From positions 62,001 through 126,000 of the IMG/VR virus record IMGVR_UViG_3300032245_001746: DNA of 64,000 nt; one strand, 5' to 3'. A program made the position numbers and the translations under genes. This document shows, one piece after another, positions 1-64,000 of this stretch; position 1 is the stretch's first letter; each line of letters starts with the position of its first letter. The notes under the pieces are model-generated. The model did no database searches. It saw only the letters and a list, made by a program, of their open reading frames with translations, and was not told where the DNA came from.

Positions 1-415
1 AACCATATACAACTTGTTTTTGATCTTCAGATAAGTAATAAGGTTGTGAAACAAGAATATTATCACCAATGTTCAAATCTCTAGCACTTACTTCTTTAGA
101 AGAAATATTATCCCAAGAATAACCCTTATATTCATCAAAGTTTTTTAAATGTGGAATAAAAATTTGATGATTTGGCGTACAAGCAAATTGTGTTCTACCA
201 TTTCCTCCACGTTTTCTAACAATAAATTGCAAAAATTTTTCACTTTCTTGTAAATTACCATTATTGTGACATTCAATAATTTTCTTAGGTTCAATATTAC
301 CATTTTCTGGATTAAAAGACAGAACTTCTAATCCAATCATATTTTGATTAACTATTTTACCAATTTTCATTGTTGAACCATCAGCTAATACAACACGAGA
401 ATCATATTGAAAACA
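1..415 (-). mobile_element. Intein in RecA (N-terminal part), probably with LAGLIDADG endonuclease
   Basis: After KIGVLYG the frame reads CFQYDSRVVLADGSTMKIGKIVN (block A)...FACTPNH (block B TxxH)...LSEDQKQVVYG at the window edge. Confidence 0.9.
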
Positions 416-1108
416 ACCATACAAAACTCCAATTTTACTTCTAATTTGATTAATAATATATAAAGTAGCATTATTTTCATTTATAAATGGATTAATTTTT
501 CTTAAAAGATCTCCTGCCGCTCTTGCTCTTTCGCCAGGTCTTTCAGACCCAACAGCTTTTAATTGTGCAGCCGTTGGATTTTCAGGCAATCCGATTTCTG
601 ACCATTCTCTTTCTGTTGGAGAAACCCCAATAGAGTCCCAAACAAAAAGTATTGGTATATCTTTACCATAATGCTTTCTAATAGCATTAGTAGCTGATAT
701 TATTTTCTTTTCAACTTCTTCTATTGAAATTGGTTCATAAGTAATAAGTCTTGAAGTATTTAAATGTGCAGCTTTTTCTGCAAATTCAGCATTTCCTGCT
801 CTTTCGCAATCAAGTAATACAGCTATTCCATTTAATCGTTGACAAGACGCTAAACAACAATAACCCAATAAAGACTTACTTGTTGCTGGTGGACCAAAAA
901 CCTCAGTTATTCTTCCACCCGGAATACCACCAGTCGCAAACCTACCAGAACACATGTAATTTAAAGCTAAATTACCAGTATCAATAAAATAAGGACATTT
1001 TCCAGCAGTATCTAATGTATTAGCCTTAGCAGTTTTAAGTAATTCTGAAAACAGATCATCACTTTTTGAGTCATTTACTTCTTCTTTTTCTTGTTTTCTT
1101 TTAGCCAT
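1..1108 (-). CDS. recA: RecA/UvsX recombinase containing an intein (3' end runs off window)
   Basis: Not in ORF track. Manual translation from ATG 1108: ...FIDTGNLALNYMCSGRFATGGIPGGRITEVFGPPATSKS...LLDCE...FVWDSIG...IINQIRSKIGVLYG, then an intein. RBS GAGG upstream. Confidence 0.93.
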   Translation of the reverse strand, partial: MAKRKQEKEEVNDSKSDDLFSELLKTAKANTLDTAGKCPYFIDTGNLALNYMCSGRFATGGIPGGRITEVFGPPATSKSLLGYCCLASCQRLNGIAVLLDCERAGNAEFAEKAAHLNTSRLITYEPISIEEVEKKIISATNAIRKHYGKDIPILFVWDSIGVSPTEREWSEIGLPENPTAAQLKAVGSERPGERARAAGDLLRKINPFINENNATLYIINQIRSKIGVLYGCFQYDSRVVLADGSTMKIGKIVNQNMIGLEVLSFNPENGNIEPKKIIECHNNGNLQESEKFLQFIVRKRGGNGRTQFACTPNHQIFIPHLKNFDEYKGYSWDNISSKEVSARDLNIGDNILVSQPYYLSEDQKQVVYG

Positions 1109-1135
1109 TTTTTACCTCTTTTTTTAAAAATTTCA

Positions 1136-1170
1136 AAAAAAATGCTGCACGTACATTTAAACGTGCAGCA
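1136..1170 (-). terminator. Intrinsic terminator after ssb
   Basis: TGCTGCACGT/ACGTGCAGCA inverted repeat followed by a T-tract on the minus strand. Confidence 0.7.
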
Positions 1171-1193
1171 CTTGAATAAAATATACTACATCA

Positions 1194-2162
1194 TTATGTT
1201 AAATTCTTTAATTGTTCAAAGAATTCATCGCTATCACTAGATTCCACAGCAGAATCAGAAACAGCACTAGAAACAGAATTAACTATAGATTCTGTAGATA
1301 CTGGAGTGGATGAAACATTTGTCTTCGAAACAGAAGATTGCTTGCTTTGGTATTCACTTGGATCAAATGAATTTCCAACATTATCATTAGGAATGACTCC
1401 CAAGTGTTTTTTAAGCTCTGTTTTTAATTCATCTACAGTATGACTCTTTCTTTCAGCTACCAAATCATGAAGAGAAGACATCCAAGTTCTAATTTGTTCT
1501 GGTGTGCCTAATGGTGTTTGGTCTAAAAACTTAGATGAATCATAGTTAGGATATTCATTGTCACCAGACTTCTTAATTGTTTTTATAATCTTAAAATCAC
1601 GTCCAGTTGTAGGATGTGTTACATCTCCATAACCTTTTTCTTGTATTGTTTCATCACCAACAATACCAGTAATAATCATTTTGTATAATGTTTTACCTAC
1701 AGACAAAATCTTAGGTCCAACATTTTCAAGAACAGATCCATCTTCTTGTTTTTCTTGTCTTACTATACAATTGAAATAATATCTTTCAACTGGCTTGATA
1801 TCTCTTGCTTGCTTTTGAAGTTTATCTCTTTCTTCTTTGCTATTTTGTTGTTCAGATGTATTCCATAGCCAATTGTAATATTCACAGATTGGACAAGTTC
1901 CAACATACTTCTTAGCTTTTTTATCAAATTCTTTCAAGCAATGTTTGCTTTTATTATTTACTCTGTGCAATCTTGTTTGCATGAAAAATGGAGATTTTTC
2001 ACGATCAAACATTCCAGCTTCTGCTGGACCTAACAACCTAACAGTAACTGACCCAGCGCCTTCTGGGAATTTTACGTACTTAGATAAGTAGTCCATGTCT
2101 GTTTGATTATCTTCAGATAATCTGTTTGCTTCTTCTTTCAATCCCAATAAATCTAAACTCAT
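1194..2162 (-). CDS. T4 gp32-like single-stranded DNA-binding protein
   Basis: VRLL..PFF..H..C..CPIC zinc motif, RYYFNCIVR, GRDFKI, acidic C-terminal tail; adjacent to recA. Confidence 0.85.
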   Translation of the reverse strand: MSLDLLGLKEEANRLSEDNQTDMDYLSKYVKFPEGAGSVTVRLLGPAEAGMFDREKSPFFMQTRLHRVNNKSKHCLKEFDKKAKKYVGTCPICEYYNWLWNTSEQQNSKEERDKLQKQARDIKPVERYYFNCIVRQEKQEDGSVLENVGPKILSVGKTLYKMIITGIVGDETIQEKGYGDVTHPTTGRDFKIIKTIKKSGDNEYPNYDSSKFLDQTPLGTPEQIRTWMSSLHDLVAERKSHTVDELKTELKKHLGVIPNDNVGNSFDPSEYQSKQSSVSKTNVSSTPVSTESIVNSVSSAVSDSAVESSDSDEFFEQLKNLT

Positions 2163-2277
2163 GTTATTCTCCTGTATAAAGTCTTTTAAAGTTTTAACAC
2201 ATGTTACACAAACATGTATAAGTATTTTTTGTTATATTTAAGTTCTACTTATATATCGATATAAGTATCGTTAAACT

Positions 2278-2619
2278 TTAATCAAAATTTAATTTTTTAT
2301 TAGCAAAGTTAATGCTTTGTTCTTTAATTGCGTTTAACTTGTCTTCTAAAGAATGATAACCTTGTGACTCTAATTCTTCAGTAAGATTTTTTCTTTTTTC
2401 CATAGTTTTTCGATAATCATCTTCCAATGCTTTAAGTATTTTTAAATTATTATCTAATGCCGCATCGCTCTTTTTATTTGAATCTAAATATTTTTTCACT
2501 TGATTTTCAATCAAATTTTGTTTAAGCTTATTTTTCAACTCTTGTTTGTGTATATTTTTATTTTTTATTTTTTCTTTTCTTATCTTAATTTTTTTATCAT
2601 TTTTTTTCTGTTTTGACAT
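2278..2619 (-). CDS. Hypothetical coiled-coil protein
   Basis: 113-aa ORF co-oriented within the operon. Confidence 0.6.
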   Translation of the reverse strand: MSKQKKNDKKIKIRKEKIKNKNIHKQELKNKLKQNLIENQVKKYLDSNKKSDAALDNNLKILKALEDDYRKTMEKRKNLTEELESQGYHSLEDKLNAIKEQSINFANKKLNFD

Positions 2620-2629
2620 AATTAATCTT

Positions 2630-3334
2630 TCATCTTATAACTAAATCACTTGAATCTTCACCTGTTTTAAAACCTATTACATCTATTCCAACAGTTTTTG
2701 GAATAAAAAATCTATCATTTATTTTAATGAAATTACCCTCATCATCTTTAATTAAATAATTCATGCCATCATAAAAATTAGCTCCAGGTGTCTCTTCATA
2801 AATTGCATATTCTTTATTTAAAGTCAACTTTTTATTTTTAACTTGTTCTAATAGAAATTTTTCTGGTGGGTAAAATATTTCATATCTAATTGGTTTTTTA
2901 ACAATGTTAACACTATTAGGATTTTTAACAATTTTGGCAACAATAGCAGGATTTTCTTCAACAAATTTATTACCAGCTTTAACAACCTCTTCTTCTGAAA
3001 AGAATGAAGATTCATTTTCAATATTTGATGTAGTATTTAATAATACGTTCGTAATTAAATTGTCATCATCAAAGTTAAATTTTCTATTTTTAATAAGTAT
3101 TCCATCATTAGTTTCTTTAAAAGAAATTTTCTTTTTTTCAAATTCAAAAATCTCAACATTAACAATTAATATATTACGTCGAGCAAATTGAGACATTATT
3201 TTTCCTGCCAATTGCTCTAGAGAGATATTTTCATAAGGTGTGCCAACTTTTATAGATTTAGTTTTTAAATTTTCTTTATCATATACACCTTTATCTAACT
3301 CTTCATGATAATGTAGTATACATTCATATCCCAT
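2630..3334 (-). CDS. Hypothetical protein
   Basis: 234-aa ORF, tightly packed with neighbours. Confidence 0.7.
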   Translation of the reverse strand: MGYECILHYHEELDKGVYDKENLKTKSIKVGTPYENISLEQLAGKIMSQFARRNILIVNVEIFEFEKKKISFKETNDGILIKNRKFNFDDDNLITNVLLNTTSNIENESSFFSEEEVVKAGNKFVEENPAIVAKIVKNPNSVNIVKKPIRYEIFYPPEKFLLEQVKNKKLTLNKEYAIYEETPGANFYDGMNYLIKDDEGNFIKINDRFFIPKTVGIDVIGFKTGEDSSDLVIR

Positions 3335-3344
3335 AATAATCTTT

Positions 3345-3959
3345 CTATTTTAGAATTAAACCAACGCCATACCTAGTATTTAAAATTTCTCCACCAACAT
3401 TGTTAATTTTCAAAAAATTAACAAAAACTTTATTAATAATATCACTAGACTTAACTTGATTTATCACTAATAATGCATTGTAATTTAAATTTTTCCAAAC
3501 TTCAGTTAATTTAAATAATGTTTTATCATACGATTCTTCAATATCAAATATTGCTAAATTCCACTTATTTTTAATGAGTTTTTCATTAAACTCTTTATCA
3601 TTTATATTTCCATGATAAATTTCTAAACTTTTAACATTTTTTTTAATGTTTTTTTCAGCAAATCTTTTTGTATAAAACTCACTTGTTTTTTGTTGAAATC
3701 CTAAGTAATTGTCAATTAATTTAACGGATTTTAAATAACAAGCACTATTCAAACCTGCCCCAACTCCTATTTCTAATAAATTATTAGAAATGAAATGTTT
3801 ACCCAAATAATAATAAAAAGGTATGTTTTTTGGATCTACGTAAGATGATGATTTTCTAGAATCTTCATTCATAATAGATAAATTATCTAATAAACATGAA
3901 GATGAAATTAATGATTTATTTAAATCATTTTCTAATTTTATTTTTAATTCTTTAAGCAT
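3345..3959 (-). CDS. Class I SAM-dependent methyltransferase-like protein
   Basis: LLEIGVGAGLNS motif I; family not resolved further. Confidence 0.55.
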   Translation of the reverse strand: MLKELKIKLENDLNKSLISSSCLLDNLSIMNEDSRKSSSYVDPKNIPFYYYLGKHFISNNLLEIGVGAGLNSACYLKSVKLIDNYLGFQQKTSEFYTKRFAEKNIKKNVKSLEIYHGNINDKEFNEKLIKNKWNLAIFDIEESYDKTLFKLTEVWKNLNYNALLVINQVKSSDIINKVFVNFLKINNVGGEILNTRYGVGLILK

Positions 3960-3974
3960 TTTTGATATATAAAT

Positions 3975-4241
3975 AAAAAACGAATCACTCCTATCGCCTG
4001 TCGCGCAACAAACTTGAAGTGATTCGTTTTGTGAATTGATAAATTAATAAGAACAACTTATTAATTTATCAGCTTGTTTGCTTACAATTAAAGCGACTGA
4101 ACTTAGTTTAAGTCATTACATTTCTATAATCTGACTTTCGTATTAACTAGTTCACTATATTAGCTCTGATATCGATATTAATACGCAAATCAATAACAGA
4201 TATATTCTAATATAGTAGATTAAGGTTAAATACAAGCAAAC
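3975..4241 (-). ncRNA. Candidate structured non-coding RNA ending in a terminator
   Basis: Five nested or adjacent inverted repeats in an ORF-free gap (see findings). Confidence 0.35.
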
Positions 4242-4270
4242 TATATATTATTAATCTCTTAAAAAATATA

Positions 4271-4816
4271 TTATATAATATATTTTTTAAGAGGACAATC
4301 TTGACATTTCCAATTAGAATCAATCAATTCATTATCATCATAAACAACACATTCTCTTATTGTTCCTAAATATTTAAAATATGGTGTTAATAAATTTAAA
4401 ATTTCATTATGCTTTTTTTCATCTCTAGTTGAGAAAAATCTGAAATTATTTCCTTTAATTTTATTAACAGAAATATGTCCGCCATTTTCTAAAATAATAT
4501 TTTTAAAAAGATCATGATTAGTCACTTCAAATTTAGAATGAAATTCTTTATATTTAAAATCAAAATCTATTATTGTATTTTTAGAAATAATTTTTTCTAA
4601 CTTTTTCCTTATAACCTTTTTAAATAAATTTGCAATATTATTCATTTCTAAATAAGCTGTTTCATAATCACAATTATGAAATTTTGAAGTCATTTTTTGT
4701 TCTAACATTAAAGATCCTGTATCGCCAGTTATAACTACAGGTTTTAATTTATTTAAAGTACAAATTTCAATGAATTCATCATAATCAGACTCTACAGTAA
4801 CATGTGATTCATACAT
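4271..4816 (-). CDS. Hypothetical protein
   Basis: 181-aa ORF with YESHVT, EFHSK and RECVVYD motifs. Confidence 0.7.
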   Translation of the reverse strand: MYESHVTVESDYDEFIEICTLNKLKPVVITGDTGSLMLEQKMTSKFHNCDYETAYLEMNNIANLFKKVIRKKLEKIISKNTIIDFDFKYKEFHSKFEVTNHDLFKNIILENGGHISVNKIKGNNFRFFSTRDEKKHNEILNLLTPYFKYLGTIRECVVYDDNELIDSNWKCQDCPLKKYII

Positions 4817-5317
4817 TTATCCACCAATAATATCTTCAAGAGATTTTTGAAAATTTGAATTAGAAGAATTTGAAGATTGATAAATATCAGAATTCAATTT
4901 ATCCATTTCTTTTCTAATCATATAACCTCTATTTTGAGCCATAGAATGAGCCTTATCTAAAGATTTAGTAAATTCTTTCAACTGTTTTAAAGCAGAACTT
5001 AATTTGTTTTCGTTAGCTTGTAGTTGCTTTACTTCCTGTTGTGTACGTGCATAAGCTTCTGCAGCTTTATCTGGAAGACCGTCAGTTTTCGCCTTTAAAA
5101 AATGTTCATAATATTTCATTTCTTTTTCAGACTCTATATTAACATATAACTCTTCAGCTTTAGCTGTTTTAGAAGAAAAATAGTCATACCAAATACTTAA
5201 TTCTTCCATAAATAAACTTAAAGTTGAATCATTAAAAGAAAGTCTAGCTGGGTCTAAAACAACAACTTCATCAACCAAATCTATTGTTCTTATGTTTTTT
5301 ATAACTTCATCTTGCAT
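4817..5317 (-). CDS. UvsY-like recombination mediator
   Basis: Helical coiled-coil of UvsY-like size next to the helicase in the UvsX/gp32 operon. Confidence 0.55.
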   Translation of the reverse strand: MQDEVIKNIRTIDLVDEVVVLDPARLSFNDSTLSLFMEELSIWYDYFSSKTAKAEELYVNIESEKEMKYYEHFLKAKTDGLPDKAAEAYARTQQEVKQLQANENKLSSALKQLKEFTKSLDKAHSMAQNRGYMIRKEMDKLNSDIYQSSNSSNSNFQKSLEDIIGG

Positions 5318-5328
5318 ATAATTTCTTT

Positions 5329-6963
5329 CTAACTTTCAATTGGAGCATCTTCAACATCATTATATCCGACATCGTCTACAAAAGCAGCAACAGCCGCTTG
5401 TGTTTTTTCTTTATTTTTATTACCACCAACAATACGATCAACTTCATCTAATTTAGACTGATGTTCAGCAACAGTAATTTGTTTTTCATTTTTATATCTA
5501 TTAAAAATAGTTGTATATTTATTTTGAGATATTTCTCTCATCTTTAATGTATTATAATCAAATTCTATGTGACATATAAATCTTGCTTTCCCATCACGAT
5601 GTTTAATAACAAAAACTCTAGCTAAAGAACATTCTCTTTCTTCTTGTAATTGATTGATAGACCACAAAGCATCTAAAGGTCTGTTTTGACCTTTTGCTTC
5701 TGCTAAGTTATCATCATCAATAATTCCGCCCATTCTAATAGATTCTCTAGATTTTCCATCCACTTGCATAGCTGTCATAACACATATATTATTTTCAACA
5801 GCAAAGCCTCTTAAATCTCTAACCATTTTAGGTCTAGATTCATGAATAGGCATTCCTGGATAATCCTTCATTTCTCCTAAATAATCAACTAAAACAATAT
5901 CAGGCTGATAACCTGATATTATCAATTGAGCATAATATGCTCTTAATTCAGCCATTCCCATTTGACCACTAGGAAATTGTTTAATTATTAAACAATTTTT
6001 TTGATCTTTGTCAGCAACATAATCTTCAAGAGATTTAAAAACATATTCTTTATTTTCATAAAGGTTTTTAGTACTAATTCCTGTAGAATTGTCACCATAT
6101 GGATTTGGATTTGCTAATTGTGCATCAAATCTTTCTGCACACTTGTCATCATTTAATTCTAAAGAAATATATAATATTTTTTTGCCACGATGCATATTTG
6201 CAATTGCGGCATTAACCAAAAAAATAGATTTTCCAGTACCAGGAAGACCAATTACTGAACCAATTTCGCCTCTTGCTAAACCACCACCGGCTAATGATTC
6301 ATCGATACTTCTAAATCCAGTAATGAAAAAATCACCACTTTCTTTCTTTAATTTCATTCTTTCATAACGTTCTTCATATGTTTGAAAATAATCAAGACCA
6401 GTGTCAAAATTTCTATTTACACTTAATGCTTTTTTAATTATATTTTCTATATTTACCCAAGTTTCTTCACTTTCAGGAGCTTTAGAAAATTCTTCCAAAC
6501 ATTTAGAAAAAGCGTTTTTTACAGCCATACCTTTAGCAAAATTTGTAATTTTATCTAAATAGTATTCTCTAGATTCTAAACCCGGCAAATAATATTTATA
6601 TACTGTGTTAAACTCACCAATATAAAAAGCTTTAATTGCATCTTCTTTATCTTTAATTGATTGATTTAATTCATTTAAAACTATTGTTTTACTTGGTATT
6701 TGTTTATATGTTTCAAAATACTTATAAAGTATTTTACTTACTAATTGATGACATTGATTTGTAAAATAACTTGGTTTTATTAAACCAAAACTTTGAGTTA
6801 GAAAATATTTATCATTAGTTATTAATGATAAAATTTCTCTTTGAATTTCTTCATCAAAAGAATAATGATTATTATTTGATTTAGGATCAATATAATCTGG
6901 ATCTTTTAAGTCATTTAACAAATTTGTTTCTTCTTGTGTTAAATCTAAAAGATTGTTTGTCAT
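5329..6963 (-). CDS. Replicative DnaB/gp41-like helicase
   Basis: TGFRSID, GLPGTGKS Walker A, YISLEL, VLVDYLG, TAMQ, IKHRDG. Confidence 0.92.
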   Translation of the reverse strand: MTNNLLDLTQEETNLLNDLKDPDYIDPKSNNNHYSFDEEIQREILSLITNDKYFLTQSFGLIKPSYFTNQCHQLVSKILYKYFETYKQIPSKTIVLNELNQSIKDKEDAIKAFYIGEFNTVYKYYLPGLESREYYLDKITNFAKGMAVKNAFSKCLEEFSKAPESEETWVNIENIIKKALSVNRNFDTGLDYFQTYEERYERMKLKKESGDFFITGFRSIDESLAGGGLARGEIGSVIGLPGTGKSIFLVNAAIANMHRGKKILYISLELNDDKCAERFDAQLANPNPYGDNSTGISTKNLYENKEYVFKSLEDYVADKDQKNCLIIKQFPSGQMGMAELRAYYAQLIISGYQPDIVLVDYLGEMKDYPGMPIHESRPKMVRDLRGFAVENNICVMTAMQVDGKSRESIRMGGIIDDDNLAEAKGQNRPLDALWSINQLQEERECSLARVFVIKHRDGKARFICHIEFDYNTLKMREISQNKYTTIFNRYKNEKQITVAEHQSKLDEVDRIVGGNKNKEKTQAAVAAFVDDVGYNDVEDAPIES

Positions 6964-6973
6964 TTAAAATACC

Positions 6974-7534
6974 TTACATTGATGCCATATAGTCGAAATC
7001 AGATAAACTTACAGAATTTTCTCTGATGGATTTTTCACGTGTTATTTTTTTTCCCATTGTTTTTTGTTCATTCCAAGTAATTGATTTACAATAAATTATA
7101 AATTTGGAATCAATTTTCAATGATGCTGCTTTATCAGGATAATAGGATTTAGGAACAACTTTATTAAGTAAAAGTTCCAATTTTTTTTCTTCAATTGGAC
7201 CAAATTTTTGTTTATTTGCCCCATGTCTAGTTTTATTGTTCCACAAATCTTTCAATAACAAAATTTTCTTTTTACTATTTAAATCTTTAGAATATTTTTC
7301 ACATAAAAATAAACATTTTTCAATATAAACTTGTCTCTTATAATAAGAACCAGCTTTCATTAAAGCGATTCTTAAATTTTGAGCAATGTCAACCTGTTCA
7401 TCAGTAAAATTAGTTCTATTATTTCTTCTAATTAAATCCCAAGATTGATGTTCAATTAATTTGCCAAATTTAATATCTAATTTTTCATATTCTTCTGAAG
7501 AAATCTTCCATTCTTTACAAATATCTTCTTTCAT
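6974..7534 (-). CDS. Hypothetical protein
   Basis: 186-aa ORF with RBS GAGG. Confidence 0.7.
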   Translation of the reverse strand: MKEDICKEWKISSEEYEKLDIKFGKLIEHQSWDLIRRNNRTNFTDEQVDIAQNLRIALMKAGSYYKRQVYIEKCLFLCEKYSKDLNSKKKILLLKDLWNNKTRHGANKQKFGPIEEKKLELLLNKVVPKSYYPDKAASLKIDSKFIIYCKSITWNEQKTMGKKITREKSIRENSVSLSDFDYMASM

Positions 7535-7546
7535 AATGCCTCAAAA

Positions 7547-8836
7547 TTAAAGTTGTTTATTCATATTCAAAAGCGAATCACCAACAGAACATACTGTCTT
7601 TAAATTCAAACCTTTGTACATATCACTATCTTGTTCTAAAATATTTTTAGAAATTTGGATGGTTTTTTCAATCTTATTCTTATCAGAAATTATAATGTAT
7701 CCATCATGGATGTGCATACATATTTTAGAAATATCACTAAGATTTACATATAATTTATTCAATTTATCCATACAAACTAAAGAGGCGGGCGATTGTACGA
7801 TAAAATTTCTTATAAGGTAGGAGTTATCAAAATTTCTTCTTCTTCCAAAATAATCAACAGCAGTTGTTAATTTATTTTGTTGATTATTCATCCATGAAAT
7901 AGAAACATGAAACAATCTATTTATGTCCTCTACTATTTTTTTTGCATGATTAATTGGCCAATTAATTTTTTTTGATAATGCTTCAGCACCTAAACCATAA
8001 AAAACAGGAAGAAAAAATTCTTTACAAGTTTTACGATGATTCGAGTTACAAGGAACTTTTGGTATTAAAATATTCCAAACACTTTCATAAAAATCATTTG
8101 AATTATTTAACAATTCATCCATAAATGGATCTTTTGATAACCATTGAAGCATAAAAACTTCCATGTTTCTATAATCAAAAGAAACAAATTTTCCATCAAA
8201 AAATGGTACTTTTAAATTTTCTTTATCTTCTGTTGTAAGACAATGGGGATTAATACTTTTTTTATAACCCTTTGAACAAATTGATCTTCCATTTACTTGA
8301 CCATCTATTTCATAGTTAGAATAAACTAATTCTTTTTTATTTTTATAAATTAAACCACATGATTCTATAGAAGAAATAACATTTACTGAATTTAAATAAA
8401 TTTGATTATGTATCAAAATAGCATTTTTGAATAATTCATCATTAGAAATTTCTTTAAGCCTACTTTTAAATTCTAATAGACTTTTTGGTTTATTTTTATG
8501 TTTAAAACCCAAATAAGATTCTAAAAAATATAAATCAATTATTATTCCGTTTAATGAAAAATCAAATTTAGATTTACCTTTAAAATAACTTACAATTGAT
8601 TTGTAATTCCATGTAAAAATAAAAGTTTTGTCACCACCTAAAAAAGATTGTAAATAGCCAGCTTGCTCTCTAAACTTAGAATAATCTGCACTAAGTTCGA
8701 CTTGAATATTATAATCAACTGAACATATATTTATATTATAGTTTTTATCAATTGTAAAATCCATAATATCAAAGTCTGAATATAAATAAATTTCTTTATT
8801 TTTTAAATTATATATTGTAGTGTTAAAATCAGACAT
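7547..8836 (-). CDS. Family A DNA polymerase, short form lacking the 5'-3' exonuclease
   Basis: NGRS, motif A FDYRNMEV, motif B RKTCKEFFLPVFYG, GRRR, NFIVQSPAS, motif C HIHDG. Confidence 0.85.
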   Translation of the reverse strand: MSDFNTTIYNLKNKEIYLYSDFDIMDFTIDKNYNINICSVDYNIQVELSADYSKFREQAGYLQSFLGGDKTFIFTWNYKSIVSYFKGKSKFDFSLNGIIIDLYFLESYLGFKHKNKPKSLLEFKSRLKEISNDELFKNAILIHNQIYLNSVNVISSIESCGLIYKNKKELVYSNYEIDGQVNGRSICSKGYKKSINPHCLTTEDKENLKVPFFDGKFVSFDYRNMEVFMLQWLSKDPFMDELLNNSNDFYESVWNILIPKVPCNSNHRKTCKEFFLPVFYGLGAEALSKKINWPINHAKKIVEDINRLFHVSISWMNNQQNKLTTAVDYFGRRRNFDNSYLIRNFIVQSPASLVCMDKLNKLYVNLSDISKICMHIHDGYIIISDKNKIEKTIQISKNILEQDSDMYKGLNLKTVCSVGDSLLNMNKQL

Positions 8837-9119
8837 ATTATTTATAATTGTATTTTTCTATTGAAACATTTAAATTTAATTTTTTTAAAAATTTTAAAAG
8901 TCCATCAGGATCTCTATTGAAATCCCAATAATTACCTTCAAATAATACTTTTTCATCTAAAACAATTTTCATCATTTCGACAGATTCATCTTTTAAAATT
9001 TTTACTTTAGACATTCAGATATCTTTCTTAAAAGGATACGTAAAAAAAACTTGTTTGAAACTTATTTTATAATTTAAAAATTTCCTTTTATTAATTAGTC
9101 CTATATTTTTTTATAGACT

Positions 9120-9535
9120 TTGCCCCCTTTCCTACCCTAGAGATATTAGAAATAATTAATAAATAATTCATATAAAGAAAAATTTAGTTTTATTTCTAAT
9201 ATCCATGTAGAATTAGAAGCTAGTTCTGGATTAACCAAGAATATTTCAACATTAGAAGTTCAGTCAGTGTTTCAGCATGAATCATATTTTTTGTTATTAT
9301 TTTCAAGTATCTCTACATGCGAGTCAAACCAGGGCGTAATAACACTTTTGGCGAACCAAAGTATTCCTTCGGGGGCAACAAACTAATATATTACTATTAA
9401 TTATTTAGATCCATAGTTGGGCAATCCCAAATCACTAAATCCGGTGCCTGGTAAAAAAACTAATTTGCATTAGTCCAAAAAATAATTCACTGTTCCAGGT
9501 TAATTTTTCACCTTTAAACCTGGTGTTCACGGTAG
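9120..9535. ncRNA. Candidate large structured RNA or cis element in an 810-bp intergenic region
   Basis: Many complementary segments and locally raised GC (see findings). Confidence 0.4.
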
Positions 9536-9647
9536 TTAAAAAGTTTTTTTGTTAATAAAAGTAAATATTTTGTTTACATTGAAGTACAAGACTTTACTCG
9601 AAAAAAGAGTAACTTAAAAGTTTTTTTTCAAAAAAACATTCATATGA

Positions 9648-10379
9648 TTGACTAGATCACAGGAGATTTCAAACATGGCTTTAATTGATATTTTAGATTA
9701 TAATATGAATGAACAAGAAGCTTTTGCTTATAAATTATGCATGATTTGGGAAGATATTGTTAATAAACAATTGAAAAATTATGATAAAAAAGGATTATTA
9801 ATACCAAAAACTGGTGATCCAAGAAAATCTATATTATTTAAATATTGTTACAAATTAGCAAGAGAAACTAAAGGTTTAATAAAACCTGAAGAATACAAGT
9901 TTTATATTTTTTCACAAATTGATAATTTAAAAAACTTTAGTGATGGAAAAGTTCATTCTTTAATTACACCAGCTTGTCTATGTGGAGAAAAAGCTTGGAT
10001 GCGATGGACTATATGGAAAAATAAATTTGAAAAAAAATTACAAGAGCATTCTTCTTTAGGTGAAAAAGAAACAACAAGTATTAAAGTATCTATCACAGAT
10101 ATAGAAATAGAACTTCATAGAACTAAAAAATATTTAAATTCTATTTTAGGAGACAATTATTCTTTATCTAAACTTCATGAATATATCAAAAGTAAAAAAA
10201 TAATAAGAGATTATTCTTTTAATAAAATTAGTTCATTTTACATCGTACTTTCACCAATAGTAAAAATGTATTTTGAAGATATAGATGAAGCATTTTCTTT
10301 TAATTCTAGCTTAATGAAAAATTCAATCAACAAACAAATATTAAACTTTTTTGAAAAAACTTTCAGTAACGAATTTTAA
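9648..10379 (+). CDS. Hypothetical protein (likely true start ATG 9675)
   Basis: Long ORF; AGGAG precedes ATG 9675. Confidence 0.7.
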   Translation: MTRSQEISNMALIDILDYNMNEQEAFAYKLCMIWEDIVNKQLKNYDKKGLLIPKTGDPRKSILFKYCYKLARETKGLIKPEEYKFYIFSQIDNLKNFSDGKVHSLITPACLCGEKAWMRWTIWKNKFEKKLQEHSSLGEKETTSIKVSITDIEIELHRTKKYLNSILGDNYSLSKLHEYIKSKKIIRDYSFNKISSFYIVLSPIVKMYFEDIDEAFSFNSSLMKNSINKQILNFFEKTFSNEF

Positions 10380-11167
10380 AAAGTTTTTAACGAATTAAAA
10401 ACAACAGAAATTATTTCCTTAATGTTTTGTTTTGGAGCAAAATATTCTTCAAAATCTGATACTCCTGGTATCCATCTGCTAGAATTTTTTGGAGATTCTA
10501 TCGATGCCCCAAAACATTTTATTAAACCAGTTTCTTCACTATAAATAAAGTTTATATGATATTGTTCTATTTTATTATTAGCACCACTACCTGAAGAAGA
10601 TTCTAAACCACTGCCAGTTAACTCTAACATTATTAAATAATGATTTTCATTAATTTGTTTGATTTTATTAAACATCATCCATTTACATGGTCTTTTGAAT
10701 TTTATTTGTTCTGATGTTTTAATTACTATTTTTTTTAAATCAATTTTTTCTTTAACACTTTCTGATTGTTCCTTATTCATTATATGAAGAGTTTTTAATA
10801 TTTCATCAGCTAAATTTTCTTCCGATACATTTTTATCACTATCTGGTAATGGATAGACATGTTTGGTTATCCAAACATTTTCTCCTATTTTACTTTTAAT
10901 TTGCTTTTTTAGTATGGTCCTTAAAGATCCGTATGGACTAAATGTGACTTTTAACTTTTCATCTGTTTGATTTGACCATATAATGTCATTACCAAAAACA
11001 TTTGGGTATTTATTTCCAATGTTTTTGGTAACAAATTTTTTGATTTTATCAATTTTAATTACATATTTTTCTTCAATATCTTTAACTTCTTTATTTTCTT
11101 TTTCAAAGCCAAAAATATCTTTTTTAGATTCTTCTAAAATCCAAAATTTAAAATTTAAATTATTCAT
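10376..11167 (-). CDS. Hypothetical protein with capsid-targeting-like N-terminus
   Basis: Start adjusted to MNNLNFKFWILEE; TAAATA just upstream. Confidence 0.65.
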   Translation of the reverse strand: MNNLNFKFWILEESKKDIFGFEKENKEVKDIEEKYVIKIDKIKKFVTKNIGNKYPNVFGNDIIWSNQTDEKLKVTFSPYGSLRTILKKQIKSKIGENVWITKHVYPLPDSDKNVSEENLADEILKTLHIMNKEQSESVKEKIDLKKIVIKTSEQIKFKRPCKWMMFNKIKQINENHYLIMLELTGSGLESSSGSGANNKIEQYHINFIYSEETGLIKCFGASIESPKNSSRWIPGVSDFEEYFAPKQNIKEIISVVFNSLKTF

Positions 11168-11199
11168 ATAATATTTATTAAAAAACATATAAATATTAT

Positions 11200-11469
11200 A
11201 TGAATTTAGAATTTAAAAAATTTATTGAAAATGCAGAAATAGAAAAAATCGCAACTAAAAGTTTAGTTTTAGATTTTTTAAAAAATCGACTAAACATTAC
11301 AGATGAAGATATTATATTGAATATGAATATATCAAATTTTGATTCAAAAGTAATAGAAGATCTTTTAAATCGAGGTATGTTCGCTGAATTAATACCTTCA
11401 ATTAAAGATGATATTAAAAATAAAAACATGTCTGTTGAAGAATTTATAGATATTTTATCCTCTAAATAG
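11200..11469 (+). CDS. Hypothetical protein with capsid-targeting-like N-terminus
   Basis: MNLEFKKFIENAE; exact T4 late promoter TATAAATA at 11188-11195. Confidence 0.65.
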   Translation: MNLEFKKFIENAEIEKIATKSLVLDFLKNRLNITDEDIILNMNISNFDSKVIEDLLNRGMFAELIPSIKDDIKNKNMSVEEFIDILSSK

Positions 11470-11480
11470 AAAATTATTTT

Positions 11481-12203
11481 ATGCTGAAAATGTATTTAAT
11501 GCGAGGTTTACCAGGATCTGGTAAAAGCACTTTAGTAAAAGAATTATTGAAAAAATTCAACAAAGATGATGATTGTGTCTTTTCAACTGATAATTTTTAT
11601 ATTCCTGTAACTAAAAAAATACAAAATTTATTAAAAACAGATAATTCTTCTCTTGAAGAGGTAATAAAACTATCTCAAGAAATTTTTGATATTTGGAACT
11701 CTTCAAATAAATATGAAGAAAAAAATTTAAATTTAGATTTGTATTTAAAATTTAACAAATTGTTCAATGATGGAAAATATGAAGAGTCAATCTTATTTGT
11801 TAAAAACAATTCTTTTTTTGAATACTTAGAATATTGTAATAACTTTTCTGTAACTAAATGCGGAATGTTTCATAAACAAAATTTTAATAATTTTAAAAAA
11901 GCTATTGATGATAAAAAAGAATTAGTAATTGTTGATAATACTAATGTTTCTTTAAAAGAAGGCTCTAAATATATTAAATATGCTCATGAAAACAAATACG
12001 ATATTGAAATCAAAGAACCAGAATCTCCACATTGGAAAAAACATGTTCATATTTTAAAACATAAAGATGGATCTGAATTAAAAGAATTTATAAATATTCT
12101 TTTTGAAAAGAATAAACATGGTGTGCCTAAAGATGTTATTTTAAATATGGCAAATAAATGGTTTTATAAACCTACAATTAAAGATTTTTTAAAACATGAT
12201 TGA
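11481..12203 (+). CDS. AAA_33 / N4BP2-like P-loop (polynucleotide) kinase
   Basis: MYLMRGLPGSGKST, FSTDNF, VIVDNTN, NKHGVP. Confidence 0.8.
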   Translation: MLKMYLMRGLPGSGKSTLVKELLKKFNKDDDCVFSTDNFYIPVTKKIQNLLKTDNSSLEEVIKLSQEIFDIWNSSNKYEEKNLNLDLYLKFNKLFNDGKYEESILFVKNNSFFEYLEYCNNFSVTKCGMFHKQNFNNFKKAIDDKKELVIVDNTNVSLKEGSKYIKYAHENKYDIEIKEPESPHWKKHVHILKHKDGSELKEFINILFEKNKHGVPKDVILNMANKWFYKPTIKDFLKHD

Positions 12204-12621
12204 GTCAAATATAAATATTTGGAAAAGTCAAAGTGATTTTAAATGCGTAACTACAAATTCTGTTCTTAAAAAAGATGGTTCTTTAGTTATGGGTAAAGGT
12301 ATTGCTCTTGAAGCATCACTTAAATATAAAAATTTACCTAAAGAATTAGGATTTTTAGTTCAAAAATATGGTAACAATCCTTTTATATTTTTTAATTACG
12401 GAATAATATCTTTTCCAACAAAACATCATTGGAAAGACAATTCTGATATTAATTTGATTGAAAGAAGTGCAAAAATAATATCTGCTTTTGCTAAAATATA
12501 TGATATTAAAACTATTTCATTAACAAGACCAGGATGTGGTAACGGACATCTAAAGTGGCTTGATGTTGCTCCAATTTTAGAAAAATATTTTGATAATAGA
12601 TTTATAATTCATAATTCATAA
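12196..12621 (+). CDS. Macrodomain protein (ADP-ribose binding/hydrolase)
   Basis: VTTN..VMGKGIA, FPTKHHW, RPGCGNGHLKW macrodomain signatures. Confidence 0.8.
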   Translation: MIESNINIWKSQSDFKCVTTNSVLKKDGSLVMGKGIALEASLKYKNLPKELGFLVQKYGNNPFIFFNYGIISFPTKHHWKDNSDINLIERSAKIISAFAKIYDIKTISLTRPGCGNGHLKWLDVAPILEKYFDNRFIIHNS

Positions 12622-13040
12622 TACAATGGAGAAATTTGTTTAAATCCAAATTTTTGATACCAACTTTTTAATTGTTTATCATTTAAATTTTGTTTGTGTT
12701 TTTCTGTTCTTTTTGGATATAATCTTAAAATAATTCCATTTTTCTTTGCAATTTCTATTAATATTTTCAAGGCATTATTAGCGTTTCCTTGTCCTTTATT
12801 AATTGATTGAATGTTTTCAATATACCATATATTCGGCGTAGATTCATGATAATTAACAATATCATTTTCAATATTTCTACTTTCGTTAGATAATGATATG
12901 TAAACACCATTACCGAAATCCCATGTTGGATAGCCTTTCCAACTCGGAGCACGATTTATATTATTTAAATCTTTAATCATACCTAAAGACGCTTGATGCT
13001 CTTTAGATGTTTCGTTTTCAAAAAATTGTTTAAAATCCAT
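12609..13040 (-). CDS. GNAT-fold acetyltransferase with capsid-targeting-like N-terminus
   Basis: KGQGNA acetyl-CoA loop, LKSWYQKFGF; N-terminus MDFKQFFENE. Confidence 0.7.
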   Translation of the reverse strand: MDFKQFFENETSKEHQASLGMIKDLNNINRAPSWKGYPTWDFGNGVYISLSNESRNIENDIVNYHESTPNIWYIENIQSINKGQGNANNALKILIEIAKKNGIILRLYPKRTEKHKQNLNDKQLKSWYQKFGFKQISPLYYEL

Positions 13041-13059
13041 GATTTATATATTAAAAGTG

Positions 13060-13584
13060 TTATGTTTTTTGACTGCATCTAAAAACGATAGAATATCTTT
13101 TATTTTCTACTGGAATAATAGAATGCATCCATTTATATCGTATTTCATTTCTCATTACTACTAAACTTCTAGCTTTTAATTCAACAATAAAAGATTCATT
13201 CTTCTTGTTGAATTTCATCATAGCATTACTTAAAAGGCTTAATACTATAATTACTTCTCCACTATTCATACTATCAATATGAGGTTTTATTTCTTGACCT
13301 TTTAAGTATTCATTAATTGATATTGAATCTGGTTTTTGTTTAATAAAACCAGATTCAAATATTTTTAAATTAATATTTTCAAGATAATCAGGAATGGTTT
13401 TAGATATCATATTCCCAGGATATGGAATATTACTGCCATATCGTTTTATGCTATTTCTTTCTTTTTGTTTAGCAACTCTATCTTTTTTATCGTCGATTAT
13501 ATTTAATATTAATGATTCTTCTTCTATAGAAATAAAATCATCAATAACAAATAATCCTAATTGTTGATAATCAATCCCAAACAT
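13060..13584 (-). CDS. AlkB-family 2OG-Fe(II) dioxygenase
   Basis: INEY..GQEIKPHID, LSL, WMHSI, RYSIVFR (HxD...H...R). Confidence 0.85.
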   Translation of the reverse strand: MFGIDYQQLGLFVIDDFISIEEESLILNIIDDKKDRVAKQKERNSIKRYGSNIPYPGNMISKTIPDYLENINLKIFESGFIKQKPDSISINEYLKGQEIKPHIDSMNSGEVIIVLSLLSNAMMKFNKKNESFIVELKARSLVVMRNEIRYKWMHSIIPVENKRYSIVFRCSQKT

Positions 13585-16500
13585 AATAAGTCCATTTACT
13601 AATGGGATTTTTATATCTCATTCTTACTTTAAAATTATTTACAGGCTTGTCAATAACAACAGTGAAATTTCCACCTTCGTTAAGTTGTACAACTTCTTGT
13701 ACAACAATATCATTCCAATCAGTATATCTTTCATTTGCCATGTAATCTTCGTGCCACTGAACTTCAATTTGATCAGCAGTTAATGTAATTTCTTCTTCGT
13801 TGTAATTTGAAGGAACGAGAATACCAGTGTGTTCTTCATTATAACCTATAAAATAATTACCTGGAATTGGGTTTTTACCAAATTTTTGTAATGTAAGTCC
13901 ACCACTTGCTCTAAATTGCCCTATGCTTGTAGCATATAAAAGACTATCCCCATCAGGTTCTAAATTATCTAAATAAGCCAATGTGTAAGTATGATCATTA
14001 TCATAAGACATAAGAATTAAAGCATTACCAGTGGATGCTAAAGCACGAATTGCAAAATTATAAATTTGATTGTTATCTACAAAAACAGTTGGTCCTTTTT
14101 TATTTTCTAATTGATTTATTATTTCTCCAGTACTAGGATTAATTTCAGCTAATTCTGGAATTTGTGAAAATGTGGCAAATAATCTATCGCCAACAAATGC
14201 TAATCCTCTACATTCTGCCCAATGAAATTGATCAGAAATTGAAGTAGCTACACCATCATTTGTTATTGAATGTAAACCTTCATTGGATGCAACTAAAAAT
14301 TTATTATTTTTATAATATGTCATACAATGAGGTTGATTTAATCCAGGTTTGTAATTAATAAATTCAGATGCCATTCCATCGAAATAGTCAGTAAAAGCAA
14401 ACATATTAGGAATGTTTTCTGTTATGTTTGTCACTGAACTATTTAAATTTGATAATATATTTTCAATGGTCATACTTGGACCAGTTATAGTATTTAAAAA
14501 ACTATTTCCAATTGTACGTGCCTGTTCAGATGTAATTTCGTTATTTATATTATCTCCGTTATCTATACTTGAAAATAATAAATAATAAATATAATCAACA
14601 CCTGAAAGATTGCTTATCTTATGAAAATCTTGGTAAGTACTGTAACTTATTTCTTGCATTACTCCTGATTTAGTTGGAATAATAATCAAATGATTAACAG
14701 AAGGATCGCCGCTATTATAAATTTTTTTGAAATAACCTGTGTGTCCATTATTTAATGTTATAACATCTTCAGCGGCAAGTCCACTTCCATCTGCGCCTAT
14801 TTGACCATATATCGAAAAAGAAGTTATATCAATATCTTTTGCAACCATTACAAATAAGCCTGAATACATGTTTGTGAAGTACCGACTACCAGGACCAAAA
14901 TAATCATATTCATCTTCATAAGAATGACCATCAGTTATTACACCATCAGCTATTTGATTGAAAGCTTCCCAATCGTACTCAGTTTGTTGAGTATGTGTGT
15001 ATTCAATAAAACCATTATTTGATCTGTTTGTTCCAAGGAAATTTCCTCGGTCATACATGTCATCTCCACCATCATCAATATATGATTCTGTCTGAAATTC
15101 AGTTCCATTGACTTTAATTGATCCTGATAAATCTATTGGTGTAACTTCAAGTGTGTCTAAATTCAATTTTTCAAACACTAAATTAGTTTCATCATAATCT
15201 GAAGTATCTACCGCACGCATACAAAGATGGTAAATATGTCTATCTATTGGATTAAATGCGACAGATTGATATTCTTCAATATTACAGCAAACTTTAGTGT
15301 CAACAATTAAATCCCCTACAATTCCTTCGTCGCTTAAATAATTCAAAGCACTTAAATCATTGTTTGATTGTTGTATTATTAATTGATTTTCTTCATTAAT
15401 ATTGATAGAAGTCAATGCTCTGTAATTTATTGAAAGTTGTGAAATAAACGAGTATTGATTAGTTTGTGTTATTACATTTGTTACCGAAATTGTAGTAATT
15501 GCAAATATTCCTTCTGTATCCACACCTTGTAGTTCAAGTGTAATTAAATGCTCGCCAGTAGTTAAGTTAACAGAAACATCTCCAGAACCAGTTCCATAAC
15601 AATTAACTGTTTCTAATGTTGTTCCGTTTGATTTTACAAATAAATCACCATATACATTTGAAGAAAAATTATAAGAAAAAGATAAAACGCTATTTTCACC
15701 AACATTAAAATTTTGTGTCAAAATATTAGTTTGACCAGAAATGAAATTTGTTCTTATATCTGAAGCATCTCGTGACCATTGTGTGCCAACCCAACCATGA
15801 TTATCATCATCAAAACCACTAGTATATGTGTTAGATTCTGATGTGCTTTCTATTTTAGCCAAAATCATACCACTATAACCTTGTTCATTTGTCGCATAAA
15901 GAATTGCATGTAAATTACCATTGTGTTCGGTTAAACTATGTCCTTCTAATAAATTATAACCATCAATTGTCATTTCAAACAATGGTGATTCATTTAGTAA
16001 TAGACCATTTGTTGGATCAAGTACATATATTTGAATTGGTCCTTGATAATTATTATCAAATAATCCAACTAAGACATTATTATAGTAATACATTCCTCTA
16101 ATGCTATTATTAGCACCACTTAATTGTGTTACAGTTCCATTTGTTTCTATTTGATAGAAAGAACAATCAGTAGCTAATAAAAATACACCTGTAGGTGGAT
16201 AATAACACATAGTTTTTACAGAACAATTAAAGTCATTAGAAGTTAAAGGTATGTTGATTATTTCTAAAGTTTCTGTATTAATATATTCAAATTCATACCC
16301 TTGATAAGAATCTCTATTTTTTCTTATCATTCTATAAATTAATCCATTGTGAAAAGCAATTGCATGATTTGTTTCATAAACATTTTCATTTGTAAAAGTT
16401 TTTAATTTGTTTGTATAAAACTCATCTCCATAATTTATTGCATAAAGAGTATTTGCTTCTGATAAATTATCATTTACATTTTCTGTAAGACCATATAATT

Positions 16501-16909
16501 GAAAGTCTGCAAGTTGCCATATTGACATACTTGCTTCTGAATAATTATTTGAATAATTTGAATTTTTAAAATGTCTAACTTTTATTTCAATTGTATCATT
16601 AGGTGATACATCAATAATTGTTTCATTATTGTTGTTTTCAACAATAATGGTTTCCCAATAAGTATTATTTATGTTATATTGTAGTTCAGTGCCCAAATTA
16701 GATTGATTAGTCCAATTAACAATAATGCCTAAGTTTTCTAAACTTAAATTTAAATTTTTCACATCAGGAATGTCATTATTTAAGTTTGTTGTTTGATATG
16801 GGTATAATTGATATCTACAAACTGTTATTACAGAAACCCAAGCGTTTTTTAAATATACCCATTTAATTTCTCTTATAACATTGTTTTTATCCAAACATCT
16901 ATATGTCAT
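13571..16909 (-). CDS. Large beta-rich protein, probable virion/adhesion protein; paralog of 24628-27558
   Basis: Shares long blocks with the paralog, e.g. YFTNMYSGLFVMVAK and MRYKNPISKWTYY.WD. Confidence 0.6.
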   Translation of the reverse strand: MTYRCLDKNNVIREIKWVYLKNAWVSVITVCRYQLYPYQTTNLNNDIPDVKNLNLSLENLGIIVNWTNQSNLGTELQYNINNTYWETIIVENNNNETIIDVSPNDTIEIKVRHFKNSNYSNNYSEASMSIWQLADFQLYGLTENVNDNLSEANTLYAINYGDEFYTNKLKTFTNENVYETNHAIAFHNGLIYRMIRKNRDSYQGYEFEYINTETLEIINIPLTSNDFNCSVKTMCYYPPTGVFLLATDCSFYQIETNGTVTQLSGANNSIRGMYYYNNVLVGLFDNNYQGPIQIYVLDPTNGLLLNESPLFEMTIDGYNLLEGHSLTEHNGNLHAILYATNEQGYSGMILAKIESTSESNTYTSGFDDDNHGWVGTQWSRDASDIRTNFISGQTNILTQNFNVGENSVLSFSYNFSSNVYGDLFVKSNGTTLETVNCYGTGSGDVSVNLTTGEHLITLELQGVDTEGIFAITTISVTNVITQTNQYSFISQLSINYRALTSININEENQLIIQQSNNDLSALNYLSDEGIVGDLIVDTKVCCNIEEYQSVAFNPIDRHIYHLCMRAVDTSDYDETNLVFEKLNLDTLEVTPIDLSGSIKVNGTEFQTESYIDDGGDDMYDRGNFLGTNRSNNGFIEYTHTQQTEYDWEAFNQIADGVITDGHSYEDEYDYFGPGSRYFTNMYSGLFVMVAKDIDITSFSIYGQIGADGSGLAAEDVITLNNGHTGYFKKIYNSGDPSVNHLIIIPTKSGVMQEISYSTYQDFHKISNLSGVDYIYYLLFSSIDNGDNINNEITSEQARTIGNSFLNTITGPSMTIENILSNLNSSVTNITENIPNMFAFTDYFDGMASEFINYKPGLNQPHCMTYYKNNKFLVASNEGLHSITNDGVATSISDQFHWAECRGLAFVGDRLFATFSQIPELAEINPSTGEIINQLENKKGPTVFVDNNQIYNFAIRALASTGNALILMSYDNDHTYTLAYLDNLEPDGDSLLYATSIGQFRASGGLTLQKFGKNPIPGNYFIGYNEEHTGILVPSNYNEEEITLTADQIEVQWHEDYMANERYTDWNDIVVQEVVQLNEGGNFTVVIDKPVNNFKVRMRYKNPISKWTYYVWD

Positions 16910-16962
16910 TATAATAACTCCATTATTTTATTTTATTTTATTTTATTTTAAATTGGATATTT

Positions 16963-17235
16963 TTAATCTTTAATAGTTTTTAATTTATGTTCTTTTAAAA
17001 AACCTCTAGGACCTGTTACTTCAATTTCAGTTAATTCTTGAATTAATTTCAATTTATCGATCATTTCTTGACTTGCATCAAATGTGCAAAACCAGTGAGT
17101 CTCTGGTTTTTCGCCTGTTTCTGACAATCCAATTCCTAATATTCTTGGATGATTAGCAAAAGCTTCAATTTCCAATCTAGCTTTATTTCTAGCTAATTCA
17201 ACATCTTCATTTTTTGCTAAAATACATATTTGCAT
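16963..17235 (-). CDS. 90-aa hypothetical protein; paralog of 24343-24615
   Basis: ILGIGLSETGEKP.THWFCTFDASQEMIDKLK is shared. Confidence 0.8.
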   Translation of the reverse strand: MQICILAKNEDVELARNKARLEIEAFANHPRILGIGLSETGEKPETHWFCTFDASQEMIDKLKLIQELTEIEVTGPRGFLKEHKLKTIKD

Positions 17236-17283
17236 ATAATAAATATCTCTTGTAAATAATTTTATTATATATGTTTAAATAAA

Positions 17284-18711
17284 TTAAAAATCTATTTCTT
17301 TTTTAATTGTTATTTTATGACCTTCATTTTTTAATATTTTTACTCTTTGATTAGAATGTCTAAGTAAATAAGGATTTATATTGAATATAAAATCATAATA
17401 TTTTAATTCTTCTTTATCATCAGATGGTCTTAAACCTCTTCCCATACGTTGTATAATCGTATGATCTGCCTTACCACCCGCACAGTTTATTAAGTTATGC
17501 AAATGACAATTTATTCCAGAATTTAATATTTTTTGTGTTGCTATAGCTACAACATCTTCTTTAGATGATTTATGTAATCTTTGAATTACTTCTTTTCTCG
17601 TTTTTAATGTATCTTTACCTTTAATCCAAATTGAATCTGTAATTATATCATTTAATATATTTCCATGTTCTATTCTTTCAACAAGAATTAAAGTTCTTCC
17701 TTTGCATAATGTTGTTAATCTTTTAACTATTTCATGTAAATAATAATTATTAGCAATACCTGCTGTTACAGCATCTCTGTATATTTCATAAGGCAACTCT
17801 GGTTCATTAATATGATAAAAATAACAATCACTTTTTGCTAATGTACCTCTTTCTTGTAACAATTTAGTTTTAACGACACCTTTTTCTGCAACATCTGAAT
17901 TTGTTTTTAAAACAGGACCAAAATATCCTTTAACATAATATCTTTGAGATTTATCTTTACCTCCAAATTTTTCCCAAGTTGCAGATATGGCAAGTCTCAT
18001 AGAAGCATTTGTTAATTTTTCATATGCTTTTTTACATGTTTTACCCATCATTTCATGGATTTCATCCACAATAACACATTTTATGTGTGGCAATAAAGAT
18101 TCAATTTTATGAATAGATTGAATTGTTGAGCATGTAATTACATTTGGCTCAAAATAATTTCCATATACTCTTCCAACCTTTTCGAATTTCCATTCTTTTA
18201 ACTTTTCATAATTTTGATCAACTAAGCTAGTTTGTCCAGCTAAAATTAAACAAGGTGTTTTAGGACTTAAACACCTTAATGATCCTACTAAAATTTCAGA
18301 CTTTCCAGCACCTGTTGCGGCTGAAACTATTCCTCTTTTATATTCCATAAATTGATTAATTAAATCAACTTGATAATCATATAATTCAAAATTAGGATTC
18401 CATTGTTTTAAAAAATCTTTATCTATTTTTGAATTAATTATATTCACTTCAGTTCTTTTATCAATTGTTTCATATTGAATGTTCCAATATTTTAATGCAG
18501 CCGTTACTTCTGGTAATAAACCAGTTAAAAATCTTCCTGTTTTTTCTTTAAAAAAATCTGTAAAACCATCCCAGACTTTTTGTTTAAAAAGTCTGGAATG
18601 CATATAATTAAGTTCTCTTACTTTAAATAACTTAGTTAAGTCATTCATTACTTTCAAATTTTCACTTTGAAGCCAAGAGTAATTATTTTGTATTTTTATT
18701 ACAGTTTTCAT
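17284..18711 (-). CDS. UvsW-like superfamily 2 helicase
   Basis: LYDYQ, ATGAGKS, VDEIH, SAT, QRMGRGLR. Confidence 0.88.
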   Translation of the reverse strand: MKTVIKIQNNYSWLQSENLKVMNDLTKLFKVRELNYMHSRLFKQKVWDGFTDFFKEKTGRFLTGLLPEVTAALKYWNIQYETIDKRTEVNIINSKIDKDFLKQWNPNFELYDYQVDLINQFMEYKRGIVSAATGAGKSEILVGSLRCLSPKTPCLILAGQTSLVDQNYEKLKEWKFEKVGRVYGNYFEPNVITCSTIQSIHKIESLLPHIKCVIVDEIHEMMGKTCKKAYEKLTNASMRLAISATWEKFGGKDKSQRYYVKGYFGPVLKTNSDVAEKGVVKTKLLQERGTLAKSDCYFYHINEPELPYEIYRDAVTAGIANNYYLHEIVKRLTTLCKGRTLILVERIEHGNILNDIITDSIWIKGKDTLKTRKEVIQRLHKSSKEDVVAIATQKILNSGINCHLHNLINCAGGKADHTIIQRMGRGLRPSDDKEELKYYDFIFNINPYLLRHSNQRVKILKNEGHKITIKKEIDF

Positions 18712-18741
18712 TCAATATGATACGTTATTAACTTTTTGAAA

Positions 18742-19248
18742 TCACATTTTTTCCAATCTTTTGATTACTTTTTCTATATTTTTTTCTAATTCTGTTTCAA
18801 TTCTAGATCTTGAAGCAAATACGCTATCTAATGCTGCTTTCATTTCAATTGTAATTTCTGCTTTTCCTTTTATGTTCTTTACAACAATTGTTGTAGATTG
18901 ATCTTTTAAATTACCAGTTAATGGTCTAATCATTTCGACTTGGAATATTCCTTCTTCTTCATTTATTTTTCTTGTTTCTTTTGCAACAAATGTTGATGTA
19001 CCAATTGCATTTTTATTTTGAATTTGAAGCAAATCTTTTTCTCTTTTTAAAACTACCGTACCAATTTCTTTATAAAGTATATCTTGTTTAAAATATATTT
19101 TATTAATACATTCTTCATAATCCATATCTGTCATTCTTGTTATTTTTGTTTCACCCTCACCAGCAATACAAATATTTGGTAACAACAATATTGAAAAAAA
19201 TAAATATTTAAACATAAAAACTCCTTTTTTATTATTTATCCAATACAT
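18742..19248 (-). CDS. Hypothetical protein with signal-peptide-like N-terminus (start probably 19215)
   Basis: MFKYLFFSILLLPNICIA preceded by AGGAG. Confidence 0.6.
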   Translation of the reverse strand: MYWINNKKGVFMFKYLFFSILLLPNICIAGEGETKITRMTDMDYEECINKIYFKQDILYKEIGTVVLKREKDLLQIQNKNAIGTSTFVAKETRKINEEEGIFQVEMIRPLTGNLKDQSTTIVVKNIKGKAEITIEMKAALDSVFASRSRIETELEKNIEKVIKRLEKM

Positions 19249-19280
19249 AAATAATAAAATATAAAAGTTTTGAGGTTTAT

Positions 19281-19958
19281 ATGAATTTTAAAAAATATTA
19301 TGAAAACTCTTCAGTTGCAGTTAAAGTATTGAGAGATCAAGATTCAATTGATGCAAAATTCATACAAGAAATTGATAAATTAAAAAAATCAATAATGGAA
19401 TATGTTGGAAATAGATTTGCAAATATTTTAAATATAAGTGGTAAAAATCATTTTTCAACAATTGCTACAATGGCAAATACAAATAATGAAGTTATCAATC
19501 ATTTAATGAAATTATCAGAAATTGATGTTCAAATATTAGATTTTTTATATTCTGCACAAATTGTTCATTTTAATCAGATATTAAGATCAATACCAGAAAC
19601 TTTTGCTGAATTAGCAGATATTATGGAAAGAATTAGTCAAAATGATTTAGTACCAGATTTAACACATACTAAAAACGCAATTGATTATTCTTTAGCTAAA
19701 ATTAAAAAAAATGCTTCTAGTATGTTGAAAACAATTCAAATGAATGAAGAATTATTAAAAATTTCTTTAGCAAATGAAAAATTATTTCAATACATGTATA
19801 AATTTAAAAATAATCAACAAAAAGAAGCAGAAAGTTGGATAATAAATGTGGCTACATGGTATAATATTTATGTTCCAAACTTTATCGATGTTTGTTCAAA
19901 TTATGCTAACATAACAATTCAAAATTTGAACCATTATGTTTTAAATCAAGAAAATTAA
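19281..19958 (+). CDS. Hypothetical protein with capsid-targeting-like N-terminus
   Basis: MNFKKYYENS; RBS GAGG; TAAATA upstream. Confidence 0.7.
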   Translation: MNFKKYYENSSVAVKVLRDQDSIDAKFIQEIDKLKKSIMEYVGNRFANILNISGKNHFSTIATMANTNNEVINHLMKLSEIDVQILDFLYSAQIVHFNQILRSIPETFAELADIMERISQNDLVPDLTHTKNAIDYSLAKIKKNASSMLKTIQMNEELLKISLANEKLFQYMYKFKNNQQKEAESWIINVATWYNIYVPNFIDVCSNYANITIQNLNHYVLNQEN

Positions 19959-19970
19959 AGAAAGGTTTTT

Positions 19971-20273
19971 ATGGCTCTTACTCAAAAATTATTATTTACT
20001 CAAGATTATTCTGAATATCCAATTACTTTTAATTATTTAAGTAACGAAATTGCAAGAATAGACAGAGAAGGTATCTTTCACTTCTGCGTAGAACCTTCTG
20101 ATGAAAACACAAAGAAGTTTGTAGACTTATTGCAGAATTTGTTCAATCGAAAAATTACTGGTTTGAACGTTGTAGAAAAAAAATCCAAAAACTTGTTTAC
20201 AAACACTGACAACAACACGTATAGTTCTGATGACAATTCTGATGTTGTAGAAGAATTTGATCTTCTAAAATAA
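19971..20273 (+). CDS. Hypothetical protein
   Basis: 100-aa ORF with AAGG RBS. Confidence 0.65.
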   Translation: MALTQKLLFTQDYSEYPITFNYLSNEIARIDREGIFHFCVEPSDENTKKFVDLLQNLFNRKITGLNVVEKKSKNLFTNTDNNTYSSDDNSDVVEEFDLLK

Positions 20274-20287
20274 TTTTCAAAATTTTT

Positions 20288-20317
20288 TTGAAAAAAAACA
20301 ATCAACTACCATATAAT
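20288..20317 (+). promoter_or_regulatory. Sigma70-type promoter for the leader/tRNA operon
   Basis: TTGAAA (20288-20293), 18-nt spacer, TATAAT (20312-20317). Confidence 0.6.
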
Positions 20318-20342
20318 AATTAAACTTAAAAGGAAATTTAAA

Positions 20343-20423
20343 ATGTCATATTTATTTAGTTCATATTTGTATAGTTCATCCTCGCTCTTTATGAGCGGAA
20401 GGACTAGTCTTGCTGTATGCTAA
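20343..20423 (+). CDS. Putative attenuator leader peptide MSYLFSSYLYSSSSLFMSGRTSLAVC
   Basis: AAGGAA RBS; codons 2-16 encode only Ser/Tyr/Leu/Phe, matching the downstream tRNAs; last codons overlap the antiterminator strand. Confidence 0.75.
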   Translation: MSYLFSSYLYSSSSLFMSGRTSLAVC

Positions 20424-20464
20424 GTAAATGAGGAAATAGGAATAAAAACCTCGGCATCGCAAGA
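20408..20464 (+). promoter_or_regulatory. Putative antiterminator helix
   Basis: TCTTGC (20408-13) pairs GCAAGA (20459-64); ATGCT (20417-21) pairs GGCAT (20453-57); excludes the terminator. Confidence 0.65.
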
Positions 20465-20479
20465 TGCCGAGGTTTTTTT
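20444..20479 (+). terminator. Strong intrinsic terminator (attenuator) in front of the tRNA array
   Basis: CCTCGGCATC-GCAA-GATGCCGAGG perfect 10-bp stem followed by T7. Confidence 0.9.
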
Positions 20480-20484
20480 GTTTT

Positions 20485-20567
20485 ATAGGTTAAAGAGAAT
20501 CTGGGAATTCTGACGGAAAATAAACCGTTGTCTTTTGACTGTTGTGGTTCGAATCCACATGCCTATA
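20485..20567 (+). pseudogene. Degenerate tRNA (Tyr-like scaffold)
   Basis: Acceptor ATAGGT/GCCTAT, T-arm TGTGG-TTCGAAT-CCACA, but an 8-nt anticodon loop AAAATAAA. Confidence 0.55.
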
Positions 20568-20601
20568 TTTGTTCTTTTAAAATTTAAAATATATTTATTA
20601 T

Positions 20602-20683
20602 GCGTTGATATGGCAAGTGGATAAAGCCGGGTGACTGTAAATCACTTCTTAATTGTTCGGGGGTTCGAATCCCTCTCAACGCA
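20602..20683 (+). tRNA. tRNA-Tyr(GTA)
   Basis: GCGTTGA/TCAACGC; GGTGA-CTGTAAA-TCACT; T-loop TTCGAAT. Confidence 0.9.
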
Positions 20684-20689
20684 CTTTAT

Positions 20690-20776
20690 AGATGGTTTTA
20701 CTATTGGCTAGGTTAACTTAGTTGGAAACTAAGAAGGCGTTAATTCGCTTTACAAGTTCGATTCTTGTACCATCTG
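20690..20776 (+). tRNA. tRNA-Ser(GGA)
   Basis: AGATGGT/ACCATCT, G73; CTTAG-TTGGAAA-CTAAG; long variable arm. Confidence 0.85.
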
Positions 20777-20784
20777 TTTTATTT

Positions 20785-20866
20785 AGAGTCGCTTCAATGT
20801 GGGTATTGGAGAAGTCTGTAAAACTTCTGCCCTATGGGCAAAACAGTTCGATTCTGTACGACTCTA
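20785..20866 (+). tRNA. tRNA-Tyr(GTA)
   Basis: AGAGTCG/CGACTCT; GAAGT-CTGTAAA-ACTTC; variable arm TGCCC/GGGCA. Confidence 0.85.
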
Positions 20867-20880
20867 CTTGTTGTTATTTT

Positions 20881-20970
20881 AGATGGGTAGACCTATTGGT
20901 AGGTCAGATTATTTGCTAAATAATTAGGGCGGGTCAAACCGTCTTGCAAGTTCGATTCTTGTCCCATCTG
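20881..20970 (+). tRNA. tRNA-Ser(GCT)
   Basis: AGATGGG/CCCATCT, G73; ATTAT-TTGCTAA-ATAAT; long variable arm. Confidence 0.88.
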
Positions 20971-20990
20971 CTTGGTTTTTTATTTTATAT

Positions 20991-21081
20991 AGATTGGTAA
21001 CTGGACAGGCGTGCCAGCATTGTTTTGAAAACAATTGGAGCCATTGAGAAATGGCTTGGGATTCGATTTCTCACCTCTCTG
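20991..21081 (+). tRNA. tRNA-Ser(TGA), two acceptor-stem mismatches
   Basis: ATTGT-TTTGAAA-ACAAT; long variable arm; AGATTGG/CCTCTCT, G73. Confidence 0.75.
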
Positions 21082-21101
21082 CTTTGTTTATTTTATAATA
21101 T

Positions 21102-21177
21102 GGACGGTGAGCTAGTGTGGTCATTTAAGCGGAAATTTGAAAGATTTCAGAACTCAGTTCGATTCTGAGACCGTCCA
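21102..21177 (+). tRNA. tRNA-Phe(GAA)
   Basis: GGACGGT/ACCGTCC; GAAAT-TTGAAAG-ATTTC; CTCAG-TTCGATT-CTGAG. Confidence 0.85.
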
Positions 21178-21247
21178 CTTTTAAAGAATTTATAAAATTC
21201 GAACATTATTTTTCTTAAAATTAAATACGCTATTACTGTAATAGTGT

Positions 21248-21964
21248 ATGAGCAAAATAATTTATACAAAAGAAGTGTTAGAAAAAGCAGTAAAAGAAGC
21301 AAGTTACTTAACTGAAGTATTTAAAATACTTAATGCAAGACAAGGAGGAAATACTTATCAAAGAATAAAAATATTAATTAAAGAGTATAAAATAGACACA
21401 TCTCATTTTTTGAATGGAAAATATAAAGGATTTTTAAAATCTGGAATTGCTAATAAAAAATGTCATTTAAAAATCCTTGTAAATGATAAATCTAGAAATA
21501 GAAGAGAAAGTAGTTATTTATTAAAACGTGCATTAATAGAAAGTGGTCGAATTCATGTTTGTGAATGCTGTGGTTTGAAACCTGAATGGAATGGTAAAGA
21601 ATTAACACTTCAAGTTGATCATATAGATGGAAATTGGTTAGATAATAGAAAAGAAAATTTAAGATTTTTATGTCCTAATTGTCATACTCAAACAAAAACA
21701 TTTGGAAATCAAAAGGAACAAAAAAAATGTGAAAATTGTAACATGAAAATAGGAAGAAAATCTCGATGGTGTAAGCGTTGTTTTCCATTATTTGTTTTTA
21801 TAAATAAAAGAAAAGTAAAAGACAGACCAGAATTACATGTATTAAACCAAGAAGTAAAAGAACTTGGGTATGTAGGAACTGGTAGAAAATATGGCGTAAG
21901 TGATAATGCTATTAAAAAATGGATTAAAACAGAAACTAAAAAATTAAATATTACAAATAAATAG
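21248..21964 (+). CDS. HNH homing endonuclease inside the tRNA array
   Basis: CECCG..WNGKELTLQVDHIDGNWLDNRKENLRFLCPNCH; C-terminal HTH (GRKYGVSDNAIKKW). Confidence 0.9.
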   Translation: MSKIIYTKEVLEKAVKEASYLTEVFKILNARQGGNTYQRIKILIKEYKIDTSHFLNGKYKGFLKSGIANKKCHLKILVNDKSRNRRESSYLLKRALIESGRIHVCECCGLKPEWNGKELTLQVDHIDGNWLDNRKENLRFLCPNCHTQTKTFGNQKEQKKCENCNMKIGRKSRWCKRCFPLFVFINKRKVKDRPELHVLNQEVKELGYVGTGRKYGVSDNAIKKWIKTETKKLNITNK

Positions 21965-21982
21965 TAAATATAGTGTTTATAT

Positions 21983-22065
21983 GTTCGCGTGATGAAATTT
22001 GGGATACATGATGGTCTAAGAAGCCATTGCCGTAAGGCTTGCAGGTTTGATTTTTGTCGCGAACA
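21983..22065 (+). tRNA. tRNA-Leu(AAG)
   Basis: GTTCGCG/CGCGAAC; ATGGT-CTAAGAA-GCCAT; variable arm GCC-GTAA-GGC; weak T-arm. Confidence 0.75.
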
Positions 22066-22079
22066 CTTGTTGTTTTTAT

Positions 22080-22154
22080 GCTGTAGTACGCAAATAGGCA
22101 AAGCGGCAATACTTAAAATATTGTGATTCTGTCGTTCGACTCCGATCTACAGTA
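22080..22154 (+). tRNA. tRNA-Leu(TAA), short variable arm, imperfect T-stem
   Basis: GCTGTAG/CTACAGT; CAATA-CTTAAAA-TATTG. Confidence 0.7.
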
Positions 22155-22168
22155 CTTGTTATTTTTAT

Positions 22169-22242
22169 GCTCATGTGATGCAATTGGCAGACATTTCTCG
22201 TTTAAACCGAGGATCTTACAAGTTCAAGTCTTGTCATGAGCA
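22169..22242 (+). tRNA. tRNA-Leu(TAA), short variable arm
   Basis: GCTCATG/CATGAGC; TCTCG-TTTAAAC-CGAGG; ACAAG-TTCAAGT-CTTGT. Confidence 0.8.
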
Positions 22243-22251
22243 CTTTTATAT

Positions 22252-22329
22252 GCTTACGTGATGCAATTTGGTAGACATCTTTCGCTTAAAACGAAAGTTT
22301 TTTTGTAGGTTCGAGTCCTATCGTAAGCA
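22252..22329 (+). tRNA. tRNA-Leu(TAA), short variable arm
   Basis: GCTTACG/CGTAAGC; TTTCG-CTTAAAA-CGAAA; GTAGG-TTCGAGT-CCTAT. Confidence 0.85.
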
Positions 22330-22333
22330 CTAT

Positions 22334-22406
22334 CGGTCAATAACAATGATGGTTCATGTAGTCGTCTGAAGAACGACAAATCCCAGATCGTAACTGGGTT
22401 GACCGG
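22334..22406 (+). tRNA. tRNA-Phe(GAA), atypical T-loop and G73
   Basis: CGGTCAA/TTGACCG; GTCGT-CTGAAGA-ACGAC; CCCAG-ATCGTAA-CTGGG. Confidence 0.7.
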
Positions 22407-22415
22407 CTTTTATAT

Positions 22416-22499
22416 GTCCATGTGGTGAAATTTGGCAGCCACGCCAGCCTAAGAAACTGGTTCCTTAATGGAGTGTAGGTTCAAATCCTATCATGGACA
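22416..22499 (+). tRNA. tRNA-Leu(AAG)
   Basis: GTCCATG/CATGGAC; CCAGC-CTAAGAA-ACTGG; variable arm; GTAGG-TTCAAAT-CCTAT. Confidence 0.8.
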
Positions 22500-22513
22500 C
22501 TTGTTATTTTTAT

Positions 22514-22596
22514 GCCCATGTGATTGAAATTGGTAAACTTGGAAGTTTTAGAAACTTTCGCCTTCGGGCTTGCAGGTTCAACCCCTGTCGTGGGCA
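22514..22596 (+). tRNA. tRNA-Leu(TAG)
   Basis: GCCCATG/CGTGGGC; GAAGT-TTTAGAA-ACTTT; long variable arm. Confidence 0.85.
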
Positions 22597-22616
22597 CTTA
22601 TTATATTATTAAAAAT

Positions 22617-22690
22617 GGCTCAGTAGGCAACGGAAGACCACTTTTACTCAAAATAAAAGATGATTGTGAGTTCGACTCTCACCTGAGTTA
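22617..22690 (+). tRNA. tRNA-Leu(CAA), short variable arm
   Basis: GGCTCAG/CTGAGTT; TTTTA-CTCAAAA-TAAAA; GTGAG-TTCGACT-CTCAC. Confidence 0.8.
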
Positions 22691-22794
22691 CTTATATACA
22701 ATTATACTGTGAACAAATAGCAAATCTTACTAGGTTATTCTAGTGCTCATCAAACGTTGAAATAAATAATCTAAGTTATAATTGTATATTTTTT

Positions 22795-22879
22795 GGATTA
22801 GATTGAAAGCGGCTATTCTACTAAATTTCGAAAATTTAGAACTATTTTTAGTTTGCGAGTTCGACTCTTGCCTAATCCG
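22795..22879 (+). tRNA. tRNA-Ser(CGA)
   Basis: GGATTAG/CTAATCC, G73; TAAAT-TTCGAAA-ATTTA; long variable arm. Confidence 0.8.
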
Positions 22880-22913
22880 TTTTTAAAATTTAAGTTATTA
22901 TAATAAATATATT

Positions 22914-23078
22914 ATGAAAAATTTTAAACAATGGTTACAAGAAAACAATAGATGTTGGACTGGATACGAGCCAGTTCCAGGCAAAAAAGCTTTTTCAAAA
23001 GGATCATGTAGAAAAAAGAAGATCCAAAAAGAGAACTCATTTAATGAATGGTTAAAAAATAAATCATCACTTTTCTAA
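22914..23078 (+). CDS. 54-aa protein with capsid-targeting-like N-terminus and CWxGY...SC motif
   Basis: Manual translation MKNFKQWLQENNRCWTGYEPVPGKKAFSKGSCRKKK...; TAAATA upstream. Confidence 0.7.
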   Translation: MKNFKQWLQENNRCWTGYEPVPGKKAFSKGSCRKKKIQKENSFNEWLKNKSSLF

Positions 23079-23160
23079 AGTGAAAGTTTTTCTAACTTTT
23101 CAATTCAACTTTCTTTGAAGTTACTTATAATCATTTAAATCAAACTAAAGAAAGGCTTAT

Positions 23161-23733
23161 ATGAAAAATTTAAAAGATAAATTTTTAGATTTAAAAGAAA
23201 ATATTAAAAATACTTTAACAATTAAAGAAAAAGAAAAAGAATTAAAATCATTAAATGATAAAAAAAGAGCTGCAAATTTGCTTTATTTGCATGAAGAGTT
23301 GATTAAGTCTTTTAATGAAAAAAAACATTTATATGAAAATATTTTAATTTTAAATTCTTATGTTAAGAATAACCCTTTGGGTTATATTGAACCTAAATTT
23401 ATTTTTACACAAATAGACACAAATTTGAAAGCAGAAGTTGATGTTTTAGTAAATCTTAATTTTAATGACATTCAAATATTTGTGGAAGATATTATATTCT
23501 ATCTTATTGATGATAATAATCAATACAAATATGCAAAAGTTAGATATGATGATACAAGAATGAATTTCTCTGGTCAGTTAGGATGGGGAAAAAACTATTC
23601 TTCTAGTCAACCTATAGCTTTTAATAAAATTGAATCTGATAAAATAACTTGGATCAATTCAACAGATGAATTAACAGATAATTTACTTGATGAAGTCTTA
23701 AATAAAATTAAAAAAGATGCTAATTTAATTTAA
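23161..23733 (+). CDS. Hypothetical protein
   Basis: 190-aa ORF with AAGG RBS. Confidence 0.65.
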   Translation: MKNLKDKFLDLKENIKNTLTIKEKEKELKSLNDKKRAANLLYLHEELIKSFNEKKHLYENILILNSYVKNNPLGYIEPKFIFTQIDTNLKAEVDVLVNLNFNDIQIFVEDIIFYLIDDNNQYKYAKVRYDDTRMNFSGQLGWGKNYSSSQPIAFNKIESDKITWINSTDELTDNLLDEVLNKIKKDANLI

Positions 23734-24340
23734 TATATTTTTCCCAAATTTTATTACTTAATCTTACTCTAGAGTCATTTTCGTTCCATCCTAAATCAGC
23801 ATAAGGTATAACAAATCCATAACTTAAATGAATTTTACTTTTATCAGATTTATCCATCCAGTGTTGATAAAAATTAGCTTCAAAACAATATAAATCAAAC
23901 TTTTCAATAAGTAATTTTTCTTTATCTATGTAAATGTAATCTAAATCTGGACCATCAACAGATATGTTACATTTATAAGTAATATATCCTGGCAATCCCA
24001 CATCATAATGTTTTTTAACTTCGCCACCACTTCCTAGATAAATATATTGAAAAAACATATTTTCTTTATTAAGATTGATTTTTTTAGCTATTCTGTCAGC
24101 TATATTTATAAAAATTTCAGAAACATAATCTATTTGTGTAGTATCACCTTGATGTTTAGATATTTCTTTAGAAATATTTGATTTTGTAATATCATAAAGA
24201 AAAGTCCATCCGTTTGATGCTTCATTTAAAGCTTTAACATTTTTATTTTCAATTTCTGTTTTTGTTTTAATAAAAGATTTGGAAAAATCTATAATTTCTT
24301 TTGCTTCATCTGTGGTAATAAAATTATTTATTGTCTTCAT
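23720..24340 (-). CDS. 2OG-Fe(II) oxygenase-like protein
   Basis: INNFIT..E N-terminus, GGEVKKHYD, YKCNI, YQHW. Confidence 0.65.
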   Translation of the reverse strand: MKTINNFITTDEAKEIIDFSKSFIKTKTEIENKNVKALNEASNGWTFLYDITKSNISKEISKHQGDTTQIDYVSEIFINIADRIAKKINLNKENMFFQYIYLGSGGEVKKHYDVGLPGYITYKCNISVDGPDLDYIYIDKEKLLIEKFDLYCFEANFYQHWMDKSDKSKIHLSYGFVIPYADLGWNENDSRVRLSNKIWEKYIKLN

Positions 24341-24342
24341 GT

Positions 24343-24615
24343 TTAACCTTTAATTAATGATAATTTAAATTTTTTTAAAAAACTTCTAGGATTTGTAACT
24401 TCTATTTCTGTAAATTCTTGAATAGATTTCAACTTATCTATCATTTCTTGGCTTGCATCAAACGTACAAAACCAATGAGTAATAGGCTTCTCGCCAGTTT
24501 CAGACAATCCTATTCCTAAAATTTGATAATGATTTGCAAATTTTTCAATTTTTTGTCTTGCTTTTTCTCTTACAACTTCAATGTTTTCATTTTTTGCTAA
24601 TATACAAACTTGCAT
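24343..24615 (-). CDS. 90-aa hypothetical protein; paralog of 16963-17235
   Basis: Near-identical core; AGGAG RBS. Confidence 0.8.
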   Translation of the reverse strand: MQVCILAKNENIEVVREKARQKIEKFANHYQILGIGLSETGEKPITHWFCTFDASQEMIDKLKSIQEFTEIEVTNPRSFLKKFKLSLIKG

Positions 24616-24627
24616 TATTTCTCCTTT

Positions 24628-27558
24628 TTAATCCCAAGTATAATAAGTCCATTTACTAATTGGATTTTTATAACGCATTCTTAATTTAAAGTTAGATGTT
24701 GGTTTATCTACAATAACCCACCACCATTCTGTATCTTGTTGTATTACTTCTAATACATTAACGTTTTCCCAACCTATATAACTTTGATCAGCGTTTCCAT
24801 CAGAATTCCATTGAACTTCTAAATTTTCTTTATTTGGCTCTTCACTTGTTGGTCCAACTTCTATAAGAGTTGTTGTTTCATCATAACTCCAATACCATGC
24901 ACCTTCAGGACGTTCTTTTCCAAATAGTTCAGCAACAAGTCCACCAACAATTTTAAACGTTCTAATACTAGTTGCGTAAATTATATTAAATTCGTCAGGT
25001 TGTAAATTATCAATAACTGCTAGTGTATAATTTTGATTTCCATCATAAGAAATAATATACAAATCATTTCCTACTGCTGCCATACTTTTTGTTGAATAAT
25101 GATTTATTGAATTATTATCAACCCAAACTATTGGTCCCTTTTTATCTTGTACTTCATTTATAATTTCTCCAGTATTTGGGTCTAATTCTGCTATATTTGC
25201 AACACTATCATAACCTGCATACAATCTGTTTTCAATGAAAGCTAGTGATGAGCAATCATAAAAATGCCATGCATTATTTAAGTAATTTATTACACCATTT
25301 TTATTAATAGAATAAAATCCTCCATTATTTCCAACAATTAAAAAAGAATTGTTATTTTTATAAACCATACATCTAGGATTTTGTAATCCTGGTCTATTTC
25401 CAACAGGAAAATTTTGTTCTCCATTATTTTGATCAACAAATAGATAAATATTTTCTATATTTGATGTTATTTGATTTACATTCGCATTTAATGCCGATAA
25501 AGCATCAGATGCAGTATTAGAATTAAATATAACCGACAAGAAACTATTTCCAATTATTTGTGCCAAATTTTCTGAAACTTCAGATCCATCATAAGGAGAA
25601 AAAGTTGAAAACAATAAATAATAGATATGATTAGTATTTTCTAAGCCTGATATTTCATGAAAATCTTGATTTGTATCTGCAACTATATTTGATAATATAC
25701 CTGTTCTGGTTGGAACAATAATAAGATGGTTTACTGATGAACTATTTGTTCCATATGTTTTTTTAAAATAACCAGTATATCCACCATTTAGTGAAATTGA
25801 ATGTTGATTCACAATTCCATTACCATCTGCTCCCAAATCACCAGATATGGTAAAACTATTAATATTAATATTTTTAGCCACCATAACAAATAAACCTGAA
25901 TACATATTTGTAAAATATTCTGAATTTTCTCCAAAATATAAAGTTCCATCTGCTACAACTCCATCAGCAATCTCTGTAAATTCACTACTTTCTTGTTGAG
26001 TATGAGTATATTGTATAAATCCATTTTCGATAATGTTGGTATTTAAAAAATTACCAGTATCAAACATATTATTTCCACCATCACTTATATAAGAAGTAGT
26101 AGAATGTAAAACTCCTTTTATATACACATCACCCGAAATGTTTATTTGTGTTATTTCTAATGTATTTGGGTTGAATTTTTCAAAATTCAATTCCATTTGA
26201 TCTTCTATATCTAATTCTTGGTCATAACCTTCTACTCTCATTGAAGCATGATAAATATTTCTATCAATAGGATTAAATGCAATACATGGATATCTTTCTC
26301 TATTACAACACATACTTGTATTTATTATTTCATTTCCCACTTGACCAGAGTCACTTAAAAAGTATAAAGTGTTATTTTGAATATTTTGAACAATTAATTT
26401 TGATTCTCCATTTACTATTGCTGATGAAATTAGATTATATCCATCAGATAATGTTGAAATAAATGAAACATTTTCTTGAACAAGATCTATAGTAATTAAA
26501 ATAAGACCATCATATTCTTCTGGCTCAACGGCACTTAAAATCGCATAAAATAAGCCATTATAATATTCTAAGCTATGTATATCGGTTAGAGTATATTGAT
26601 TTATAGTAGAGTTAGCCCAATGAAGAGTTGTACGATCTCCGTTTGATGTATCAACTTCATATAAACCAATAGTTCCATTATCATTATAAAGAGTGAAATA
26701 AGCTTCGTTGTTGCTAGTAAAACCTTTATTTGAAGTATTATTATTTGAACTAAGTCTTGTAACTGTTCCATTTGTTTCTAATTGAAAAAACCCACAATTA
26801 GAACTTACAAAAAAATTATTATTTTGTAAGTTAAAACACATTGAGGCACCGTTACATAAAGTATATTCACCAGAATAGTTTAATGGAATTGGATTTACTT
26901 GATTTGTTATTAAATTAATATGTTCAAATTCAATTCCAGAATAATCATCTCTCGTACGATAAACAAGTCTATAAATTGAGCTAATATTAGCTGGGACAGA
27001 GCCTAAAGCATATTCATCTTCAAATACATTTTCTTCTAAAAATGTTATTATTTTATTAGGTGTAAAATCTTGGTTTTCTGAATTAAAATTATATAATGTA
27101 TTACCTTTTAAATCAGGTAATCCAGTGCCAGATAATCCATATAAAGTAAAATCAATTAATTCCCAAGTAGTTATTGATGCTGTTGTATAATTTTTTGAAA
27201 ATCTATCATTATTATCTATAAATCTGACTTTAACTTCTATTGTAGAATTAGGTTGTAAATCATAAATAATAGTATTTTGATTTTTTTCAATTATACTTAC
27301 ATTCCATTCGCCTTCTGATAATTTAATAGATATTTCAGTAAAATATGATAAATTATTTATCCAAGAAATAATTAAACCTAAATTTTCAAATTCTAAATTT
27401 AATCCTGTAACATCTGGAATATCATCAACTAATTTGATTACATTTGTTATTGGGTATAATTTATAAGTACAAACAGTTATAACTGGTATCCATGCATCTT
27501 TACGATAAATCCAAGTTATATTTCTAACTATTTTATTATCTTTGCACTTAAAAGTCAT
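24628..27558 (-). CDS. Large beta-rich protein; paralog of 13571-16909
   Basis: Collinear similarity from N- to C-terminus. Confidence 0.6.
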   Translation of the reverse strand: MTFKCKDNKIVRNITWIYRKDAWIPVITVCTYKLYPITNVIKLVDDIPDVTGLNLEFENLGLIISWINNLSYFTEISIKLSEGEWNVSIIEKNQNTIIYDLQPNSTIEVKVRFIDNNDRFSKNYTTASITTWELIDFTLYGLSGTGLPDLKGNTLYNFNSENQDFTPNKIITFLEENVFEDEYALGSVPANISSIYRLVYRTRDDYSGIEFEHINLITNQVNPIPLNYSGEYTLCNGASMCFNLQNNNFFVSSNCGFFQLETNGTVTRLSSNNNTSNKGFTSNNEAYFTLYNDNGTIGLYEVDTSNGDRTTLHWANSTINQYTLTDIHSLEYYNGLFYAILSAVEPEEYDGLILITIDLVQENVSFISTLSDGYNLISSAIVNGESKLIVQNIQNNTLYFLSDSGQVGNEIINTSMCCNRERYPCIAFNPIDRNIYHASMRVEGYDQELDIEDQMELNFEKFNPNTLEITQINISGDVYIKGVLHSTTSYISDGGNNMFDTGNFLNTNIIENGFIQYTHTQQESSEFTEIADGVVADGTLYFGENSEYFTNMYSGLFVMVAKNININSFTISGDLGADGNGIVNQHSISLNGGYTGYFKKTYGTNSSSVNHLIIVPTRTGILSNIVADTNQDFHEISGLENTNHIYYLLFSTFSPYDGSEVSENLAQIIGNSFLSVIFNSNTASDALSALNANVNQITSNIENIYLFVDQNNGEQNFPVGNRPGLQNPRCMVYKNNNSFLIVGNNGGFYSINKNGVINYLNNAWHFYDCSSLAFIENRLYAGYDSVANIAELDPNTGEIINEVQDKKGPIVWVDNNSINHYSTKSMAAVGNDLYIISYDGNQNYTLAVIDNLQPDEFNIIYATSIRTFKIVGGLVAELFGKERPEGAWYWSYDETTTLIEVGPTSEEPNKENLEVQWNSDGNADQSYIGWENVNVLEVIQQDTEWWWVIVDKPTSNFKLRMRYKNPISKWTYYTWD

Positions 27559-27688
27559 TAATTAATCCTTTTATTAGATTTGTATGTTTTAATTATATAT
27601 TAAAAACAAATAATTTTAAAAAACATCTTTATCATAATAATTAATAAACTTATACTATTTTTAAAGCAGTTTAAACAGGTAATTTATA

Positions 27689-28111
27689 ATGAAAAAAATT
27701 TCTTTTGATTTTGATGACACACTCGCTAATAGTATTAGTGTCCCATATTTTGGATTGGATGGCGAAATATATTATTCTGAATTACATTTTCCTATTGAAA
27801 AAATATTTAAATTTCTTAAAAAATGTCATGACAAGAATCATGATTGTATCATATTAACAGCTAGAGAAGAAAATGATAAAAATATTAATATAATTAATAA
27901 ATTTTTAAAAGATTATGGTGCATTTGATATGATTAGTAAGGTTTATTTTACTAATCATAAATATAAAGGTGATTTTATTAAAAAACATAATATTAATATA
28001 GATCTTCATATTGATGATGATAATGATCATTTAGAATCACTAAGAGAGCATAAAATAAATGGGATTTCATCATTATATGAATCTTGTATTTATGAAAATC
28101 TTGATATATGA
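27689..28111 (+). CDS. HAD-superfamily phosphatase
   Basis: ISFDFDDTL, ILTAR, K, HIDDD. Confidence 0.8.
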   Translation: MKKISFDFDDTLANSISVPYFGLDGEIYYSELHFPIEKIFKFLKKCHDKNHDCIILTAREENDKNINIINKFLKDYGAFDMISKVYFTNHKYKGDFIKKHNINIDLHIDDDNDHLESLREHKINGISSLYESCIYENLDI

Positions 28112-28199
28112 TAATTAAAGTTTACAACAAGCATTATATTTATTTTAATAAAATTTGTAAAAATTTATAAAAATATGTAAAAACATACTATATAAAGTA

Positions 28200-28781
28200 A
28201 TGAATAAAATTAAATTGTCAACCTATGCTAAAAGAAATAATCTGTGCTATCGCACTGCATATAATTACTTTCACTCCGGAACACTTAAAGGCGAACAACT
28301 TGAATCTGGTACTATCCTAGTTTATGATGATCAAAAAGATAAATCAAAAATTGAAAAAGTTGCAATTTATTGCAGAGAATCAACCTCTGAAAATTCTAGC
28401 TCTTTAAATAACCAAATTCAAAGAGTATCTGATTTTTGTACTGCAAAAGGTTGGATTATACACAAAATTATAAAAGAAATCGGAAGCGGACTAAATGATA
28501 AAAGACCAAAATTTTTATCATTATTAGAAGATACTTCAATAACAAAAATTGTTGTAGAACACAATGATAGATTTTGTAGATTTGGAATAGAACCAATAAA
28601 AATATTACTCAAATCACAAGGAAGAGAATTAATTATAATTAATGAAGTAACTAATGATAAAGAAGATTTAATTCAAGATTTTGTTTCAATAATAACATCT
28701 TTTTGTGCAAGAATTTATGAACAAAGAAGAACCAAAAAAGCAACTGAAAAACTAATCAAGGAATTAAATGAAATTAGTTGA
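28200..28781 (+). CDS. tnpA: IS607 TnpA serine recombinase
   Basis: N-terminal HTH, AIYCRES, EIGSGLNDKR, DRFCRFG, DFVSIITSFCARIY. Confidence 0.93.
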   Translation: MNKIKLSTYAKRNNLCYRTAYNYFHSGTLKGEQLESGTILVYDDQKDKSKIEKVAIYCRESTSENSSSLNNQIQRVSDFCTAKGWIIHKIIKEIGSGLNDKRPKFLSLLEDTSITKIVVEHNDRFCRFGIEPIKILLKSQGRELIIINEVTNDKEDLIQDFVSIITSFCARIYEQRRTKKATEKLIKELNEIS

Positions 28782-29970
28782 AATTCATAATTTTAAAAAG
28801 AACTCTAAACAATATAAAGAACTTGATGAAATATTATTTAAATCAAAAAATGTTTATAATTCTGCATTATATGTTTGGAGACAATATTACATCAAAGAAA
28901 ATAAATTTATTTCTTTGAATGAAACTTATCATATAATAAAAAATTATGAATGTTACAAACAACTTCCTCAAAATGTATCAACTCAAACTTTGAAATTAAC
29001 ATTTCAAAACATTAATTCTTATTTCAAAGCAATTAAATCATATAATAAAAACCCAAATAAATTTTTAGGAAAACCTAAATTACCAAAATATAAAGACTCA
29101 ATAAAAGGTAGAATTATTGCTGTTTATACTTCAAGAGTAATAAGAAAAAAAGATTTTAATAAAGGAAAAATTCAATTAACAGGATTATCTTTTTCCATTC
29201 CAACAAAAATTGAAAATTATAATGATATAAAACAAGTAAGAATAATTCCTTCAATTAATTCTATTAAAATTGAAATTGTCTATAATAAACAAGAAAAGAA
29301 AATTAAGAAGAATAAAAAATTAGCTGCAATTGATTTAGGTTTAAATAATTTATCAACACTTTGTTTTAATGAAGTAAAAAATAAACCAATAATTATAAAT
29401 GGGAAGCCATTAAAATCAATTAATCAATATTACAATAAAAAGAAATCAAAATTACAATCAAAATTACATAACAATAAAAGAACAAGTAAAAACATATTAA
29501 AATTAACAGAAAAAAGAAACAATAAAATTAAAGATTATCTTCACAAATCATCAAGATGTTTAGTGAATCAATTAGTTTCTAAAAATATATCCAAGCTCAT
29601 TATAGGATATAATAAAGGATGGAAACAAGACATTAATATTGGTAAAAAGAACAATCAAAATTTTGTAAATATTCCATTTTTACATTATATTAATCAATTA
29701 AAATATAAATGTGAATTAGAAGGGATAGAAGTAATTTTAAACGAAGAGAGTTATACGTCTAAATGTTCTTTTATTGATATGGAAGATGTTAAAAAGCATG
29801 ATTCATATGTAGGTAAAAGAATAAAAAGAGGTTTATTTAAATCTAAAGGTGGAATATTAATTAATGCAGATTTAAATGGATCGTATAATATAATGAGAAA
29901 AGTAGTTCCTAATGTTTTTAACAAGGGAATAGAGGGTTTTGTGGTAAGTCCAAAAGTGATATCGCTTTAA
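28768..29970 (+). CDS. tnpB: TnpB RNA-guided nuclease
   Basis: AIDLGLNN (RuvC-I), IIGYNKGWKQ, EESYTSK, NADLNGSYNI (RuvC-III). Confidence 0.93.
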   Translation: MKLVEIHNFKKNSKQYKELDEILFKSKNVYNSALYVWRQYYIKENKFISLNETYHIIKNYECYKQLPQNVSTQTLKLTFQNINSYFKAIKSYNKNPNKFLGKPKLPKYKDSIKGRIIAVYTSRVIRKKDFNKGKIQLTGLSFSIPTKIENYNDIKQVRIIPSINSIKIEIVYNKQEKKIKKNKKLAAIDLGLNNLSTLCFNEVKNKPIIINGKPLKSINQYYNKKKSKLQSKLHNNKRTSKNILKLTEKRNNKIKDYLHKSSRCLVNQLVSKNISKLIIGYNKGWKQDINIGKKNNQNFVNIPFLHYINQLKYKCELEGIEVILNEESYTSKCSFIDMEDVKKHDSYVGKRIKRGLFKSKGGILINADLNGSYNIMRKVVPNVFNKGIEGFVVSPKVISL

Positions 29971-30253
29971 AAGAAGATATTTACATGTTTTCTATAACCA
30001 TCATGGTAATTATCCAAAAGATTCTGTTTATATTGGTAGAGGATCTTGTTATGGTAATCCGTTCATAATAGGAAAAGATGGTACAAGAGAAGAAGTTATA
30101 AAAAAATATATTGATTTGATAGAATCTGATGAAAAGCTTAAAAAGTTAATAATACAAAGATTAAAAGGTAAAAATTTACTTTGTTTTTGTTCGCCAAAAC
30201 CTTGTCATGGTGATTATTTATTAAAAATTTGCAATGAATAAAATATATAAAAT

Positions 30254-31030
30254 ATGAGACTCGGAATATGCTATATGGTTTTTGATGGCGATGAATTATT
30301 AGAATTTGCCATTAAAAGTATAAGAAATGTTGTTGATTTTGTATCTGTTACATATCAAAAAGTATCCTATTTTGGAAATCCAGCAGATCCTAATTTGCTT
30401 CCTTTGTTAGAAAATCTAAAAAAACAAGGATTAATTGATGAAATTCTTCATTATGAAACAAATTTAGGTATACATCATAAACAAAATGAACTAAATTTAA
30501 GAAATTTAGGACTTGAAGCTTCTAAAAAAGCTGGCTGTACACACCATATATCCGCAGATGTTGATGAATTTTATAAACCAGATGAATTAACTTTTGCTAA
30601 AAATTATATGGCAGAAAATGATCACGATTTTTCTGCTGCATATTTGTATACTTATTATAAAGAACCAACTTACTTAGTTTATCCTGTTCAAAAATTATTG
30701 GTTTCTTTTATACATCCTGTACATAACGAATATAGAATGGATGTTCCATATCCTACTTTTCCTTTACATATGGAAACCACTCGTAGATTTGGAAAATGTA
30801 AAAATTATCATATTTTTGATCAAAATAATTTTATGATTCATCATATGAGCTATATTAGAAAAGATATAAGGAAAAAATTTCAAAACTCCGATAATGCTCA
30901 ATTTTATAAAATAGAAAAATTTATCAATAACTTTGATAAATACAAATTAGGAGAACGTGTGTGCTTACTCCCTGATTTTATGAATCGAAAAACAATAGAA
31001 GTTGATAATTATTTTAACATAAAAATATAA
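30254..31030 (+). CDS. GT-A fold glycosyltransferase (GT2-like)
   Basis: RNLGL...ISADVDEFY (DxD), HHMSYIR. Confidence 0.7.
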   Translation: MRLGICYMVFDGDELLEFAIKSIRNVVDFVSVTYQKVSYFGNPADPNLLPLLENLKKQGLIDEILHYETNLGIHHKQNELNLRNLGLEASKKAGCTHHISADVDEFYKPDELTFAKNYMAENDHDFSAAYLYTYYKEPTYLVYPVQKLLVSFIHPVHNEYRMDVPYPTFPLHMETTRRFGKCKNYHIFDQNNFMIHHMSYIRKDIRKKFQNSDNAQFYKIEKFINNFDKYKLGERVCLLPDFMNRKTIEVDNYFNIKI

Positions 31031-31038
31031 GGAATATT

Positions 31039-31407
31039 ATGGGTGCAGCATCAGTAACAGGTAAAGGAATAGGATCTTCAAATAAATTAACCGTTAAAGA
31101 ATTAGCTATTGCAGCAAACGGTCCACAAATTTATTTTTCAGGAATAATAACCTCTGCTGGATCGACTTTAAGTCCTCCTTCAAGTCCTCCTGCTACTTTA
31201 AGTAGATTAATATTTCCTTACCCATTACCAGGAAGTTCTAGTAATTATGCAGTAATGTTAACTACATTAAATGGTGGATATGCTTACATTTCTGATTTAG
31301 ATGAAAATACTAATGGTGATTTTACTGGTTTCTCATTTGTAACAGAAGCAGAATGTGATTTAATGTATTTAGTTGTTAGTTGCGGTATGAAGCCATTAAC
31401 TATATAA
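31039..31407 (+). CDS. Hypothetical protein, possibly structural
   Basis: MGAASVTGKGIGS; AAGGA RBS. Confidence 0.65.
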   Translation: MGAASVTGKGIGSSNKLTVKELAIAANGPQIYFSGIITSAGSTLSPPSSPPATLSRLIFPYPLPGSSSNYAVMLTTLNGGYAYISDLDENTNGDFTGFSFVTEAECDLMYLVVSCGMKPLTI

Positions 31408-32029
31408 TATTTTGAGTTTCACTATAAGTATTATTTGTTTTTATTATTGTATTTGTTAATGTAAACCTTTTAATATCAATATTCATTAAAAATATATCTA
31501 CCGCCTTGTGTATTGGAAAAAAACAATCCATTATTTTTTTAATGGATTGTTTTTTTATTAAATAACCATGTGTCCCAGCCAACACATGTTTTGGATAATA
31601 AATTCCATGAATTTTATTCCCAACATATTCTCCTTCTTTACAACAATTAGTATAACAATTAATTCCTAAATAAAATATGTCCCAATTTATATTCTTAATT
31701 CTATTCATTAGAATATTATATTTAATATTAAATCCATCAACGAAAAATACATCATCTTCTAACACTAAACTTATTTCGGCATCATTCTTAATTATTTCTT
31801 CATAGATTTTATAATGACTAAGAGAGCAACCTATTTCTCCTCTTGTTAATTTGCAGTTATTTGAAATAATGTTTTTATTTTTTAATTCTTCTGAATTTAA
31901 ATCATTACCATTAATTGCTTCAATAAAATTATAATTTTCTATCTTGTGTTTTTTAAATTCTTCAATTAAATACTTTTTTCTTTCTGTATTTTTCTTTAGA
32001 TTTATTACATAAATTGGTAATTCTTGCAT
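31400..32029 (-). CDS. Glycosyltransferase family 25
   Basis: YVINL..ER, AING, GEIGCSLSH, LVLEDD, GTHGYLI, VD. Confidence 0.9.
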   Translation of the reverse strand: MQELPIYVINLKKNTERKKYLIEEFKKHKIENYNFIEAINGNDLNSEELKNKNIISNNCKLTRGEIGCSLSHYKIYEEIIKNDAEISLVLEDDVFFVDGFNIKYNILMNRIKNINWDIFYLGINCYTNCCKEGEYVGNKIHGIYYPKHVLAGTHGYLIKKQSIKKIMDCFFPIHKAVDIFLMNIDIKRFTLTNTIIKTNNTYSETQNII

Positions 32030-32318
32030 AAACTATTTATCACTTTTCAGTTCACTTTCAAAAAGTTTCATTGTACAATTAGTTGTTAAAAAATTTTTTT
32101 GAGAATTTACTATGTTTATTTATTTGTTGCGGTTTCATGGAGAAGATGGTCCTGAAGATTTAAAAGCTACTCTTGACCGTGAGCGTCTTATTACTATTTT
32201 TAAAATCAGACGAAGATCTTTTGTCGGAAACAACAGATGGAATACATAGTCTTATGGATGGGGCGGATTACATTTGCAAGTTGTAAAATCTTTATGAATT
32301 TTATTAAGGAAAATTAAA

Positions 32319-32732
32319 TTGTTTCAAACTATATTGAATATGCCTCAAACATTAAAAGCTCAGGTTTATGAACATAGAGCACCTACCGACGATTCAATTC
32401 GTTTGTATGAAGAATATCGCGAAAAAGCAATTAAATCAATTATTGATATAAATACGGAACATTTAAGTGTAGATAAAATTCAATGGATAATTAGAGACGC
32501 TCCTGAAATTTATGGTATTTATATTGATCTTGTCTTTTTTATAGATGGTAGAAAGTGTAAAGAAACTATTAAAATATCTAAAACAGAAATTTATGGAGAC
32601 ATAGAAAAACAATGTGAAATTATTACTAACCATATTTATAATTGTGTTATTGCTTCTGTTTCAAAAGAAATAACTTTTAGATTATTTAAATCTATTGGAG
32701 CAAAAATTTCAAATGCAATCATAAAAAAATAA
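32319..32732 (+). CDS. Hypothetical protein
   Basis: TTG start with AAGGA RBS; EHRAPTDDSIRL motif. Confidence 0.7.
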   Translation: MFQTILNMPQTLKAQVYEHRAPTDDSIRLYEEYREKAIKSIIDINTEHLSVDKIQWIIRDAPEIYGIYIDLVFFIDGRKCKETIKISKTEIYGDIEKQCEIITNHIYNCVIASVSKEITFRLFKSIGAKISNAIIKK

Positions 32733-32811
32733 AAAAAATATTAAAAATAAGACTAAATTTATATGGTTATTGAAAACGTAATTAGTACATTAATAAAAGA
32801 AATTTAACAAA

Positions 32812-33060
32812 ATGATGAAAAAATATTTTATAATTGTTTTATTTGTTCTCTTTTTTGTTGGATGTGCAAAAACAAATTTTATAATATTAGAAGTTCATCC
32901 AACATCTATTTATTTAGAAAATGAAGATGTAATAATTATAGAATCTTACATAATAATAGAACGTGATGGAGTTAAATACAAACATATTTGCAATACACAA
33001 GGATTATCTTCTGGAATGGATATCAAATTAAATATCAATAACTTGGAAGAAATTAAATGA
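32812..33060 (+). CDS. Putative lipoprotein
   Basis: KK + hydrophobic stretch + FVGC lipobox. Confidence 0.6.
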   Translation: MMKKYFIIVLFVLFFVGCAKTNFIILEVHPTSIYLENEDVIIIESYIIIERDGVKYKHICNTQGLSSGMDIKLNINNLEEIK

Positions 33061-34265
33061 TTAGAAGAAATTTTTTAAAAAGTAGTTTATTGTCTGTTCC
33101 TTTTTTGAATTTTTTAAATTCATTAAAAGAAAATGAATCTAATTTAAAGAAAAATAATAAATCGTGTGTTTTAATTTGGCTGGGTGGTGGTCCTTCAACT
33201 ATAGATATGTTTGATCTTAAACCTCATTCTAAAAATGCAGGTGAATTTAAACCTATTCAAACGAATGTTAATGGAATTGAAATATGTGAACATTTGCCAA
33301 AATTAGCTACTACATTTAATGATCTATCAATTATTCGTTCAATGAGTACTAGAGAAGCTGATCATATGAGGGGCAGTTATTATCTGCATACTGGTTTTAT
33401 TCCAACACCATCAGTTGTTCATCCTACTGCTGGGTCTGTTTTTAGCTTTGAATCTAAAACAGAATTAGATATTCCTTCTTTTATATCAATTAATCCAACA
33501 TCATTTAAATCTGGATATCTTGGTGTTAAATATGATCCATTTGTAGTATTAGAAGATGGAAGTATACCCAATTTAAACAAAAATTCTAACTTAAATAAAA
33601 AACTCTCTTTCTTAAATGAAATTGAAAATAATTTTATAAATTCTAACCGTGGCGATATGCCAAATTCTCACAAAGAAATATATTCTAATACTATTAATTT
33701 GATTAATTCAAATCAATCAAAAGTTTTTAATACTTTTGAAGAAAATGAAGATACAAAAATTAAATATGGTAATTCTTCAATTGGAAAAAGTCTTTTATTA
33801 ACTAGAAGATTAATAATGGCTGGTGTTCCATTTGTTGAAGTTAATTATAATGGCTGGGATATGCATTCTGATATTTTTAATTCATTGAAATTTAAATTAT
33901 CAGAATTTGATCAATCTTTACATACATTTATTCAAGATTTAAAATCTTTGAATATGTATAAAAATACAACTATTGTTTGCATGGGTGAATTTGGAAGAAC
34001 TCCAAAAATCAATCAAGATTCAGGAAGAGATCATTGGGCTAATGCATGGTCTATTTTGCTTGGTGGCGGTTCATTAAAAAATGGACAAGTTTTAGGAAAA
34101 ACATCAAAAGATGGTACACTAGTTGAAGAAAGTCCATATAATGCTGGCAATGTTTGGTCTACTGTTTCTAAATCGATGGGAATTGAGATTAATACTCATA
34201 CATCAAAAAATGGTCGTCCAATGAAAATGTTTAATGGTGACAATTTTATTGAATCATTATTTTAA
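33057..34265 (+). CDS. DUF1501 family protein with Tat signal
   Basis: RRNFLK; IWLGGGPSTIDMFDLKP; GWDMH; MGEFGRTPKIN..GRDHW. Confidence 0.92.
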   Translation: MIRRNFLKSSLLSVPFLNFLNSLKENESNLKKNNKSCVLIWLGGGPSTIDMFDLKPHSKNAGEFKPIQTNVNGIEICEHLPKLATTFNDLSIIRSMSTREADHMRGSYYLHTGFIPTPSVVHPTAGSVFSFESKTELDIPSFISINPTSFKSGYLGVKYDPFVVLEDGSIPNLNKNSNLNKKLSFLNEIENNFINSNRGDMPNSHKEIYSNTINLINSNQSKVFNTFEENEDTKIKYGNSSIGKSLLLTRRLIMAGVPFVEVNYNGWDMHSDIFNSLKFKLSEFDQSLHTFIQDLKSLNMYKNTTIVCMGEFGRTPKINQDSGRDHWANAWSILLGGGSLKNGQVLGKTSKDGTLVEESPYNAGNVWSTVSKSMGIEINTHTSKNGRPMKMFNGDNFIESLF

Positions 34266-34278
34266 TAAGGAATTTTAA

Positions 34279-34431
34279 ATGTCAGGACAAAATGGTAAAG
34301 GTGATTCTCCAAGACCAAAGTCTATTTCAAATGAACAATTCCAAAATAATTGGAATAATATTTTTAAAAAAAACAAAAAAATAAATAAAACAAAACATGA
34401 TAGAATCATAAAAAATAATAAAGAAATTTAA
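34279..34431 (+). CDS. 50-aa hypothetical protein
   Basis: Manual translation MSGQNGKGDSPRPKSISNEQFQNNWNNIFKK...; AAGGA RBS. Confidence 0.65.
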   Translation: MSGQNGKGDSPRPKSISNEQFQNNWNNIFKKNKKINKTKHDRIIKNNKEI

Positions 34432-34433
34432 TT

Positions 34434-34847
34434 ATGAATATTTTATATTGTAAAAATAGAAAAGCTTTTCATGATTATGAAATTATAGAAACCTATGAGG
34501 CTGGTATTGTTTTGTTTGGATCTGAAGTTAAAGAAATAAAAAATAACAAAAGTTCTTTAGATGGATCTTTTGCTATTATTAACGATAATGTTGTAAAACT
34601 TTTAAATTTCAAAATGGGCAATTTAGAAAATAGAGAGATAATTTTACTTTTAAATAAAAAAGAAATTTATAATATACAAAAAGAATTAGTTAAAGGTTAT
34701 TCGTTAATACCACTTGTTGTATATTATACAAATAATTATATTAAATTAGAAATTGCTCTTTGTAAAGGTTTAAAGAAATTTGATAAAAGACAAGTTTTAA
34801 AAGATAAAGATTTAATTAAATCGGAATCATCTAAAATTAAACTTTAA
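34434..34847 (+). CDS. smpB: SsrA-binding protein SmpB
   Basis: NRKAFHDYEIIETYEAGIVLFGSEVK, LLLNKKEI, KG.KKFDKR. Confidence 0.92.
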   Translation: MNILYCKNRKAFHDYEIIETYEAGIVLFGSEVKEIKNNKSSLDGSFAIINDNVVKLLNFKMGNLENREIILLLNKKEIYNIQKELVKGYSLIPLVVYYTNNYIKLEIALCKGLKKFDKRQVLKDKDLIKSESSKIKL

Positions 34848-35005
34848 TAAGTATAAATATATTTAAACTTAATTAAAGGATTAATTATGAGTAATTATAA
34901 AAAATTTGAATCAATTATTAAAGGATTAAAGTTGGGAGTCATAGGAATTATTTTAATTAAAGTAATTAAAGTAATAATATGTGCTTTATTTGGTTTTTGT
35001 GTAAT

Positions 35006-35197
35006 TTAAGACTTCTTCTTTTTTCGTTTCTTGCGTTTTTTTGCAATTTTCCTAGAATAAGCCAAGTAAGGATTTGATTGTCCACCATAAAGTGGCGGAT
35101 AATTTCCTATACCTCCATATCCAATAGGATATACGCCTGTTATATCTTCTAAACCTTCACCTATTTTATCTTTTAACCATTCTTGAAAACTTTTCAT
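35006..35197 (-). CDS. Small basic protein with capsid-targeting-like N-terminus
   Basis: MKSFQEWL; poly-Lys/Arg C-terminus; TAAATA upstream. Confidence 0.7.
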   Translation of the reverse strand: MKSFQEWLKDKIGEGLEDITGVYPIGYGGIGNYPPLYGGQSNPYLAYSRKIAKKRKKRKKKKS

Positions 35198-35228
35198 TAC
35201 TTATTTACTTTTTTAAGGACTTTTTTTA

Positions 35229-35960
35229 ATGTTTAATTCTGAATTAATTTTGAATGCTTTTTCTAAATTTGCTTTTTTAGAAATGTATAGCTTTTTTTGG
35301 TTTGTTTATATAGTAGGATTTGTTTGGTTGTTAGCCAAACTTGTAGATGAAGCATATTACACAAGTTCGTTTTTTACTTTACTTTTTGGGGTTTTAGCTT
35401 TAGACTTTTTAGGCAACACTCCAATATTATATTTTATACTTCAGTATAAATATTTTCTGTTTTTATTGGTTCCAATTTATTTAATTGCTGGATCTGTTTG
35501 GGGCTTATTAAAATGGCGATTTTATATCTCTGATTGTTTTAATAAATTTATAGCCTCTAAAGAAGAATATTGTGAAAAAAATGGTATTAATGAAATTTCT
35601 AATTCTGAATTTTTATCTAAATCATATGATTACGTCTCTTACCAGAAAGAAATACCTAGTTATATAAATAGAATTGCTGGGACAGCGTCCAGAGGAAAAA
35701 CAGAATACACATATGTTGTCAGACCTTATGCTTATAAACACAAATCTTTAATTTTGTCTTGGATGATTTATTGGCCATTTTCTCTCGTTTCGACTTTGTT
35801 GTACGACTCAGTTGCTGCTACATTTAACTATATGAAAGTAAAATTTATATCAATTAGAAATAGTTTAATGCAAAGAATGGAAATTGTTTCTATCAATAAA
35901 TTCAAGTCAATTCAAGATGAAATTGATAATGCTAAACAAGAATCCAAAAAATTTGAATAA
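35229..35960 (+). CDS. Membrane protein
   Basis: Several hydrophobic segments; WMIYWPFS. Confidence 0.7.
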   Translation: MFNSELILNAFSKFAFLEMYSFFWFVYIVGFVWLLAKLVDEAYYTSSFFTLLFGVLALDFLGNTPILYFILQYKYFLFLLVPIYLIAGSVWGLLKWRFYISDCFNKFIASKEEYCEKNGINEISNSEFLSKSYDYVSYQKEIPSYINRIAGTASRGKTEYTYVVRPYAYKHKSLILSWMIYWPFSLVSTLLYDSVAATFNYMKVKFISIRNSLMQRMEIVSINKFKSIQDEIDNAKQESKKFE

Positions 35961-35962
35961 TT

Positions 35963-36007
35963 TTTATAATAGTACGCAAAAAAATGTTTTTTGCGTACTA
36001 TTATAAA
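35963..36007. repeat. Perfect 21-bp inverted repeat
   Basis: TTTATAATAGTACGCAAAAAA-ATG-TTTTTTGCGTACTATTATAAA. Confidence 0.9.
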
Positions 36008-36066
36008 GTGCGAAATTAGTCGCGTAGTTTTTTATTGCACAAATAGGTGCGAAGAAGGAGAAATTT

Positions 36067-36969
36067 ATGGAAAAAATTAATACTGTAGTTGCATTAATTG
36101 AAGAGCATAATAAATTAATGCAAGATGATTTGAAAATTAATGTAGAGTTATTTAAAAGAAAACTCTCGCTTATTGGTGGGACATCTGATGAACGATGTAA
36201 AGGCTTATCCCACGAAGAAATAACAGAATGCTTTGTCCCAATTGATGGGATTTATCCTAAACTTCTAATAAAAGAAATAGCAAAAATATTTAGAGGTAAA
36301 GAAGATTCAGGTTACGCTACATCAAATTCTTCTTTAAAAGAAAAAAAATATTTATCTAGCAAAGATGTTTCTAAAATGTCAACTAGAGAATTGGTGGAAA
36401 ACTATTCTGTTGATGAACCTGAAAGTAATGTAACTAAAAGATTAAAAGAGATTTCAAAAGGAATGAAATGTGTAGTATTTAAAAACAAACTACCTGATGT
36501 TGAAAAAACATTTCTTCTTATTCAAGAGATAATTAAAAATTATCCAGAAAGAAAATTCTTTGTTGAAGGCAATGAAGTTTATGAAACCTATAAAATTGGT
36601 GATAATCCATATGATTTAGTTGATGAAAATCCAATTTATGTTAATAGACCTCTAAGACTTGATGAATCTTGTGATCAAACTGGTCGTTCTTGGAATGGTG
36701 TTTCAACAGAAATAAGACAATTTGTAAGATTAATTAGTGTTACTATTGGAAATGTTAATCTTGAAACGGCTCATAAATTAATTGATTATGCTATATCTGC
36801 TGATCCTATAAAAACATTATCAATGTATTACCCTGCTGCTAAATTAGAGTTTAATAGACTTAAAGATAGTGGTGATTTACCGAAATTAAAAATTTCATTA
36901 TCTAATAAAGTTCCATCTTTATATAAAAATATAAATAATGGTACTAAAGTAGAATTAAAAAAAAATTAA
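36067..36969 (+). CDS. Hypothetical protein
   Basis: 300-aa ORF, AAGGAG RBS. Confidence 0.75.
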   Translation: MEKINTVVALIEEHNKLMQDDLKINVELFKRKLSLIGGTSDERCKGLSHEEITECFVPIDGIYPKLLIKEIAKIFRGKEDSGYATSNSSLKEKKYLSSKDVSKMSTRELVENYSVDEPESNVTKRLKEISKGMKCVVFKNKLPDVEKTFLLIQEIIKNYPERKFFVEGNEVYETYKIGDNPYDLVDENPIYVNRPLRLDESCDQTGRSWNGVSTEIRQFVRLISVTIGNVNLETAHKLIDYAISADPIKTLSMYYPAAKLEFNRLKDSGDLPKLKISLSNKVPSLYKNINNGTKVELKKN

Positions 36970-37050
36970 CAAACAAACCTAGTTTAAATAAGCCAAATTA
37001 CAATTTTTTAAAAAATTTATTTCTAAAAGGAAATAGAAGGGAATTAATAT

Positions 37051-37893
37051 ATGAGCGATAAAACAACATATGTGTCTATAATTTTAGATAAAAGTGGATC
37101 TATGTCTGCTGCTGCCAACGGAGCAGTAGCTAATTTTAATGAACAAATTCAACAAATGAAACAAAACTCTGATACTCAAAAGATTTTTTGTTCATTAATT
37201 ACATTTAATGGAAATGTTTATGAAAACTGTTGGAATGAAACAGCTTCCTCAATTGAGGAAGCTGAATTAAATACATTTCATCCTTGTGGATCAACTGCTT
37301 TATTTGATGCAATTGGTTATACAATTTCAAAAATGAAAAAGAGCACAAAGGACGACACATCAGATAAAGCTTATTTGGTAATAATTATATCTGATGGTGA
37401 AGAAAATGCCTCTTCTCATTATGATCAAACTTCAATTGGACAGCTTATTTCTTCTTGTAAAGAAGAAGGTAATTGGACATTTACTTATTTAGGATGTGAC
37501 GAACGTTATATTAAAAATATAGCAAAATCGTTGAACATAGCAGCGGCAGACTGTGCAGTATGGAGTAATCAGACTGATGAATCTGCTTATACATCATTAA
37601 GATGTTCTTCTGATGCAATTGGTTCATATTACACAGAAAGAGCAAGGGGTGTCAAATCACTCACAGGTTTGCATTCTAATGATGGTGATATTGCTAATTA
37701 TGCAGAATCTGTTTTAAAATATGATCCTCAAAATTCAACAAGTTCTGTTGCATCTTTCAATAATCAAGTTTCAATTTGTTCTGTTAGTAATCCTACTTAC
37801 ACAAATAAATCTGTTACAAGATCTATTAATAAAACTAAATCAACTTCATCTAAAAAATCAATATTCGAAACGTCGACGGCTGTTAAATTTTAA
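37051..37893 (+). CDS. von Willebrand factor A domain protein
   Basis: MIDAS DKSGS, T (GSTALFDAI), D (ISDGEENAS). Confidence 0.9.
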   Translation: MSDKTTYVSIILDKSGSMSAAANGAVANFNEQIQQMKQNSDTQKIFCSLITFNGNVYENCWNETASSIEEAELNTFHPCGSTALFDAIGYTISKMKKSTKDDTSDKAYLVIIISDGEENASSHYDQTSIGQLISSCKEEGNWTFTYLGCDERYIKNIAKSLNIAAADCAVWSNQTDESAYTSLRCSSDAIGSYYTERARGVKSLTGLHSNDGDIANYAESVLKYDPQNSTSSVASFNNQVSICSVSNPTYTNKSVTRSINKTKSTSSKKSIFETSTAVKF

Positions 37894-37914
37894 ATAAAAT
37901 TTAATAATTTTTAT

Positions 37915-37952
37915 AAAAAACCCACTTAAAATTAATTTTAAGTGGGTTTTTT
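37915..37952. terminator. Bidirectional terminator
   Basis: AAAAAACCCACTTAAAA/TTTTAAGTGGGTTTTTT between convergent genes. Confidence 0.85.
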
Positions 37953-38314
37953 TATTTAATATTGATATTGAATTTAAAATTAGGTTCACATCTTCTTCTT
38001 CCTTCTCTATATCCTGCTTCATAATGTGGAGAATTTAAAAAATTTACATTTTTTTCTCTTCCTCTTACGCCATCTTCATAACCTAATTGATATAATCTTC
38101 TTTCTTCTATTGAATAATTTGGAACATTTTGTACTGGTGGATTTACAATAACTGGGGGCTGCACTGGTGGATTTATAATAACTGGTGGTTGAATTGGGTT
38201 TGGACTTACAATCACTGGTGGTTGAGTGTTTTTATTTTCATTTGATTGTAAAAAAAACATCATACCACAAAAAATTATTAAACACACTGCAAGTAATCCT
38301 GATGAATTATTCAT
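37952..38314 (-). CDS. Membrane-anchored protein with QPPVIxNPP repeats
   Basis: N-terminal TM, Pro-rich repeats, Y..GY..G repeats. Confidence 0.7.
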   Translation of the reverse strand: MNNSSGLLAVCLIIFCGMMFFLQSNENKNTQPPVIVSPNPIQPPVIINPPVQPPVIVNPPVQNVPNYSIEERRLYQLGYEDGVRGREKNVNFLNSPHYEAGYREGRRRCEPNFKFNINIK

Positions 38315-38355
38315 TTTTTTATTCCTTTTTTATATATCTTAAATATATAGTAAGT

Positions 38356-38844
38356 ATGAAAAAAACATTTTGGCAATTTACACAACAATTAAAAGAAAAT
38401 AGTCCTCCTTCTGGACCTGATGGTGGCGGGGGTGCTCCACCAATCGGCGGCGGAATGGGAGATATGGGTGGTGGAATGCCTGGTGTGGGCGGAAGTTCAC
38501 CAATGCCTCCAATGGGTGGTGGAATGGGAGATATGGGCGGCGGTCTCGGAGGAATGGGTGGTGGAATGATGGGAGGTCCACCACCAAATGCTGGACCTAG
38601 TGGTCAAAAAACATCACCAATACAATTAAAACCTATTGATGTGTGGTCGGTTATAAATAGAATTTTAGACGGCAAATCTATTAAAGTTGAAAAAGAAAAA
38701 AACTCTGTACAATCTGCTCCTGATTCATTACAATCAAATAATGATTTGTCTCAAAATCAAAATAATTCTCAACCAAACGATATGTCACAACAAATGAATC
38801 AACCTATGCCACAAATGAATAATCAAAATGTTATGGGACAATAA
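38356..38844 (+). CDS. Gly/Met/Pro- and Gln/Asn-rich low-complexity protein
   Basis: Start adjusted to MKKTFWQFTQQLKE, downstream of TAAATA. Confidence 0.7.
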   Translation: MKKTFWQFTQQLKENSPPSGPDGGGGAPPIGGGMGDMGGGMPGVGGSSPMPPMGGGMGDMGGGLGGMGGGMMGGPPPNAGPSGQKTSPIQLKPIDVWSVINRILDGKSIKVEKEKNSVQSAPDSLQSNNDLSQNQNNSQPNDMSQQMNQPMPQMNNQNVMGQ

Positions 38845-38871
38845 TCATTTGTTGTTTTAGAAAGTTTAAAA

Positions 38872-39969
38872 TTGAAAGCTTTAATATTTAGTGATTTGCA
38901 TTGTCATCAACACAAAAATTCTCAATCAAGACTGGAAGATTGCATTGAAGCTCTTGAATGGGTTTTTAAAACGGCACAATCTAAAAGTATTGATTTAATC
39001 ATTTTTTGTGGTGATTTATTTCATGATAGAGCAAAAATTGATATATTAACTTATCAAAGAGTTTTTGAAACTTTTCAAAAATATCTTTCGGACACTACTG
39101 GTCCTGAAGTTTATTTACTACTTGGAAATCATGATTTATTTTACTTTGAAAGTAAAGAAGTTTCAAGCGTGTATCCTTTATCTTCTTTAAAGAAGATAAA
39201 TATAATAAGCAAACCATCTGTTGTTAATATTAGAGAATATAATGTTGGTTTTATGCCATACACTCATGATCCAATCTCAGATCTAAAATTAGTTCCTATA
39301 AGAGAAATGAAAAAAGGTAAAAACAAATATAATGTTTTATTTGGGCATTTGGCTGTTCATGGAGCATTATTTAATCTTGTATATGGAACTAAGGCAGATG
39401 TTCAAATAGAAGGTGATGCAGGAATGACTGTTGTTACGCCTGATATATTTGATTCATTTGACCGAGTATTTTTAGGTCATTATCATGCTGCTCAAGAATT
39501 AACTTCTAAAGTTGAATACGTTGGTTCTCCATTACAATTGAGTTTTGGTGAAATGGAACAAAAGAAACATATTGTTATATATGATTTTGAAAGTGATACA
39601 AAAGAATATATAGAAAACACGTTTTCTCATAAACATTTAAGATTTAATTCAATTAAAGAAGCTGCAAAAGCAGCAGAAAAAGGTGGTTTAAAAGGTGAAT
39701 TTGTTGAAATTTTTGATGAAAACACTAATTCATCAGATGCTTTAGAACTCAAGCAAACATTGATTGAAAATAAGGTTGGAACTTTTTCTATAAGACAACT
39801 GCCAAAATCCAAAGTGAATGAAGCAATAGATGTTCAAAATGCTAAATCGATTTTATCATCAACAGATCAAATGTTAACTAACTATATTGGTTCAATAAAA
39901 GATTTGAAATTAGATAAAAATGTTTTATTAACAATTGGTAAAAAAATATGTGAAAAGAAAGTGGACTAA
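38872..39969 (+). CDS. gp47/Mre11/SbcD-like nuclease
   Basis: SDLH, GDLFH, GNHD, GH, GHYH, YVGSP. Confidence 0.9.
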   Translation: MKALIFSDLHCHQHKNSQSRLEDCIEALEWVFKTAQSKSIDLIIFCGDLFHDRAKIDILTYQRVFETFQKYLSDTTGPEVYLLLGNHDLFYFESKEVSSVYPLSSLKKINIISKPSVVNIREYNVGFMPYTHDPISDLKLVPIREMKKGKNKYNVLFGHLAVHGALFNLVYGTKADVQIEGDAGMTVVTPDIFDSFDRVFLGHYHAAQELTSKVEYVGSPLQLSFGEMEQKKHIVIYDFESDTKEYIENTFSHKHLRFNSIKEAAKAAEKGGLKGEFVEIFDENTNSSDALELKQTLIENKVGTFSIRQLPKSKVNEAIDVQNAKSILSSTDQMLTNYIGSIKDLKLDKNVLLTIGKKICEKKVD

Positions 39970-41360
39970 TGGAACAATATAAAGATGGTCATTTAGGTGG
40001 TGCTGTAGTAGGTGGCGATCCAGCAACTTACTATCCTAATGTTTGGGATTGTTTAATTGAATCATTAAATGTAAAATCAATGATTGATGTTGGTTGTGGT
40101 GAAGGTCAAACAATGCATTACTTTCAAGATAAAGGAGTTGAAGTATTTGGAATTGATGGTTGCAAAGAAGCAATTGATAATAGTTTAGTTAAAGACAAAA
40201 TATCATTACATGATTTTACTAAAGGAAAATTTCAACTTAATAAAAGTTATGATCTTATTTGGTGTTGTGAATTTGTTGAACATGTATTTGAAGAATTTTC
40301 AGAAAATTATTTAAATTTATTTTCAAATAGTTCTGCAAAATATATAGTTATGACACATGCTTTGCCAAATCAAGGGGGTCATCATCATGTTAATTTGCAA
40401 AAACCTTCTTATTGGATAGAGAAAATTTCTAATTTGGGTTACACTTTAGATCCAACATTATCCAGACAGCTTAGAATAGTAGCTAGACTTGAAAGCATAC
40501 AAGTTGTGTATAATCATTTTTATAATACTGGATTAGTTTTTGTAAGAAATGATTTAATAAATAAAGAAAAAAAGAATCGGTTAAACACAGCCATATTAAC
40601 TTGGATGTCTGGAGATTTGTTTTGTAAAAATGATGGCATAAAAGTTTTTGTAAATTCTTTGAATGATATTCAGTATAATGGAAATAAAATAGTTTTCACA
40701 CATGATATGAATTTAGAAACAAGAGAATATTTATATAAACATGAATTTGAAATTATTGATGTTAATCCAAATCAAGTTAGACATGTTGTTATAGATAGAT
40801 TCTTGCATTATTTTAAATACTTAAACAATAAAAATTACTATTATATAGGGCTTTTTGATTGTAAAGATGTTTTATTTCAATCAGATCCTTTAATTTCGCT
40901 TCCTCCTTTATTGTTTGTATCAGAAGGTAAAAAACATAAAGATTGTGAATGGAATATGAAAGATCAAACAAATTGTCAGAATGAAACAGCTTTATTTGAT
41001 AATGATTTCCAAAATTGGGAAGTTATTTGTGGTGGGACTATTTTGGGTCAAACAAAAGAAATACAAACATTATGTATATCTATATGGTCTTTGTGCAACA
41101 ATAAATTTACTCGTTTTACTGATCAAGCTGCTTTAAATTATTTGTACAACAATATTTATAATAAATATTGTTGTACAAATCCATATAAAGACAATTTTGT
41201 ATGCACTGCCAATCTACCAGTAGATCAACAGCCAATTTTGATTGATGGATTATATTGTAACGCAAAAACTAAAGAACCTTATATGGTATATCATCAATAT
41301 GATAGAGTTGAATCTTCTAAAAAATATATTTATGAAAGTTATTTAAATGAATCAATTTAA
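39969..41360 (+). CDS. SAM methyltransferase fused to a glycosyltransferase-like domain
   Basis: IDVGCGEG, EFVEH, GGHHHVN; C-terminal FDCKDVLFQ, ICGGTILG, DQAALN, HQYDR. Confidence 0.75.
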   Translation: MEQYKDGHLGGAVVGGDPATYYPNVWDCLIESLNVKSMIDVGCGEGQTMHYFQDKGVEVFGIDGCKEAIDNSLVKDKISLHDFTKGKFQLNKSYDLIWCCEFVEHVFEEFSENYLNLFSNSSAKYIVMTHALPNQGGHHHVNLQKPSYWIEKISNLGYTLDPTLSRQLRIVARLESIQVVYNHFYNTGLVFVRNDLINKEKKNRLNTAILTWMSGDLFCKNDGIKVFVNSLNDIQYNGNKIVFTHDMNLETREYLYKHEFEIIDVNPNQVRHVVIDRFLHYFKYLNNKNYYYIGLFDCKDVLFQSDPLISLPPLLFVSEGKKHKDCEWNMKDQTNCQNETALFDNDFQNWEVICGGTILGQTKEIQTLCISIWSLCNNKFTRFTDQAALNYLYNNIYNKYCCTNPYKDNFVCTANLPVDQQPILIDGLYCNAKTKEPYMVYHQYDRVESSKKYIYESYLNESI

Positions 41361-43323
41361 AATTAAAAAAGTAAAAGCTAGTAATTTTTTGTGTTTTGGA
41401 GAAGATGGTTTTGAAGTTGATTTTGAATCATTCGGAAACATTATTTTACTTCAAGGTAGAAACTTAGATAATGTTTCTGAAAAAGAAGAAGATCAATTGT
41501 GTTCTAATGGAGTTGGTAAATCCAGTATAGGAGAATCTATAGTTTATGGAATTACTGGTAAAACTGTTAGAAAATTTAAAAAAAATGAACAAATGATTAA
41601 CAACAAATCAGGTAAAAAATTATGTGTTGAAATATGGGTTGATGATTTAAAGATAGTAAGAAAAATATCACCTACTAGTTTAAAAGTTTATGATGTATCT
41701 GGTGAAGATCCTGTTGATTTAACCAAAGGAACAATGTCAGAAACTCAAGCTTTAATTGAATCTAAATTAGGATTTAATTCTTCACATCAATCTTTAATTA
41801 ATTTGCTTATTTTAACAGATAATAATAGTGGTTCATTTTTAGAATCAGATGGACCATCTAAAAGAAAAATGGTTGAAAGTTATTTAGAACTTGAACAGTA
41901 TGCTGAATACAGTAAATCTGCGTCTGATGCTTTAAAAGAACAAAAAAATAGAATTAAAGAAATTCAAAAAGAGTATGACGTAATTGAAATATATTTGGAA
42001 GATTCTAAATCCAGATATGAATCGGATAAAGAATTAGATTCTAAGTGGGAAAATGACAAAAAATTAGAACTTGAATCTTTAATTTCAAAGTTTAAAAATA
42101 AACAAAATGAATTAGCAAATACAGATAATGGAAAGGCTTTAATTGAATATGAAAATGCTCAAATTCAAATTAAAGAGTTGAATCAAAATCTTTCTTTAAA
42201 AGACTCATTAATTAAAAATTTGTATAATGAATTACAAAGTCTTAAATTAAATTTAACAAGCTTAAATGATAAGAAAAGTTCTATAAATAACAATTTACAA
42301 ATAATTAAGAACAAGTCAATTAATTCTAAAAATCAAATTGAAATGAATAAATCTATAATAGACAATTTGGATTTGCAAAAATGTAAAAAATGCGGAAATT
42401 TTGATGAAGAAACATCAAAAAAATGTCAATCAATTATTGATACAGAAAAATCTAACATTGTTTGTTTTGAGCAAGAGTTCAAAACTATTTTACCTGAATT
42501 AACAACAATTAATTCTGATATATCAGAATTAAATAAAAATATAGAAATAAAAGAAAAAGAATATAAAAATTTTCAATCTGAATTTGATTTAATGAGAAAT
42601 AAAGTTTCTAATTTATTAAAAATAAATAAACCTGTAAACTCAGTAAATGAAAAAATTATTGAAGAACAAATTTTAGAATTGAAAAATCAAATATTAGCTA
42701 AAAAATCTGAATCTGATGGTGATTCTCCTTATATCACTATTTTAGATAAAGATTTGAAAGATATTGAAAAAAACAAACAATCATTAGAAGAAAAAAAGAA
42801 AGAATTAGATGAAGTTAGTTCTCAATTATCTTATTATGAATTTTGGGTTAAAGCATTTGGAGAACAAGGAATCAGAAAGTTTGTTATAGATGGAATTATT
42901 CCATCTTTAAATGATAGAATTCATTATTGGCTAAATTATTTAATAGATAATAAAATTACTTTAAAATTTGATAATGAATTAAATGAAAAAATAGAAAGAA
43001 ATCCTTCTGATGGAGAAGAATTTGTTTATGACGCTATGAGTGGTGGAGAAAGAAGAAGATTAAACCTTGCTGTTTCGCAAGCTTTTTCGTATATTACTAC
43101 CCTAGCCACTGGATCTTGTCCAAGTTTAAGTTTTTTAGATGAAGTCGCTACTAATATAGATCAAGTGGGTGTTAATAACGTTTATCAAATGATAAAAGAA
43201 TTGAGTAAGGAACGACAAATTCTTGTTACTACTCATGATAAAAATTTGTTAGATTTATTAAATGCTGATAATTGTGATGTTATTAACTTGATAAAACAAA
43301 ATGGTGTAACGAAAATAAATTAA
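41347..43323 (+). CDS. gp46/Rad50/SbcC-like ATPase
   Basis: NGVGKSS, coiled coil with CKKC hook, MSGGE, FLDE, TTH. Confidence 0.92.
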   Translation: MNQFKIKKVKASNFLCFGEDGFEVDFESFGNIILLQGRNLDNVSEKEEDQLCSNGVGKSSIGESIVYGITGKTVRKFKKNEQMINNKSGKKLCVEIWVDDLKIVRKISPTSLKVYDVSGEDPVDLTKGTMSETQALIESKLGFNSSHQSLINLLILTDNNSGSFLESDGPSKRKMVESYLELEQYAEYSKSASDALKEQKNRIKEIQKEYDVIEIYLEDSKSRYESDKELDSKWENDKKLELESLISKFKNKQNELANTDNGKALIEYENAQIQIKELNQNLSLKDSLIKNLYNELQSLKLNLTSLNDKKSSINNNLQIIKNKSINSKNQIEMNKSIIDNLDLQKCKKCGNFDEETSKKCQSIIDTEKSNIVCFEQEFKTILPELTTINSDISELNKNIEIKEKEYKNFQSEFDLMRNKVSNLLKINKPVNSVNEKIIEEQILELKNQILAKKSESDGDSPYITILDKDLKDIEKNKQSLEEKKKELDEVSSQLSYYEFWVKAFGEQGIRKFVIDGIIPSLNDRIHYWLNYLIDNKITLKFDNELNEKIERNPSDGEEFVYDAMSGGERRRLNLAVSQAFSYITTLATGSCPSLSFLDEVATNIDQVGVNNVYQMIKELSKERQILVTTHDKNLLDLLNADNCDVINLIKQNGVTKIN

Positions 43324-43399
43324 TAACAATTTTTTTTAAAAAAAATTGATTGATAACCTTTACATATGGTTTAATTAATCAATAAGAGGAATGTAAAAA

Positions 43400-45019
43400 A
43401 TGAGTTCAATTAGTGTAATAAAGAAAAATGGTTCAAAAGAAGTTTTTGATATAGAAAAAATTCACAAAGTAGTATCATGGTCAGTAAATGGATTGTCAAA
43501 TGTAAGCCAATCAGATATAGAAATTAATGCAAAATTAAACATAATTGATGGAATTAAAACAGAACAAATTCATTCTGTTTTAATTGACTCTGCAGCTAAT
43601 TTAATTAATGAAGAAAATCCTGATTATCAATATGTTGCTGGACGATTGTTGAATTATCAAATAAGAAAAAATGTTTGGGGTGGGAAAAATGCTCCAAAAT
43701 TGATTGATTTAATTAAAAAAAATATTGATTTAAAATTTTATGAACCAAAACTTTTAGAGTGGTATTCTGCTGAAGAAATCAATAAAATTGATGAGTTCAT
43801 CAATCATGATCAAGACTTGCACTATACTTACTGTTCTGTAAAACAATTATGTGATAAATATCTTGTTAAAAATCAACACACAAATGAATTATTTGAAACT
43901 CCGCAATTCAGATACATCGTTGCAGCAATGACTTTGTTTAGAAATTATAGTAAAAAAACAAGATTAAGTATCATAAAAAGATCTTATAACTATTTTAGTA
44001 AATTTAAGATCAATTTAGCAACGCCTCAATTAGCTGGACTAGGAACGAATAATAATTCGTATGCTTCGTGTTGTTTAATTGAAATGCTTGATGATAGAAA
44101 AAGTATTAATGCAACTAATCATGCTGTTGCAAATGCAACATGTGCTGGTTATGGCATTGGCGTAAATTATGGTAGAATGAGAGGCATTGGATCTTCTATT
44201 AAAAATGGATTAATCATTCATCCTGGAGTTGTTCCATTTCTTAAAATAACAGAAGCTGAAACTAAAGCTTGGCAAAAAAATGGTTTGCGTGGCGGCAGCG
44301 CTACTGTAAATTTTCCAATTTGGCATTCTGAAATTGAAACTATTGTTCAGTTGAAAAATGCAACTACTGGAACTAATGATAGTAGAGTTTTTAATTTAGA
44401 TTATGCTATTGGTTTGTCTAAATTGTTTTATGAAAGATTTTTGAAAAATGAAGATATCACATTATTCTCGCCAGATGAATGTGGTGATTTATATGATGCT
44501 TTTGGATTAGATTCTTTTGATGAATTATATGTGAAATACGAAAACAACAAAAAGATAAAAAATAAGAAAAAAGTAAATGCAAGAGAATTGTTTTCATTAT
44601 TAGTAAAAGAAAGACTTGAATCTGGGCGTATTTATATTTTAAATGTTGATAATGCCAACAAGTATTCTTCTTGGATTGGTAAAGTTAATATGTCTAATCT
44701 TTGCTTATCTGGAGACACTGAGGTTCACATATCTATTAATAATAATTTAATGACTATTTCTTTGAAAGAATGTATTGATTTACTTAAAGATGGTAAAAAT
44801 ATTGATATTTTATCAAAAAATATAAAAACAGATAATATAGAATTTAAAAAAATATTAGCTGGAGAATTAACAAGATTTAATTCTGAAGTCATTAAGGTAG
44901 AAGATGTTGAAACTGGTAAATACATAATATGCACACCAGATCATAAAATATATACAAAAAATAGAGGATATGTAGAAGCGGAAAAACTGAATCAAGATGA
45001 TATCTTAGATTTTTGTTGA
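43400..45019 (+). CDS. nrdA: Ribonucleotide reductase alpha, N-terminal part + split intein N-half (44702-45016)
   Basis: ATP cone, ETPQ, ASCC, LRGG, SNL then CLSGDT...CTPDH. Confidence 0.93.
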   Translation: MSSISVIKKNGSKEVFDIEKIHKVVSWSVNGLSNVSQSDIEINAKLNIIDGIKTEQIHSVLIDSAANLINEENPDYQYVAGRLLNYQIRKNVWGGKNAPKLIDLIKKNIDLKFYEPKLLEWYSAEEINKIDEFINHDQDLHYTYCSVKQLCDKYLVKNQHTNELFETPQFRYIVAAMTLFRNYSKKTRLSIIKRSYNYFSKFKINLATPQLAGLGTNNNSYASCCLIEMLDDRKSINATNHAVANATCAGYGIGVNYGRMRGIGSSIKNGLIIHPGVVPFLKITEAETKAWQKNGLRGGSATVNFPIWHSEIETIVQLKNATTGTNDSRVFNLDYAIGLSKLFYERFLKNEDITLFSPDECGDLYDAFGLDSFDELYVKYENNKKIKNKKKVNARELFSLLVKERLESGRIYILNVDNANKYSSWIGKVNMSNLCLSGDTEVHISINNNLMTISLKECIDLLKDGKNIDILSKNIKTDNIEFKKILAGELTRFNSEVIKVEDVETGKYIICTPDHKIYTKNRGYVEAEKLNQDDILDFC

Positions 45020-45050
45020 TAAAATGTAATACTTCGCTCATATATAATGT

Positions 45051-45965
45051 ATGAAAAATTACATTATATATGAGCACAAATTTAAAACATCAAAAAAAAG
45101 TTACATAGGGTATACTTCATTATCTATTTTTGAAAGATTACATAAACATTATATAAATGCCATGAGTGGATTAAATACTAAATTTTATAGAGCTATTAGA
45201 AAATGCGGCATCTCTGATATTGAGTCTAATATTTTATTTTTAACAAATGATATAAATATTGCAAAAGAAAAGGAAAAGGAATTTATTCAAATTAAAGATA
45301 CGTTTAAAAATGGATATAACATGACTTTAGGAGGTGATGGCGGGGATTGTACGTTGTATATGACAAAAAAACAAAAGAAAGCATATTTTGAAAAAAAGAG
45401 AATAAGTGCTACTGGAATTAATAATCCTAAATATTCTGGGTATACAGATGAAGAAATTATTTTAAAAGCAGTGGATTATTTTTTAGAAAATAAAAAATTA
45501 ACAAGATTAGCTTGGTTTAAATTTTGCAAAAAAGAAGGATATCCAGTTAATTATTCAAAATTCAGATTTAATGGAAAAAAATATGAAGGATTTGTTGAAA
45601 ATTTAAAAATTAAATTAAAAGAATTAAATATAAATTTTAAAGAAGATCAATTTTTTATATCTAAAAAAGAAAGATATAGCGGAAAGGTTTTTTCTAAAAT
45701 TAGTGATGATGAAATTTTAAAACATGCAATTAAATATTATAAAGAAAATTTAATTTTTGTAAAATCTAGATGGTTTCAATACTGTAAATTAAATGGTTTG
45801 CCTCAAATTTATTCTAAAAATAGATTTGGAGGATTAAAGTATGATGGTTTAATTAATTGTTTAAAAGAAGAATTTAGAAAAACAAATACAGATTTTGTTT
45901 ATAAGAAATTAGTAAATCAATTTGATAAGGAAAAAATAAATGTTAAAAATAACAAAAATGAATAA
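45051..45965 (+). CDS. Free-standing GIY-YIG homing endonuclease
   Basis: YIIY..SYIGYT..R..H, E, NGYNMTLGG; repeated C-terminal module. Confidence 0.88.
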   Translation: MKNYIIYEHKFKTSKKSYIGYTSLSIFERLHKHYINAMSGLNTKFYRAIRKCGISDIESNILFLTNDINIAKEKEKEFIQIKDTFKNGYNMTLGGDGGDCTLYMTKKQKKAYFEKKRISATGINNPKYSGYTDEEIILKAVDYFLENKKLTRLAWFKFCKKEGYPVNYSKFRFNGKKYEGFVENLKIKLKELNINFKEDQFFISKKERYSGKVFSKISDDEILKHAIKYYKENLIFVKSRWFQYCKLNGLPQIYSKNRFGGLKYDGLINCLKEEFRKTNTDFVYKKLVNQFDKEKINVKNNKNE

Positions 45966-46983
45966 AGAAAATGTTTATGATATTACTGTAGAAGATAATC
46001 ATAATTTTTATGCAAACGATATTTTGGTTTCAAATTGCATGGAAATTTTACAAAATATAGAATCGTTGAAAGATATAGATGATCCAAATTCTGAAATTGG
46101 TGTTTGTGTTCTTTCTGCAATTAACTGGCTTGAAATTTCTTCTGAAGAAGAAATGGAAAAAGTATGTGATGTTGTTGTAAGAATGCTTGATGAAATTATT
46201 GATATACAAGATTATTTTGATTTAGCTGCTAAAAATTTCTGTCAAAATAAAAGAAGTTTGGGTATTGGCGTTACTAATTTGGCTGCATTTCTTGCTAAAA
46301 ATAAACTTAAATACACAGATGAAGAAGCTATTGAATTAGTTGATGAATGGATGGAAAAACAACAATATTATCTTATTAAATCATCTATTAATTTAGCTAA
46401 AGAAAAAGGAAAATGTTCCAAATTCAACACATCAAAATATTCAAACGGATGGTTGCCAATAGATAAAGACATTAATGTTGCTAAAAGAAAATATTCAATG
46501 GATTGGGAACAATTAAGGGCAGATATTAAAGAATTTGGTTTAAGACATACAACATTTACAGCAGAAATGCCAGTTGAAAGTTCTTCGCTTTGTCAGAACA
46601 CAACAAACGGGGTGGAACCAGCACGAGCACTTTTAACATTTAAGAGTTCTAAAAAATCAAGTATTCCTTTTTTGGTTCCAAATGTAAAATCTTGTGGAGA
46701 TCACTATCAGTTGGCATATGATATGGAAAACAACATTGGCTATTTGAATGTGTGTAATGCAATTCAAAAATGGATGGATATGGGAATGTCTGTTAATCAA
46801 TATTTTAATCCATCAAATTATGAAGATAATAAAATACCATATTCACAAATAATTAAAGAATTAATTCATTTTTGGAAAAATGGTGGTAAAAGTTTTTATT
46901 ATTTAAATTCTGAAGACGGCAATTCTCATTTCAAAAAAGAAGAAAAATCAAGTGGTTGTGAATCTGGAGCATGTTCATTGTAA
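45940..46983 (+). CDS. nrdA: Split intein C-half (32 aa) + ribonucleotide reductase alpha C-terminal part
   Basis: VYDITVEDNHNFYANDILVSN then CMEI; CVLSAIN; MPVESSS; FYY; CESGAC. Confidence 0.93.
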   Translation: MLKITKMNKENVYDITVEDNHNFYANDILVSNCMEILQNIESLKDIDDPNSEIGVCVLSAINWLEISSEEEMEKVCDVVVRMLDEIIDIQDYFDLAAKNFCQNKRSLGIGVTNLAAFLAKNKLKYTDEEAIELVDEWMEKQQYYLIKSSINLAKEKGKCSKFNTSKYSNGWLPIDKDINVAKRKYSMDWEQLRADIKEFGLRHTTFTAEMPVESSSLCQNTTNGVEPARALLTFKSSKKSSIPFLVPNVKSCGDHYQLAYDMENNIGYLNVCNAIQKWMDMGMSVNQYFNPSNYEDNKIPYSQIIKELIHFWKNGGKSFYYLNSEDGNSHFKKEEKSSGCESGACSL

Positions 46984-46992
46984 AGGAAAATT

Positions 46993-48051
46993 ATGCAAAC
47001 TGTATTAAATAAAAAAAATGTGTCTGTAGAAGATAGAATAATGTTTCTAGGACCAGATTTATCTCTTCAAAGATATGATCAATTCAAATACCCAAAGTTT
47101 TTTGAGCTTTGGGAAATGCAAGAAAATTATAGATGGAGACCTCAAAGAATAGATCTTTCTAAAGATAGAACAGATTATGAAAAATTAACTGATACTGAAC
47201 GATTTATATTTGAATCTAATATTAAATGGCAAACTATGACTGATAGTATGTTAAGTCGTTCTATTCATGAATTATCACAATATGTAACAAATCCTGAATT
47301 AGAATTATGCATGGGTACTTGGGCTTCAATGGAACAAATGCATTCTTTTAGTTATACTCATATTTTTAAAAATGTGACTAAAAATGCTACTTTGTTTTTT
47401 GATTCTATCTTAGAAGATGAAGAAATTGTAAAAAGAGCTTATGAAATTTCATCATCTTATGATGCTTTATTAGGAAATCCAGAAGATATAAAACAAAATA
47501 TATTTGATGTTGTTCTTTGTACTAACACGACAGAAGGTATTTCTTTTTACTCTTCATTCATTTGTTCATTCTTTTTTGGTAAAAAAGGATTAATGGAAGG
47601 ATCTGCTAAGATTATTGGCGAAATAGCAAGAGATGAAAATCTTCATGTTGCAATTACTCAAAATATAATTAAAAATTGGAAAAACAAACCAGAAGAAGGC
47701 TTTCAAGATATTTTGAATAAAAATGAAGATAAAGTATATGAAATATATAGATTAGCTGCAGAAAATGAGAAAAAATGGGCAACTTATTTGTTTTCAAAAG
47801 GTTCATTATTAGGATTGAATGAAGAAATACTTCATCAATATATAGAATGGTTAACCAACACAAGACTAGCAGGAATTGGTTATAAAAAAATATTTGAACA
47901 AAAGAAGAATCCGGTTTCTGGATGGTCTGATCGTTATTTTGATAGCTCGAAAGTGCAAGTTGCTCCTCAAGAAACAGAAGTAGAATCATATTTAACTGGC
48001 AGTGCAAACACATCATTAAAAGATGAAGATTTTGCTTCAATTGAATTGTAG
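46993..48051 (+). CDS. nrdB: Ribonucleotide reductase class Ia beta subunit
   Basis: W.P, DS, EQMHSFSY, EGISFY, RDENLH, QVAPQETE. Confidence 0.93.
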   Translation: MQTVLNKKNVSVEDRIMFLGPDLSLQRYDQFKYPKFFELWEMQENYRWRPQRIDLSKDRTDYEKLTDTERFIFESNIKWQTMTDSMLSRSIHELSQYVTNPELELCMGTWASMEQMHSFSYTHIFKNVTKNATLFFDSILEDEEIVKRAYEISSSYDALLGNPEDIKQNIFDVVLCTNTTEGISFYSSFICSFFFGKKGLMEGSAKIIGEIARDENLHVAITQNIIKNWKNKPEEGFQDILNKNEDKVYEIYRLAAENEKKWATYLFSKGSLLGLNEEILHQYIEWLTNTRLAGIGYKKIFEQKKNPVSGWSDRYFDSSKVQVAPQETEVESYLTGSANTSLKDEDFASIEL

Positions 48052-48062
48052 AAAGAATATTT

Positions 48063-49646
48063 ATGGCTAAGTTTATTTTTGTTGTTGGTGGTGTTTATTC
48101 CGGTACAGGCAAAGGCGTTGCTTCTGCATCTATTGGGTTTTTATTAAAAGAACGTAATTTAAAAGTTCAGATGTTGAAATTAGATCCTTATCTTAATGTA
48201 AATGCTGGAATTATACGCCCATCAGATCATGGAGAAGTTTATGTTTGTGACGATGGGTCAGAAATTGATTTAGATGCAGGTACTTATTATAGAATCGCAA
48301 ATGAAGAAACATCAAAAGATAGCATCTGTACATCTGGAACACTTTATAAAGAATTAATTTTCGATCAAGAAAATGGAAAATATCTTGGTCAAACATTACA
48401 AATAACTCCACACATGACAGAAAAAATAACTTCAAAACTTTTAAATGTAGAAAAAGATAATGATGTTGTAATTGTAGAAATTGGTGGCACAGTAGGCGAT
48501 AGTGAATCATTTGCTTTTTTTGAAACTATAAGACAATTTAAACAAAATAAAGATTGTATGATAATAATGGTAGCACCCATTATATGGGCAGACACTATTA
48601 AAGAATTTAAAACAAAACCATTACAAAATTCCGTTAAAGAATTACAAAAATGTGGTCTTTTTCCAGACATTCTCTTGTGTAGAAGTAATTTTAAACTTCC
48701 TAATTCTATTTTGGAAAAAACATCATCTATGACTGGCATACCTCTTGAAATGGTATTTAGTTGTCCTGATGTTTCTTCTTTATATGATGTTCCAATAGAA
48801 TTTTATAATTTACATATTGATGATATTATTGTAGATAGATTTCGACTTAAAAGGAATGTTTGTAAAATACATTCTTATAAAGAATTAATTGATAAAAGCA
48901 AGAAATTTGAAAAATATACAAATATTGCAGTGGTTTGTAAGTATGATAATTCTGAAGCTTATTTATCTTTAAAAGAAGCTATTCATCATGCTGCCATTCA
49001 TAATGATTGTAAAGCAAATATTTATTTTATAAATTCTGATTTTTTTGAAAATAAGAATCAATTACAAGAATTAAATAAATATAATGCTGTAATTGTACCT
49101 GGAGGTTTTGATTATCGTGGAGTAGAAGGTAAAATTAATGCAATTAAGCATTGTAGAGAAAATAAAATTCCTTTTTTAGGAATATGTTTAGGTTTACAAT
49201 GTGCTGTAATAGAATTTGCGAGAAACATTTGTGGTATTAAAGATGCTAATAGTTTAGAATTTGAAAAAGATTGTAAAAATCCTGTTATTAATTATGTTCT
49301 TGGACAAAAAGATATTCAACAAATGTCAGGAACAATGAGATTGGGAGCTTATAATTGTAAATTACAGACAAACTCTTTAGCTAATATTTCTTATAATAAT
49401 ACTCTAATTAGTGAAAGACACAGACATAGATATGAGGTAAATTCTGAATACAAACCTATTTTAGAAAAAAATGGATTTATAGTTTCTGGAGTCAATCCAG
49501 AAACTGGATTAATTGAAATAATGGAATTGGATACAAAAATACATCCATTTTTTATAGGAATTCAAGCACATCCAGAATTTAAGTCTAGATTATTAAATCC
49601 ATCTCCTTTATTTGTTTCTTTAATAAAAGAAAGTTTGAAAAAATGA
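48063..49646 (+). CDS. pyrG: CTP synthase
   Basis: GGVYSGTGKG, KLDPYLN, EIGGTVGD, KTKP, GICLG, RHRHRYE, HPEF. Confidence 0.95.
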   Translation: MAKFIFVVGGVYSGTGKGVASASIGFLLKERNLKVQMLKLDPYLNVNAGIIRPSDHGEVYVCDDGSEIDLDAGTYYRIANEETSKDSICTSGTLYKELIFDQENGKYLGQTLQITPHMTEKITSKLLNVEKDNDVVIVEIGGTVGDSESFAFFETIRQFKQNKDCMIIMVAPIIWADTIKEFKTKPLQNSVKELQKCGLFPDILLCRSNFKLPNSILEKTSSMTGIPLEMVFSCPDVSSLYDVPIEFYNLHIDDIIVDRFRLKRNVCKIHSYKELIDKSKKFEKYTNIAVVCKYDNSEAYLSLKEAIHHAAIHNDCKANIYFINSDFFENKNQLQELNKYNAVIVPGGFDYRGVEGKINAIKHCRENKIPFLGICLGLQCAVIEFARNICGIKDANSLEFEKDCKNPVINYVLGQKDIQQMSGTMRLGAYNCKLQTNSLANISYNNTLISERHRHRYEVNSEYKPILEKNGFIVSGVNPETGLIEIMELDTKIHPFFIGIQAHPEFKSRLLNPSPLFVSLIKESLKK

Positions 49647-49927
49647 AAGAAAATTATTGGGTAAAGAAAATTAATATCGAAGAGCTTATTAAGAAATATA
49701 GTTATAATTTTGATGCTATTTTTCCTAAAAATATTAGATGGAATAAAGAACAAGATTTAGAAGATGATATTATAAATTTTGATGTTGATTTTTTCGACAT
49801 GTATCCAGAATATATAAAATATTCTAAATATATTAAAATTGATATTAAAACCGACATTAAAGTAAATAATCATAATGGGTGTAATCAAATTTATATATCT
49901 AAATATACAATAACAGAAAAGGAATGA
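49643..49927 (+). CDS. Hypothetical protein
   Basis: ATGA-coupled to pyrG. Confidence 0.55.
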   Translation: MKENYWVKKINIEELIKKYSYNFDAIFPKNIRWNKEQDLEDDIINFDVDFFDMYPEYIKYSKYIKIDIKTDIKVNNHNGCNQIYISKYTITEKE

Positions 49928-49928
49928 A

Positions 49929-50369
49929 ATGTCAATATCTAGAATTTATTTTAAAGATTTCATCTTAAATGAAAAAAAACATTATTTGTCTCAAAAAATA
50001 GGAATTTTACTATCAGATTTGCAAGATTTGCAACAAAATTATGAAGGAATGGGAAAAAGACAATTAATTTTTAATTCAGAATCTATTGTTTCCAAAATGC
50101 GGGCTATATTACAAGATGTATGGGATGAAAAAGAAGAAAAACATTTAAAAACTATACAAAAAATAGCATTATCTATATCTAAATGTATAGAAGAAAAAGG
50201 TGAATTAATTCAAACTTTAAATAATTCTATTAAGTATTTAGAAAAAATATCTTCTGAGTTAGGAACTCCAGTAAATGATATTGGATCTAATGAAGATCAA
50301 GATTCTGAAAATAATTCTAAAGAAAAAAACCAAGATAATTTAAATAATCAACAAAATATTTCACAATAA
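49929..50369 (+). CDS. Hypothetical protein with capsid-targeting-like N-terminus
   Basis: YFKDFILNE; TAAATA upstream. Confidence 0.65.
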   Translation: MSISRIYFKDFILNEKKHYLSQKIGILLSDLQDLQQNYEGMGKRQLIFNSESIVSKMRAILQDVWDEKEEKHLKTIQKIALSISKCIEEKGELIQTLNNSIKYLEKISSELGTPVNDIGSNEDQDSENNSKEKNQDNLNNQQNISQ

Positions 50370-50388
50370 TGTTAACTATAATATTATT

Positions 50389-50943
50389 ATGAATAAAAAT
50401 ACGATTGATAATGATGATTTAGAAATAGATGATGTAATAAAAAATCTTTCTGAAAAAAAGAAAAAAATAAATTGTAAAAAAAAAGGCAATAGAGTCGAAT
50501 TACAATTAACTAAACTTCTTACTGATAGATTTAAACTAAATTTTAGCAGAACAGTTTCATCTGGAGCGAGGTGGTCACAAGCAAAATTATCAGAAGAAGC
50601 AAAGAATATCTTTTCTGGTGATTTAGTTGTTTGTAAAGGATTTAAATTTGTTATTGAGTGCAAAGGCGGCTATGATTCAATTGATCTTAATACTCTTTTT
50701 ATAGATGGAAATAAAGATTTAGATAAATTTCTAGAACAAGTTACTAATGATAGCGATAGATGTAATAGAAAACCAATGGTTTGTTGGAAAAAAACTCGTA
50801 AACCTTGGTTAGCTTTTATCCACTCATCAGAATTAACAGAACATAAAAATATGTTTAACTATATATTATATTATAATAATTGGTCTATTGTTTCTTTGGA
50901 TATATTACTTCAATTAAATGATGACTTTTTTATAGAACAATGA
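50389..50943 (+). CDS. PD-(D/E)xK nuclease, Holliday-junction-resolvase-like
   Basis: KKGNRVE, SG, GDL, IECK. Confidence 0.75.
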   Translation: MNKNTIDNDDLEIDDVIKNLSEKKKKINCKKKGNRVELQLTKLLTDRFKLNFSRTVSSGARWSQAKLSEEAKNIFSGDLVVCKGFKFVIECKGGYDSIDLNTLFIDGNKDLDKFLEQVTNDSDRCNRKPMVCWKKTRKPWLAFIHSSELTEHKNMFNYILYYNNWSIVSLDILLQLNDDFFIEQ

Positions 50944-50973
50944 AATAATGTTAAAGTTTTTAAAAAATTAAAA

Positions 50974-51885
50974 TTGAATCATATATACTATTGTTCTGCA
51001 AAAAGGGATATTATGATTCTTGAAGAAAAATGTAAAAATAAGAAATGTAAATGTAAAAAATGCATTATTTATAGAAAAGAATGTAAGTTAAACAAATTAG
51101 AAGTTGTGAAGAAAGTTTTTTTAGAAGCTGAATGTGAATTAATAAGTGAACCAAGTCTTAGCGGTAAAATGAAATATAAATGTTCTTGTAGCAATATTAA
51201 TTATATAAAATGGTTTCATTTTAAAAATGGTGGAAGATGTCGAAAATGCGGAAATTTAAAAACTAAAAAAAACAATCCGAAAAGAATGTCAATTGAAAAT
51301 AAAATACATGATTATTTCAAAGAGCATAATTGTGTTTTGTTAGAAACAAGTTATGTCAATAGTAATTTTAAAATGAGATATATTTGTGAGTGTGGAAATG
51401 AGTCAAAAATAACTTGGGATTGTTTTAAAAAAGGGTGTCGTTGTGAAAATTGTGCTAAAATTAAAATAAAAAATAGATTTATACCTAAAGGCGAATCACA
51501 TTCTAAATGGAATCCAAATAGAGAAGAAGTTGATCTAAATAAAAAAATTAGAAATAAAGCAAAACATATCTTAAAAAGATCACTTTTAAATCAAATGAAA
51601 GATGATACAACTTTTAATTTATTAGGATACACAAAAGAAGAATTAATTAATCATATTAAAAATGATGACAATTGGGAAACATTAAAAAATGTTAAATGGG
51701 AGTTAGATCACATTTTTCCAATAAAAGCTTTTTTTGATTATAAAATATATGATGTTCAAAAAATAAATACATTAGAAAATTTAAGACCATTGTCTTCATT
51801 TGAAAATAAAACTAAAAATAGTTTTTATGACAAAGACGAATTTGAATCTTGGTTAAAATCAAAAAATTGGTTTAAAATTGATTAA
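50974..51885 (+). CDS. HNH endonuclease with repeated zinc-ribbon modules
   Basis: Two KM.Y.C.C.N...W..FK.G.RC..C repeats; WELDHIFP...N.LENLRPL...N..K. Confidence 0.8.
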   Translation: MNHIYYCSAKRDIMILEEKCKNKKCKCKKCIIYRKECKLNKLEVVKKVFLEAECELISEPSLSGKMKYKCSCSNINYIKWFHFKNGGRCRKCGNLKTKKNNPKRMSIENKIHDYFKEHNCVLLETSYVNSNFKMRYICECGNESKITWDCFKKGCRCENCAKIKIKNRFIPKGESHSKWNPNREEVDLNKKIRNKAKHILKRSLLNQMKDDTTFNLLGYTKEELINHIKNDDNWETLKNVKWELDHIFPIKAFFDYKIYDVQKINTLENLRPLSSFENKTKNSFYDKDEFESWLKSKNWFKID

Positions 51886-51908
51886 TTTGAAAACGAATTT
51901 TTCTTTAA

Positions 51909-54470
51909 TTAAAAATCTTCATCTTTAGGAGGTTTATATCCTGGTTGTCCCTTTAATTTTATTATGTGCAATTCTTCTTTAGCTCTTGTTATAGCTACAT
52001 ATTTAGCATTTGCTTCTTGTGCTTTATCTTTTTCTCTTTTAGCTGTAGGATGAGGAAAATGATCATATCTAAGAATAAATACTCTTTCAAATTCTAATCC
52101 TTTAGATCTGTGTGCTGTAATTAAAACTATTGGTTTTTCTTTTTCCATGCGTTTTTTATATTCTGCATAATCTTTTTCGTTTTCTTCAATATCAAAACCG
52201 CCAAGTTTAACATTTATCCATTTTTTATATTTACCAATAGTTTTTTGTTCTTGACTTTCTTCGAATTGAGATATTGTTGCTAACATTGCATTAGTTACTT
52301 CTTCAAGTTCTTTTAGAAAATCTTTTCTAGCAGCAGATCCAGAATACTTTTCGTTATATCCTTCTACATATTTCATTATCATGTTTTTTAAACTAGAAAC
52401 TTCTGAATCATCATTTAATTTAAAATGATAAATAATGTTTTGTAGTTCTTTTTTAATATCATTTGCTATGTCTTTTCCAATTATAATGAAAGGTATGTTA
52501 TTTGATAATAATGTCAATGCAGCATGAATTAATGGATCGTTAGTTCTAGCAATAAAAGCTGTTTCTTTAACATGTCCATTTGCTTCTTTTTCATTAATTA
52601 ATTCTCTAAATGCATCTTGATAATCTTTTTCAAATTTACTAATTTTTCCGTTAGCTGATTCTTCACCGTCTGTAAGTCCAGATTTAAGATTTTTCACATG
52701 TGTTTCTTCATTTGCAAAATCAATTATATATTTTTTAGATCTAAAGTTTTTAGTTAATGTTTGTTCAATATCTTCACCATTTCCAGATACATTTTTAAGC
52801 ATACTAGATATGTTGCTGAAACTATTAGCATCTGCTCCTCTGAACCTGTAGAGCGATTGATTTGGGTCGCCTACCGCAACCACTATAGATCCTTGACTTG
52901 CCATTTTTTGCAACATTATTTTTTGATTTTCATTAAAATCTTGTATTTCATCTGCTAAAACAACATCGAATTTTGGCCAATTAATTTCATTAGAATGTAT
53001 AGCTGTGTACCATAAATCATCATCAAAATCTCTGTAATCTGATAAATCATGATTTTTATCTTTAGATTTATATTTAGCTTTTGTAAATCCTGGCATTGAT
53101 TCTTCTAATATCCAAATCGCTCCATGAATTATTTCAAGCTTATAATTAATTGAACCAAATTCAAATCCAAAATTATTTTTAATAATTTGATTCATTTCTT
53201 CAAAAAAACGTTCATTCCTGCTCCATCCTTCTAATTTTTCTTGAGCTTTTGAAAAATTTTCATCAAAATCATAATCATCAAATATTTCTGTAGCTTTACT
53301 TATTAAATTTTCAGATTTTCTTGGATCTAAAGCATTTGATTTTAGTAAACTAGCAAGTTTTACAACTTGTTCTTTATATGAAAATTTTACTATATTTAAA
53401 AATGATCTAAATGCATTTAATTGATATTCATTATCAATTCCTAAATTATTAGGAATTTTTGATGGAAGTTTATATTTTTCCATTATTTCTTCGAAAACTG
53501 GACTATCTGCTATAACTCTTATTTTTTGTAATTTTTTAACATCATCATTTTCAAGATTAACAATTCTATGAGTTTTTTTAATAGTTGTAGAGTTATTTTT
53601 GTTTGATAAAACTTCTCCCAAAAATCCATTAGTTGTACGAACAGTAACAAAACTTGGAAATTTCTCTGTAGCTTCTACTTTATTTTTATTGTTAAAAACA
53701 ATATAAAGCCAACTTTGACTAGAACTGCCATATTTCCACGCTAAATGTCTCAACATGGTGGTTTTACCTGTACCAGCTAAAGCATTTATCATAATGTGGT
53801 TTTTAGATTTTCCATTTATTATATTTTCAAACTTTTGTTCTATAGCTTTTTGTTCTTCACTCATCATAGAATCTTTAATCATACCTTTAGCCTTATCAGA
53901 AGCTGTTGTTGTTTGAAATTCAACAGCTAAATCTGGGTCTTGATTAATTAAATCTTTAAGCGATGGATTATCTGGAGTTTTTAATTTTGTTCCATTTTTT
54001 AGTATAGATTTAAACACATTTTGAAGATCATCGTTGTCAACATATCCAGTATTTCCATTGATAAGAGTTATGTATTGCCACTTGTAATTATCAAATTTTC
54101 TAAGTGCAACTTTTTCTTTAATTTTAAATCTAGGATCAGAATCTGTTATAACTTCCGCATAAAACCACCATTGTTTTTGTTGCACTTGACCAGCAGTTTG
54201 TGGTTGATTTTGTTGTTGGGCAATTACATTTTTAGCTTTATTTGGATTATAACCAGTTGTATATCTACAATTAGGATACCCTTTACATCCTAAAAATTGA
54301 TTTTGATTAGCTTTATTTATTCTCAATACTAAATCTTTTCCGCAAGTAGGACAAGATCCTTGAGATTCATTATTAACTGTTTCAAAAAGCCAATTATGAA
54401 TTGAAATCAATTTTTTATCAGCATTATTTTCAATAATGTTTGAATATTGTTTAAAATTTAGATCTAACAT
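51909..54470 (-). CDS. UvrD/Rep-like SF1 helicase with N-terminal topoisomerase-type C4 zinc ribbon
   Basis: CPTCG..FLGCKGYPNC; LAGTGKT, DEIQD, GDPNQSLYRFRGA, TAHRSKGLEF, YVAITRA. Confidence 0.9.
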   Translation of the reverse strand: MLDLNFKQYSNIIENNADKKLISIHNWLFETVNNESQGSCPTCGKDLVLRINKANQNQFLGCKGYPNCRYTTGYNPNKAKNVIAQQQNQPQTAGQVQQKQWWFYAEVITDSDPRFKIKEKVALRKFDNYKWQYITLINGNTGYVDNDDLQNVFKSILKNGTKLKTPDNPSLKDLINQDPDLAVEFQTTTASDKAKGMIKDSMMSEEQKAIEQKFENIINGKSKNHIMINALAGTGKTTMLRHLAWKYGSSSQSWLYIVFNNKNKVEATEKFPSFVTVRTTNGFLGEVLSNKNNSTTIKKTHRIVNLENDDVKKLQKIRVIADSPVFEEIMEKYKLPSKIPNNLGIDNEYQLNAFRSFLNIVKFSYKEQVVKLASLLKSNALDPRKSENLISKATEIFDDYDFDENFSKAQEKLEGWSRNERFFEEMNQIIKNNFGFEFGSINYKLEIIHGAIWILEESMPGFTKAKYKSKDKNHDLSDYRDFDDDLWYTAIHSNEINWPKFDVVLADEIQDFNENQKIMLQKMASQGSIVVAVGDPNQSLYRFRGADANSFSNISSMLKNVSGNGEDIEQTLTKNFRSKKYIIDFANEETHVKNLKSGLTDGEESANGKISKFEKDYQDAFRELINEKEANGHVKETAFIARTNDPLIHAALTLLSNNIPFIIIGKDIANDIKKELQNIIYHFKLNDDSEVSSLKNMIMKYVEGYNEKYSGSAARKDFLKELEEVTNAMLATISQFEESQEQKTIGKYKKWINVKLGGFDIEENEKDYAEYKKRMEKEKPIVLITAHRSKGLEFERVFILRYDHFPHPTAKREKDKAQEANAKYVAITRAKEELHIIKLKGQPGYKPPKDEDF

Positions 54471-54565
54471 AGCATTTTTATATATGAAAAAAATAAAAAT
54501 TTAATTGAAAGAATAATATATAATTTTGGAGTACTTCTTATCATGGATGAATACGGGAAGTAAGA

Positions 54566-54600
54566 AAACCTGCCATCCTTTGTGCTCTGGCAGGTTTTTT
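54566..54600. terminator. Intrinsic terminator hairpin
   Basis: AAAACCTGCCA/TGGCAGGTTTT with T-tracts on both strands. Confidence 0.75.
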
Positions 54601-54604
54601 ATTT

Positions 54605-55330
54605 TTAATCTATTTGTAGTTGTTGTTTTTCTGAAATATATACACAATCTCCAAAAGCTAATTCAAAATAAACATCATATATTCCAATATCTATATCCGT
54701 AGTATCTAGAAAATAATAAGCCATACATTTTTCTCTTAATTCTATTGGTTCATTTTCTACAATTTTTCTTAAATCGCACAATTCTGGCATACATGGACCA
54801 CACTTTTGTTCAATAGATATTTTGATATCTGCAACTATGGCTAGATTTTTATAATATTCTTCTAAAGAATTTGAATTTGGTACATTTGGTATTATTTCTA
54901 CAACTAACCATCGTTTTGACCCTTTTTTAATTCTGTTTGGTCTTAAAAAGAAATTAAAATCATAAATTATTGGCGTTGAAGTGGTAAACCATAAATTTGG
55001 ATATATTTCAAAATTGTTTTGAATTGTTGTTGATTCATTTTCAATATTAACATGCCATACATCAATATATTGTCCTATTACAAACAAATCCTGTTCTGCT
55101 TTAAAGCTTATTAAATAGCTTCCAACATCTGTTGTTGTAACGTCAGTTATGGTTTTAACTAATCTTGCTCCATTTTTATTTGATTCAGTAATTTCATTTG
55201 GATCTAAAAAATAAATTTCAACTTTATCTATAGAAGAAAAGTTTGCTTTTGCATTAGCATTATAAGCCATAAGTCTAAGTTTTAAATCATCATTAATTAC
55301 TGGATTTTGATAGCGTTCTCTAGTAGACAT
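54605..55330 (-). CDS. Hypothetical protein, probably structural
   Basis: Two Ig-like beta repeats (G.Y.DVW, GIYDVYF); downstream of baseplate-type genes. Confidence 0.6.
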   Translation of the reverse strand: MSTRERYQNPVINDDLKLRLMAYNANAKANFSSIDKVEIYFLDPNEITESNKNGARLVKTITDVTTTDVGSYLISFKAEQDLFVIGQYIDVWHVNIENESTTIQNNFEIYPNLWFTTSTPIIYDFNFFLRPNRIKKGSKRWLVVEIIPNVPNSNSLEEYYKNLAIVADIKISIEQKCGPCMPELCDLRKIVENEPIELREKCMAYYFLDTTDIDIGIYDVYFELAFGDCVYISEKQQLQID

Positions 55331-55338
55331 TTTTTCCC

Positions 55339-55677
55339 TTAATAGATTTTATCATATTTTATATAATATTTACAATAACCAGTTTGTAAAGATTCAAATG
55401 TTATTAAATTTAAATCTTCAAATCTGTTGAAATTATTTTCAGATATAACTGTTATTGAATTAACAGATGTTATAATTTTCTTACTTGTCTTAAACGTTAT
55501 ATTACTTATGTTTCCATATGAAATATTTACGTAAAGTAAATCTTTACTGTTTTCATCAAAATTATAACTTAAATTATTATTTTCATAAAAAATAATATTA
55601 AATTTATCTAATCTAAATAAATCTTTATTTAAAATTTTATTTTTATAATAATAATATTCTGTAGTCAGAAAGCACAT
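55339..55677 (-). CDS. Hypothetical protein
   Basis: TAATG-coupled to the upstream ORF. Confidence 0.55.
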   Translation of the reverse strand: MCFLTTEYYYYKNKILNKDLFRLDKFNIIFYENNNLSYNFDENSKDLLYVNISYGNISNITFKTSKKIITSVNSITVISENNFNRFEDLNLITFESLQTGYCKYYIKYDKIY

Positions 55678-55832
55678 TATTTACCTTTTCCCGCATTATC
55701 TAATGCTTCTTTTTCTTTGTTTTTTTGTTGAATAAATCTTTCAATCATCCATTTTCTTTCATTGATTGGCATTCTCATAGTAGAATCAAAATCTTGATGC
55801 ATATGATATAAAAAGAAGAATTTTTCTTCCAT
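55677..55832 (-). CDS. gp51-like baseplate/tail assembly chaperone C-terminal ORF
   Basis: Manual translation MEEKFFFLYHMHQDFDSTMRMPINERKWMIERFIQQK...; frame open upstream through the slippery site at 55892. Confidence 0.7.
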   Translation of the reverse strand: MEEKFFFLYHMHQDFDSTMRMPINERKWMIERFIQQKNKEKEALDNAGKGK

Positions 55833-55849
55833 TAAACTTTCCCATAATC

Positions 55850-56935
55850 TTATGCATTCATCTCCGCTTTCTGACTTGGGAAGAAAAAATTTGCACCCAA
55901 TGGTAATTCAACTTCAAATTCTTCACCATTAAAAGGTGAAGTTACTTTAATTTTTGTTTGTACTCCAAAAGGTGGATTTGTTACTAAGTTTCTTAAATAA
56001 TTAACATCAATACTTTTTAATTCTTTCAACAAAACAAGTATTTCTCGCGTGTCTGTTAAACCTTCGATGTCATCAATTAATAAAGCTGTTCTGTACAATA
56101 AAGTATCATCTGTTTGTTGAGATGTTGTAAACTGAGACTTTCTTTCTTTATATTCAACTATTTTTTGTTCATCTTCGCCATTTTCAAGATGATATTTAAA
56201 ATGAAAACCACAAGATGGTAGTGTTCCATAAAGAGAACTTTCATCAAATTCATCTGGACACAAATCAATATCAAGATTCAAATCAATTGTGTAATTAAAT
56301 GTTTTTGATGTAAAAGGACATGTTAAAGTCACTTCATAATCTGGACCGTAAGAAATACCTCTTAAATAAATCAAAATAAAATTTCTATCTTCTAATAATA
56401 ATTTTTCTGAAGAAAATTGTTTACTTTCTTGTATACAATTATCAAAAATCATATTTAAAGCAGTTCCTTTTTTAACAAATCTTTGAGTTGCTAAAATATT
56501 TTGATCTTGACCAAGCATTGGTCTTATATGAATTTTTCCATCTCTTGGTCCGTTCGTTCCATCATAAAACTTACCTTTTGATGGCAACAATATTTCTTCA
56601 AAGATATGATTTTCTTTTTTCAACCCAGCAACAAGTTCTTGTAATTTGGAACTAGAGCTTACAGGTCCTGCAAATCTTTGATCTTTTTTATTTTTTGAAA
56701 TAGGCATGGTTTTTTTATTAGGCATAGGTATAGGTTGCTGAAATTGCACAGCATCTACATATTGATTAGATACATTTGTTCCTTCTTGATAAGATTCATT
56801 AATTGAATTTGCACTAAGTGAAGCTTTTTGTTGTATTTCTTGTAAAAGTTCAGGTGGTACTGCACCTGAAAATTCAACACCACCTATTTCTGATGGATTT
56901 ATTGGTGTTCGTTGTGGTCTATATGCTTCAGACAT
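55850..56935 (-). CDS. gp26-like baseplate hub / tail assembly protein
   Basis: LPSKGKFY, IRPM, DR.FILIYLRGISYG..Y, CP, ELPLGANFFFP. Confidence 0.75.
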   Translation of the reverse strand: MSEAYRPQRTPINPSEIGGVEFSGAVPPELLQEIQQKASLSANSINESYQEGTNVSNQYVDAVQFQQPIPMPNKKTMPISKNKKDQRFAGPVSSSSKLQELVAGLKKENHIFEEILLPSKGKFYDGTNGPRDGKIHIRPMLGQDQNILATQRFVKKGTALNMIFDNCIQESKQFSSEKLLLEDRNFILIYLRGISYGPDYEVTLTCPFTSKTFNYTIDLNLDIDLCPDEFDESSLYGTLPSCGFHFKYHLENGEDEQKIVEYKERKSQFTTSQQTDDTLLYRTALLIDDIEGLTDTREILVLLKELKSIDVNYLRNLVTNPPFGVQTKIKVTSPFNGEEFEVELPLGANFFFPSQKAEMNA

Positions 56936-56999
56936 TTTTATTCTCCTAGAAAGATTTTGTTCAAAATATAAGAGTATTAACTATATTAAATTTGTCAAA

Positions 57000-57359
57000 A
57001 TGATAAAAATTAATTTTAAAAATGTCGAAGAATTGTTATTGACTAATAATAGTATTAAAAACTCTTTTCCAGAGTTCAAGCCTTATTTTGATCAAATCGA
57101 AAGGTCTAAACATTATTCGTTTATGAAACAATCTGCAATTCAAGCTAAAATAGATCTTGTTAATCATTTGAATGAAAGACATATTCAAATAATTGAAAAT
57201 CATTTAAACCAAAGTGTTGAAATTGTTAAATTTAATAACAATTTTACACAAAATTATTCTTGTAAAATTGATGAATTTGATTTGTCATTAAATTCTAATT
57301 TAGATTTATTCTGTATTTACAGAAATAAAGATGTTTTAAAAGTAACTTTTTTTAAGTGA
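57000..57359 (+). CDS. Hypothetical protein
   Basis: 119-aa ORF. Confidence 0.6.
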   Translation: MIKINFKNVEELLLTNNSIKNSFPEFKPYFDQIERSKHYSFMKQSAIQAKIDLVNHLNERHIQIIENHLNQSVEIVKFNNNFTQNYSCKIDEFDLSLNSNLDLFCIYRNKDVLKVTFFK

Positions 57360-57368
57360 TATTATATT

Positions 57369-57668
57369 ATGAACATAATTCTTTTTATATTCGCCTGTGT
57401 TGGACTTACATCAATAATTATTGAATCAGTAATGTTATCTAAAGTAAGATTGTTTTTAAAAAATAAACTTTCTAAATTTTGGTATACACCTTTTGAATGC
57501 TATCAATGTATGGGTTTTTGGTCTGGCATAATATGTAGTTTTATATTAACTTTAAATCCATACATGATTTTGTGTTGTGGTTTTGCCGGAAGTTTTTTAT
57601 CTCCTTTGTTTGTAAATATATCTAATTATTTAGAAGCTCAAACATTAATTTCGCTTGAGGAAAAATGA
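57369..57668 (+). CDS. Small membrane protein (DUF1360-like)
   Basis: TM segments flanking CYQCMGFW. Confidence 0.55.
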   Translation: MNIILFIFACVGLTSIIIESVMLSKVRLFLKNKLSKFWYTPFECYQCMGFWSGIICSFILTLNPYMILCCGFAGSFLSPLFVNISNYLEAQTLISLEEK

Positions 57669-57991
57669 TGGAAAAAAATATTGTTTTAGAATTGTTTTGT
57701 TCTAAATGTTTTTGGAAAAGGTATATTAGAGAAAAAAAAGATCTTGAAGATTTGATTGAATATAAACAATCTGAATTACAAAAATCTATAAAAAATAATA
57801 CTAATTTAAAATTAAATAAAAAATTTAAATGCAAAAATTGTGGATTTGTTGTTTCTTTAAAAAAAATACAAGATACACAAAAAGTGCTTTTAGATCAAAA
57901 AGAACTTGAAAAAAGAGTTGCCGAAATAGAAGAATTTAATATTTATATTAATAATTTTGATAAGAAAGATTCAAATGAAGATAGGACTTAA
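57665..57991 (+). CDS. Zinc-ribbon protein
   Basis: CSKC and CKNCG. Confidence 0.6.
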   Translation: MMEKNIVLELFCSKCFWKRYIREKKDLEDLIEYKQSELQKSIKNNTNLKLNKKFKCKNCGFVVSLKKIQDTQKVLLDQKELEKRVAEIEEFNIYINNFDKKDSNEDRT

Positions 57992-58361
57992 AGAAATTAA
58001 AGAAGCTGTTAAAGATGAAAGATTTTTAGAAAGTCTGCCATCTGAATTTAAAGAAGATATCATTAAATATAAAAATAATCCTTCTTGTAATTGCAATACA
58101 GATTTTTATAAAAAAATCTTTTCTAATTGTAAAAAACAATTGAAACAATATTTTCCTCATTTAGAAGTTTCTGAAGATTTAAACATAAATTCTAGAATAG
58201 AACAGTTGAATGATTGGAGTGTGATTAATTGTCATATTAACGATTTAAACAAAGAATTAAAAAAAATTAGACATGGAAAAAAACAAATTGCAATAGCAAG
58301 ATATGAAGATCAAGTTACTGTTGTAATTAATGAAGTAAAATTAAATATTAATAGAATTTAA
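57957..58361 (+). CDS. Hypothetical protein
   Basis: NPSCNCN motif. Confidence 0.6.
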   Translation: MIRKIQMKIGLKEIKEAVKDERFLESLPSEFKEDIIKYKNNPSCNCNTDFYKKIFSNCKKQLKQYFPHLEVSEDLNINSRIEQLNDWSVINCHINDLNKELKKIRHGKKQIAIARYEDQVTVVINEVKLNINRI

Positions 58362-59273
58362 TTTGTTAATCATTTTTTCTGGATATTCTTTGTATTTTGA
58401 TATATCAAGAGGTAAATCATCATTTTTTCTTTTACTTCCGAGCAATATTGCGTTTTCATAAAACGATATTGCTCTAATTTTATCTTTAAGATAATAAAAT
58501 ATATCACCTAATAAACACCAAAATTCTGCCATTAATGGCTTTTTGGATATACATTTCATTATGTTGTTATTTGAAGAATTTACATTTTTAAAATAAAATA
58601 GTTCTATCATTGCAACATAATATCTCATCATTAATGATGAATTTGTTTCTTTTTTAGAAACAAACAAATAATGATTAGCTAATTCATAAAATTTTTTATA
58701 ATTTTTATTTTTTAATTCATTAAATGCTTCATAATATAATGGTTCAACATTAAAAGGTTCTTTATTTTTCCATATATTTAATATTTCTTTAATGTTGTTT
58801 ATTTTTTTAATACCTTTTGATACAATTATACTTTCACAATTTATAGCATTTAAATCCTCAATATATTCAAATATTAAATTTTTAAATTTAATATTTTTAT
58901 TACACCACAACCTTGTTTCGTTCATTATTGTGTTGTTTTGTATTATCTTAAATTTATAAGAACTATCTTTTAAAAATAATTTTTCAATATTATTTTTGAA
59001 TAAATATTCATCTGGCTCTAATGTCATTTTCCATTTTGTGGTATAAGATTTTAATCTTTCATTTCTTAAATCAGAATAATCTGAAATAAATTTAAATTCG
59101 TTAACTTTTAAATTAAAATTTTTACATATTTCAATAGTTTTATCAACACTTCCTGTATCTATTATATCAATAGTAGGATTTAGTGGCAATATTGAATTTA
59201 TACACTTTTCAATTGTATCTTCATTATTGTAAGTTATTATTTGAATCGTTAACATTTTTAAATTTTGTTTCAA
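58341..59273 (-). CDS. GT2 glycosyltransferase with TPR-like C-terminus
   Basis: ITYNNEDTIEKCINS, DTGSVDKT, DYSDLRN, EPDE; AEFWCLLGDIFY. Confidence 0.8.
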   Translation of the reverse strand: MKQNLKMLTIQIITYNNEDTIEKCINSILPLNPTIDIIDTGSVDKTIEICKNFNLKVNEFKFISDYSDLRNERLKSYTTKWKMTLEPDEYLFKNNIEKLFLKDSSYKFKIIQNNTIMNETRLWCNKNIKFKNLIFEYIEDLNAINCESIIVSKGIKKINNIKEILNIWKNKEPFNVEPLYYEAFNELKNKNYKKFYELANHYLFVSKKETNSSLMMRYYVAMIELFYFKNVNSSNNNIMKCISKKPLMAEFWCLLGDIFYYLKDKIRAISFYENAILLGSKRKNDDLPLDISKYKEYPEKMINKLNSINI

Positions 59274-59427
59274 TTAAATATTCAAAACCTATAGCATCAT
59301 CTATTCTATTTGTTTTTTTTAAATATTTTAAGTATTCTTCATATCCTTTTTTAATATGAGGTTTCTCTAATATAGTTAGTAATAATTCAGTTTCACTCAT
59401 ACACTATCTTAGTAACAAGGAAATTAA

Positions 59428-59952
59428 ATGTCAACAGAGTATCTAAATAATAAATTGTTAGAAACAGCTATTTGTAATTATTTAAAAACAAGACAACAAA
59501 AAATTAAAATGGAACTTATAATGGAAGATCTTGAAGTTTCATTTAAAAAACGAGAAAAAAATAAATTAAAACAAAATTATAATTTAGAAGAATATAGAAA
59601 AATATTTCTTGAATCAAAAATAAATTACGAAATTCAACAATCAAATTTGGCAAACGCCTTTTACACACTTGCAGAACATTTAGCTAGATATGCTAAAGAT
59701 ATTATTACTGATTCTGATGATGCTATTCAAGAAAGTGTACTAACCTGCTTTGAAAAAATCGATAAATTTCATCCAAATAAAGGAAAAGCTTTTTCTTATT
59801 TTACAAGTGTAATGCTTAATAGTTCTAGACAAATGTACAGATCTTATAAAGGTTATAAATTATTGAAAGAAAGATATAAAGACTTTTTAAATTGCAAAAT
59901 AGGAGAAACTATAATTAAAAATGGAAAAGAAATAAATATTTCTGAAGATTAA
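59428..59952 (+). CDS. gp55-like late sigma factor
   Basis: YLNNK.L, LAE.LA, DDAIQE, KF.P.KGKAFSYFT. Confidence 0.7.
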   Translation: MSTEYLNNKLLETAICNYLKTRQQKIKMELIMEDLEVSFKKREKNKLKQNYNLEEYRKIFLESKINYEIQQSNLANAFYTLAEHLARYAKDIITDSDDAIQESVLTCFEKIDKFHPNKGKAFSYFTSVMLNSSRQMYRSYKGYKLLKERYKDFLNCKIGETIIKNGKEINISED

Positions 59953-59983
59953 TTGCATATAATTAATTATTTAAAGGAGATAC

Positions 59984-60214
59984 ATGTCAAAAAGTCTTAT
60001 AGATGCTATCGATCGACAGGAATTATTGGATAAATTAAATGAAGCTGGATATGGAGATTTAATCGATACTTTGCTTTCAAATGAAAAAAAAGTATATACC
60101 AAAAAAGGTAGATTAAACAAGTCAGGAGCATGCAGATTATTAAAATGTAAAACTAAAGATTTAGAAGAAAAATTAGAAGCATGCAAAGATATACTTAGAC
60201 AGTCACTTGAATAA
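59984..60214 (+). CDS. Hypothetical protein (possible HTH)
   Basis: AAGGAG RBS; YTKKGRLNKSGACRLL. Confidence 0.65.
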   Translation: MSKSLIDAIDRQELLDKLNEAGYGDLIDTLLSNEKKVYTKKGRLNKSGACRLLKCKTKDLEEKLEACKDILRQSLE

Positions 60215-60215
60215 A

Positions 60216-60725
60216 TTAACATTCATCAGAAAGATATGCTCTGGCATATCTTAATGTAACATCACAACTAACAACTTCACTATTTTCCATATCTAAATCA
60301 CCAAAATCTATTTCTAATGGCCAAACGTTTTCAAATATCCAACGTTCAAGTACAGAACCAATACCATCATATAACTCTAAATAAGCGGTTTTAAAAAAAT
60401 TATTATCAACTGGATATATTGAATTTCCACTACATGGATTATAAAGTTTTTTAAACCATTCTAAAACAGGATGTTTGTTTTTTTTCAAATCATATAAAGT
60501 TAAATTAATTGGTTTCATTTCAACTTTACCTGGTATATAAATAGTTTCATTTAAATGTTCTAAAGATATTTCTTTATATGACATTTTAGGTCTTGATGCC
60601 TTGCTAGGTGGCAACGAATCAACACCAGAAGCACTTATGTTTGGAATCATAAATAACCATCTGTGTTTTTGCTTAATACAAATATCACTTTTTTCTAAAC
60701 CATAACCTAAACCCATATTTGGCAT
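60216..60725 (-). CDS. gp19-like tail tube protein (native start ATG 60725)
   Basis: RP, Y.PGK, I.LTLYD, LELYDGIG...W, WP.EIDFGDLD, VTLRY. Confidence 0.85.
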   Translation of the reverse strand: MPNMGLGYGLEKSDICIKQKHRWLFMIPNISASGVDSLPPSKASRPKMSYKEISLEHLNETIYIPGKVEMKPINLTLYDLKKNKHPVLEWFKKLYNPCSGNSIYPVDNNFFKTAYLELYDGIGSVLERWIFENVWPLEIDFGDLDMENSEVVSCDVTLRYARAYLSDEC

Positions 60726-60941
60726 AATATTATTTCCATAAAATCTAGAAAAATACATAAAAATCAACTATAATAAAGCATTAATGAATCAATTAGTTTC
60801 ATAAGAAACAAGACATTAATAATTAATTGTGTTAAAAAAAGTAGTTCCTAATGTTTTTAACAAAGGAATAGAGGGCTTTGTGGTAAATCCAAAAGTAATT
60901 TAAATTTAAATATAATATATTTACATATTTTCTAAAACCAT
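60726..60941 (+). mobile_element. 216-bp non-autonomous derivative of the IS607 element
   Basis: 60841-60941 resembles the IS right end 29902-30001; internal patches TGAATCAATTAGTTTC and GAAACAAGACATTAATA match tnpB; similar left end; CAT at both junctions. Confidence 0.88.
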
Positions 60942-60966
60942 AAATTCCTCACTATTTACTTATAAT

Positions 60967-61001
60967 AGAAAAAGCCAACAAATTATTTGTTGGCTTTTTC
61001 T
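60967..61001. terminator. Intrinsic terminator after upstream tube gene
   Basis: AGAAAAAGCCAACAAAT/ATTTGTTGGCTTTTTCT. Confidence 0.8.
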
Positions 61002-61022
61002 TTAAATTAATTAATTTAAACT

Positions 61023-61652
61023 TTATGCACCAAAATTGTTACCTACGATACCAGTAGGTAACCCACCACCAGTACCACCAGAAGATGTATCTCCGCAAGA
61101 AGAATAACATCCAAATGGAGTATATTCTGGACATAATGATTTATACTGTAAACCTGTATATCTCAAAGTCAATTCAATAGTAGCTGGATCATTAGAATCA
61201 TTAGCTAATTCTCCAAATTTTACAGATTTTGGCCAACAATTTAATAAAATCCATTGTTCTAAAGGTGTACCTGCCGTGTCATACATAACAATAATACCAG
61301 TACCAGAATAATCACTTGCTTTTGAAGCTATAGGCATTCTAACTGGATCATTAAAGTTGTAAACTGATGCTAACCAAGACCATAATGGTCTTTGATCAAT
61401 ACTAGCAACATCATAGTAAGTTACAGTTAATGTGTCTAAAGTTGTTTTTCCTGGAATAAATGTTTTAGCATTCAAGAAATCAATTTGAGTTTCTTCTGTA
61501 TCCCATGATGGTCTGCTTGCCATCTTAACAAAACTTTCACCTATCTTTGTAGTCCCGTTACCAGAACACAAATTTATCACAGAAAAGGTGTAAGCATATT
61601 GTCTTTTATAAATTAGGTTACCAGAACCTAGTTTTCCTATTCCCATATTCAT
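61023..61652 (-). CDS. gp19-like tail tube protein
   Basis: SRPS, FIPGK, VTYYD, MYD..G..LEQW.L..CWPKSVKFGEL, LTLRY; follows sheath. Confidence 0.88.
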   Translation of the reverse strand: MNMGIGKLGSGNLIYKRQYAYTFSVINLCSGNGTTKIGESFVKMASRPSWDTEETQIDFLNAKTFIPGKTTLDTLTVTYYDVASIDQRPLWSWLASVYNFNDPVRMPIASKASDYSGTGIIVMYDTAGTPLEQWILLNCWPKSVKFGELANDSNDPATIELTLRYTGLQYKSLCPEYTPFGCYSSCGDTSSGGTGGGLPTGIVGNNFGA

Positions 61653-61671
61653 AATTTTATTTTCCTTTTAA

Positions 61672-64000
61672 TTAAAATGCTGTTGTATCTTCAGTGAAAG
61701 ATCCTGTTCTATGAACACTAAATTCTATATACATAAATTCAACAGAACGTGTTGGTTGTATTCCGATTCTTGCTCTGAATTCATTTCTGTCTATAACATC
61801 TGGTGTATTTAAAGAAGTGTCAGCTTGTATTTGGAAATCATAAAGACCACGTCCAATTTGTACCTCTCTCAAAATACCAGAAGCAATTTCTTCAAATCCT
61901 CTTCTGAAGTCGTCATCATTTGGTTCAAATAACAAAGATCTGCTTGCAACTCTTATTCTTTTCTCAATTGAGAATAATAATCTTCTAACATTGATTCTAT
62001 CAAGAGCAGTAGGTTTTCTTTGCAATGTCTTTTGACCAAACGCTATAAATCCTGTGTCTACGAATTGAATAATTGGATTGATAGCATTTCTGTTTCCATA
62101 CATTGAATCTCTTTCTTCTAATGTAGGTCTGCTATAAACACCTGTTACTCCTGGCAATTGTCCTCTTGACATACCTGCTGGGGCAAACCAAGGTTCAGAT
62201 AAAGCATCACTTCTTGCAATCATAGCCATTACAGATCCTGATGGTGGAACCCACACATCAATTCTGTTGAAATTATCACGAATCTTGACCCAGGGCCAAT
62301 ACAATGCAGCAAAGTCACTATCAATCTTAGTCGAATTTAAAGGATGTGCTCCATTTTGCCATTTAATTATTTCATTTACGCCTAATCCAAATGGAGGATC
62401 AATAATTGCCAAACAATCCATTCTATAGTTTTGACAAACATCAATTAATCCCAAAACAACACCTGTGCTAGAACGACCAGGAGCAGCAAGTAAGTCGATA
62501 TCAATTTGTTCTGGATCGCTTAATGCGAACAAACCAGTTGAACCAACCACACTTCCGATAACTAAACTATCTTGAAGATCAGGATCAGATGGAATACCAT
62601 CTGTTCCACCACTTAAAGAATAAGTTCCGTTTTTAGGTGGTGCAACTGCTAATGTATTATCAATTGCTGTTATGAAATCTGAATTTCTTATCAAATAAGT
62701 TTCTACATAATATGTACTTGTTTGATCTTTAGTTAAATTACCATGACTTTCAACTTGAATACCATTGTTGTAGACTTCAATTTGAAAAGTTCCTTCTCTA
62801 ACATCATTTTTTACTACAACTTGAGTTGTATTACCATCAATACCAGGACTATCAGCAGTAATTGTTAAACTATTGCTATCTGACACAGCAGAACCAGTTA
62901 CAATTCCTAATTCTTGAATGTTTACATCACCAGTCACGCCTGAAGTTGTAGCTCCAGTAGATGTAGTTCCGTCAAAATCAAATATTTCAAATGCTGTAGA
63001 TTCTGATTTAACCAATATTTTAGCATCTTTTCCACTATGTAATGTGACTAAAGTTACATTATTTGCAGCATAAAGAGCGTGTGTTGTAAGGTTTACTGTT
63101 ACACCATTAATTACAGGTCCATTTGCAACTGATCCACCAACTGCGTAAAATCCGCCCATTATGGTTCCATCAGTGATTTGACTGTTAATTTCATTAACTA
63201 TGTCTGCAGTTGAGTTACTTAATCCTTCTAATGCTTCTAAATCAATTACTTGAACAGTATTATCAATTGCTGCATTTTCGCTACCATCTACTACAACTAA
63301 AAGTTGTAAATTTGAAGCACCAGTAAAATCCCAAGTTCCATCTACAGCATAACCAGTGCTGTATCCAGCAGCACCACTTGTTGTTTCTGCTTGAGTCATT
63401 TCTGTTCCTAAACTTATCATTCCAGAAAGTTTAGAATCTTTTTTAACTACGTGTGAATTACTCCAAGTTCTAGCTGCACCTAAAGTAATCGTATTTGTTG
63501 TGTAATTTACTGAAGTAATACTTGATGAAACGTTGTTTACAGTGATAGAATCGCCAGCGTAAAACATTGAAGCATCTGTAACTATCAAAGTTGTAGAGCT
63601 TGATCCTGAACCAACTGCAGTTGTACTAACTGTACCAGGAACTGCTTTTCCATATAATGAATTTTGAACACTGACTAATTCCAAAGAACTATCTGGTCCA
63701 TAAGAAAAAGTTGTTGAAACTTTTAATTTATTATCAGTTGAGCATGAAAATTCAATTCCGTCTACAGAAGATGATAATTGATCATTTAATTCTTCTACAA
63801 GTTCTGAACAAGTATATTTTCCAGCAGGAACTAACAATGTTTTAACAGATTCAATTCCGTTAAGTTTCCATTTAAAAAATGCATCAACATCAAAAACATA
63901 ACTTCCAGCAACGTTTGATTGTAAAACAATCGAAGCTCCAGCAACTGGAACATTCACAGATGCTGTTTTTGCAGCTTCATCATTTACAGAATTTGTTTCT
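61672..64000 (-). CDS. gp18-like contractile tail sheath protein (5' end outside window)
   Basis: AALYWPW, VPPSG, PWFAPAG..RG, INPI, FGQKTL, DRINVRRL, FEPND; frame open to the window edge. Confidence 0.93.
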   Translation of the reverse strand, partial: ETNSVNDEAAKTASVNVPVAGASIVLQSNVAGSYVFDVDAFFKWKLNGIESVKTLLVPAGKYTCSELVEELNDQLSSSVDGIEFSCSTDNKLKVSTTFSYGPDSSLELVSVQNSLYGKAVPGTVSTTAVGSGSSSTTLIVTDASMFYAGDSITVNNVSSSITSVNYTTNTITLGAARTWSNSHVVKKDSKLSGMISLGTEMTQAETTSGAAGYSTGYAVDGTWDFTGASNLQLLVVVDGSENAAIDNTVQVIDLEALEGLSNSTADIVNEINSQITDGTIMGGFYAVGGSVANGPVINGVTVNLTTHALYAANNVTLVTLHSGKDAKILVKSESTAFEIFDFDGTTSTGATTSGVTGDVNIQELGIVTGSAVSDSNSLTITADSPGIDGNTTQVVVKNDVREGTFQIEVYNNGIQVESHGNLTKDQTSTYYVETYLIRNSDFITAIDNTLAVAPPKNGTYSLSGGTDGIPSDPDLQDSLVIGSVVGSTGLFALSDPEQIDIDLLAAPGRSSTGVVLGLIDVCQNYRMDCLAIIDPPFGLGVNEIIKWQNGAHPLNSTKIDSDFAALYWPWVKIRDNFNRIDVWVPPSGSVMAMIARSDALSEPWFAPAGMSRGQLPGVTGVYSRPTLEERDSMYGNRNAINPIIQFVDTGFIAFGQKTLQRKPTALDRINVRRLLFSIEKRIRVASRSLLFEPNDDDFRRGFEEIASGILREVQIGRGLYDFQIQADTSLNTPDVIDRNEFRARIGIQPTRSVEFMYIEFSVHRTGSFTEDTTAF

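What the first reader, a model, noticed from the sequence alone, without database searches (positions are those of the whole stretch)
60723..60958. Miniature IS607 inserted exactly at the start codon of a tail-tube gene, separating it from its promoter and RBS
Seen: a 216-bp internally deleted copy of the IS at 28135-30001 lies between two CAT triplets (60723-25, 60939-41), each an ATG on the minus strand. Removing it gives TAAATAGTGAGGAATTT-ATG-CCA-AAT-ATG-GGT, a late-type promoter and strong RBS joined to the tube ORF. As inserted, that RBS drives only MVLENM*, and the tube ORF is left with a weak GGAAA from the IS left end. Inference: either a tolerated insertion in a second tube paralog, or a switch that TnpA can excise in trans.
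Basis: partly seen in the sequence, partly recalled or inferred. Interest (0 to 1): 0.7.

Follow-up and report, generated by a model that had tools for sequence, protein, structure and literature searches.

The report
Miniature IS607 transposon before megaphage tube gene
A 216-bp protein-less relative of the phage's own IS607 transposon (TnpA/TnpB) has jumped, in this one strain of a >500-kb phage, between a tail-tube gene and its promoter and ribosome-binding site; sister strains carry the exact empty site, and the element still holds the transposon ends and the guide-RNA-type module of its family.

Summary
Window 60726-60941 is a 216-bp protein-less IS607-family element. It sits between the late-type promoter plus strong RBS (60945-60964, minus strand) and the ATG (60725-60723) of the second gp19-like tube paralog.

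Closely related strains carry exactly the predicted empty allele. These are contigs L013 and L014 (96-98% identical flanks) and contigs in two wastewater sequencing runs.

The element is not a simple deletion of the resident IS (28135-30001). Its right end is 94% identical to an IS in another metagenome (L133), against 88% to the resident copy.

It keeps both transposon ends with phased subterminal repeats, the tnpA promoter-like site, and two short islands that are among the longest nucleotide-invariant runs of tnpB in this IS group. It also keeps the 3' module that shows covariation like a TnpB guide-RNA (omega RNA) scaffold. That module scores as well as the full copy's against a model built from independent relatives.

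Best reading: a selfish, non-autonomous insertion that is tolerated. TnpA could probably move it in trans, and it may still guide TnpB to the empty allele. The left end supplies tube2 with an average-strength RBS.

Nothing supports a regulated switch. Guide-RNA function is inferred, and two stem-breaking substitutions argue for partial decay.

The parts
60726..60941 (+). 216-bp protein-less IS607-family element (mini-IS), in the same orientation as the full IS. Boundaries are ambiguous within the 5-nt repeat CATAA (60723-27 / 60939-43).
60726..60784 (+). Left end. It carries three roughly 10-bp-phased copies of a (C/T)A(T/G)AAAA-type subterminal motif, a promoter-like site TAGAAA-17-TATAAT (60746-60774) homologous in position to the tnpA promoter, and the tnpA ATG remnant at 60784-86.
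   Evidence: The strict motif is expected 0.19 times per 60 nt. The promoter-like site alone is not above shuffles.
60785..60821 (+). Two islands of tnpB-internal sequence (60785-60800 and 60805-60821) joined by ATAA. Their inner ends GTTTC/GAAAC can pair; in full elements they lie 42 nt apart.
   Evidence: Both are 100% identical in the window IS, L131 and L132. In L133 the first is 16/16 and the second aligns over 13/13. They lie within the longest (19 nt) and one of the five longest 4-way invariant runs of tnpB.
60834..60941 (+). Right-end module. It contains stem 1, the invariant AGAGG, stem 2, a short hairpin, two inverted subterminal motifs and the terminal AACCAT. This is the candidate omega-RNA scaffold.
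   Evidence: Model R1, 59.6 bits. 7 of 9 modelled pairs covary among relatives. 94% identical to L133. Motifs.
60942..60961 (+). The 20 nt right of the right end, which would be the guide part of an omega RNA. It is complementary to the tube2 SD/promoter strand and is unique in the 320-kb record.
   Evidence: Guide position by analogy with IS607 TnpB (PMC10690162, PMC11061315).
60945..60964 (-). Displaced expression signals of tube2: late-type TATAAGTA (60957-60964) and SD GAGGAA (60945-60950). They now drive only the 6-codon ORF at 60941-60921.
   Evidence: The same promoter and SD directly abut the ATG in L013/L014.
60969..60999 (.). Perfect palindromic hairpin with T-runs on both strands, after tube1. 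It would also end a + strand transcript leaving the mini-IS.
   Evidence: Read from the sequence and conserved in position in L012, L015 and L016. Not flagged by the simple terminator scan.
60216..60725 (-). tube2, the second gp19-type tail-tube paralog (169 aa). It is intact. An SD-like GGAAA from the left end lies at 60733-60737, 9 nt before the ATG, and an in-frame upstream ATG lies at 60758-60756.
61023..61652 (-). tube1, a gp19-type tail-tube protein (209 aa).
61672..63957 (-). Tail sheath gene; the ORF may begin further upstream.
28135..30001 (+). Resident full IS607-family element: tnpA 28200-28781 (serine transposase), tnpB 28768-29970, right-end module 29895-30001. It is inserted after CAT inside a DUF4326 gene (28108-28134 / 30002-30241).

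Best explanation
The feature is a non-autonomous (MITE-like) member of an IS607-family transposon group that circulates in large phages.

A serine transposase (TnpA) integrated it at an AT/CAT core. That core happens to be the complement of the tube2 start codon. The insertion occurred in one strain of a phage of at least 530 kb, and sister strains keep the empty site.

It pushes the late-type promoter and strong SD 216 bp upstream. Tube2 must now be translated from a read-through leader using an average-strength SD (GGAAA) supplied by the element's left end. The gene remains intact, so the insertion is tolerated.

The element has lost tnpA and tnpB. It keeps both ends with phased TnpA-type motifs, so the resident TnpA could excise or move it in trans. 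It also keeps the tnpA promoter region, two short islands that are invariant at nucleotide level in this IS group, and the 3' module that behaves like the TnpB omega-RNA scaffold.

If transcribed on the + strand, that RNA would end in a guide matching the tube2 SD/promoter. The phage's single TnpB would then cut empty alleles, whether produced by excision or carried by co-infecting sister phages, and recombination would copy the element back in (restorative homing).

Shown: identity, boundaries, polymorphism, retained parts, intact TnpA/TnpB.
Inferred: trans-mobilisation, transcription, guide function, the effect on tube2 level.
For: Insertion and polymorphism:
- The exact empty allele is in L014 and, with one base changed, L013. 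Their flanks are 96-98% identical and the break lies at 60938/9 -> 60727.
- Contigs of runs X2 and X5 show a 'skips 216' joint.
- More distant relatives (L012, L015, L016) have tube1, a hairpin, 20-30 nt, then the tube2 ATG with no element.

Family:
- TnpA matches the IS1535 and ISC1926 serine transposases (E 8e-26).
- TnpB carries PF01385 and PF07282.
- D189, E327 and D368 are near-invariant in 24 homologues.
- There are no inverted terminal repeats (5-7 of 20 matches) and no duplication beyond the shared core.
- Phased subterminal motifs occur at both ends, as described for IS607 (PMC6188088).

Guide-RNA-type module:
- 7 of 9 modelled pairs show compensatory changes among 27 relatives.
- The model hits only the two elements, with equal scores.
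- The core 60 nt differ at 3 positions against 10 of 45 in the rest (Fisher p = 0.014).
- The islands coincide with the longest invariant runs of tnpB.
- The guide-equivalent 20 nt is unique in the genome.

Precedents:
- IS607 TnpB cleaves the empty donor joint and restores the element (PMC10690162).
- Protein-less IS605 'PATE' elements carry omega RNAs that are used in trans (PMC10055086).

Tolerance:
- tube2 is intact, with 12 synonymous against 4 non-synonymous codon differences from L013.
- The SD from the left end is of median strength, at a spacing seen in 18 of the 183 genes that have a GGA upstream.
- The filled allele is the only one assembled, at depth 33.
Against: - There is no direct evidence of transcription, of TnpB binding or of excision. 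Only assembler contigs of the source run could be examined, and contigs drop rare variants.
- Compared with its closest full-length relative (L133), the mini has six substitutions in 105 nt, and at all six it carries A or T where L133 has G or C. One breaks a stem-2 pair (C-G to C·A) and one breaks the G-C pair of the next hairpin. This looks like decay under AT pressure.
- Single-sequence folding is no better than shuffles (z = -0.5).
- No Rfam family matches.
- The target-adjacent motif cannot be defined. The three left flanks (AAGCAT, TGGCAT, and TTCCAT in L131) share only CAT, which is also the end of every right end (AACCAT). How TnpB would spare the filled allele is therefore unexplained.
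- The element could have shrunk in situ from a full copy, so movement as a mini is not proven.
- The GGAAA SD is no better than 20% of random ATG contexts.
Confidence: 0.7

Rival explanations
1. Inert relic. A full-length L133-like IS inserted at this site and shrank in place through successive deletions. What remains is neither mobile nor a guide-RNA gene, and persists only because it is nearly neutral.
For: At least four separate deletions are needed. All six differences from L133 have A or T in the mini where L133 has G or C, and two break conserved stems. No second copy of the mini exists in the 320-kb record or in IMG/VR. No structure signal appears in single-sequence folding.
Against: The retained pieces are not random. 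They are both ends, the promoter region, the most invariant tnpB nucleotides and the covarying module, which scores as high as the intact copy's. Some other metagenomes hold 10-21% of the mini's 31-mers, while L133 shares no exact run of 31 nt or more with it (by inspection of the alignment), so closer copies may exist elsewhere.
Confidence: 0.25
2. Reversible genetic switch. TnpA excision and re-insertion toggles tube2 between strong and weak expression, to the phage's benefit.
For: IS607 excision is scarless (PMC10690162), and both alleles exist in nature.
Against: The two alleles occur in strains that differ by 2-4% elsewhere, not within one population. The source sample assembles only the filled allele. 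If the guide RNA works, TnpB would destroy the excised state. Nothing couples excision to any signal.
Confidence: 0.05
3. Selected regulatory insertion. The element is kept because it lowers or delays tube2 synthesis, through a longer leader, a weaker SD or an antisense RNA from the left-end promoter, or because the left end evolved GGAAA to rescue translation.
For: GGAAA is specific to the mini; the full IS has TTAAAA at the homologous place. The + strand promoter-like site would give an RNA antisense to the tube2 leader.
Against: One strain only. Relatives at every distance examined (46-99% identity) keep the promoter and SD directly at the ATG. The SD match is no better than 20% of random ATGs.
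Confidence: 0.05
4. Assembly artefact: a chimeric join through a repeat.
For: None found.
Against: Two independent assemblies hold it. The mini differs by 12% and by several deletions from the only other copy, so no repeat-collapse path exists.
Confidence: 0.01

Closest known systems
IS607-family insertion sequences (IS607, IS1535, ISC1926; CboIStron IS607 part)
   Same: Serine-recombinase TnpA with tnpB downstream. No inverted terminal repeats and no target duplication. Short phased subterminal repeats. Scarless empty site. Right end followed by the guide sequence (PMC6188088, PMC10690162).
   Different: The termini and targets are not GG. Both window right ends and the two close relatives' right ends finish in AACCAT, and the insertions follow CAT. 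This copy has no genes at all. The TnpB has its catalytic glutamate at the alternative position and no CxxC zinc finger (PMC10711439).
PATE-like non-autonomous IS200/IS605 elements that carry omega RNAs
   Same: A protein-less element bounded by transposon ends that keeps the guide-RNA scaffold and would need TnpA and TnpB supplied in trans (PMC10055086).
   Different: Those move as single-stranded DNA via a Y1 (HUH) transposase and hairpin ends. This one belongs to the serine-recombinase family and sits in a phage. I found no report of an IS607 equivalent in the papers searched.
Free-standing homing endonuclease genes and mobile introns of T4-like and jumbo phages
   Same: A selfish insert at a gene boundary in a structural-gene cluster, polymorphic between sister phages. 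The predicted spread is by cutting the empty allele in mixed infection (PMC2988022, PMC13565253).
   Different: Recognition here would be by an RNA guide, with the nuclease encoded 31 kb away. No cutting has been shown.
IStrons (IS605/IS607 fused to a group I intron)
   Same: An IS607/TnpB element placed in an expressed region where the cost of insertion must be mitigated (PMC10690162, PMC4227781).
   Different: No group I intron. The Rfam scan of the element and of the whole window finds none. Mitigation here, if any, is only an SD-like GGAAA in the left end.

Membership tests
IS607 family (the group the mini derives from) | Transposase is a serine recombinase with the IS607-type catalytic domain | tested here: met
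   Resident tnpA: PF00239; 6dgb IS1535 TnpA E 8e-26 and 6dgc ISC1926 E 6e-22. The mini itself encodes none.
IS607 family (the group the mini derives from) | Accessory tnpB (OrfB_IS605 / RuvC nuclease) downstream of tnpA | tested here: met
   PF01385 and PF07282. D189/E327/D368 are near-invariant. The mini keeps only about 28 codons' worth, with stops.
IS607 family (the group the mini derives from) | No terminal inverted repeats and no target-site duplication; scarless empty site | tested here: met
   5-7 of 20 terminal positions match. The empty allele in L014, X2 and X5 equals the filled allele minus 216 bp, with only the shared CATAA.
IS607 family (the group the mini derives from) | Short directly repeated subterminal motifs at both ends | tested here: met
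   The full left end has three strict-motif copies at positions 22, 32 and 42. The mini left end has one strict copy (position 21) plus two relaxed CATAAAA copies read by eye at about 10-bp spacing. Both right ends have two inverted copies. Expected 0.19 per 60 nt.
IS607 family (the group the mini derives from) | Termini end in GG and integration is at a GG dinucleotide | tested here: not met
   Right ends finish in AACCAT in four elements. Left flanks are AAGCAT, TGGCAT and TTCCAT. The literature states GG (PMC6188088, PMC13565253).
Omega-RNA (reRNA) gene of a TnpB system | Conserved structured scaffold at the 3' end of tnpB / the right end, supported by covariation | tested here: met
   7 of 9 pairs have compensatory changes. 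The mini scores 59.6 bits against 59.8 for the full copy. One non-canonical pair is flagged.
Omega-RNA (reRNA) gene of a TnpB system | Transcribed, bound by TnpB, and guides cleavage of a TAM-flanked target | not testable with these tools
   Only a promoter-like site and a unique guide-equivalent flank. A TAM could not be derived.
RAGATH-18-type IS607 reRNA | Match to the Rfam RAGATH-18 model | tested here: not met
   No hit at gathering or E<=10 thresholds.
MITE / non-autonomous IS derivative | Both ends of a known IS family, no transposase, with an autonomous partner in the same genome | tested here: met
MITE / non-autonomous IS derivative | Multiple dispersed copies showing that it moves as a miniature element | tested here: not met
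   Single copy in the 320-kb record. No hit to its deletion junction in IMG/VR. Only 10-21% of its words are held in other runs.
IStron | Group I intron at the left end | tested here: not met
   No intron model matches.

The most novel reading that the evidence does not exclude
The mini-IS is a stand-alone guide-RNA gene. With it, the megaphage's single TnpB has two guides: its own, and one aimed at the tube2 promoter/SD of sister phages that lack the element. The phage would then practise RNA-guided marker exclusion and homing in mixed infections. The two retained islands would show how nature trims a roughly 440-nt omega-RNA region to about 160 nt. This would be an IS607-type, AT-core, multi-guide TnpB system in a huge phage, a plausible step between transposon guides and CRISPR-like arrays.
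Probability: 0.2. Interest if true: 0.8.

Novelty: new variant of a known kind. Interest (0 to 1): 0.5.

Why it matters
It gives a clean natural pair of filled and empty alleles for an IS607/TnpB element inside a virus of over 500 kb. The autonomous copy, a protein-less derivative and the target are all known to the base.

That makes three open points directly testable:
- whether serine-recombinase IS607 elements have guide-RNA-only satellites like the PATEs of IS605;
- whether TnpB acts as a homing drive between competing phages;
- which parts of this clade's long guide-RNA region are dispensable.

It also documents IS607 relatives that use an AT/CAT core instead of the canonical GG. Finally, it shows that a structural gene can survive having its promoter and SD moved 216 bp away.

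Tried and rejected
Searches that found nothing useful:
- Megablast of the tail region against GenBank phages: no match.
- Exact search for the empty-allele 18-mer in IMG/VR: three unrelated chance hits. The real empty alleles came from the metagenome scan.
- Search for the mini's deletion junction in IMG/VR: none.
- Rfam at gathering and permissive thresholds: only tRNAs and noise. A CRISPR-DR7 hit at E 0.83 inside tnpB is not significant.
- PDB sequence search with TnpB: none.
- GTDB genomes: no TnpB above 60% identity even over short segments, so no host clue.

Analyses that were uninformative:
- Single-sequence folding of either strand of the mini: no better than shuffles.
- A first cheap-gap alignment of the two elements gave spurious blocks in the left half and was replaced by blast.
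- A regex for a CTATATA-type promoter gave little. The T4-late octamer was informative instead.

Ideas dropped:
- I first inferred a target-adjacent motif, G at -4 (GCAT) against C in the right end (CCAT), by analogy with TGGG/TCGG of the CboIStron. I dropped it when L131 showed a TTCCAT flank. The L013 variant GCCAT is therefore not interpretable as escape.
- The idea that the resident IS is the parent was rejected in favour of an L133-like lineage.
- Flank comparison of two more distant element groups gave ambiguous ends and was not pursued.

Full report
**Setting**

The window is bases 62001-126000 of a 319,857-bp IMG/VR viral record with 28% G+C and a CheckV completeness estimate of 63%. 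An ENA scaffold of 530,789 bp carries the same tail region, including the identical 216 bp, so the phage has at least 530 kb.

The minus strand at 60216-63957 encodes three genes:
- a tail sheath (PF04984, PF17482);
- tube1 (61023-61652, PF06841, phrog_4542);
- a second tube paralog, tube2 (60216-60725).

Tube2 is 29% identical to tube1 (E 2e-24). Between the two tube genes lies a perfect palindromic hairpin with T-runs (60969-60999).

**Checking the observation**

On the minus strand the hairpin is followed, in order, by:
- TATAAGTA (60964-60957);
- GAGGAA (60950-60945);
- an ATG (60941-60939) that opens only MVLENM*;
- 216 bp of foreign sequence;
- the tube2 ATG (60725-60723).

The foreign 216 bp (60726-60941, read on the + strand) matches the IS at 28135-30001 in three places. 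The last 105 bp are 88% identical (E 2e-31). Two islands are identical at 16/16 and 17/17.

The left ends are more diverged but colinear. They share the terminal CAT-(T/A)AT, A-rich repeats with a 10-bp phase, and the tnpA ATGAAT.

The bordering repeat is five bases, CATAA, so the exact crossover cannot be placed more finely.

**The empty allele exists**

A metagenome scan with tube2 returned two contigs from ENA assemblies, L013 and L014. They are 96% identical to the window over 3 kb of sheath and tube1, and 97-98% identical over tube2. Their alignment to the window breaks at 60938/9 and resumes at 60727.

L014 reads hairpin, TATTATAAGTAAATAGTGAGGAATTT, then ATG CCA AAT ATG GGT. L013 differs only in codon 2, GCA.

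Independently, assembler contigs of a wastewater DNA run (X2) and a wastewater RNA-library run (X5) laid on the window show a joint 60722->60939 that 'skips 216'. The source run (X1) has one 13.6-kb contig at depth 33 with the filled allele and no empty joint.

More distant relatives have tube1, a hairpin, 20-30 nt and then a tube2 ATG, with a conserved M-x-x-M-G N-terminus. These are L015 (60% identity, on a 546-kb contig), L016 (51%), and L012/L017 (46%; the same 9,229-bp contig found in two collections). This confirms both the start codon and the ancestral arrangement. The insertion is real, recent on the scale of strain divergence, and specific to one strain.

**What the element derives from**

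The resident IS encodes two proteins:
- A serine transposase of the IS607 type. It matches PF00239, the IS1535 TnpA structure 6dgb at E 8e-26, and ISC1926 at 6e-22.
- A 400-aa TnpB with PF01385 and PF07282.

In an alignment with 23 homologues, D189 (in the motif DLG), E327 and D368 are near-invariant. The canonical RuvC-II glutamate position reads G-Y-N. E327 lies six residues before the single Cys333. This is the 'alternative glutamate' arrangement described for the Fanzor-related TnpB lineage (PMC10711439), but here without a CxxC zinc finger.

The record holds one tnpB and two right-end modules.

The full IS is itself a strain-specific insertion. It splits a DUF4326 gene (PF14216) after codon 9. 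The N-terminal part is 28108-28134, then the IS, then 30002-30241. A contig of run X2 reads straight through the uninterrupted gene.

**The mini is not a child of the resident copy**

Protein search found closer TnpBs than any in IMG/VR, at 90%, 87%, 84% and 75% identity. DNA could be fetched for three of them.

The mini's right end is 94% identical to L133, against 88% to both the resident IS and L131.

All four right ends finish in AACCAT. The left flanks are AAGCAT (full IS), TGGCAT (mini) and TTCCAT (L131).

The shared feature is CAT, or an AT core. This departs from the GG termini and GG targets stated for IS607 (PMC6188088, PMC13565253). It also explains the position 'exactly at the start codon': CAT is the complement of ATG. 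In an 88%-coding genome, insertions that do not destroy a gene are largely confined to gene boundaries (inference; coding fraction).

**What the mini has kept**

1. Both ends. The full left end carries three copies of T(G/A)TAAAA at a 10-bp phase. The mini left end carries one strict copy (TAGAAAA) flanked by two relaxed CATAAAA copies at about the same spacing, read by eye. Both right ends carry two inverted copies. The strict motif is expected 0.19 times per 60 nt. This matches the 'short directly-repeated motifs' of IS607 ends and the 40-60 bp minimal left end of IS1535 (PMC6188088).
2. A promoter-like site on the + strand, TAGAAA-17-TATAAT (60746-60774), at the place of the tnpA promoter. 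The match alone is not above shuffles.
3. The two islands. Among four full-length elements that are 76-88% identical in tnpB DNA, 65% of alignment columns are invariant. The longest invariant run (19 nt, 29561-29579) contains island 1. Island 2 lies in one of only five runs of 14 nt or more, and a third such run is the start of the right-end module. The inner ends of the islands, GTTTC and GAAAC, can pair. In the full elements they are always 42 nt apart; in the mini an ATAA loop joins them. This is the pattern expected if the distal part of a stem-loop was trimmed, but it rests on one natural deletion.
4. The right-end module. I aligned the homologous region of 27 other elements, all viral contigs with 42-55% TnpB identity. 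RNAalifold finds two stems around an invariant AGAGG, and 7 of the 9 pairs show compensatory changes. The first stem pairs a Pro codon with a Gly codon and swaps to Gly...Pro in other clades. A covariance model of this alignment, which contains no window sequence, finds exactly two matches: the full IS at 59.8 bits and the mini at 59.6 bits.

In the mini no reading frame constrains this region, yet its 60-nt core differs from the resident copy at 3 positions against 10 of 45 in the rest (p = 0.014).

In TnpB systems, including IS607 ones, the guide RNA scaffold lies at this place and the guide is the sequence just outside the right end (PMC10690162, PMC11061315). For the mini that is 60942-60961. 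It is the complement of the tube2 SD and promoter, and it is unique in the record. A + strand transcript would then run into the palindromic hairpin at 60969-60999.

**Evidence that the guide-RNA gene may be decaying**

Against L133, the mini has six substitutions in 105 nt. At all six it carries A or T where L133 has G or C. One turns the fourth pair of stem 2 from C-G into C·A, which cmsearch flags as non-canonical. One removes the G-C pair of the following hairpin.

Single-sequence folding gives no signal on either strand, and no Rfam family matches, RAGATH-18 included.

I could not define a target-adjacent motif that would distinguish the empty site from the filled one. An early idea, G against C at -4, failed on L131.

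I therefore rate the parts separately:
- 'retains the parts' as shown;
- 'mobilisable in trans' as likely;
- 'functional guide' as about even odds.

**Consequence for tube2**

TATAAATA, the T4 late-promoter octamer, occurs 13 times in the 50 nt upstream of 398 crude gene calls, against 2.7 expected. One gene just beyond the window's high-coordinate end (minus strand, so upstream of the sheath in the tail operon) has CTATTATAAATAA...TGAGGAAT, nearly the tube2 arrangement. A 174-aa sigma-region-2 protein is encoded at 59428-59952. A late-type promoter is thus plausible but untested.

After the insertion the promoter lies 216 bp further away. The minus strand of the element has only a weak hairpin plus T7 (read), which the scan did not flag.

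The lost SD, GAGGAA, pairs with the anti-SD at -6.4 kcal/mol, which is in the top 12% of genes. The SD-like GGAAA in the left end, 9 nt before the ATG, gives -3.3 kcal/mol. That is the genome's median, although 20% of random ATGs do as well.

The usual SD of this phage is AAGGAA(A). GGAAA is specific to the mini; the full IS has TTAAAA at that place.

Tube2 is intact, and its differences from L013 are mostly synonymous, 12 against 4 codons. The gene caller behind the ENA scaffold also starts it at this ATG. The insertion is therefore tolerated, probably with reduced translation.

**Switch or selfish element**

IS607 excision is scarless, so reversion is possible in principle. Three points argue against a switch:
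- The two alleles are found in different strains, not in one population.
- Nothing links excision to a signal.
- In the characterised IS607 system, TnpB plus guide removes the empty allele and restores the element (PMC10690162).

The simplest account is a selfish non-autonomous element. Its nearest analogues are the PATE-like IS605 elements that carry omega RNAs used in trans (PMC10055086) and, functionally, the free-standing homing endonuclease genes of T4-like phages (PMC2988022).

**Generality**

In five other large phage records the model found nine modules. Eight abut a tnpB. One fills a 122-bp intergenic space in a complete 504-kb phage (L129), with no TnpA or TnpB within 1.5 kb, and is 86% identical to the right end of a tnpB elsewhere in that genome. 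Protein-less right-end modules thus recur in huge phages.

**Limits**

Only Logan contigs, not reads, were available for all runs. The host is unknown. Gene calls used for the statistics are crude: first ATG, 70 aa or longer.

Noticed in passing
window 28108-28134 and 30002-30241: The full IS splits a DUF4326 gene after codon 9 and leaves the 3' part without a start codon. A contig of run X2 carries the uninterrupted gene, so this insertion is also strain-specific. The gene's ATG overlaps the stop codon of the upstream HAD-like ORF (ATGA).
   Followed up: yes
L129 (G001:C1:285044-285143, minus strand), a complete 504-kb viral record: A second protein-less right-end/omega-RNA-type module (45.9 bits, E 1.7e-5) fills a 122-bp gap between two co-directional genes. 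It is 86% identical over 91 nt to the right end of a tnpB elsewhere in that genome. No left end was recognised.
   Followed up: partly
L132:1980-2075: Nested or tandem elements. A second IS (tnpA then tnpB) begins inside the right-end module of the first, just after the first stem, truncating the first TnpB at ...GI*. Its left flank ends in TAT rather than CAT.
   Followed up: partly
L013:3001-3006 (equivalent to window 60720-60725): One sister strain has ATG GCA instead of ATG CCA. This is a change at the 4th base left of the insertion point (GCCAT instead of GGCAT). It cannot be interpreted because the target-adjacent motif is unknown.
   Followed up: no
window 28768-29970 (TnpB): The canonical RuvC-II glutamate is replaced (GYN), and an invariant E327 sits six residues before a lone Cys. 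There is no CxxC zinc finger. This is the 'alternative glutamate' type otherwise discussed for the Fanzor-related lineage, here with DLG rather than DPG.
   Followed up: partly
G000 record, mostly outside the window; one near copy at window 32064-32079: The overlapping heptamers of a motif AGTTTGATTGTACAAT(G) each occur upstream of about 33-43 of 398 gene calls, 5-8 fold over expectation. This is probably a promoter or operator class different from the late-type TATAAATA.
   Followed up: partly
window 59428-59952: A 174-aa protein with only sigma-70 region 2 lies next to the tail genes, and the T4 late octamer TATAAATA is enriched upstream of genes (13 against 2.7 expected). This suggests gp55-like late transcription in this megaphage.
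   Followed up: partly
window 20602-22690: A cluster of six tRNA genes.
   Followed up: no
L134 (ENA scaffold of 530,789 bp): The same tail region, with the identical mini-IS, lies on a 530-kb scaffold. The IMG/VR record of 320 kb is therefore a fragment of a phage of at least 530 kb.
   Followed up: partly
window 29576-29626: The part between the two islands gives a weak, non-significant match to a CRISPR repeat model (CRISPR-DR7, E 0.83). It ends in GGAUGGAAAC.
   Followed up: no
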